A stretch of DNA of 32,000 bases from Aliivibrio fischeri ES114 (GTDB lineage Bacteria; Pseudomonadota; Gammaproteobacteria; Enterobacterales; Vibrionaceae): NCBI RefSeq assembly GCF_000011805.1, contig NC_006840.2. One strand, given 5' to 3'. The notes below the pieces were generated by a model, which saw only the letters and a program-made list of their open reading frames with translations, searched no databases and had not been told where the DNA came from. The position numbers and the translations under genes were made by a program. Below are positions 1 to 32,000 of this stretch, in pieces (positions within the stretch are counted from its first letter, which is position 1; each line of letters opens with the position of its first letter).

Positions 1-132
1 TTGTTCGTGAGGGATTCAGCTCAAGCGGTGATTTAAATAAAGTGGACCGTATTTTTTATAAGAATGAATTGGTACCGCTTTTAGAATCGGTTTGTGAACT
101 CAATGATTTTATTGATGCGGATGTGATTTCAA

Positions 133-426
133 TTAATGATTACGTGGCGTTAGATCAGAGCGCTGCATAAGTTCAACAAGAGAACGATGCTTTGCTCTGC
201 ATTCTTGATATTGAATAATAACCGCTCTTGTCCATTTGGCATGAGCGGTTTTTTCTATTGTTGCTGGTAACGGTAACGGATCACAAAGTGTAGTTAAAGC
301 GCTATCAATTGTACGATTAATATTTATTTGCTGTGTTGATGATATGCTGTAATTCGAGCAACTCGTTATCATCAACGTTATTGCACTGACAAGAATCGCT
401 TTCTTGATGCGTAAATGTGAAATCAT
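133..426 (-). CDS. o-spanin (Rz1/LysC-like outer-membrane lipoprotein)
   Basis: The ATG at 426 gives MISHLRIKKAILVSAITLMITS|C, a signal peptide plus lipobox ITSC. The mature part is Pro-containing (DPLPLP). The ORF starts in another frame inside 317..667 and extends past its stop. It is the last gene of the lysis cassette. Confidence 0.7.
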   Translation of the reverse strand: MISHLRIKKAILVSAITLMITSCSNYSISSTQQININRTIDSALTTLCDPLPLPATIEKTAHAKWTRAVIIQYQECRAKHRSLVELMQRSDLTPRNH

Positions 427-667
427 ATTGCGCCACTTCTTTATCAAATTGATATTGCTTATTTAAATACTGCTCAACTATTACTTTGTCTTTAGCTATG
501 TCTTTATTTGTTTCATCAACTATCTTGCGTGTTAGCTCTGTTTCTCTTGATTGCATTTGGAACATGGCAAGCTGAAAGCCGTTATCATGTCCTTGTCGAT
601 ATACCCCCCAAACTGCAGCGATAATCAAAGATATACAGATAACAATTGTGATTAATTTAACTTGCAT
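317..667 (-). CDS. i-spanin (Rz/LysB-like, N-terminal TM anchor)
   Basis: The ATG at 665..667 lies 1 nt after the upstream stop. The N-terminal TM is MQVKLITIVICISLIIAAVWGVY, followed by a charged periplasmic part. It overlaps the lipoprotein ORF. Confidence 0.7.
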   Translation of the reverse strand: MQVKLITIVICISLIIAAVWGVYRQGHDNGFQLAMFQMQSRETELTRKIVDETNKDIAKDKVIVEQYLNKQYQFDKEVAQYDFTFTHQESDSCQCNNVDDNELLELQHIINTANKY

Positions 668-668
668 G

Positions 669-881
669 TTATTGCTTCCCTGCGTCCATATAAAATTTAC
701 AGAAACCCACAAATACACCCGTTATTGCTGCGTATTGTACCAATGCAAATTCACTGTGCTTATCAATGGGTACTGCAAAAAAATAATCGTTAAACTCAAG
801 CCACATGTAACCGACAAATAAGCTCATTAGCTTTGGCCATAACCGCCATTTTTCAATGCGCTGGTGCATGTCATTTAACAC
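669..881 (-). CDS. Small two-TM membrane protein, holin or antiholin candidate
   Basis: The 70-aa product has hydrophobic segments LMSLFVGYMWL and AAITGVFVGFCKF. Its start overlaps the end of the endolysin gene, and it sits between endolysin and spanins. Confidence 0.55.
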   Translation of the reverse strand: MLNDMHQRIEKWRLWPKLMSLFVGYMWLEFNDYFFAVPIDKHSEFALVQYAAITGVFVGFCKFYMDAGKQ

Positions 882-1264
882 AATTCAAAATGCACTAAGT
901 CATCAAAGTTATTGTCTTTAAGTTCATTATCTTTATCCCAGTCACCGCCCCAACGGATCGCAACCCCCATTGATACACCAACACCAACAACTAAACCAGC
1001 AAAGTAACTGAATCGCTCTCGGTCATTCCAGTCGATAGGATAAGGGGCAACATCAACAGCGCGACTTGGTAATGTGTTGTGTTTGCCATTTGGATATTTC
1101 ACCTGGCTTTTACCTTCCGCAAATGCAGTATTTTGCTCTTCTTCTGTTCGATGGCCACAAAGAATGGAGCAGTCGCAAAGCTCAAGAACGCGAGTGAATA
1201 CTTTTATTAAATCAGGGTGGCAAGTAGCTAAACGTGCCGCGCTTGTTTTACTGAATTTATTCAT
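875..1264 (-). CDS. Endolysin, peptidase M15 / L-alanyl-D-glutamate (VanY-like) peptidase
   Basis: The sequence ...CGHRTEEEQ...SRAVDVAPYP...DDLVHFE has the H..D..H zinc-peptidase layout of M15 phage endolysins. The ATG at 1262..1264 lies 1 nt after the upstream stop. The ORF-track start at 1288 is an alternative. Confidence 0.8.
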   Translation of the reverse strand: MNKFSKTSAARLATCHPDLIKVFTRVLELCDCSILCGHRTEEEQNTAFAEGKSQVKYPNGKHNTLPSRAVDVAPYPIDWNDRERFSYFAGLVVGVGVSMGVAIRWGGDWDKDNELKDNNFDDLVHFELC

Positions 1265-1265
1265 T

Positions 1266-1499
1266 TTATAACGCCTTAACTGCAGCAACGATTGCTGTGA
1301 TGAGTGCGGCCAGTATTAATCTTACTAACCATGTTTTATCTGATTCTAATTTACCTATGCGCTCAGAATGTGACTCTTGCTTTGTACGAGTCTCTGTTAG
1401 CATTTCAAGAACCTTTTTTAATGTTGTATTTTGCTCACGCGTTAATTCGACAAGATGACTCATCGTTACATCAATACGTGCAATATCTTTCTCCGGCAT
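1266..1499 (-). CDS. Tail-anchored coiled-coil membrane protein (XhlA/holin-like), first gene of the lysis cassette
   Basis: The 77-aa product has a helical, charged N-terminal part and one C-terminal TM (WLVRLILAALITAIVAAV). It lies immediately upstream of the endolysin. Confidence 0.55.
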   Translation of the reverse strand: MPEKDIARIDVTMSHLVELTREQNTTLKKVLEMLTETRTKQESHSERIGKLESDKTWLVRLILAALITAIVAAVKAL

Positions 1500-1582
1500 A
1501 ATTGACTCAATGTGATAACGTTAGTGCTCAGTGTATCGCGCGCGTAAAGTAGTTAATATTGATGAAAATCCTATATTCCAAA

Positions 1583-1600
1583 TGTAGAAAACCCCGCACA
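1583..1600. promoter_or_regulatory. TGT-N12-ACA dyad, candidate Ogr-type late-promoter activator site for the lysis cassette
   Basis: The sequence tgtagaaaaccccgcaca fits TGT-N12-ACA exactly. It lies in the 135-bp gap upstream of the lysis genes, and an Ogr homologue is encoded at 8549..8791. Confidence 0.35.
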
Positions 1601-1610
1601 ATGGCAGGGC
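1588..1610 (-). terminator. Possible intrinsic terminator after the tail-fibre operon
   Basis: The minus strand reads gCCCTGCcattgtGCGGGGtttt: a 6-bp stem including one G-U pair, a 6-nt loop and a T4 run. It lies 25 nt after the stop of 1635..2090. Confidence 0.4.
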
Positions 1611-1634
1611 TTGGTGGGAGAGATAAATATAGTT

Positions 1635-2090
1635 TTACTCTTCTAAGGTTGCATTTTGCGGAGCGTATCGATTCATAATATCTGGTCGAATTGGTATACT
1701 TCTAGTCGCCGCTGTTGGATTTATCGCTCTTATGTATTCTTTTACTTCTCGCATTTGTTCATCTGAAATATCAGCGAGCTCTAAGCGATAATCCTCTTCA
1801 ACACGTATAGCGACTGCTTTCTCTGAACCAAATAATGTTATTGCTTCATTAAGTAAATCTTCTTCTGTTGGAATGTACGGTTCGTACTGCTTAATTATTC
1901 CGAACTCGCCAAGTCTTGCTCGCTTATACCACTCAACGCCGTGAGACATAACATCAAAAGCCGAAGCAACAAACTCAACTGGCTCTGTGATTTCAGTAAC
2001 GCCATCAACTTCTACAGTCATGAAAATCGCTGTTTTATCTTCATTTGCAAATGATAAGTTAGTTGCGCTTATTAGTTTAATTTCACTCAT
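1635..2090 (-). CDS. Tail fibre assembly chaperone (P2 gpG/Tfa-like)
   Basis: The ORF starts at the stop of the tail-fibre gene. Size is 151 aa and the C-terminal part resembles Tfa-family tails. The call rests on position and general similarity only. Confidence 0.6.
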   Translation of the reverse strand: MSEIKLISATNLSFANEDKTAIFMTVEVDGVTEITEPVEFVASAFDVMSHGVEWYKRARLGEFGIIKQYEPYIPTEEDLLNEAITLFGSEKAVAIRVEEDYRLELADISDEQMREVKEYIRAINPTAATRSIPIRPDIMNRYAPQNATLEE

Positions 2091-3436
2091 TATAGAACCC
2101 TTTGATACAATCTCTGACCAACACCATCAATAGTCGCAGCTCTACCTTTCGCTGACCATGTACCAGCCAAGTATGAGCCTTTATGCCCACCATAAGTGTC
2201 CGTACCATACTGTGCAGCATGCGCTGTTGCATTATAAACTCTTGTATGTGAATTTCTTGCAGCGGTTCCACCAATCCATGCGACTAATGGAGTGCCGATT
2301 GGGAAATCTGTATTGCCTGAAGATGTTCCTGTATAAACTTTATTCCCACTCGTACCTGCTTTATCATATGCAGCATTAGCCCTATCCATTGCAGCCTTAA
2401 CGGCTGCGGAGTTTGCAACATTTGTCGGTGAACTAGAAGTTGTGGAACTACTTACTTTAGACGTTCCCACATAACGTTCATCACCTTCCGCTTTACTAAA
2501 AACACTCAACCAAGTTCTTATCGCGGCCACGTTAGTACAAACTCGATGATAGTTATCAGAGACCGATTTACGAAAAACCAAGCCGCCGCTGATTGCACTT
2601 TCATCTTGATAGTTAGAACGTAGTAATCGTACATGTAAATCACCAGTACTGTCCCTTTCTGCCATCGTACTAGCTGTTGCAACAATGCTATTAGTTCTAT
2701 TATTCAAACGCGTTGAGTTCGTAACTGTTTCACCACGCTTCCAGTACCACAAGTCCGCTTGGGCTTTCGTTATCTTACTGTTTGCAATATCTGCGACTAA
2801 CTTCACCGCCTTTGATGTTGCTGCTAATGATTCACTTGTTGAGTTGATAGCACTGGATAGCTTAGTTGCTCCGTATGTTGTTAGACTTGCTTGAACATAC
2901 GTCCATTTGCTGTGAGCAACATTAAGAGCTTCGTTTGCTCGAGCTAAAATAGGATCAAGCGCTCGCCAAAGCTGTGGCAATAACACCATTCTTTTTGTTT
3001 GAGCTTTGTTATCAATATCTTCATCTGTTGCTGCAGTAACACCCGTTATTGCAACAGTAATATTATCAATACTTGAATTAGCAAGATTTAAATCAAACGC
3101 TTCTGTCACGATAGTGTTTGAGCGCTTAACGGAAATGATTTCACCGCCTCGACTATCGACCGCAAACAAAGTGCCGTCAGTTAAGTGATAGCCTAGTTCT
3201 TTACCAATGAACTCATTATCACCATCAAAAACAGCCTCGCCATGAAGCTGGCCGTTACCGTTATCAAAACCCTTAGTGATTTCAACACGCGCGACTTCAT
3301 TTTTTAACTCTGTCTGGCCCACTGTAGGAATATAACCCTCAGTGCCAACACTAATATAAGCAATTTTATAACTGACACCCAAATCACCTGCAGCGGTTGC
3401 GGCTGCAATGCCAGCATCGGTAATTAATAAACTCAT
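2090..3436 (-). CDS. Tail fibre protein (P2 gpH-like, tail-collar N-terminal domain)
   Basis: The N-terminus MSLLITDAGIAAATAAG...YISVGTEGYIPTVGQTELKNEVARVEI...LGYHLTDGTLFAV matches the phage tail-collar fibre N-domain pattern. Two fibre-repeat motifs are present (ATSKAVKLVADIA, NSAAVKAAMDRANA). Confidence 0.85.
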   Translation of the reverse strand: MSLLITDAGIAAATAAGDLGVSYKIAYISVGTEGYIPTVGQTELKNEVARVEITKGFDNGNGQLHGEAVFDGDNEFIGKELGYHLTDGTLFAVDSRGGEIISVKRSNTIVTEAFDLNLANSSIDNITVAITGVTAATDEDIDNKAQTKRMVLLPQLWRALDPILARANEALNVAHSKWTYVQASLTTYGATKLSSAINSTSESLAATSKAVKLVADIANSKITKAQADLWYWKRGETVTNSTRLNNRTNSIVATASTMAERDSTGDLHVRLLRSNYQDESAISGGLVFRKSVSDNYHRVCTNVAAIRTWLSVFSKAEGDERYVGTSKVSSSTTSSSPTNVANSAAVKAAMDRANAAYDKAGTSGNKVYTGTSSGNTDFPIGTPLVAWIGGTAARNSHTRVYNATAHAAQYGTDTYGGHKGSYLAGTWSAKGRAATIDGVGQRLYQRVL

Positions 3437-3675
3437 TGAGTTACCTCGTATTTATGAACATTGCGAATATGCCGAGCATTGGCTATTTGCGTTTGTACGT
3501 TAATTGTTGCGTTGTAAAGCCATTCAATAGATGTGTGTGGCAAGCGCACTTTTTCAAACTCAAACCAGGCTTCTTCGCTGCGAACATCAGGACTTAATGA
3601 CACATAAATAAAATTCGGTTTATCTTCATCATCAAAGACGGTCCCCGAATCATCGCCCGCAATGCCCACAAGCAA
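3433..3675 (-). CDS. C-terminal part of a baseplate/tail protein (P2 gpI / Mu gp48 position), out of frame with 3690..3905
   Basis: An 80-aa ORF with a TTG start. Its frame stays open about 26 codons further upstream and overlaps the end of the 3690..3905 frame at an A5/T5 run. Confidence 0.5.
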   Translation of the reverse strand: MLVGIAGDDSGTVFDDEDKPNFIYVSLSPDVRSEEAWFEFEKVRLPHTSIEWLYNATINVQTQIANARHIRNVHKYEVTQ

Positions 3676-3689
3676 CGCTTGATAATCAC

Positions 3690-3905
3690 TTAATTCCAGC
3701 CGAACAACTTTGCCGAAAAATCCGTTAACAACGACAGTTGAATTTCATCATTTGTCAGCTTGAAATCTGCAGCCATGCCAAGAATGACATTTGTCAGCTC
3801 TTTGTTATCTGCCTCTTGCCAATACTCTCCCTTCGGCAAGAACGCGCGAATGGCATTGGCAAAATCTTCTTCTGTGTACTCAACCGTTAATTCAGCGCTG
3901 TCCAT
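3690..3905 (-). CDS. N-terminal part of a baseplate/tail protein (Mu gp48/YmfQ-like, P2 gpI position)
   Basis: It follows the baseplate J gene with an overlapping start. The N-terminal motif AFLPKGEYWQ resembles the DUF2313/gp48 family (from memory). At 71 aa it is too short for that family. Confidence 0.5.
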   Translation of the reverse strand: MDSAELTVEYTEEDFANAIRAFLPKGEYWQEADNKELTNVILGMAADFKLTNDEIQLSLLTDFSAKLFGWN

Positions 3906-4939
3906 GTTATGGCCCCCAACGTATGAACTTGAGTATTAGTAACAAACTGCTCTTCAGTTGGTTGCTTCACGATGTAATTAGATGTAATTGGAGCTATGGC
4001 CAGAACAATTTCAGTCGGCGTAATAGACTCAGGAACATACTCATTTGCAGCCGTGTTTCTTGCGCCCATTTTGCTTTTAAATAAATTCTCTAATGCAATG
4101 ACAATGTTTGCTCTCACCACTTCATCATGAACATTTTGAATTTCAATTGGGATCGGTTTATGAGAAGGAATAACAACACTAGGGTGACAACCCGCCAACC
4201 GTTCTTTATCAATAAATTCTTGAACGATAGAAATAACCTCAGGCGATAACGTAGGATCATTCTCTTTTGTCCCGATGTACACTTGAACGTGCCCAACCAT
4301 CGGTGTGTTATCTAATGCCCATGCAAAATCAACATCGGTATGTGCGGACTTTGCCCAGCTTACGTAATCTTCTCGACGACCGATTTCTTCCCCTTTATTA
4401 AATGCTGTGCATACTCGTTGTCGCCAATGTTCTAACTCTTCAATATCAGAACCGGCATCAAAACCAAGACAAATAACATTATCAGGATTTACACCGCCAA
4501 TGCCTTTTGTCAGTTTAAGTATTGCACCACTAGGTAAATTACTTGTTGAACCGGACATCAACGCCATTGCATCAATATCTTCATTACTATATTGAGTTGA
4601 TAGCGTTTCATACTCATTGCCAGTAATGCTTTTTACTATCGTACCTTTTGGAATAACGACAGGATCACCAAGCTGCTCAAATCGAATAAGGCCCGTCGAA
4701 AATGTTGGCAATAAGCGCTCGGTCTTATGACGTTTAGCATGCAGATACAACCACGCTTCTGAACACGTTTCAGGGTGCAACTCTCGGAACAATTGATCTT
4801 GATAACCGTATTGGCCATAACTTACCCCTGCAATTGCACATGCTATCGCATCAATCGCTGGGTTATGTTGCCCTGTTTTAGCAATAAGCGTCGATGTCGC
4901 TCTATCAATTAATGACTTTAAACTTCTCTGCGTACTCAT
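3887..4939 (-). CDS. Baseplate J-like protein (Mu gp47 / P2 gpJ)
   Basis: A 350-aa product placed between gp46-like and gp48-like genes. The sequence has a Baseplate_J-family character (AGVSYGQYGY..., LHPETCSEAWL...). Confidence 0.8.
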   Translation of the reverse strand: MSTQRSLKSLIDRATSTLIAKTGQHNPAIDAIACAIAGVSYGQYGYQDQLFRELHPETCSEAWLYLHAKRHKTERLLPTFSTGLIRFEQLGDPVVIPKGTIVKSITGNEYETLSTQYSNEDIDAMALMSGSTSNLPSGAILKLTKGIGGVNPDNVICLGFDAGSDIEELEHWRQRVCTAFNKGEEIGRREDYVSWAKSAHTDVDFAWALDNTPMVGHVQVYIGTKENDPTLSPEVISIVQEFIDKERLAGCHPSVVIPSHKPIPIEIQNVHDEVVRANIVIALENLFKSKMGARNTAANEYVPESITPTEIVLAIAPITSNYIVKQPTEEQFVTNTQVHTLGAITWTALN

Positions 4940-5322
4940 GGCTTAACCTCTATTTTTGAGCCATCGTTTAACGTTAATATCACGGTTCTACCAAGCTTAG
5001 TGGCTGATAACTTAACAACATTTACCGTTACTGTTTTAACGTGATTTTCATTCACTAACCAAGCCAGCGCTTCTTCGTAAAATCGCTTCGCTCTTCCTGC
5101 CGTTTGCTCGGTTAATTTTTCACGTTTTAATGTCCAGTCTCGTGAACCGACACCGTGAACAAATTCATCACTCCAACATCCGCCACGTTCTGCGCTATCC
5201 ATTCGCGCGCGATCATTTGCTGTTGATTCTGAATGATTCAATACACTTTGAAGCACGGCATGAGTTAACCCTTCTTTTGTATTCATTGGGGCCGTCAATG
5301 CGTTTAAATTAAAATGACTCAT
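4936..5322 (-). CDS. Baseplate wedge protein (Mu gp46 / P2 gpW / gp25-like)
   Basis: A 128-aa product with the GP46-family pattern (ERGGCWSDEF..GSRDWTL.REK...). It overlaps the J-like gene by 4 nt. Confidence 0.75.
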   Translation of the reverse strand: MSHFNLNALTAPMNTKEGLTHAVLQSVLNHSESTANDRARMDSAERGGCWSDEFVHGVGSRDWTLKREKLTEQTAGRAKRFYEEALAWLVNENHVKTVTVNVVKLSATKLGRTVILTLNDGSKIEVKP

Positions 5323-5516
5323 GACACTTTATATGTTCCGGCTGAACTGCCTTTATCAACAATAACCATTGCGTTACTTGTTATTTCATCAATAACAGCA
5401 TTAGCGATAGCCTCAGCCAAATCCGCGGCTTTAGCAAACTCGCCCTCAGTAACCATCCCTTTGCCATTCATTTCTTTTACTATTTTGGATTTTAATGAAT
5501 CCTTACTTAATGCCAT
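5319..5516 (-). CDS. Small hypothetical protein within the baseplate operon
   Basis: An internal ATG at 5514..5516 has an AGGAAA RBS and lies 2 nt after the upstream stop (65 aa, MALSKDSLK...). The longer track ORF would overlap the gp45-like gene. Confidence 0.5.
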   Translation of the reverse strand: MALSKDSLKSKIVKEMNGKGMVTEGEFAKAADLAEAIANAVIDEITSNAMVIVDKGSSAGTYKVS

Positions 5517-5518
5517 TA

Positions 5519-6028
5519 TTATTTTCCTGCTAATACAGTTGATGAACCATCGACATGAGGGGAGCCAGTAAAAGGACAAATACTTTCACAAGTAATAACA
5601 CCTGAGCCGTCATTTAATTTAATCTTTTTCCCATCCGCAAAAATATTGCCTTCGGCCGTTACCGTTACGTCTTTTTTTGCATTCACTTCAACAGAACCAA
5701 GTGATGTGATGGATATGCCATTCTCAGTAAAATGAACCAGATTCCCTTTATCGTCCAACATCGCCACTTCACCTTCGGCCAGCTCCATTTCATAACGTTC
5801 ATCTTCAACGCAAAATGAAAAACCGCGACTCATTACACCGCCAAGAAATAAGTTGTACGCACGAGAACCGACCTTTGGGTGACTCATAAAACCATAGTCA
5901 TGCAGCCGTTTAATACGGTCATTGGTTTTGCCTGTTGATGTTTGAATCTGTAATACTTTTGTCGACGAACCAGTGACGGTACCAATTGCCACCATATTCT
6001 TAATTCGACTCATTAAACGGCTAAACAT
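5519..6028 (-). CDS. Baseplate spike / assembly protein V (Mu gp45-like)
   Basis: The ATG at 6026..6028 has an AGAGG RBS and overlaps the upstream stop by 8 nt. The N-terminus MFSRLMSRIKNMVAIGTV...LHDYGFMSHP and C-terminus CPFTGSPH fit the gp45/gpV family. Confidence 0.75.
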   Translation of the reverse strand: MFSRLMSRIKNMVAIGTVTGSSTKVLQIQTSTGKTNDRIKRLHDYGFMSHPKVGSRAYNLFLGGVMSRGFSFCVEDERYEMELAEGEVAMLDDKGNLVHFTENGISITSLGSVEVNAKKDVTVTAEGNIFADGKKIKLNDGSGVITCESICPFTGSPHVDGSSTVLAGK

Positions 6029-6965
6029 GAGATACCTCTTTGAACGGTCGGAATAATTCAATTTTCGTTTCAGCACTGCTTTCAGACACCGATAGGCTTA
6101 ATGACTTAACTAGCAGCATTTCATTAAAATTCTGTTTTTTATCAACTACTCTCAGCGTTCTGTTAATTGCTCGGCCAGTTAACTCAATAAACAAAGCAGG
6201 TAATGATGTTGATGCGGTAAGCCCTTTTGCTATTGCGAGATCACGCTCGTATTCCGCTCTTGATTTACACGACTCGGCACTTTGCAGTTGATCAGAAATA
6301 ATTACGGTTCTTCTTTGCGTGTTAGCTGGGGCATACGTGATCACTGCATGAGCATCGTCCCACTGTCCCTGGACTTCAATGTGATAAAACTGCTCTGCAA
6401 AATTTCTATCTATCGCAAGGGATTCAATGTTTTTACCCACTTCTAACGTAACGCCATCTATCACTGCATGCGCTGGGTTTTCTATCGTTAATACGCCATT
6501 GCGCTCAATAAGAATAAAACCCTGCTCTTTAATGAGTTGGGCAAAATTATCAACCGGAGATTCTGCGTTTATTTGAAACTCTGAGATTGGTTTTAACTTT
6601 GATGAATCAACCAAACAATTCACGCTTAAACCGAAATCTTTAGCGATAGAACGAAGTAACTCATCAAGCGGCTGGCCGTACTCTGCATCCATTGTGATTT
6701 TTGAATCAATCATATTGGCACTCTTTGAACGCCCACTGATTGCCATTGAATATTCACTGCTTGCGGTTGATGTTCCGACCCGATCTATCTGTCCGGTTAA
6801 TATGCTTGTACTTCCCAACTTAAACATGACGGGCAATGGTTTATCTATCTGCATTGGCTCAATACTGCAGTTAAACGTATGAGCAAGCTGTTCAATAGAA
6901 AACGTTAAACTAGCATTAAAAAAAACAACGGGCTTACTATCAATTAATAACGTTAACTGACTCAT
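6021..6965 (-). CDS. Baseplate hub / late control D-like tail protein (Mu gp44 / P2 gpD)
   Basis: A 314-aa product lying between the DNA-circulation-like and gp45-like genes, as in Mu order, with coupled overlaps on both sides. Confidence 0.7.
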   Translation of the reverse strand: MSQLTLLIDSKPVVFFNASLTFSIEQLAHTFNCSIEPMQIDKPLPVMFKLGSTSILTGQIDRVGTSTASSEYSMAISGRSKSANMIDSKITMDAEYGQPLDELLRSIAKDFGLSVNCLVDSSKLKPISEFQINAESPVDNFAQLIKEQGFILIERNGVLTIENPAHAVIDGVTLEVGKNIESLAIDRNFAEQFYHIEVQGQWDDAHAVITYAPANTQRRTVIISDQLQSAESCKSRAEYERDLAIAKGLTASTSLPALFIELTGRAINRTLRVVDKKQNFNEMLLVKSLSLSVSESSAETKIELFRPFKEVSHV

Positions 6966-8221
6966 TCACTCACCCTCATTGCTACGGTACCGTGCAAAAA
7001 AAGAGGGTGCATTGATGGATTAAGTGCCGTCACCATTTTTTCATTACTATCGGATTGATGAGCTAACACCAACGCCGGAAGCGGCCGAACTTGATCAACA
7101 TAGCTTTGTGGCTCACTGCCTTTTTTCACTTTGTTGTATTGATTATCAATGCCTTCTTTTAATGCAATTAACGAGTGATACAGCTCAATGCTTTCAAGCG
7201 TTGAACCATCGGTCACTTCATCTACTCGTGATGCCACTTCTTTTGATAGCGTTGCCAAGTCACTCATGATCGTTAATGCTTGCTTATTTGATGTGATTTC
7301 AGTTGTAGATGATGGCTCGCTTACTGTTGCAGCAATATCAAAGGCATCGTCTTGTTCTAATACGGCAATGTCCTTACTCATCTTTACCGCTGCAGTCACC
7401 ATTTGAACATTGTAATGTGCGGTTGGCGTGCTTGGATTAATAGCGGATAGCATTGTCTTTTGTGCAGTACGTGAATTATCTACCGCTTCATTCTTTGAAT
7501 TTGGCTCAGAACGCACAGCACTTGCGATACTGTCTATTGTTTTACTGAGCTGCTCTGCAAATTGTCCTGGCGCATTAGCAATACTTGAAATAGCCATAAA
7601 CGCGCTGTTTAATTCTTGATTTAATGCCGACAACATCTGGCTAGGCACGCTTAATTGACTTGCAATACCCACCAAGGCATTAACGCATTGCGTGAAATCT
7701 TGTTGAAGACTGCTTATCTCTGAGATATCCATGCTTTCAACATCTTGAATAAACGTTTTGCTTGATACGTTATCTACTTCACTCGCTTGCTGCAGAGTGG
7801 TATTGGTTGTCGTGGTAATGGTGCGGATAAGAACGGGCTTCTTTCCATCTCGCACAAAAGTAAGTGACAGCGTGACAACACCGCGTTTTGTTGTGATTTG
7901 TTGTGAGTAGGTATCGAATACAAGAGGAAGTTCACCAAGCCATGGATGCTCTAATTCCCCTTTGGGTGTTTTGCTTAAACTATTAATCAGTGCATTGGAA
8001 TCAACTAATGAATTAACTCCAACAAAAATCACTTCGAGATCAATATTATTTGCTTTGCTGCCCATCACTTTGATTAATGGTAATTCAGCATAAGGAATAT
8101 CACTAACCTGCAGTCGCTTACCGCCATCAAGCGATGTAGTCAGTATATTTAACTGTAGGCCGTTCCATCGCCCTTGTTCATATTTTCTTTCCCACATGCC
8201 ACGACTCACTTCATCAATCAA
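6962..8221 (-). CDS. DNA circulation protein-like tail/baseplate protein (Mu gp43)
   Basis: The N-terminal block W..GRWNGLQLNILTTSLDGGKRLQVSDIPYAELPLIKVMG....LEVIFVG fits the DNA_circ_N pattern (ASFrG..F......GGRR...H.yP). The start is ambiguous: TTG at 8221 or ATG at 8197. Confidence 0.7.
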   Translation of the reverse strand: MIDEVSRGMWERKYEQGRWNGLQLNILTTSLDGGKRLQVSDIPYAELPLIKVMGSKANNIDLEVIFVGVNSLVDSNALINSLSKTPKGELEHPWLGELPLVFDTYSQQITTKRGVVTLSLTFVRDGKKPVLIRTITTTTNTTLQQASEVDNVSSKTFIQDVESMDISEISSLQQDFTQCVNALVGIASQLSVPSQMLSALNQELNSAFMAISSIANAPGQFAEQLSKTIDSIASAVRSEPNSKNEAVDNSRTAQKTMLSAINPSTPTAHYNVQMVTAAVKMSKDIAVLEQDDAFDIAATVSEPSSTTEITSNKQALTIMSDLATLSKEVASRVDEVTDGSTLESIELYHSLIALKEGIDNQYNKVKKGSEPQSYVDQVRPLPALVLAHQSDSNEKMVTALNPSMHPLFLHGTVAMRVSE

Positions 8222-8548
8222 CCATACGATTATTCCGTTTATGCAATACCTGAAATTTTCTCGCCTAGATGGGTGCCGAGGGCTTCCGTCGGCTCACCCT
8301 CCCCTCCGCACTAAAATTCAGCACTACAATAAAACGAAAAATAACCGCAAAAAAATTATGCAACTCTATTAAACACAAGTATTTGTTTGATTTGAATAAA
8401 ATGGGTTTCTAGCTGATCGATTTAGAGATCCTTTAAGATCGTTTTCTTGCGTTTTTTGGTTTTATTGAATTTATGAAGATATTGGGATTAAAGCGGCCAC
8501 GACTGACCGCTCTATGATTAGGATTTATTTGCGTATTCAAATACTCAA

Positions 8549-8791
8549 TCACGCAAGTGCACTGTCAAAAATATCCATTTGATTGGCATTTTTGCACAGC
8601 TCTGGCTGCAATTCTGAACTTGGTTTATGTCCTGTTGGCTCAATAAAGTGTGAAAATGATGTATGAGCAACAAATACTTTTCCGCAGTTCAAATTTAAGC
8701 ATTGACAATATAACTCGCGGGTTTCTGGAGAGATAGAGCGCGATGTAGCAATGCGCGTTTTAGTCAAACACGTTGGGCATGTTATTAGCAT
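8549..8791 (-). CDS. ogr: Ogr/Delta-family zinc-finger late transcription activator
   Basis: MLITCPTCLTKTRIATSRSISPETRELYCQCLNLNCGKVF has C-x2-C-x22-C-x4-C spacing and the TSR.I...T.E.Y.QC.N.NC...F residues of P2 Ogr. Confidence 0.85.
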   Translation of the reverse strand: MLITCPTCLTKTRIATSRSISPETRELYCQCLNLNCGKVFVAHTSFSHFIEPTGHKPSSELQPELCKNANQMDIFDSALA

Positions 8792-9173
8792 TAAATCCTC
8801 TCCCCTTAATAATTTCTTTTATATCTGCATCTAAATTATATTTATATGCGTTATATTTTTTATGAGCCGTTACACCGATGATCGTTTGACTAATGTAATC
8901 AGCTGGCTCACCATAAAATAAAGCGTGACAATCTCCATTTAATCCAGCCCACATTACGTTTTTATAACGTACATACACCGTCTTATGCTCACCTAATACA
9001 AAGCAACGATTAATACATTCACATTTAAATCGACAAGATAATAAATCCTCAATATCACGAATATTTAAAGCATCATCTACAACAATAATTGCATCAACAT
9101 CACGATCTTTAATACGCTTAACTATTAATGCCAAAAATGACAACAAAACTGGATGGTGACTTTTATTCATCAT
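8760..9173 (-). CDS. Hypothetical protein (137 aa), no family recognised
   Basis: A long ORF tightly packed between 9175..10089 and ogr. Its 3' end overlaps the ogr start by 32 nt. Confidence 0.55.
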   Translation of the reverse strand: MMNKSHHPVLLSFLALIVKRIKDRDVDAIIVVDDALNIRDIEDLLSCRFKCECINRCFVLGEHKTVYVRYKNVMWAGLNGDCHALFYGEPADYISQTIIGVTAHKKYNAYKYNLDADIKEIIKGRGFNANNMPNVFD

Positions 9174-9174
9174 A

Positions 9175-10089
9175 TTAGGCCACCTTCACTCTGAACCCGC
9201 CGTTGTTCCATGGCTCTAATACATCTTGCTCATGCAATGCATTTAGAATAATTTTGATTTGCTCTTGTGGCAGGTTAAACGCCGCTTTTAATGCGCGTTG
9301 GCTTGGTTTCACTGTGCCTGACAAAATCGCCTCTTTCACATCATCCATAACACTTGCTGCAAACTGCATTTCAGGCGTTTTATACACTTCAACACTTGGC
9401 ATTACACTTTGAATCACTTGCTTTTCACTTGGTGGCTCAACCCTTGTATTTACTGGGTTTGATACACTTTTTACACTTACTTCAAGTGTATTTAATGAGT
9501 GTAAAGTGAGTGCCATTACTACCGAAACCACTTCTATTGTCACCGCAATAATTAATGTGATTGTCGCATCGTATTCACGCAACATTGAGGTGCTTTTTAC
9601 ACTTGATTGCGCTTCATAAAGTGCGTTTAAGTCATCCGTTACACTTGAGATCATTACTGCAGTTGCTGCCGCGGGTGTCGCGTAATTTATGCGAAGCTGC
9701 TCATCAGATAGTTGCTGCAAATTTGCAAGCTGTTGCTGTTTTAGTTTTATTTGTTCTGTAATGGCTATGTTCTGTTTTGTTGATACTGCCATGTTATCTG
9801 CACCCTTTTCTATCGCAGATATTGAAGCAATGGTGCTGATAACCATCAGAACGCCAGTAAGGGAAACCAGTAAAACAGCAATTAATGGGTTTTGTTTTGC
9901 AACCGTTGGGATAAATGTTGGCGTGATGGTTTTCACTAAATCAAGCGTGATGCCTATCAATGAAAAAATAACCGCAACACCGATGGCTGCGCCCAGCTCG
10001 TTCATGTAAAGGTACGTTAAATAAGCGGATGTAATGGCACATGAGATCAAAACGGATGTGCAAAATAATTTTGATAGTGAATGGTTCAT
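9175..10089 (-). CDS. Multi-pass membrane protein with a central coiled coil and a C-terminal wHTH-like tail, unknown function
   Basis: The 304-aa product has three N-terminal hydrophobic helices, a Q/L-rich coiled segment (IKLKQQQLANLQQLSDEQL), a fourth TM (ITLIIAVTIEVVSVVMALTL) and a soluble C-terminus. Confidence 0.6.
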   Translation of the reverse strand: MNHSLSKLFCTSVLISCAITSAYLTYLYMNELGAAIGVAVIFSLIGITLDLVKTITPTFIPTVAKQNPLIAVLLVSLTGVLMVISTIASISAIEKGADNMAVSTKQNIAITEQIKLKQQQLANLQQLSDEQLRINYATPAAATAVMISSVTDDLNALYEAQSSVKSTSMLREYDATITLIIAVTIEVVSVVMALTLHSLNTLEVSVKSVSNPVNTRVEPPSEKQVIQSVMPSVEVYKTPEMQFAASVMDDVKEAILSGTVKPSQRALKAAFNLPQEQIKIILNALHEQDVLEPWNNGGFRVKVA

Positions 10090-10110
10090 TTGAAATCCTA
10101 TTTTATTTTC

Positions 10111-10168
10111 GTTATGCGTTAAGCTAAAAATTTACTTAACGCATAACAGTGGCAACTTAACGCATAAG
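10111..10168. repeat. Perfect 13-bp inverted repeat plus a third direct copy (GTTATGCGTTAAG / CTTAACGCATAAC / CTTAACGCATAAG)
   Basis: Arms lie at 10111..10123 and 10135..10147 with an 11-nt loop, and the third copy is at 10156..10168. All three sit in the 85-bp gap between the exonuclease and the membrane-protein gene. Confidence 0.9.
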
Positions 10169-10174
10169 GTTTAA

Positions 10175-10729
10175 TTAAGACGCTGATGTAGTAATCAGTT
10201 TTTGATAAATAGCTGAAACATATTTAGCCTGGTGAATAGCATCAGCTAATGCGTCATGCTTAACACCTTCAAACGGCATATCTTTTTTAGGGTCAAAACC
10301 AACTTCACGACCAAGACGAACCATTGTCCTTACATCCATATCATTATAAAACGCCCAAGGCGCATCCATATTTAAGCATTGCTTATATGCATTTTTTAGG
10401 ATTACGTTATCGAACGTAGCGCCATTACCCCAAACTTTAACGTGCGGTTCTACAAATGAAGCGAATTCTGCAAGCACATGATGAATCCCAAACGCATCAT
10501 CATTATCATAAAACTTACTACGAGCTTCTTCTGATTGTTTCATCCACCAAAGGACAGTAGATGCATCAATAACAAGGCCTGACTCAACCGCACTTTCAAG
10601 GTTAATTTGCTTATGGAATGTATTACCAATCTCCCCTGTTTTAATATCAAAATAACAAGCACCAATTGACATAATTGCGGCTTCTGAACCATTACCCATT
10701 GTTTCAAGGTCTAACATTAAATCTTTCAT
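10175..10729 (-). CDS. DnaQ-like 3'-5' exonuclease (DEDDh)
   Basis: The ATG at 10727..10729 has an AAGGAAAG RBS. Motifs are MLDLETMG (Exo I), WGNGATFDN (Exo II) and HDALADAIHQAKY (Exo III, H-x4-D). Confidence 0.8.
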   Translation of the reverse strand: MKDLMLDLETMGNGSEAAIMSIGACYFDIKTGEIGNTFHKQINLESAVESGLVIDASTVLWWMKQSEEARSKFYDNDDAFGIHHVLAEFASFVEPHVKVWGNGATFDNVILKNAYKQCLNMDAPWAFYNDMDVRTMVRLGREVGFDPKKDMPFEGVKHDALADAIHQAKYVSAIYQKLITTSAS

Positions 10730-10739
10730 TATTCTTTCC

Positions 10740-10946
10740 TTATAAAAATCGTTTTGCTTCTTCAACAAAAGCATCTAAAAACTCGGTATTGAAATTGGTT
10801 GTGTAATTCACATCTTTTGACACTCCCCAGCCTTCGTTATTTTTTGGAACAAAGCGAACGCGGCGAACGTACATGTCTTCTTTGAATGAATATCTTTTTT
10901 TGTCGATTTCTATCGTTCCGTCAGAACGGTAAATGGTTTCCATCAT
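10740..10946 (-). CDS. Hypothetical small protein (68 aa)
   Basis: The ORF fills the gap between rep and the exonuclease on the operon strand. Confidence 0.45.
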   Translation of the reverse strand: MMETIYRSDGTIEIDKKRYSFKEDMYVRRVRFVPKNNEGWGVSKDVNYTTNFNTEFLDAFVEEAKRFL

Positions 10947-10955
10947 CTTAATTTC

Positions 10956-13118
10956 CTAATGCAACATCGGGGTTAACTTCCCCTCTAAATAATCAGCAGT
11001 AAAACTCTTCCAGTAATTCACTTCATTTTCATCAGGTTCTATTGGGACTGAATCACACAACACCGCTTGCCAATAAGCCCTTTTATCTTTAAAGCGAACA
11101 TAGTCACTTTGATATAGTTCATCGGCCTCCACTTTTAACTCGGATAAATCCATATCACGGCAATCCATACTCCAACCGCGAGCACCTGCCGCCCACATTA
11201 AAAAATCATCTACTTTTTGCTTGGCATCTTGGCCATCAAATGAAATTGAAAAATTATTCTCCGTTGATACATGCACCTGGCGAGACTTCATTTCCTGTTT
11301 CACTTTTTGAGCTTGCTTCTCTAACCGGATAATGCTGCTCTGCATCTTCTTTAATTTATCTTCAGTGGTACCTGGTTGTTTTGCTGCAATGGCTTTCGCT
11401 TTAATCGTTTGGCTTTTTTGGTAAGACAAGCGATTCAAAGAACGTTCAAGTGGTTTCTTCCATTGTTCTAGTTTGTAGCCCAACTCTTTAATGATTGCCG
11501 TAATGTTATTTGCTTCAAAAGAGGCAATACATTCCCAAGACGGAGCGCGTGAACACTTTGCTATGCTGTAGCGATTACCCTTCACTAAACCTTGGGAAGC
11601 ATCATCACCTTTTGCGGCGTAACCCACGGCTTTAATAATGTAAGTACCAGCGGCTTTTGGCTCACGAATGCGTTCTAACTTTGCAAATCCATGACCCCAT
11701 ATTTTTTCACAACGCATTGCCCAAGCACTGAACAAGTGCGGCTCTACTGTCCACTTCAATAACACATGAACATGAGGGTTTGGCTCACCATCTTCATTCG
11801 CCGGACACTCGGCAACCCAAATATAATGAAAATCGTCTTTAGTGAACGATGGGCCAAACTCAGTAGCCACCGCTTTACAATGAGGTTTTACACTTGCACG
11901 CTTTAAATCACAGTATTGAGCGTTACTTTCTTCATCAACTTGAATCGTATGATCTGCAATCCAACCGCGTTGATACATTTTTTTCAAACCATCCAACAAT
12001 CGAGAGACTTCTTTTCCAATGGTTGTTTCAATGGTTTTCTCAACCGTGAATGCGTTTTTTGGTTTTTCAGACAACAAACAGTAATCACCCATAATTTCAC
12101 GATTCATGTTCATTTCTACTGCGTGGTCTTGGATCTCAATACTGGTGTATGGCCCTGCAATATCACACACAGGTGCGCTGATTTTTCTTTCGTTCTTACC
12201 CGCTTTTCTTGTGATCATATTTCTGCGAAATCGCATCGGGTGATGAGCGCCAACTCTTTCATCAGAAAGCGTGGTGTATTCATCGGTCATGCCACCAAAA
12301 ATTCGTAAACGTTGCGCTTTGTTAAACGTTAACGTTAAGAACGTAGTAAAACCTTCATGGCATGTTGATACATACGCCGCACTAGAAAAAATCTTTGATA
12401 CTGATCTCGCGGTTAATTTCTCAGTAAAGCGTTCACCCACGTTTGCATCTGGCGCACTGCTTGCTGGCGTTTGAGTAATTAACTGCCCACGATATTGACC
12501 GCTCCACTCACGGTGCTGAATTTGAAAAGAAACTGGCGCAAGTTGCGATTCATTCGGATTTTTTTGGCCTTTTTCATTCAAGATAGACGCAGTGCTTCGC
12601 TCCGTAGAGCCGTATAACACGTCATGACTAAAATGCGACTCTGCGGATGCGAGTTCAACCGGATAGCTCGGTCCACGCTTCAGAACGCGCAGAGCGCTGC
12701 GAATTCGCCACTTTCTTGAACTCATCTCCTCTGTCGGACTTTTGCGCCCATTGACTAGGCTATACTCTTCGGCGATTCTCGCCGCCGCTTCGCGGACGTG
12801 TTCTGGTGTTTGATTCAACTTTTCAAAGTGCGCAGTTGAACGTTCAACCTCTATAATGTGTTGAGGTTTTCGGCCTGACACATGATCGTATGACGATGAC
12901 TTTTTATCAGAACCCAAAATACGATCGTAAACAGGTAATTTTTTAACCACACCAGAAGCTAATAGCTCTCTTTCTTGCTCAGAATATGGCTGTTCCTGAA
13001 TTTTTGAACCTAAAAAACCCGCTCGAAAGCAGGCATCATTTTTCTTTGTCTCATCATGAGGGCGTATTGCCCCCATGACATATAAAAGCTCTTTACTAGA
13101 TAAATTACCAGTATTCAC
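10956..13118 (-). CDS. Rolling-circle replication initiator, P2 gpA-like (HUH endonuclease)
   Basis: A 720-aa product with HUH motif NPHVHVLLKW and, downstream, AAGTYIIKAVGYAAKG as a candidate catalytic Tyr helix. Size and position match P2/186 gene A. Confidence 0.75.
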   Translation of the reverse strand: MNTGNLSSKELLYVMGAIRPHDETKKNDACFRAGFLGSKIQEQPYSEQERELLASGVVKKLPVYDRILGSDKKSSSYDHVSGRKPQHIIEVERSTAHFEKLNQTPEHVREAAARIAEEYSLVNGRKSPTEEMSSRKWRIRSALRVLKRGPSYPVELASAESHFSHDVLYGSTERSTASILNEKGQKNPNESQLAPVSFQIQHREWSGQYRGQLITQTPASSAPDANVGERFTEKLTARSVSKIFSSAAYVSTCHEGFTTFLTLTFNKAQRLRIFGGMTDEYTTLSDERVGAHHPMRFRRNMITRKAGKNERKISAPVCDIAGPYTSIEIQDHAVEMNMNREIMGDYCLLSEKPKNAFTVEKTIETTIGKEVSRLLDGLKKMYQRGWIADHTIQVDEESNAQYCDLKRASVKPHCKAVATEFGPSFTKDDFHYIWVAECPANEDGEPNPHVHVLLKWTVEPHLFSAWAMRCEKIWGHGFAKLERIREPKAAGTYIIKAVGYAAKGDDASQGLVKGNRYSIAKCSRAPSWECIASFEANNITAIIKELGYKLEQWKKPLERSLNRLSYQKSQTIKAKAIAAKQPGTTEDKLKKMQSSIIRLEKQAQKVKQEMKSRQVHVSTENNFSISFDGQDAKQKVDDFLMWAAGARGWSMDCRDMDLSELKVEADELYQSDYVRFKDKRAYWQAVLCDSVPIEPDENEVNYWKSFTADYLEGKLTPMLH

Positions 13119-13440
13119 CTTTCAGCTTCTCTCTCTCATCTAAATCCCACTCTCCATCATCTGCCTCAATAGCCCTACTAATAAAAATATAACTACGAGA
13201 CACTTCAATAAATCTAAAGGTTTTATTTTCAATATAATCAAGTACAAAAAAACGATGTAAATATTCATCATGAAACCCCATCGCAATAGCTGCATCAGGG
13301 TATTGGCTTTTCAACTCATCATGAACATCATCTTGAACAGGCTCTAATTCATACTCTTCGACTTCGAGCTTGAGTTCTAAGTTTGCCTCGCTCGCAAGCT
13401 TCAGCAGTTTCTCTTGCAACATTTCTAAATTTAGGTGCAT
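13105..13440 (-). CDS. Hypothetical acidic early protein (111 aa)
   Basis: An ORF on the operon strand whose 3' end overlaps the rep start. Its start is uncertain because the 5' 92 nt overlap 13349..13534 in another frame. Confidence 0.5.
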   Translation of the reverse strand: MHLNLEMLQEKLLKLASEANLELKLEVEEYELEPVQDDVHDELKSQYPDAAIAMGFHDEYLHRFFVLDYIENKTFRFIEVSRSYIFISRAIEADDGEWDLDEREKLKGEYW

Positions 13441-13534
13441 ATTTTTCTAACTCTTCTTGGGTTAATAATGACTTACCCATATTAGCACCTTTAACTAACC
13501 TTTCATTTGCTATTATTTTTACTGCATTATTCAT
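13349..13534 (-). CDS. Hypothetical small basic protein (61 aa)
   Basis: The ATG at 13534 is preceded by GAGGTG. It overlaps the 13105..13440 ORF, so one of the two may be mis-called. Confidence 0.35.
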   Translation of the reverse strand: MNNAVKIIANERLVKGANMGKSLLTQEELEKYAPKFRNVARETAEACERGKLRTQARSRRV

Positions 13535-13542
13535 TTCACACC

Positions 13543-13755
13543 TCATTGCTGCATTAACGATCTTCTGGCTTGTACTTGGTATATACGCGAGTAACGAAAA
13601 TCAGAACAATGCGTTTTCACTGCTTGTCTTTTATTTTTCGCTACTTTCTTTTGCTCTTTAATTTCTGCTTTTAACTTGGCAACCCAAGACAAACCGCGCT
13701 CTTTTGTGCTATCACCCATGGTGGCACCAATAACAAAATCATGATTCTCAGTCAT
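13543..13755 (-). CDS. Hypothetical early protein (70 aa, Lys-rich)
   Basis: An ORF on the operon strand with a 4-nt overlap with the upstream gene. Confidence 0.45.
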   Translation of the reverse strand: MTENHDFVIGATMGDSTKERGLSWVAKLKAEIKEQKKVAKNKRQAVKTHCSDFRYSRIYQVQARRSLMQQ

Positions 13756-13982
13756 AACTCTGCAAACTCCTGCGTATCACAAATCATAAAACCGCCCGTG
13801 TGGTTACCACGAACAATCACGCCTTTGGTGATGTGCTCGCACTTCAATTGAGCGCAAGCGTTATCAATAGCAAGCTCTTTAGATTCAAACTCGCCTAATT
13901 CTTTAATTTGAATTTCGTCAGTTTTGGCATCACGAACCACACCGCCGCCACTGTTTAAAACAACTGCAAGGAAACGAAGCAT
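13752..13982 (-). CDS. Hypothetical early protein (76 aa)
   Basis: An ORF on the operon strand with coupled junctions. Confidence 0.45.
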   Translation of the reverse strand: MLRFLAVVLNSGGGVVRDAKTDEIQIKELGEFESKELAIDNACAQLKCEHITKGVIVRGNHTGGFMICDTQEFAEL

Positions 13983-13985
13983 GGT

Positions 13986-14213
13986 TTACCTCTTACATTT
14001 TGCTAGCGCATTGTTATATCGGTCAGAATCAACCCAAACTATCAAAGCTGTTTTCTTGTTGTCCGCTAGCTCTGTAGCTCCTAGCCCATCGGTTTTAAAC
14101 TTGATAGTGGTTAGCCCTTTGTTGAATTGGGCTGAATCCATACATTGGTGTAATGCTTGAACAGTTACGTTTTCATCGCCAATTTCATTAAGTAGTTGAG
14201 TTAGTGATGCCAT
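13986..14213 (-). CDS. Hypothetical early protein (75 aa)
   Basis: An ORF on the operon strand. Confidence 0.45.
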   Translation of the reverse strand: MASLTQLLNEIGDENVTVQALHQCMDSAQFNKGLTTIKFKTDGLGATELADNKKTALIVWVDSDRYNNALAKCKR

Positions 14214-14215
14214 TC

Positions 14216-14344
14216 CTATTCCCCTTTCTTTTCAAGTACTGCATACACTTCTAACCAACCATCTAACTGGCTTTCGGTTGGTGCAACGCCGTGGTTCTGC
14301 ATAAAAGCAATGGTCATTTTGGCCAAAAACTTATCTTTGCTCAT
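14216..14344 (-). CDS. Possible 42-aa ORF (MSKDKFLAKMTIAFMQNHGVAPTESQLDGWLEVYAVLEKKGE), not in the ORF track
   Basis: Hand translation. The ATG overlaps the stop of 14344..14745 (TAATG), and the ORF fills an otherwise empty 130-bp gap. Confidence 0.3.
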   Translation of the reverse strand: MSKDKFLAKMTIAFMQNHGVAPTESQLDGWLEVYAVLEKKGE

Positions 14345-14745
14345 TAGATTGACTCCATCATTGGAGAACCATGCTCAGGCTCATAATCACGCCACCATTG
14401 CTGCATCATTGATTGCTGAGCAACCGAACGGCACGAAGAAGAAATAAAGAAAAGCGCACGAATAGCACCAAGAGATTGCTGCTCTAAATCTGGATTTTCA
14501 GTGGTATTAAAAACTACAACCCAAAAAGACCACCAAGCAGTGATAAAATCAGAAAGACATAAGCCTTGCTCTGTACCGTTCACATTCACAAGCATGGCGC
14601 GTTGTGAATCCAGCGAGCAAACCACACCTTGTGATGCGGTTTCTTTATTAAATGCTTTTAAGAACATGTTGATTTTGCGAGAGGTAAAACCTACACCGCG
14701 CAAAGCAAATTCAAGATCAGATTGATACACAGAAATAACACTCAT
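14344..14745 (-). CDS. Hypothetical early protein (133 aa)
   Basis: An ORF on the operon strand with a 4-nt overlap with the upstream gene. Confidence 0.5.
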   Translation of the reverse strand: MSVISVYQSDLEFALRGVGFTSRKINMFLKAFNKETASQGVVCSLDSQRAMLVNVNGTEQGLCLSDFITAWWSFWVVVFNTTENPDLEQQSLGAIRALFFISSSCRSVAQQSMMQQWWRDYEPEHGSPMMESI

Positions 14746-15212
14746 GCCGTTACCTCTGCGTTGTCTTTTGCTTTAATAATAAATTCAGCCAATTGGCTTT
14801 CTAGCGAAAGAGCCTCTTCAAGTACTGATGATTTATCAAAAGTTAAATGGCCTTCTAATTGCGCATCTTCTCTATCTTTATCATTTGGATGCCAAACATA
14901 TATATCGAACGATTTAATTGCTGAACCTGCACAACAATGAGCAAGAAATGGTTTAGGCATATCTAACGTCATAGCAACAATTGAATTAATCACAGCTAAT
15001 ACATCGCGCTGTTGGATAGCTTTAAGATTATCTTTCGCAGTAAGCTCAACATCGCCAGAAATAGGCTTTGTGCTATCAATAAAACGAGAGAATAACGCTA
15101 CCGTTTTTCGTTCTGTTGCTTCCATTTTTTCATGCAGTTCATTCGCTTTATTAAGATTTTTTAGTGACGCTTGGTAAAACTGCTCTGCTGTTTTTAATTC
15201 GTTATGACTCAT
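14742..15212 (-). CDS. Hypothetical early protein (156 aa)
   Basis: An ORF on the operon strand, directly downstream of the cII-like gene. Confidence 0.5.
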   Translation of the reverse strand: MSHNELKTAEQFYQASLKNLNKANELHEKMEATERKTVALFSRFIDSTKPISGDVELTAKDNLKAIQQRDVLAVINSIVAMTLDMPKPFLAHCCAGSAIKSFDIYVWHPNDKDREDAQLEGHLTFDKSSVLEEALSLESQLAEFIIKAKDNAEVTA

Positions 15213-15222
15213 AACTAAACCC

Positions 15223-15762
15223 TTACGCTAAACCTGGCACTGTCACGCCAGATGAAAGAAGATCCATACCCATTGAAAGGAACGAACTCGCATTTGGTGT
15301 GCGGCCTTCCATGTCGTTAATCAGTAAAACCAAGTTACCGATAGCGGTATGCGCTTTTTTAACAATGGTGTTCTTGCTGCGGCCAGTCATACGTTTTTGG
15401 CCTGCGTGCTTTAATGCTTCTTGCGCCAGCTCTCCGGCGTAAATTGAATTATCCAATGTTCGTTTAACAAAGGTTTCTGACTCGCCGTTTTTATCTACTG
15501 CAACCGCGACCATATCCAACGAATAAAGCAAGCTATTCACAATGGTGTAATCACCCGATGCTTTTGTGATTAGCTTTACATCCATGACTGACAGCTTATG
15601 CGGCTGTTCAGGGTTTAATTTATCCGCTAATTTTTTAACGCCTGTTTCACGCTCTATTGGTGCGCATTTGTTTGCTGCAGAGAACGCAACACAAGCATCA
15701 TCGTAATTTGATTGGGCAGCGCCGCAAAAAGCGCCCATTTTACTTTCAAGTTCCATTTGCAA
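15223..15762 (-). CDS. cII: Phage regulatory protein CII (phage 186 CII / CP76 family)
   Basis: It contains ...YDDACVAFSAAN...LADKLNPEQPHKLS..., matching the remembered 186 CII block (YDEACRAF...LRNKLNPEQPH). Size is 179 aa and it lies downstream of cro/xis-like genes. Confidence 0.7.
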   Translation of the reverse strand: MQMELESKMGAFCGAAQSNYDDACVAFSAANKCAPIERETGVKKLADKLNPEQPHKLSVMDVKLITKASGDYTIVNSLLYSLDMVAVAVDKNGESETFVKRTLDNSIYAGELAQEALKHAGQKRMTGRSKNTIVKKAHTAIGNLVLLINDMEGRTPNASSFLSMGMDLLSSGVTVPGLA

Positions 15763-15783
15763 TAATTCCCCTAGTTGAAGAAC

Positions 15784-15993
15784 TTAGTTCCAAGGCTTTG
15801 CAGCGTTGGCTTCTTCGCAGCGTTTCATGAGCTGCACCATGTTGATGTAACGAGTACCGCGTGGCTCGTTTTGAATAAAAGGTAAATGCCCTTTATCACA
15901 TTGCTTTTTTACTGACTCAACGGTGGTACCGGAGCGTCTTGCGTATTCAGGAATGCTCAACATCGGAACATCAATCGCTAATGTCATGCTCAT
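15784..15993 (-). CDS. Small HTH DNA-binding protein (Cox/excisionase-like candidate)
   Basis: The 69-aa product has SIPEYARRSGTTVESVKKQCDKGHLP, which resembles an excisionase-type HTH. It is the second gene of the early operon. Confidence 0.5.
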   Translation of the reverse strand: MSMTLAIDVPMLSIPEYARRSGTTVESVKKQCDKGHLPFIQNEPRGTRYINMVQLMKRCEEANAAKPWN

Positions 15994-16002
15994 GATTCAC
16001 CT

Positions 16003-16188
16003 CTAGGCGTGATCTTGGTTTGGTGTGAAATCGGCTTTTAATGCACCGTTGGTAATGCGCTCAATTTCAAAAGCGCGAAGTTGTGGGACATTTTCACCCC
16101 ACTGGGAAACAGCAGAATGATCAATCTTTAATGCAGAGGCGACTTTAACAACTCCCCCAAAATGTTTAATCACAGCTTCTTTTTTCAT
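16003..16188 (-). CDS. Cro/Apl-like early repressor (YdaS-type HTH)
   Basis: The ATG at 16186..16188 lies 4 nt after GAGGTG. The sequence AVIKHFGGVVKVASALKIDHSAVSQW is a Cro-like HTH. The gene is divergent from cI. Confidence 0.7.
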   Translation of the reverse strand: MKKEAVIKHFGGVVKVASALKIDHSAVSQWGENVPQLRAFEIERITNGALKADFTPNQDHA

Positions 16189-16339
16189 ATTCACCTCAAT
16201 ATTCAGGTAAGTACCTGGTGATTTAACTCACCAAATACGGTTAGTTAAATCACTTTAACTGGTGAGTTAACTCACGTCAATAAAAAAATCACCTTAACTG
16301 GTCGGCAAACTCACCCGATAAAGATGTAAGATAACTAAC
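16189..16339. promoter_or_regulatory. Divergent cI/cro switch region with repeated operator-like sites
   Basis: GGTGA-N6-TCAC(C) dyads lie at 16217..16232 and 16261..16275. 17-mers AAATCAC(T/C)TTAACTGGT lie at 16247..16263 and 16286..16302 (16/17 identical). Extra TCACC half-sites lie at 16191 and 16311. Confidence 0.7.
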
Positions 16340-16987
16340 ATGGATACATTCGGTTCAAGACTTTTCCACTTAAGAAAAGCAAGAAAACTCACCCAATCAA
16401 GCATTGCCAAGGCATCTGGCGTATCACGTTCATCCGTAACACTATGGGAACAAGATACAAATAAACCGAAAGGCGAAAGTTTGATGGCATTGGCTAGTTT
16501 TCTTAAATGTGATGTGAATTGGCTTTTAACAGGCCAAGGATCTCCCGAACCTGCAAAACAAGAACAAGAAACAACGGTGGTTTCTGTGGCATTAAAACCA
16601 CAAGGCTCTTATCCGGTTATTTCTTGGGTTCAGGCGGGTGGATGGAACGACATTCATTTAACCGATTTGCACGATGCGGATTATTATCCGTGCCCGGTGC
16701 GCTGCAGTAAAAATACGTTTCTGTTAAAAGTGGTTGGTAAAAGCATGAACCCTGTTTTTAGAGAAGGGGAATTGATTTTTGTTGATCCTGATGTAGAAGC
16801 TGTTAATGGCAAGTATGTGGTTGCGCGTTTAGATGACGAGAACCAAGCCACATTCAAGCAGCTTATCATTGAAGATGGTAAGAAGTTTTTACAAGCCGCC
16901 AACCCTGACTGGCCAACCCCGATCATTCCTATTAATGGAAATTGCACAATTGTGGGTGTGGTTATCTCTTCAATGAAATTGTTTTAG
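16340..16987 (+). CDS. cI: CI-type repressor: XRE HTH plus S24 (LexA-like) autopeptidase domain
   Basis: The N-terminal HTH is LTQSSIAKASGVSRSSVTLWEQ. The C-terminal domain has VVGKSMNP (catalytic Ser) and ATFKQL (Lys). Confidence 0.85.
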   Translation: MDTFGSRLFHLRKARKLTQSSIAKASGVSRSSVTLWEQDTNKPKGESLMALASFLKCDVNWLLTGQGSPEPAKQEQETTVVSVALKPQGSYPVISWVQAGGWNDIHLTDLHDADYYPCPVRCSKNTFLLKVVGKSMNPVFREGELIFVDPDVEAVNGKYVVARLDDENQATFKQLIIEDGKKFLQAANPDWPTPIIPINGNCTIVGVVISSMKLF

Positions 16988-17021
16988 TGTATTGAAATCA
17001 AAAACGTTATGAGGTTCACCA

Positions 17022-17303
17022 ATGGAACATGTAACTCAATTAACAAAAAAACACCTCGAAGATTTTTTTGACGATAAACTTCAAGATTATCAATGTCCTT
17101 GCTGTAAATCCAAAGAAAAACCAGCAATTCCAACAGCGAACGATGAAGAAATATCTTTTAGTTTATTGGATTTAGTTGATATAGCTAAAAATAATTCAGA
17201 AAGCAAAAAAGTCTTATCTACACCTGCTTTACCTTTAATTTGCCAGAACTGCGGTAATATTTATAACATTGCGACCTATGTTATTTTACGACATTTTTCA
17301 TAA
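17022..17303 (+). CDS. Small zinc-ribbon protein (93 aa), unknown function
   Basis: Two Cys pairs are present (CPCC ... CQNC). The gene is co-oriented with and 34 nt after cI. Confidence 0.55.
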   Translation: MEHVTQLTKKHLEDFFDDKLQDYQCPCCKSKEKPAIPTANDEEISFSLLDLVDIAKNNSESKKVLSTPALPLICQNCGNIYNIATYVILRHFS

Positions 17304-17314
17304 AAGGCACCGCC

Positions 17315-17656
17315 ATGAATAATAAAGTATCCTTTGTTGATTTCTCCCGTGGTGATAATATCACCGAACAATCAAAGAAAAATGGTAGCGGAGAACCACC
17401 AATGACAACACTAGAACAACGGGTTAGCCATTTAGAAAAAGACACTTCTGAGATAAAAGCAGAAGTAAAACAAACACGTAAAGACCTAATCGACTTTCAA
17501 ATCAAAACGATAGAAGAATTTGGAAAAGTAAGAACGGATGTTGAAAAGGTAAGAACCGAACTACAGACTTCAATGCGACAACAAACCATCTGGCTCTTCG
17601 GCTTAAATGTCACACTGGTTGGAGTTGCGATCGCGGTTATGCGTTTTTTTCCTTAA
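17315..17656 (+). CDS. Tail-anchored coiled-coil membrane protein (113 aa)
   Basis: It has a charged helical region with an internal repeat (KVRTDVEKVRTEL) and one C-terminal TM (IWLFGLNVTLVGVAIAVM). It starts 11 nt after the upstream stop. Confidence 0.6.
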   Translation: MNNKVSFVDFSRGDNITEQSKKNGSGEPPMTTLEQRVSHLEKDTSEIKAEVKQTRKDLIDFQIKTIEEFGKVRTDVEKVRTELQTSMRQQTIWLFGLNVTLVGVAIAVMRFFP

Positions 17657-17702
17657 TTGATAAACACCTTTCATTTTTTCAATGAAATAAGATAAAAATT
17701 AC

Positions 17703-18884
17703 ATGAAAAGACAATTACAAGATAACGATAGAGAGAAAGCAAAAAGAAACATAGCCACATCAAGAAAATACTCAAAAAAAAGAATTTCATTTCAGGGAAA
17801 TGGAGCAACGATTTTTGAGAGACAAACATTCAAAACAATTTTTGGCAAACCTATTCTCCCTGTTCCAACTTGCTTTGATATTACTGAAACCGGGTTAGAT
17901 GATGAATCTGCCCAATTTCTAGCAAATTTAGAAAAGCTATTAATACAACATCCTCATATTTATTTATCATTTGAAAACACCATCTCCATTCGTTTACCTA
18001 TGTTTTTGCTGATATATGCTATTCAAGATAAATACCAATCAAAAATATCGGTTATATGGTCCAAGGGTTCTCAAGAATCAAAATTTGTAAATAGAATGAT
18101 TCGCCACTCTGGTTTTTTTCACTCTATTCAAGTAAGAACAAGTGCTCTTTTTGATAATAACATAAAAGCAATCCCTGTAATCAGTGGGAGTAACCAAGTC
18201 TTTTCTGACCTATCTGAAGACCTTTTAGATGCAATAAAAGAAAAATACTATGATGGTAATATGCCCGCCAAGGTCGAAGCGAAAATATCTCCGGCTATTG
18301 TCGAAACGCTTGAAAATGTAGGACGTCATGCTTACCCCAATGAACCTCTAGATGAAAACAAGAAATGGTGGTTAATTTGCTCTATTAGCCATTATATTCA
18401 CGACCAGAACCCATGCATGTATTTAGCTATTTATGATACAGGAAGAGGTATTCCTTTATCGATAGATGATAGTAAGGTATTTCAGAATAGAGTAAAAACA
18501 TACTATCCTGACGAATACAAAGCATTGATTCAAGGCTATGATGATAGTGGTCCGCAGAGTAAAACACAGGCAGTCAAAGGTTTCATTAACCACGTAAAAA
18601 GTCATTACACTTCACTTGGAGACAGTATCGGTGATTCGGGCTTAATTTATGCTGCTATGATGAACGATATGACACGAATTAATGATAAAAATCATGGACA
18701 AGGTAGTGCATCAATTAAAGATGTTATTACCGATGATTCCGATAGCAAATTGATTATTTTAAGTAATAAAGGGTGCTATCAATACAACAAAGGCCATGAG
18801 AATGAACATACAAAGCTAGAACTACAAAATGAACTATCTGGCACATTATTACAATGGAGCATAAATTTAAATGAACTCACATAA
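17703..18884 (+). CDS. GHKL / histidine-kinase-like ATPase with an unknown N-terminal half (393 aa)
   Basis: Ordered Bergerat motifs are ETLENVGRH (N-box, aa 201-209), YDTGRGIP (G1, aa 244-251), HGQGSASI (G2, aa 331-338) and GT at 380-381. Confidence 0.7.
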   Translation: MKRQLQDNDREKAKRNIATSRKYSKKRISFQGNGATIFERQTFKTIFGKPILPVPTCFDITETGLDDESAQFLANLEKLLIQHPHIYLSFENTISIRLPMFLLIYAIQDKYQSKISVIWSKGSQESKFVNRMIRHSGFFHSIQVRTSALFDNNIKAIPVISGSNQVFSDLSEDLLDAIKEKYYDGNMPAKVEAKISPAIVETLENVGRHAYPNEPLDENKKWWLICSISHYIHDQNPCMYLAIYDTGRGIPLSIDDSKVFQNRVKTYYPDEYKALIQGYDDSGPQSKTQAVKGFINHVKSHYTSLGDSIGDSGLIYAAMMNDMTRINDKNHGQGSASIKDVITDDSDSKLIILSNKGCYQYNKGHENEHTKLELQNELSGTLLQWSINLNELT

Positions 18885-19221
18885 AACAATACCCGTGACC
18901 ACCGAGTTTCATCCAAGACCTAAAGGCCGTTATGCTAAAGATGCACCTGGTTGTGAAAAATCATCTGGAGAAGTATTTCGAAAGCAATGTTTAGTTCCGG
19001 CTTTAAGAGAATTCGATTCCGTATTAGTAGATCTCACAGGATATAACCGCTATGGGCGCTCTTTTCTTGATGAGGCATTTGGTGGGCTAATCTCAAGAGA
19101 ACACTTTACTAAAGCTGAATTAGATAAAAAACTAACGGTAAAACATGACGATGTTGAGAGCTTTATTAGCATTATTAATGAACGCATTATATCTGCAGAA
19201 GAAAACCGACTTAAAGAATGA
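18871..19221 (+). CDS. STAS-like protein (DUF4325-type), 116 aa
   Basis: KGRYAKD..SGEVFRKQCLVPAL...VLVDLTGYNRYGRSFLDEAFGGLI fits the remembered DUF4325 consensus. Its start overlaps the ATPase gene by 14 nt. Confidence 0.65.
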   Translation: MNSHKTIPVTTEFHPRPKGRYAKDAPGCEKSSGEVFRKQCLVPALREFDSVLVDLTGYNRYGRSFLDEAFGGLISREHFTKAELDKKLTVKHDDVESFISIINERIISAEENRLKE

Positions 19222-19823
19222 CAGAACTTTTTCAATCAATTCCCTTTGAATGGGTTTTTATTACTTGGGTTCTTAGCTTAATTGTTCACCATCATGGATT
19301 AAAAAGAACTTCAATAACTAAAACAAAGGATGACTTAACAAGCTTACTCTCCGCTCTCCCTGACTTTAAATGGATAGATGATTATGAAAACACTTTGTAT
19401 TTAGAGGAAATTTATAACAATAAGGTCAACAACATACGGTGGAAGTTAAAGCAATTAAATAAATTAGCATCGATAGAGCTTCTTTCTGATGCTGATTTAA
19501 ATCCGTTACACAACTTTAATATTGAGAGTTATATCACGCGCCACTTTGATAAAAGAAAAAGGCATATTTCACGTAATACCCAAGAAAATGAAACTAGAAG
19601 ATATGAACTACAAGAGATTTGCAACTCACTTATAGATACTCTTGAGAAGCATCATTTCAATAAAATCACCTCTTCAAAATTATTTATCTTTTGGTCAATT
19701 AGGTATTCTTTTCCTTTAAAAGTCATATATGTCGCTTTAATCATATCTTTGTTAGCGATTGGGTTGATATTTATTGCAGGTATCCTTCACATTTTCAATT
19801 ACTCTTTATTGCTAAGAGTCTAA
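19218..19823 (+). CDS. Membrane protein with N- and C-terminal hydrophobic segments (201 aa), unknown function
   Basis: It shares an ATGA overlap with the STAS-like gene. TM candidates are FEWVFITWVLSLIVHH and VIYVALIISLLAIGLIFIAGILHIF, around a charged central region. Confidence 0.6.
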   Translation: MTELFQSIPFEWVFITWVLSLIVHHHGLKRTSITKTKDDLTSLLSALPDFKWIDDYENTLYLEEIYNNKVNNIRWKLKQLNKLASIELLSDADLNPLHNFNIESYITRHFDKRKRHISRNTQENETRRYELQEICNSLIDTLEKHHFNKITSSKLFIFWSIRYSFPLKVIYVALIISLLAIGLIFIAGILHIFNYSLLLRV

Positions 19824-19840
19824 TCAACGTCTTCACAAAC

Positions 19841-19868
19841 AATGCTGCCCTAATAACCGGGCAGCATT
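19841..19868 (+). terminator. Perfect 10-bp stem hairpin between the accessory island and int, with no U-tract (weak or atypical terminator or processing site)
   Basis: The hairpin is aatgctgccc-taataacc-gggcagcatt, followed by tacac. Confidence 0.35.
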
Positions 19869-19890
19869 TACACAACTCAAAGCCAAGCGT

Positions 19891-20868
19891 ATGTCTATAA
19901 GAAAACAACCAAACGGCAAGTATCTTGTTGAAATTTACCTACCGAATAAAAAACGCATCCGAAAAACCTTTGCTACCCAAAGCGAAGCGAAACGCTTTGA
20001 ACAATTTACGCAAACGGAATCCATTCAAAAACCGTGGATGCCAGCAAAAGACGATAACCGTACACTCAATGAATTAATAGAATTGTGGTATGGGTTACAT
20101 GGCCAAGCATTAAGTGATGGCCCCAAACGAAAAAACAAACTGCTCGCCATGTCTCTTATGATGAAAAACCCAATTGCAAGAGAGATTACCGCGAGCGATT
20201 TTTCAAAGTATCGCCAACTGCGTATTGAAACCGTTTCAATCAAAACAGCCAATAATGATCAAACTTATCTCAACGCATTATTTAATGAATTAAAACGCCT
20301 TGGCGAATGGAACTACAATAATCCACTCGCAGAACTGAGGGCATTAAAATACAAACAACCTGAAATGGGGTTTTTAACAAGCGAAGAGATCACACTTGTT
20401 TTTGATGAATTAGAAAAGTGCCGCAACTTTGATGCGTACTTAATTTCTAAAATATGCATATCAACGGGTTGTCGTTGGGGTGAAGCGGAATCATTAACCA
20501 GCACACAACTCACGCCGCACCGGATCACTTTCACTCATACAAAAGGTAATAAGCACAGAACCGTTCCTATCAGTAAAGAACTCTACGAAGAACTACCAAA
20601 AAAGAACGGCCGTTTATTTAGCAATTGTATTAAGTCTTTTAAAATGGCTGTAAATCGGACGGGAGTTCAACTCCCTAAAGGGCAATCAACTCACGTATTA
20701 CGTCACACGTTTGCGAGTCATTTTATGATGAATGGAGGTAATATTTTGGTGTTACAACAGATTCTCGGCCATGCTAGTATCACTGACACAATGAAGTATG
20801 CACACTTTTCACCAGCGCACTTAGAAGATGCTATTAAGCTAAACCCACTCGCCAAAAATGGCGGTTAA
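19891..20868 (+). CDS. int: Tyrosine recombinase / phage integrase
   Basis: The catalytic set is visible: CRWGEAESL (Arg), HVLRHTFASH (H-x-x-R) and GHASITDTMKYAH (His...Tyr). The N-terminal arm-binding-type motif is NGKYLVEIYLPNKKRIRKTF. Confidence 0.9.
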   Translation: MSIRKQPNGKYLVEIYLPNKKRIRKTFATQSEAKRFEQFTQTESIQKPWMPAKDDNRTLNELIELWYGLHGQALSDGPKRKNKLLAMSLMMKNPIAREITASDFSKYRQLRIETVSIKTANNDQTYLNALFNELKRLGEWNYNNPLAELRALKYKQPEMGFLTSEEITLVFDELEKCRNFDAYLISKICISTGCRWGEAESLTSTQLTPHRITFTHTKGNKHRTVPISKELYEELPKKNGRLFSNCIKSFKMAVNRTGVQLPKGQSTHVLRHTFASHFMMNGGNILVLQQILGHASITDTMKYAHFSPAHLEDAIKLNPLAKNGG

Positions 20869-20966
20869 ATGGCGGCATTCGTGGCTGCTTATGGCTTTAG
20901 ATGGTAGTTAACAACACTGTAAGCAATTGATAAGTAAAATAAGTGCTTGTTTTTATTGTGTATGAT

Positions 20967-20993
20967 GGGGTTCAAATCCCCCCAGCTCCACCA
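20967..20993 (+). other. ssrA: att core: 3'-terminal 27 nt of tmRNA (ssrA), T-arm plus acceptor and CCA, not a complete gene
   Basis: ggggttcaaatccccccagctccacca matches the conserved gammaproteobacterial tmRNA 3' end. The ~330 nt that a full tmRNA would need upstream are occupied by int and unrelated A/T-rich sequence. Confidence 0.8.
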
Positions 20994-21004
20994 AACGTTT
21001 GGAA

Positions 21005-21037
21005 AAGCCCAACTTCAAAAGAGGTTGGGCTTTTTTG
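21005..21037 (+). terminator. Rho-independent terminator (native ssrA terminator)
   Basis: AAGCCCAAC-ttcaaaagag-GTTGGGCTT followed by a T-run. Confidence 0.85.
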
Positions 21038-21196
21038 TATCTGTAAGTTGACTCCCCTCACATCTTTCGCATCATTTCCTCTGCTGAATCATTATTTACA
21101 TAAATATCATTAAGGCTTTATTTTAACCAGTCGATATATTAGTTAGACAATTCATTAACCTTTTAAAATAGTGAGTTATAACTAAGGTATGCAGCT

Positions 21197-22825
21197 ATGA
21201 AGATAAAAGATTTAAGTGTAGTAAAGAAAATATGGGGAAGTTACTTAATTGTTTTTGCCATTTTTTCAATTGTAGGTGTATTGATAATACTTAATTTATC
21301 ACGCCTTAATGACAATGTTTCGACCATCACCAATAAAAGCTTGGCTTCCATTTCTCTGTTAAAAGGAATTCAAGTTGATATAACAAAAGTACGAAAAGAT
21401 GAATTTTCACTCCTACCTAATGCCGGACATTCAAGCATTAATGATTGGTTAAAAGATTTAGACCAATGGAGAGCTGATGTTCAAACTGGAATTTCATCTT
21501 ATGAATCTTTGGCGTTAAGTTCTGAAGAAAGAGCTTCTTTTCAAATATTTAAAGAAACTTGGAATCAATACATTAAAGAAACTCACTCATATAATAACTT
21601 ACTGAGCCAAGGTAACTCTACTCAAGCTAATGAAGTGGTACTATCAAGTTTTGGCACCTACAGTAAGGCACTAACAAGCTTGGATGATACGCTGGCTCTT
21701 AATGATGTCTCTGTAAATCAAATAAGTAACGATGTACAACAAGAAGCAGACTCTATGCTTTATAGTACCGGGATCGGAGCACTGTTCATTGCTTCAACCA
21801 TCATTTTATCTTCTCTTTTTCTTTCCCGAATTATTTGTCGTCCAATCGACCGTGCCTTAGAGTTTGCATCAAAAATTGCCAGCGGACAGCTTAATAACCG
21901 CATTAATGAAGAAGAGCTAACAAAAGATGAATTAGGTACTTTGCTTAAAGAGTTAGTGACAATGCAAACCAATCTAAACACGTTAGTATCTGAGATAAAT
22001 GACTCAACTATTCAGCTAACTACAGCCGTTGAAGAAGTCAGTGCGATTTCATCTCAAACCGCATCAGGAATGCAAACTCAGCAAATGGAATTAAGCTCTG
22101 TTGCTTCAGCTATGACTGAGATGCAAGCTGCGGTTAATGAAGTTGCTCAAAATACAGAAACCGGAGTAACTTCTGCTTACTCTGCATCAGAATTAGCCAA
22201 AATCGGTAATGACACTCTTAGAAAAACCATTGAAGTGATTTCAACGGTATCTAAGCAAATTGAAACGTCAGATGAACTTGCTCAAGAGTTAGAAACCAGC
22301 TCAAATAACATTAATATGGTGGTTGATGTTATTCGCGGTATTGCAGAGCAGACTAACTTACTTGCACTTAATGCGGCTATTGAAGCAGCTCGAGCAGGTG
22401 AACAAGGTCGAGGCTTTGCGGTCGTAGCTGATGAAGTACGCTCTCTTGCTCAAAGAACACAAAGTTCAACAACTCAGATTATTGATATCATCAGCCAGCT
22501 ACAAGAAAACACTCATAAAATTGGTCAATCAAGTCGTGATTGCCAAGAAGGTATTTCATTATGTGTGAATCAAGTAAATGAAGCGGGTGAACAAATCAGT
22601 GAGATTGAACATACCGTGGATAGTATTGCTGAAATGAGCACTCACATAGCAACCGCATGCAGTGAGCAAAACTCAGTGTCAGAAGAATTAAATAGAAGTG
22701 TTGAGTACATTAATACGGCCTCTTCTGAAATGACAGAAGGTGCGTCACAAACGGCAATTGCTTGTCAGGACATCAGTCGTTTAACTCATAATTTAAAAGC
22801 CAGACTTGAACAGTTTCAGCTGTAA
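21197..22825 (+). CDS. Methyl-accepting chemotaxis protein (4-helix-bundle sensor, HAMP, signalling domain)
   Basis: It has two TM segments flanking a periplasmic domain, a HAMP region, and the invariant hairpin [38 protein letters not shown]. Confidence 0.92.
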
Positions 22826-22853
22826 TTAAGTTGATTTTTCACTTATGAAAATT

Positions 22854-22886
22854 AAGCCCAACCGATTATCGAGTTGGGCTTTTTTC
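22854..22886 (+). terminator. Rho-independent terminator after the MCP gene
   Basis: AAGCCCAAC-cgattatcga-GTTGGGCTT followed by a T-run. Confidence 0.85.
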
Positions 22887-23247
22887 ATCTCACCCTACAA
22901 TCTGTTATAGCCTTCACGTTTTTTAACTTATCTAACCGCTGAAATACCTCTCTTATCGTTTAGTAGATAACATTTATCTATGTGATATGCATTTTATCTA
23001 TGGCTGACTCGCATAAATAGCATTTCACCCTATCACAACGACCTCCTATTATTAGCCTCAATAAACATTCAGTCGACGCTCTCAACACTCTTTTATAGAT
23101 AGCGTTTAGGCATGAAATACATCGCAGGGAGCACTCTGGGGAGTATCGATTAAATCAAAGGTAACTCATTGATATAACAATAAAGCTACCTTTACTCACG
23201 TAATTTTATTGATTCAAAATACTTTATCCCTTTTCAGGAGAAATCAA

Positions 23248-24381
23248 ATGATTAAGAAAATATCGCTTGCCGTATCAGCTGCACTACTCTTTTCAAGCAC
23301 TGCAATGGCTGCAGATAATATCGTTATCGGCGTAGAAAAAAGCTATGTTCCTTACTTCACTGAATTAGCTGAGCAGTTCAACAAAGGTAAAGACTTTAAA
23401 GTAGAAGTTGCTGCAACAAGTATGTTCGATTTACTGGCAGCACTACCAACGCAAAAAGGCAATATTGCTGATATTTTCATGATCCCAAATGACCGTATCG
23501 GTGAGCTTGCGGACCAACATTTGATCACTCCAGCTAACTTTACTATCAATGGCTTTACTAAAGCAGCGACGGATGCTGCAACGTATAACGGTCAAACGTA
23601 CATGCTACCAATGTCGACAGATACGACTCTGTTCCTTTACAACAAAGACATGGTGACTGAAGTACCAAAAACATTAAAAGAAATTCCGCCATCAGAATGG
23701 GCTGCTAAGTTCACAGACTTCTACTTCACTGGTGGTCTATTCATGACTAACGGTGGTTACATTTTCCAAGACAATAACCCTGAAAATATTGGTCTGAACA
23801 ACGAAGGCTCAATTAAAGCTGGCCTTGCAGCTCAAAGCCTTTACAAGAGTGGCGTAGGCCACTGGACACTAATGCAAGATGACACGGTTGCTTATGACAT
23901 CATGATGAAATACTTCATGGAAGGTAAGCTAAAAGCCATCATCAATGGTCCTTGGGCAATTGCTGATATTGAAAAATCAGGGGTAAACGTTGGTGCGGCT
24001 CCAATTCCTAGCTGGGATGGCAGTCATCCATACAAAGCCCTTACTGGCACAAAAGGCATGACCATTAACGGTTACAGCAGCAACAAAGAAGGTGCAAATG
24101 CCTTCATTAAGTTTATGGCAACACCAGAAAATGCACAAAAATGGTACTCAATGACTCGTGAAGTATCACCTAGCCTTTCTGTTACGTACGAAGAAGGCTC
24201 ACTGCATAAAGCCATTTTCGATGCAACGAACATTGGTCAACCTATGCCAAGCATTCCTGAGTTCATGAAAGTATGGGGCCCGATGAAAACGGCTCTAGCT
24301 CAAATCGCTCAAGGTCAAGATACCAAAGCAGTACTTGATGCCGCAGTTGAGACAATCGAAATCGACATTGAAGATATGTAA
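23248..24381 (+). CDS. Maltose/maltodextrin ABC transporter substrate-binding protein (MalE/MdxE/CycB-like)
   Basis: The ATG at 23248 follows AGGAG. The signal peptide is MIKKISLAVSAALLFSSTAMA. It has family-1 SBP character and sits upstream of MalF/G/K-like genes. Confidence 0.8.
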   Translation: MIKKISLAVSAALLFSSTAMAADNIVIGVEKSYVPYFTELAEQFNKGKDFKVEVAATSMFDLLAALPTQKGNIADIFMIPNDRIGELADQHLITPANFTINGFTKAATDAATYNGQTYMLPMSTDTTLFLYNKDMVTEVPKTLKEIPPSEWAAKFTDFYFTGGLFMTNGGYIFQDNNPENIGLNNEGSIKAGLAAQSLYKSGVGHWTLMQDDTVAYDIMMKYFMEGKLKAIINGPWAIADIEKSGVNVGAAPIPSWDGSHPYKALTGTKGMTINGYSSNKEGANAFIKFMATPENAQKWYSMTREVSPSLSVTYEEGSLHKAIFDATNIGQPMPSIPEFMKVWGPMKTALAQIAQGQDTKAVLDAAVETIEIDIEDM

Positions 24382-24493
24382 TTCACTCTTTTCAACGTAC
24401 CAACCTCAACGGTGTCCCTATTAAATTAGGGCATCGTTGTCCTCTAAATCCGTTACATATCTACACTAACTTAATAAAAAAGTAGGTTATAAC

Positions 24494-25792
24494 ATGAGTC
24501 AACAGTTTGTTTTCTGGCTCTCTATGGCAATCCCAGGCAGTGGACACCTTCTACTGCGTCGTATGCGCGAAGCCGTATTTGGTTTCTCGATGCTGGCCTT
24601 AGAGATATTGGTTTATATTCAATTTATTCTACCTAATTTCCGTCTATTAGCTGTTGAGCAGCCTAATGGAAAAATCACAATTGGTGCTGAGCGCTTTGTT
24701 GACGACTCTTTCCTTATTATGGTCGGTTCAACCATTGGCGCTTTAATGCTATTGGTCTTTTTAGCTCTACACTATGCGTTTGCTCGTGATGCAAAAGATG
24801 TGAAGCGCCAAATAGAAGAGTCTGGTTTTGCGATTACCTTTACAGAAAAGGTTCGTGGTTTATCGCACGAAATCGTTCCTAATTTAATTACAGCACCTAA
24901 ATTTATTCTTCTGTTCATCTTTGCCTTACTACCTGCAATTGTGTCGATAGTGGTAGCTTTCACCAACTATAAACGCCCGATTTTACCTCCAGCGTTTTTA
25001 ATTGAATGGAAAGGATTAACCAACTTCGAGCGTCTATTTACCAGTGAACGAACAGCAGCAGCGTTTCAGGAAACATTAACTTGGACACTGACGTGGACTT
25101 TCTGTGCTTCAGCATTAACCATCATCTTAGGTACTTTGCTGGCTGTTGTGGCAAACAATAAACACATTCGTGGTAAAAAGTTTTTCCGCACCGTTTACAT
25201 TTTACCTTGGGCTGTTCCTGCGTTTTTAACCATCTTAGTTTTCCAACTCTTTTTCTCAAAAGTGGGTGGAATGAATACCATGGTGATCCCTTTCTTTACG
25301 GGTAATGAATATGACATTAGTACCGCTATTGGGTTCTTCCTTAATGCGGACTACGCCAAAATCACCATTATTTTGATTCAAGCATGGTTGGGATTCCCAT
25401 ACGTGTTTATTTTAGTAACGGGCGTACTACAAACCATCCCAGATGATCTTTATGAAGCCAGTGGCATTGATGGTGGTAACGCTTGGACTAACTTCTTTGA
25501 TATTACTCTGCCATTGATTTTAATCAGTGTTGCTCCGGTATTCATCACTCAGTTCACCTTCAACTTTAACAACGTCACCATTGTTTACATGCTAGGTGAA
25601 GCAACGGTTCAAACCGTCGGCTCTATCTACAAACCATTGGATACCATTTCATCTCTTGGTTTCCGCTTAATGATGGATGCGAAATACAACGAAGCGGCAG
25701 TTTACACCTTGATTACCAGTACGGTTGTGGGTGCGGTCGTTCTGTATTCATGGCTAAAAGCGGGCGCATTTAAAAATGAGGAAGTGATGTAA
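24494..25792 (+). CDS. Maltodextrin ABC permease (MalF/MdxF-like)
   Basis: A multi-pass membrane protein with the EAA-loop YEASGIDGGNAWTNFFDITLPL. Confidence 0.85.
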   Translation: MSQQFVFWLSMAIPGSGHLLLRRMREAVFGFSMLALEILVYIQFILPNFRLLAVEQPNGKITIGAERFVDDSFLIMVGSTIGALMLLVFLALHYAFARDAKDVKRQIEESGFAITFTEKVRGLSHEIVPNLITAPKFILLFIFALLPAIVSIVVAFTNYKRPILPPAFLIEWKGLTNFERLFTSERTAAAFQETLTWTLTWTFCASALTIILGTLLAVVANNKHIRGKKFFRTVYILPWAVPAFLTILVFQLFFSKVGGMNTMVIPFFTGNEYDISTAIGFFLNADYAKITIILIQAWLGFPYVFILVTGVLQTIPDDLYEASGIDGGNAWTNFFDITLPLILISVAPVFITQFTFNFNNVTIVYMLGEATVQTVGSIYKPLDTISSLGFRLMMDAKYNEAAVYTLITSTVVGAVVLYSWLKAGAFKNEEVM

Positions 25793-26706
25793 TGGATAAG
25801 GCAATCAATCTTAATCATCAAACAAAAGCAACTAAGTTCAATCGCCATGTCCTCACAAAAAACCTAGGGCTATTCTTTAGCTATGCGTTTTTAATTTCGA
25901 TGGTGATCGTCATTATTTACCCTATTTTGGTTACGTTAATGAGTGCATTTAACGTCAGTAACTCACTCTATTCAACCTCATTTTTTCCTGAAAACTTCAG
26001 CTTAACGGAAAACTTTGTTTCGCTATTTACGGATATTCCTTACTTAAGTTGGTATCGAAATACCTTCTTAGTATCGATTATAACGATGGTGCTTTCTACC
26101 GCAATTGTAACCGTGTCTGGCTTTGTTTATTCACGCTACCGTTACCAATCACGTAAAAGTGCATTGATGTCACTATTGATCATTCAAATCATCCCATCGG
26201 GTAGTGGTTTGATCGCGCTTTACGCTATTGCAAGTTCAATTGGGATCTACAGCTCTGAGAATGCCACATTATATACCTACATCTTTATGATCCTTATCTA
26301 CACCACAGGTGGGATAACCATGAACACCATTTTGATGAAAGGTTACTACGATTCCATTCCTCGAGCTTTGGATGAATCAGCAAAAATTGATGGCGCAACA
26401 CAAATGCAGATCTTCACAGAGATTCTACTGCCGTTAGTAAAACCGATGATCATGGTTATTGCGATTTTCTGTTTCTTAGGCCCGATTGGCGACATCATCA
26501 TGCCGAAATTCCTGATCGCAAGTATGAGTGCAGAAGCGAAAACATTGGCCGTTGGTCTCATGGGGCTTATCAACAATATTAAAGAATCAAGCTACAACGT
26601 GTTTGCTGCAGGGGCGGTCTTGGCTGCAATTCCTCCTGTAGTTGTATTTTATAAATTTCAAGATTATATCGTGGGCGGCTTAACGTCTGGTGGAGTAAAA
26701 GGATAA
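25792..26706 (+). CDS. Maltodextrin ABC permease (MalG/MdxG-like)
   Basis: Six hydrophobic segments and the EAA-loop DESAKIDGATQMQIFTEILLPL. It is start/stop coupled to its neighbours. Confidence 0.85.
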   Translation: MDKAINLNHQTKATKFNRHVLTKNLGLFFSYAFLISMVIVIIYPILVTLMSAFNVSNSLYSTSFFPENFSLTENFVSLFTDIPYLSWYRNTFLVSIITMVLSTAIVTVSGFVYSRYRYQSRKSALMSLLIIQIIPSGSGLIALYAIASSIGIYSSENATLYTYIFMILIYTTGGITMNTILMKGYYDSIPRALDESAKIDGATQMQIFTEILLPLVKPMIMVIAIFCFLGPIGDIIMPKFLIASMSAEAKTLAVGLMGLINNIKESSYNVFAAGAVLAAIPPVVVFYKFQDYIVGGLTSGGVKG

Positions 26707-27842
26707 TGAGCAAGATTTCACTAAGAAACATCAATAAAAAATACCCTAATTCTGATACCTACTCAGTAAGTAACTTCAACATCGATATTGAAGAAGGTGA
26801 GTTTATTGTACTTGTTGGCCCATCGGGGTGCGGTAAGTCCACCACGCTTCGTATGATTGCAGGGTTAGAAGATATTACCGAAGGCGAATTCATCATTGAT
26901 GGCAAAGTCGTTAACAGCGTAAGCTCTAAAGATCGTGATATTGCGATGGTATTCCAAAGCTATGCACTCTACCCACACATGTCTGTTCGCGACAACATTG
27001 GTTATGGATTAAAACTGCGTAACTACCCAGCAAGTGAGATTAAAGATCACGTTGATAATATTTCAAAAGATCTGTTCTTAACAGAATATCTAGAACGCAA
27101 ACCCAAAGAGCTGTCAGGTGGTCAACGTCAACGTGTTGCCCTTGGTCGTGCCATGGTTCGTACTCCAAAATTGTATCTAATGGATGAGCCGTTAAGTAAC
27201 TTGGACGCCAAACTTCGTACTACCACTCGTACTGAGATTTCACGTATGCATCGTGATAAAGGTGCGATCACCATTTACGTAACACATGACCAAGTTGAAG
27301 CAATGACAATGGCTGATCGCATTGTATTAATGTCGATGGGCGAAGTTCAGCAAATTGGTACGCCAAAAGAGTTGTTTACTAACCCTAAAAATAGCTTCGT
27401 TGCGACCTTTATGGGCATGCCTTCAATGAACATTATTGAAGGGGTTTACGAGGGCGGTCAGTTCACTTGTCACTCTTTCACCATCACATTAAGTGAAGAA
27501 GACCAACGCATATTAAATAACGCTGGTTACAACGGTAAATCTGTCTGCTTGGGCGCACGCTCTAGTGCGATTCGTTCAGGCAAGAAATACGAAGAAGCCT
27601 TCCCTGATTGCTGCTTTGAAACCACGGCATTAAACAGCGAATATCTAGGTGATAGCGTCAATGTTTTCTTCGATGCGGCACCAATGAATATGTTTGCTGG
27701 TACTTTGGGTACGGGTGAACCTGACGTTGAGATTGATGAAAAAATCACGTTAGTTATCGATAACACCAAACTTCACTTTTTTGATAGTGACACTCAAGAG
27801 TCGATTAAGTACCCAATCAAAGTGGCTGAGTTCCAAAAATAA
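26706..27842 (+). CDS. Sugar ABC transporter ATPase (MalK/MsmX-like)
   Basis: Walker A GPSGCGKST, signature LSGGQRQRVALGRA, Walker B LYLMDEPLSNLD and H-loop VTHDQVEA, plus a C-terminal regulatory-type domain. Confidence 0.92.
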   Translation: MSKISLRNINKKYPNSDTYSVSNFNIDIEEGEFIVLVGPSGCGKSTTLRMIAGLEDITEGEFIIDGKVVNSVSSKDRDIAMVFQSYALYPHMSVRDNIGYGLKLRNYPASEIKDHVDNISKDLFLTEYLERKPKELSGGQRQRVALGRAMVRTPKLYLMDEPLSNLDAKLRTTTRTEISRMHRDKGAITIYVTHDQVEAMTMADRIVLMSMGEVQQIGTPKELFTNPKNSFVATFMGMPSMNIIEGVYEGGQFTCHSFTITLSEEDQRILNNAGYNGKSVCLGARSSAIRSGKKYEEAFPDCCFETTALNSEYLGDSVNVFFDAAPMNMFAGTLGTGEPDVEIDEKITLVIDNTKLHFFDSDTQESIKYPIKVAEFQK

Positions 27843-27856
27843 TGGATCCCATAACC

Positions 27857-27894
27857 CTTCCCTCTTGCGTCACATTACGACGTAGTGAGGGAAG
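27857..27894 (+). terminator. Stem-loop after the ATPase gene (possible weak terminator or mRNA stabiliser)
   Basis: cttccctc ... gagggaag with an inner cgtc/gacg pairing and only a short T-rich tail. Confidence 0.3.
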
Positions 27895-27933
27895 TTCTTC
27901 ACAAATTTCGCCTTAACAAAAAGGAGGCATACC

Positions 27934-28557
27934 TTGATTTTTCGCGGACAACTTCAACGCATTCACGACTACATGTTTCATATTGCGGTTGCCATCGTTA
28001 TTTTTATTTCGGGGTTTATTATCGCCTATAGCAATCTGCCAAAACCTTCGTTTGAATTCAGCACCTTTGTTGAACAACAAGAAAAATTCAAACAATGTGT
28101 AAACAATGAGGCGCTTTTTCTTTCTGCTAAAGGGTTTGAAAATAGCTATGCAACCCTTTCGCTCGAATCCATTCAAAACCAATTTAAAGCACTGCGTGAT
28201 CAGATCCCAAGTGACTGTGGATCATTTCATGTAGAAAGCAGCTATGAACAACTTGAAGAGATGGCCTTACCAGTATTAGCAGAAGCACAACGCTTTTATG
28301 GTTCAAAAGAGGTCAAAGCGGTCAATGCCGTTTACACCACGCCATCTCAATACAATGCATTACTTGAACAGCCACAACCGTATTTATTTTTTATTTCAGA
28401 TAAGCACCAAGAACGCATTGTCGCTATGAAGGTAACACCAACCAAAGAGAGCCTTCACATCACACCTCTTTGGGAATATGAACAGAGCCAAGATCTCGCG
28501 TATACCCAAGGTGAAGTACAAAAGTTATTACTCGTTTACAACGAAATTAAAAGCTAA
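27934..28557 (+). CDS. Membrane-anchored protein of unknown function (207 aa) within the maltodextrin cluster
   Basis: A TTG start lies 6 nt after a strong AAGGAGG RBS (27921..27927). It has one N-terminal TM (FHIAVAIVIFISGFIIAY). Confidence 0.6.
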   Translation: MIFRGQLQRIHDYMFHIAVAIVIFISGFIIAYSNLPKPSFEFSTFVEQQEKFKQCVNNEALFLSAKGFENSYATLSLESIQNQFKALRDQIPSDCGSFHVESSYEQLEEMALPVLAEAQRFYGSKEVKAVNAVYTTPSQYNALLEQPQPYLFFISDKHQERIVAMKVTPTKESLHITPLWEYEQSQDLAYTQGEVQKLLLVYNEIKS

Positions 28558-28646
28558 CACCAATCGCTATTTAACTTATTGGCCTATCATAGGCCAAAAA
28601 GGCACAAGCTAGCCGATTAGGTATTTTTTGTCATAAAGGATTTCAC

Positions 28647-30614
28647 ATGAAAATCTCTCTTTCTAAAGCTAACTTTCGCGATATGAATCGCCTTGAAGAA
28701 TCAAATTACTTACTAACCAACGGGTTAGGCGGTTATTCATCATTAACTCTTGCTGGTTCTTGTAGCCGAAATGATCACGCGCTATTTATGGGAAGCCTAG
28801 TGGCTCCTAATAGTCGTTTTTGTTTTGTTCGCCATTTAGATGATCGCCTTACACTGGCAAATGGCACATCACACCCACTCTCTTCTCAAGCAAAAGTGAA
28901 CCCATACGATACAGTTGATTCATCCCTTTTATTTGAAAATTTTAGCCAGACTTACTTACCTCAATACACCTATCGTATCGATGGTATTGAAATCACAAAG
29001 ACCATCGTGATGGCGCAAGGCGTGAACCGCTTAGGGGTTGAATACCGTGTATTTAATCCGTTAAAACACCCATTCACTTTAGATATCACGCCGAAATATC
29101 ACTTCTGTGCGAAAGGTGAGGCATTATCAAAAGAACAAGCTTTCATTCATCAAGAAGGCAAAGTAAGCAGTAACGGACAAACACTGCATTACCGTCATAA
29201 CGGTTCAAATACAGCCCTATCAGCACCAAGCTATGAGTCAGGGTTGTATTTCTCTTATGACGCTCGAGACGGACGTTCGGCAAGCGATGCTCAAGTGGCG
29301 CTGCATACCATTACCTTTGATGGTACAGAGAGTAACGAATCCTTTTTTGTTATCTTCGAGGCAGAAGAAGAACGAGCGCATTACTTAGCACCAAGCTCTA
29401 TTGAAACCATGATCAATGATGAAGTTCAACGTCAGCAAGCGTGTATTACACAATCAGGTCTAAAGAGTACGTTTGCTCAGCAATTGGTTCGAGCGAGTGA
29501 TCAATTTGTCGTAATGCGTGATTCAACCGAATCGAAATCCATCATTGCTGGCTACCCATTCTTTGCCGATTGGGGACGCGATACCATGATTGCACTTTGG
29601 GGATGTAATTTATCCACCAACCAATTTGAAGATGCAAAACAAATATTCAGAACCTTCATCCGTTATGAGCATAAAGGGATCTTACCCAACTTATTCCCTG
29701 AAGCGGGTGTCGAGCCTATGTACAACACCATTGATGCCGCTCTTTTATTTGTGGTGAGCCTGTATGAATATTACCAAGCCAGTAACGATCTCGATTTTAT
29801 TCGTGATGAAGCTTACGACTGCATGGTGAATATTTATCAGCATTATCGCAATGGCACCGATTTCGATATCAAAATGCTAGATAACGGCTTAATTAGCGGT
29901 GGCAGTGGTTTGGATCAACTGACATGGATGGACGTTCGTTATGGCGATATTCTTCCAACGCCTCGCCAAGGTTGCGCCGTTGAGATCAATGCACTTTGGT
30001 ATAACGCGTTATCTATTCTGCATTTCTTTAACCAAAAGTTAGGGAAATCAATGCCAGAATTACCAGCTCTGACTGAGCAAGTAAAAGAAACATTTAATCA
30101 CGCTTTCTATAATGATAAAGGCTATTTAAACGATTGGATTAAAGGTGAGGAAGTGAACCAACAAATTCGTCCAAACCAAGCTTATGCTGTTGGTCTTCCT
30201 TTCCCTATTTTAAGTGAAGAAAAAGCGCGTTCGGTTATTTTAAATATCTACCAGCACCTTTATACCCCGCTGGGTTTACGCTCTTTAGCGATGCAAGATC
30301 CCGAGTTTAAATCGGTACATACTGGGTCTCATTATGATCGTGATATGGCTTACCACCAAGGTACCGTCTGGGGCTTTATGATTGGTCAGTTCCTGATGGG
30401 TATTTTACGTCACTTCCCTAATGACGCGTCACTCATGCACATTGTCGAGCAGTTCATTTCTCATAACCAAGATGCGCTATCTGAAGGGTGTATTGGTCAA
30501 TTAGCTGAAATTTATGATGGTTATTCACCTAACCAATCTCGTGGCTGTTTTGCTCAAGCTTGGAGCGTCAGCGAAGTGTTACGTGTTCTTAAACATTATG
30601 AAGAACGTATCTAA
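28647..30614 (+). CDS. Glycogen-debranching-enzyme-type amylo-alpha-1,6-glucosidase (GDE_C family)
   Basis: The 655-aa product has IIAGYPFFADWGRDTMIAL, the family hallmark as I recall it. It has (alpha/alpha)6-type C-terminal sequence character and sits in a maltodextrin context. Confidence 0.7.
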   Translation: MKISLSKANFRDMNRLEESNYLLTNGLGGYSSLTLAGSCSRNDHALFMGSLVAPNSRFCFVRHLDDRLTLANGTSHPLSSQAKVNPYDTVDSSLLFENFSQTYLPQYTYRIDGIEITKTIVMAQGVNRLGVEYRVFNPLKHPFTLDITPKYHFCAKGEALSKEQAFIHQEGKVSSNGQTLHYRHNGSNTALSAPSYESGLYFSYDARDGRSASDAQVALHTITFDGTESNESFFVIFEAEEERAHYLAPSSIETMINDEVQRQQACITQSGLKSTFAQQLVRASDQFVVMRDSTESKSIIAGYPFFADWGRDTMIALWGCNLSTNQFEDAKQIFRTFIRYEHKGILPNLFPEAGVEPMYNTIDAALLFVVSLYEYYQASNDLDFIRDEAYDCMVNIYQHYRNGTDFDIKMLDNGLISGGSGLDQLTWMDVRYGDILPTPRQGCAVEINALWYNALSILHFFNQKLGKSMPELPALTEQVKETFNHAFYNDKGYLNDWIKGEEVNQQIRPNQAYAVGLPFPILSEEKARSVILNIYQHLYTPLGLRSLAMQDPEFKSVHTGSHYDRDMAYHQGTVWGFMIGQFLMGILRHFPNDASLMHIVEQFISHNQDALSEGCIGQLAEIYDGYSPNQSRGCFAQAWSVSEVLRVLKHYEERI

Positions 30615-30647
30615 CCATTACGAACTTAACGCTAAACGGTATTAATA

Positions 30648-32000
30648 ATGATTACAAAAGCAGCGATTTATCATCGATCTCACTCTAGTTATTCTTATGC
30701 ATATGATAAGGATACGCTTCATTTGCGAATTCGTACCGCAAAAGGAGAAGTAGACAATGCGACGCTAAGAATTGGCGACCCATACGATTGGACTTTTGGT
30801 GGCGGTGGCGGCAATTTAAATGCTGAAGACGCAAGCGGCTGGACAGGTGGAACCAACTTACCCATGATAAAAGAGTGTGAAACAGAACTGTTTGACTACT
30901 GGTTTTGTGAAGCACAACCTCGCTTTTATCGTGCACGTTACGCTTTCCTTCTTGAAGGCAAAGACAGTGAAAAATTACTGGTAAGCGAAAAACTCATCAC
31001 CCAAATAACCGATGACGCCGATCCAATACTCAGTCAATTACTGAATTTTTATTGCTTCCCATACATGAACCCAACTGATGTGTTTAACGCACCAGAATGG
31101 GTTAAAGAAACCATTTGGTATCAAATTTTCCCAGAGCGTTTTGCTAATGGTGACCCATCTATCTCACCAAAAAATGTACTGCCTTGGGGATCTGAAGATC
31201 CAAAAACCAACAGTTTCTTTGGTGGCGATTTACAAGGGGTTATTGATCATCTTGATTACCTGCAAGATCTCGGTATTACTGGTATTTATTTCACACCTAT
31301 CACTCAAGGTGAAACGAACCATAAATACGACACCACCGATTATTTAAAAGTAGACCCCGCTTTTGGTAGTGATGAAACGGTTCATACTTTAATAGATGAA
31401 GCACATAAACGTGGCATGAAAGTCATGCTAGATGCGGTATTTAATCATATCGGTGCTAATTCAATTCAGTGGCAAGATGTCATTAAACATGGAAAAGACT
31501 CTCAATACATCGATTGGTTTTATGTCGAGCAATTTCCACTGATTGATGAGTCAAAAAAAGCGTACCACAGTAAAGAGCAATTAAATTATCGTGCCTTTGC
31601 TTTTGCGCAAAACATGCCAAAACTCAATACAGAAAATCCAGAAGTGATTGAATACCTAATTGAAGTTGGCCGCTACTGGGTGAAAAACTTTGACATTGAT
31701 GCATGGCGTTTAGATGTAGCAAACGAAGTTGATCAACGTTTTTGGCGACGCTTCCGTGATGAACTAAAAGCCATCAAACCTGAGTTATATATTTTAGGTG
31801 AAGTGTGGCACGACTCAATGAACTGGCTAGGTGGTGATCAGTTTGATGGCGTAATGAATTACCCATTAGCGGATGCCATGTTAGGCTTTTTTGCCCATGA
31901 CAACCTAAGTGCAAATCAGTTTAAATTTGCGGTAAATGACGTTAATGCCAACTACCCTATTAACGTGAATGAAGTGGCCTTTTCATTACTTGATAGCCAC
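30648..32000 (+). CDS. GH13 neopullulanase / cyclomaltodextrinase / maltogenic amylase-like enzyme (5' partial, runs off the window)
   Basis: Hand translation is open from the ATG at 30648 to the window end (451 codons). GH13 regions are present: DAVFNH (I), DAWRLDVANEV (II), LGEVWH (III), LLDSH (IV). It is not in the ORF track because no stop lies in the window. Confidence 0.88.
   Translation, partial: MITKAAIYHRSHSSYSYAYDKDTLHLRIRTAKGEVDNATLRIGDPYDWTFGGGGGNLNAEDASGWTGGTNLPMIKECETELFDYWFCEAQPRFYRARYAFLLEGKDSEKLLVSEKLITQITDDADPILSQLLNFYCFPYMNPTDVFNAPEWVKETIWYQIFPERFANGDPSISPKNVLPWGSEDPKTNSFFGGDLQGVIDHLDYLQDLGITGIYFTPITQGETNHKYDTTDYLKVDPAFGSDETVHTLIDEAHKRGMKVMLDAVFNHIGANSIQWQDVIKHGKDSQYIDWFYVEQFPLIDESKKAYHSKEQLNYRAFAFAQNMPKLNTENPEVIEYLIEVGRYWVKNFDIDAWRLDVANEVDQRFWRRFRDELKAIKPELYILGEVWHDSMNWLGGDQFDGVMNYPLADAMLGFFAHDNLSANQFKFAVNDVNANYPINVNEVAFSLLDSH

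Follow-up and report, generated by a model that had tools for sequence, protein, structure and literature searches.

What do three overlapping genes, placed between the repressor and the integrase of a prophage of Aliivibrio fischeri ES114, provide to the phage or to its host? The genes lie in a stretch of 32,000 nucleotides (hereafter, the window), where a first-pass annotation had seen in them a possible module of abortive infection or superinfection exclusion. What it observed is confirmed, and what it made of the observation is partly supported by the comparisons described below.

Layout and mobility of the trio

The three genes, here called A, B and C, belong to a myovirus-type prophage and share their strand with the cI-like repressor gene and the integrase gene that enclose them:

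16340..16987, + strand: cI-like repressor (HTH_3 and Peptidase_S24, by Pfam), upstream of the trio
17703..18884, + strand: gene A, 393 aa, matching VF_2039 of A. fischeri ES114 at 100% identity
18871..19221, + strand: gene B, 116 aa, DUF4325 STAS-like protein
19218..19823, + strand: gene C, 201 aa, predicted membrane-anchored, all-helical protein and candidate effector
19891..20868, + strand: tyrosine integrase of the P2/HP1 type (Pfam Int_N and Phage_integrase), directly downstream of the trio, at the prophage end

Coordinates, lengths and overlaps of the three reading frames are exactly those given in the first-pass annotation. The junctions, read directly, consist of a 14 nt overlap between A and B and of an ATGA shared by B and C at positions 19218-19221; B starts within A, with its ATG at 18871 and a GGAG 11 nt before it, and the stop codon of A is the TAA in 18882-18884. 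The GC content of the trio is below that of the prophage body. The integrase gene shows DNA similarity to the integrase genes of HP1 and HP2, and no tRNA was found adjoining it. Upstream of this gene there is a hairpin devoid of a U-tract and otherwise no clear terminator, while a scan for promoters and terminators returned sites no commoner than in shuffled sequence. A literature search for VF_2039-2041 returned nothing.

The association of the three genes extends well beyond this prophage. Among 69 independent related loci, A is present in 68, B in 67 and the third gene in 63; B lies directly downstream of A in 67 loci and the order A-B-C is kept in 63-67, which makes the association more than a matter of chance. 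The junctions across loci are mostly overlaps or gaps of at most 5 nt, and the third genes form one homologous set by hhalign (96%, E 1.2e-9), with 54 out of 66 falling in one phmmer cluster. The two genes upstream of the trio, initially counted with it as a five-gene island, lack homologues throughout the 69 loci, and the island is accordingly reduced to the trio.

The neighbourhood survey also bore out the expected linkage of the homologues in mobile contexts. The trio is carried by 49 viral contigs of IMG/VR, and an integrase or a cI-like gene is found in the flanks of 46 of the 69 loci, including 16 of the 20 loci from genomes. Moreover, the isolated Marinobacter phage AS1 carries the trio in its immunity region, next to the repressor, and the Francisella phage KIRK shows the same layout, again next to the repressor; the trio has also been found on a conjugative Vibrio plasmid and in some loci with no detectable repressor or integrase. 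The three genes move as one cassette, found in unrelated prophages, on a plasmid and in many genera, and these observations support the view that A, B and C are an obligate, tightly coupled unit of prophages and plasmids.

The kinase-like protein A and its DUF4325 partner B

Gene A is predicted, from alignments and from its structural model, to encode a protein in which a STAS-like domain is joined to a GHKL kinase domain, an architecture resembling that of the kinases VapK and CapK, and gene B to encode a small STAS-like protein with a single candidate site of phosphorylation:

17847..18191, + strand: STAS-like domain of A, residues ~49-163 (AF2 secondary-structure order, Foldseek, Pfam STAS in the family)
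18192..18872, + strand: GHKL (Bergerat-fold) ATP-binding/kinase domain of A, residues ~164-390 (family invariants, fold matches, HATPase_c)
19060..19062, + strand: codon of Ser64 of B, predicted phospho-acceptor (family invariance, profile alignment to VapS Ser48)

The GHKL motifs of A follow one another in the canonical order, with the N-box E201/N205/H209, the G1 box D245-x-G-x-G-I-P, the G2 box H331-G-Q-G-S335 and the G3 box G380-T381. These motifs, already noticed in the first reading, have residues (E201, N205, H209, D245, G247, G249, H331-G-Q-G-S335, G380 and T381) that are invariant or nearly so in a 30-sequence alignment of the A family and remain invariant once VapK and CapK join it, a pattern which indicates that the motifs are genuine and under selection and that the ATP-binding site is intact. 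The A protein of the window has no Pfam match at E<=1, and the signal emerges from its family: 18 of 30 members match HATPase_c (best E 7.6e-5) and 16 of 30 match HATPase_c_2 (best E 3e-4), mostly below the gathering scores, and 6 of 30 match Pfam STAS. A also matches phrog_3364 at 8.7e-42, and the profile of its family finds 2,794 library clusters at E<=1e-3, counted at 50% identity.

The AlphaFold (AF2) model of A (pLDDT 81.7) gives fold matches that are weak but coherent, with HtpG/Hsp90, GyrB and the CA domains of histidine kinases, and the SiaB–SiaC complex (6kko) is among them. The first 190 residues had initially been considered unrecognisable; this can be revised, as residues ~49-163 form the STAS-like domain, which in Foldseek matches the STAS anti-sigma antagonist TM1442 (1vc1; prob 0.99, TMt 0.56), can be aligned with its counterparts in VapK and CapK and is preceded in the model by a basic helix and a beta-hairpin. 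Since no Ser or Thr occurs at the start of its helix alpha2, this domain is probably not itself a phospho-acceptor.

The recognition of B as a DUF4325 protein is upheld by Pfam (PF14213; E 5.6e-15, 55.3 bits vs a cut-off of 23, residues 32-94), and alignments indicate a true, VapS-like member of the family. Its Ser64 is invariant in 33/33 B-family sequences, within the motif G-x-S-F-L-x-E-A-F-G-G-L, and falls on VapS Ser48 in the profile alignment; within its 116 aa there is no HTH or other DNA-binding domain. B is predicted to act as kinase substrate and adaptor. Searches of A and B against PDB sequences, with single sequences and with profiles, gave nothing meaningful, and the deposited VapS and CapS entries were not matched.

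In the partner-switching modules SpoIIAB/SpoIIAA, RsbW/RsbV and SiaB/SiaC, the GHKL serine kinase places a phosphate on a serine of its STAS-fold partner, at the start of helix alpha2, and so alters the choice of protein to which this partner binds. The trio resembles these modules in pairing a GHKL kinase with a STAS-like partner and in the fold matches of A to 1vc1 and 6kko, so that A and B could be regarded as a classical anti-sigma and anti-anti-sigma pair (of the SpoIIAB/SpoIIAA or RsbW/RsbV type) controlling a sigma factor; the HATPase_c_2-like N-box seen in 16 of the 30 A-family members and the conserved serine of the STAS-like partner would agree with this. Nevertheless, no gene for a sigma factor or a PP2C phosphatase was found among the open reading frames at 16-21 kb of the window, and a diguanylate cyclase target is likewise missing from the trio. 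Furthermore, A has 393 aa and a STAS domain of its own, whereas a single-domain anti-sigma factor has ~150 aa, B is a DUF4325 and not a canonical STAS protein, and the conserved third partner is a membrane protein. Classical sigma-factor partner switching, highly improbable on these grounds, has been rejected for a locus with neither sigma factor nor phosphatase. The kinase–STAS switch proposed in the first-pass annotation now has a direct precedent, established by experiment, in VapKSC and CapKS, while the sigma-factor switches of SpoIIAB and RsbW are left as a distant analogy only.

Relationship to VapKSC and CapKS

VapKSC consists of VapK, a STAS-GHKL kinase, VapS, a STAS/DUF4325 antitoxin, and VapC, a PIN toxin (Chambers et al., EMBO J 2026, PMC13373217). 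VapS acts as the antitoxin; its Ser48 is the predicted phospho-acceptor, tested genetically by S48E and S48A, and S48E releases the toxin, while the whole system protects against a phage by about 2 logs (PMC13373217). In the related CapK–CapS pair, a DNA-damage-activated kinase, shown to phosphorylate CapS, is combined with a STAS-wHTH repressor that controls CBASS, Bub and other immune operons (PMC13373217). Both CapK and VapK respond to DNA damage, the signal being single-stranded DNA, and aromatic residues (VapK F54, CapK W68) have been implicated in its sensing (PMC13373217). Apart from this study and its preprint, no literature on kinase–STAS toxin–antitoxin systems was found; the published vapKSC list, defined by VapC, does not include A. 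fischeri (PMC13373217).

The trio shares with VapKSC the organisation as a three-gene operon in the order kinase, small STAS protein and third gene, the mobile or defence contexts and the fusion of STAS to GHKL in the kinase, A being collinear with residues 27-285 of VapK. The hhalign comparison of A with VapK reaches E 6.8e-5 over 251 columns, across both domains; VapK scores 13.5 bits (E 1.6e-6) with the A-family HMM, below the library threshold, and VapS 16.8 bits (E 2.5e-7) with the B-family HMM, while CapK and CapS score lower (6.7 and 1.8 bits, respectively). VapS matches Pfam DUF4325 at E 2.7e-17, and VapK itself lies under the Pfam HATPase cut-off (23.4 bits vs 26.4). VapS and B are both DUF4325 proteins of 116 aa with an aligned conserved serine and a C-terminal helical extension that runs ~20-40 residues past the domain.

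There are also differences. The third gene encodes a membrane-anchored helical protein here and a PIN nuclease there; A is longer by an N-terminal basic helix and beta-hairpin (~50 aa) and, in the ATP-lid region, by an insertion of ~60 aa; and it belongs to a separate large sequence family, that of the 2,794 clusters, with remote homology to VapK. In the alignment of the A family, the column of VapK F54 (S95 in A) varies among S/E/V/L/W/H/R/T/Y, so that this residue is apparently not conserved, and the column of CapK W68 is variable as well. Since no PIN match was found and C is predicted to be an all-helical membrane protein, the trio is not a member of VapKSC. By sequence comparison VapKSC is nonetheless the closest known system, of which the trio represents a variant rather than a wholly new kind.

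With CapKS the trio has in common a STAS-GHKL kinase followed directly by a STAS protein with a conserved phospho-serine, and CapK and the A family share a 'YPE' motif just past the G1 box (Y268-P269 in A). CapK, however, has an N-terminal HTH where A has a single basic helix plus beta-hairpin, CapS is a wHTH repressor while B has no DNA-binding domain, and downstream of the trio there are just C and the integrase in place of an immune operon. Transcriptional regulation of the CapKS type was rejected for the lack of a DNA-binding domain in B.

The first-pass annotation could place the trio in no named defence family. This holds for the catalogues, as the defence models of PADLOC-DB v2.0.0 gave no match to A, B or C at E<=1 and those of NCBIfam and Pfam gave none either, but it has to be qualified by the remote homology of A and B to VapKSC.

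The responses of CapK and VapK to DNA damage also bear on a possible role of the trio in the life cycle of the phage itself, in which a damage-activated kinase switch beside cI would translate DNA damage or induction into an event at the membrane, for example early membrane permeabilisation, the timing of lysis, or a block of re-adsorption or superinfection during induction. The position of the trio between a self-cleaving (S24) cI and int, on the same strand and with no clear terminator before int, is compatible with such a role, as is the repressor-adjacent position in AS1, KIRK and many other loci. On the other hand, a conjugative plasmid carries the cassette too, as do loci in which neither repressor nor integrase was detected, the trigger residues of CapK and VapK are not conserved in the A family, and the cargo of immunity regions expressed in lysogens is typically defensive, as in the case of lambda rexAB and P2 old/tin/fun. 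A function in the phage life cycle is thus considered quite improbable.

The membrane protein C and the proposed switch

The hydrophobic ends and charged core first noticed in C are found both in the hydropathy profile and in the AF2 model (pLDDT 79.7), which is all-helical, with a charged helical core enclosed by hydrophobic helices at both ends, the C-terminal one strongly hydrophobic:

19239..19298, + strand: N-terminal hydrophobic (TM) helix of C (hydropathy; AF2 helix 8-46)
19677..19817, + strand: C-terminal hydrophobic helix of C, residues 154-200 (hydropathy; AF2 helix 154-200)

On this model, C is anchored in the membrane and built of helices only, and its fold resembles none that is known. 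The N-terminal helix of the window protein is only moderately hydrophobic (maximum KD15 1.25); it contains the family-conserved W17, followed by the basic K29, R30, K35 and K37, and W17 and R30 are nearly invariant in the alignment of the C family. The basic residues after this first TM would place the helical domain in the cytoplasm, within possible reach of B. The C-terminal helix reaches a Kyte-Doolittle hydropathy of 2.8, and a C-terminal TM is present in 29 of 66 members of the family and absent from about half, conservation being limited to the N-terminal anchor and the soluble bundle of helices.

No family match to C was found in Pfam, PADLOC or NCBIfam, and the sole Pfam hint for the C family is Saf_2TM in one distant member (L062; E 0.001). 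Fold searches against the PDB and viral structures gave nothing below E 0.05, with generic helical bundles only, and no similarity to a known toxin, pore or effector was found. A PIN nuclease was matched neither in C nor in any of the 42 third-gene products scanned. The literature search for a link between DUF4325 and a membrane protein found none.

The reading preferred here, with a probability of about 0.55, is that the trio is a phospho-switched toxin–antitoxin or abortive-infection module in which a membrane effector takes the place of the PIN nuclease of VapKSC; its role in defence, exclusion or toxicity is inferred. In the lysogen, the trio would be expressed from the immunity region along with cI, and unphosphorylated B would bind the cytoplasmic helical domain of C and hold C inactive. 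An infection or stress signal would activate A, which would then phosphorylate B at Ser64, so that B would release C; free C may oligomerise in the inner membrane or perturb it, leading to a collapse of membrane potential or permeability, by which the infection would be aborted or a superinfecting phage excluded, in the way of RexB under RexA. RexA and RexB of lambda are encoded next to cI and expressed in the lysogen, and there a sensor in the cytoplasm governs a protein of the inner membrane which, once activated, aborts the infection. The likeness, namely prophage genes beside cI and a membrane protein under cytoplasmic control, is a functional analogy only, as no relationship of sequence or fold was detected and Rex has no kinase or STAS component.

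Several observations count against this reading: C has no similarity to known effectors, its N-terminal helix is only moderately hydrophobic in the window protein and about half of its family has no C-terminal TM; A and B are but remote homologues of VapK and VapS; the aromatics implicated in ssDNA sensing vary in the A family; and the scan for promoters and terminators gave no site above chance. The features of C can be accommodated by a different arrangement, a signalling relay in which C, instead of being toxic, would serve as anchor or sensor in the inner membrane. There it would report phage DNA injection, envelope stress or a loss of proton-motive force and thereby control A, and B, phosphorylated or not, would act on a target whose gene lies outside the trio, in the prophage or the host. 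C has indeed no toxin- or pore-like fold, its second TM is dispensable, and the A family, having no counterpart of the ssDNA-sensing aromatic of VapK and CapK, could plausibly receive a different input. STAS partner-switching modules, moreover, classically signal to remote targets, RsbV/RsbW and SiaB/SiaC being examples. Dependence on an external target, specific to host or phage, is nevertheless made less likely by the spread of the genes as a self-contained cassette over many genera, on a plasmid and in prophages unrelated to one another, and the third gene is the effector in VapKSC, the nearest characterised relative. A sensor role of C therefore seems rather unlikely.

Returning to the phospho-switched module with C as effector, it can be tentatively extended to a large unnamed family of prophage and plasmid defence or exclusion systems, in which a VapK-like kinase would phosphorylate a DUF4325 protein and so unleash a new membrane effector in response to a trigger other than ssDNA. 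Such a trigger is suggested by the variability at the sensing aromatic together with the basic N-terminal extension that A has of its own.

If this proposal is true, the kinase–STAS phospho-switch of VapKSC and CapKS would be a general modular trigger, its output in this case being a membrane effector and in the others a nuclease or a repressor. Of the two, the membrane version seems to form the larger family, as judged from the clusters found at E<=1e-3 (2,794), and prophage immunity regions of Vibrio, Shewanella, Pseudomonas, Pasteurellaceae, Enterobacterales, Marinobacter and Francisella typically carry it. The defence catalogues would gain an unannotated system, on whose A and C components PADLOC, Pfam and NCBIfam are silent, and the proposal would give a function to DUF4325 proteins outside PIN operons. 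In A. fischeri ES114, VF_2039 and the two genes downstream of it would then offer a tractable case of a STAS protein restraining a membrane protein.

A gene trio between repressor and integrase

Three plus-strand ORFs, here called A, B and C, lie in a myovirus-type prophage with tail-fibre, baseplate, exonuclease and cII-like genes on the minus strand of its left arm. A and Aliivibrio fischeri ES114 VF_2039 share 100% identity. The lengths and overlaps of the ORFs are exactly those of the first-pass annotation, the junctions having been read directly from the DNA: B begins at an ATG 14 nt within A, with a GGAG 11 nt 5' of it, and B and C have in common the ATGA at 19218-19221.

Features of the repressor–integrase region (window coordinates)
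16340..16987, plus strand: cI-like repressor (HTH + S24)
17022-17303, plus strand: CpXC-like zinc-ribbon gene, between cI and the trio (Pfam, 27.9 bits)
17315-17656, plus strand: gene for a coiled-coil protein with a C-terminal TM, between cI and the trio (phrog_3556, E 1.6e-12)
17703..18884, plus strand: A, ORF of 393 aa
about 18504-18509: Y-P-(E/D) motif of A (residues 268-269)
18871..19221, plus strand: B, ORF of 116 aa
19218..19823, plus strand: C, ORF of 201 aa
19891..20868, plus strand: P2/HP1-type integrase
from 21197: host chemoreceptor gene, next after the integrase

The GC content at 17-20 kb is 0.335-0.357 versus 0.40-0.43 in the prophage body, a low value that is typical of acquired cargo and consistent with separate acquisition. 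Between the C stop (19823) and the int start (19891) there is a strong plus-strand hairpin at 19841-19868 (10-bp stem AAUGCUGCCC/GGGCAGCAUU, 8-nt loop; dG -17.7 kcal/mol, z -4.19) with no U-tract after it, which could be an atypical terminator or an int regulatory site. Elsewhere in the prophage, a 720-aa ORF (10956-13118, minus strand) has phrog_38601, of unknown function, as its sole match (E 5e-132), and the adjoining 304-aa ORF (9175-10089, minus strand) has zero PHROG matches.

Conservation of the trio was surveyed in 69 loci (20 from genomes, 49 from IMG/VR viral contigs) that encode relatives of A with 20-60% identity and whose six-frame ORFs were searched with iterated HMMs. A was recovered in 68/69 loci and a B-type DUF4325 gene directly downstream of it in 67/69, the remaining two ending at a contig edge; a third gene of ~150-230 aa follows B in 63/69, and the great majority of junctions are overlaps or gaps of at most 5 nt. 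The zinc-ribbon and coiled-coil/TM genes, which had been grouped with the trio as a five-gene island, have homologues in none of the 69 loci; the unit therefore consists of three genes, not five, and the two upstream genes appear to be lineage-specific cargo of unknown function. A frameshift that splits B in a viral contig (L021:7840-8191) and a C gene in two pieces in Avibacterium gallinarum (L018:9330-9874) suggest that the cassette occasionally decays.

A predicted kinase and a STAS protein resembling VapK and VapS

A alone matches nothing in Pfam, NCBIfam, PADLOC or the PDB sequences; it falls in phrog_3364, a phage protein family without known function, and has 88 database homologues. When 30 family members are scanned singly, HATPase_c is found in 18, HATPase_c_2 in 16 and STAS in 6. 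The Bergerat motifs recognized in the first pass are borne out by the 30-sequence alignment, in which E201, N205, H209, D245, G247, G249, H331-G-Q-G-S335 and G380 are invariant. In the AlphaFold2 model (pLDDT 81.7, pTM 0.79) a basic N-terminal helix and a beta-hairpin are followed by a beta-alpha-beta-alpha-beta-alpha unit (residues ~49-163) and an alpha/beta sandwich bearing the ATP motifs. Foldseek matches to the PDB are weak (best E 8.7e-3) yet form a coherent set, comprising Hsp90/HtpG N-domains, GyrB, histidine-kinase CA domains, the STAS anti-sigma antagonist TM1442 (prob 0.99) and the SiaB–SiaC kinase–STAS complex. Together this indicates that A joins a STAS-like domain to a GHKL domain of the kinase type, and that residues 1-190, previously described as unrecognizable, are mostly the STAS domain.

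B scores 55 bits against DUF4325, where the cut-off is 23, and clearly belongs to it, as had been proposed in the first pass; R20, G33, S64, F65, E68 and G72 are invariant in 33 sequences of its family. Its residues 2-105 also match positions 337-434 of the 441 of phrog_5816; some phages may therefore have long proteins that end in a DUF4325 domain, possibly kinase–STAS fusions.

The nearest characterized systems, CapK/CapS and VapKSC, have both been described recently (Chambers et al., EMBO J 2026; PMC13373217). CapK is an ssDNA-activated HTH-STAS-GHKL kinase that phosphorylates CapS, a STAS-wHTH repressor, at Ser54. VapKSC, found in 289 instances and protecting by ~2 logs against one phage, combines a STAS-GHKL kinase (VapK) with a STAS antitoxin of 116 aa (VapS) and a PIN toxin (VapC). 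The conserved Ser48 of VapS was tested genetically: with S48E, VapS no longer binds VapC or acts as an antitoxin, and with S48A, protection against phage is lost; phosphorylation by VapK comes from modelling, not assay (PMC13373217). The sequences of these proteins were taken from the supplementary files of that paper and checked against its published residue numbers. VapS is itself a DUF4325 protein (E 2.7e-17), which explains an older literature note on a PIN clade "transcriptionally coupled to DUF4325 genes".

Against the B-family profile VapS scores 16.8 bits (E 2.5e-7), with Ser48 aligned to Ser64 of B; against the A-family profile VapK scores 13.5 bits (E 1.6e-6), the profile aligning over 251 columns that span both domains (E 6.8e-5). 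CapK and CapS score lower (6.7 and 1.8 bits). A and B are therefore remote homologues of VapK and VapS and correspond to them in architecture. The ATP site of this VapK-like kinase is intact, and its VapS-like partner carries an invariant serine. We give a probability of about 0.8 to A and B being kinase and substrate in the manner of VapKS; that they instead form a classical sigma-factor partner switch is highly improbable. A Y-P-(E/D) motif just past the G1 box is conserved in the A family and in CapK ("KKHYPEIF") and absent from VapK, so that A mixes features of both kinases.

Even so, the trio does not belong to VapKSC. Its third gene does not encode a PIN nuclease, no PIN match being detected in C or the third-gene products scanned; VapK lies far beyond the detection range of the A family; A has additional N-terminal and ATP-lid segments; and the columns matching VapK F54 and CapK W68, two residues with an implied role in ssDNA sensing, vary across the A family. 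The paper describing VapKSC names no membrane effector and defines its vapKSC list by VapC (PMC13373217), and among the papers searched there was no other on such a system or on VF_2039-2041.

The membrane protein and the proposed switch

C has no family match in Pfam, NCBIfam or PADLOC, and fold searches (PDB, viral models) returned only generic helical bundles. Its AlphaFold2 model is all-helical (pLDDT 79.7): helix 8-46, with a hydrophobic start containing the family-conserved W17 and then a basic stretch, leads into a helical bundle, and the C-terminal helix (154-200) is strongly hydrophobic. Basic residues follow TM1 and put the helical domain on the cytoplasmic side, where it could be reached by B. 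What the third-gene products conserve is a core made up of the N-terminal hydrophobic helix and the helical domain, a C-terminal TM being present in only 29/66. The third genes evolve fast but are homologous: those of close and distant clades align with an hhalign probability of 96% (E 1.2e-9; one sequence is common to both alignments) and 54/66 fall in one phmmer single-linkage cluster. The linkage of A and B to this membrane-anchored helical protein is obligate.

By analogy with VapKSC, B would keep C inactive until an infection or stress signal switches A on; A would then phosphorylate Ser64 of B, which would let C go, and the freed C may perturb the inner membrane, so that infection is aborted or excluded. 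This mechanism would functionally resemble RexA/RexB beside lambda cI. We lean slightly towards this complete effector scheme; that C is instead a membrane sensor or anchor and not a toxin seems unlikely. The first-pass annotation, which had proposed a candidate defence or exclusion system, holds in its observations and in part in its interpretation. The trio is best read as a variant of the recently described kinase–STAS phospho-switch in which the third component is a membrane protein.

Distribution in mobile elements

The neighbourhood survey, suggested in the first pass, revealed an integrase or cI-like gene in the flanks of 46/69 loci, including 16/20 genome loci. The trio adjoins Cro/CI genes in the isolated Marinobacter phage AS1 (AS1_41/40/39, with 4-nt overlaps; L070) and is also present on pVS127, a conjugative plasmid of Vibrio scophthalmi; its carriers are a plasmid as well as prophages, where it sits in the immunity region. 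This setting could also suit a module for prophage induction or lysis rather than defence, a reading that we regard as rather improbable. In the published gene table of Francisella phage KIRK, Fhv_0046-0048 form a kinase–DUF4325–small protein trio between cI and integrase. The AS1 and KIRK genes, beside the repressor genes of isolated temperate phages, are all annotated as hypothetical, and these phages would be convenient experimental systems. At E<=1e-3 an exhaustive profile search gave 2,794 A-like clusters (50% identity), and at E<=1e-10 it gave 1,891. The trio represents a large, unannotated and mobile family that is well worth experimental follow-up.
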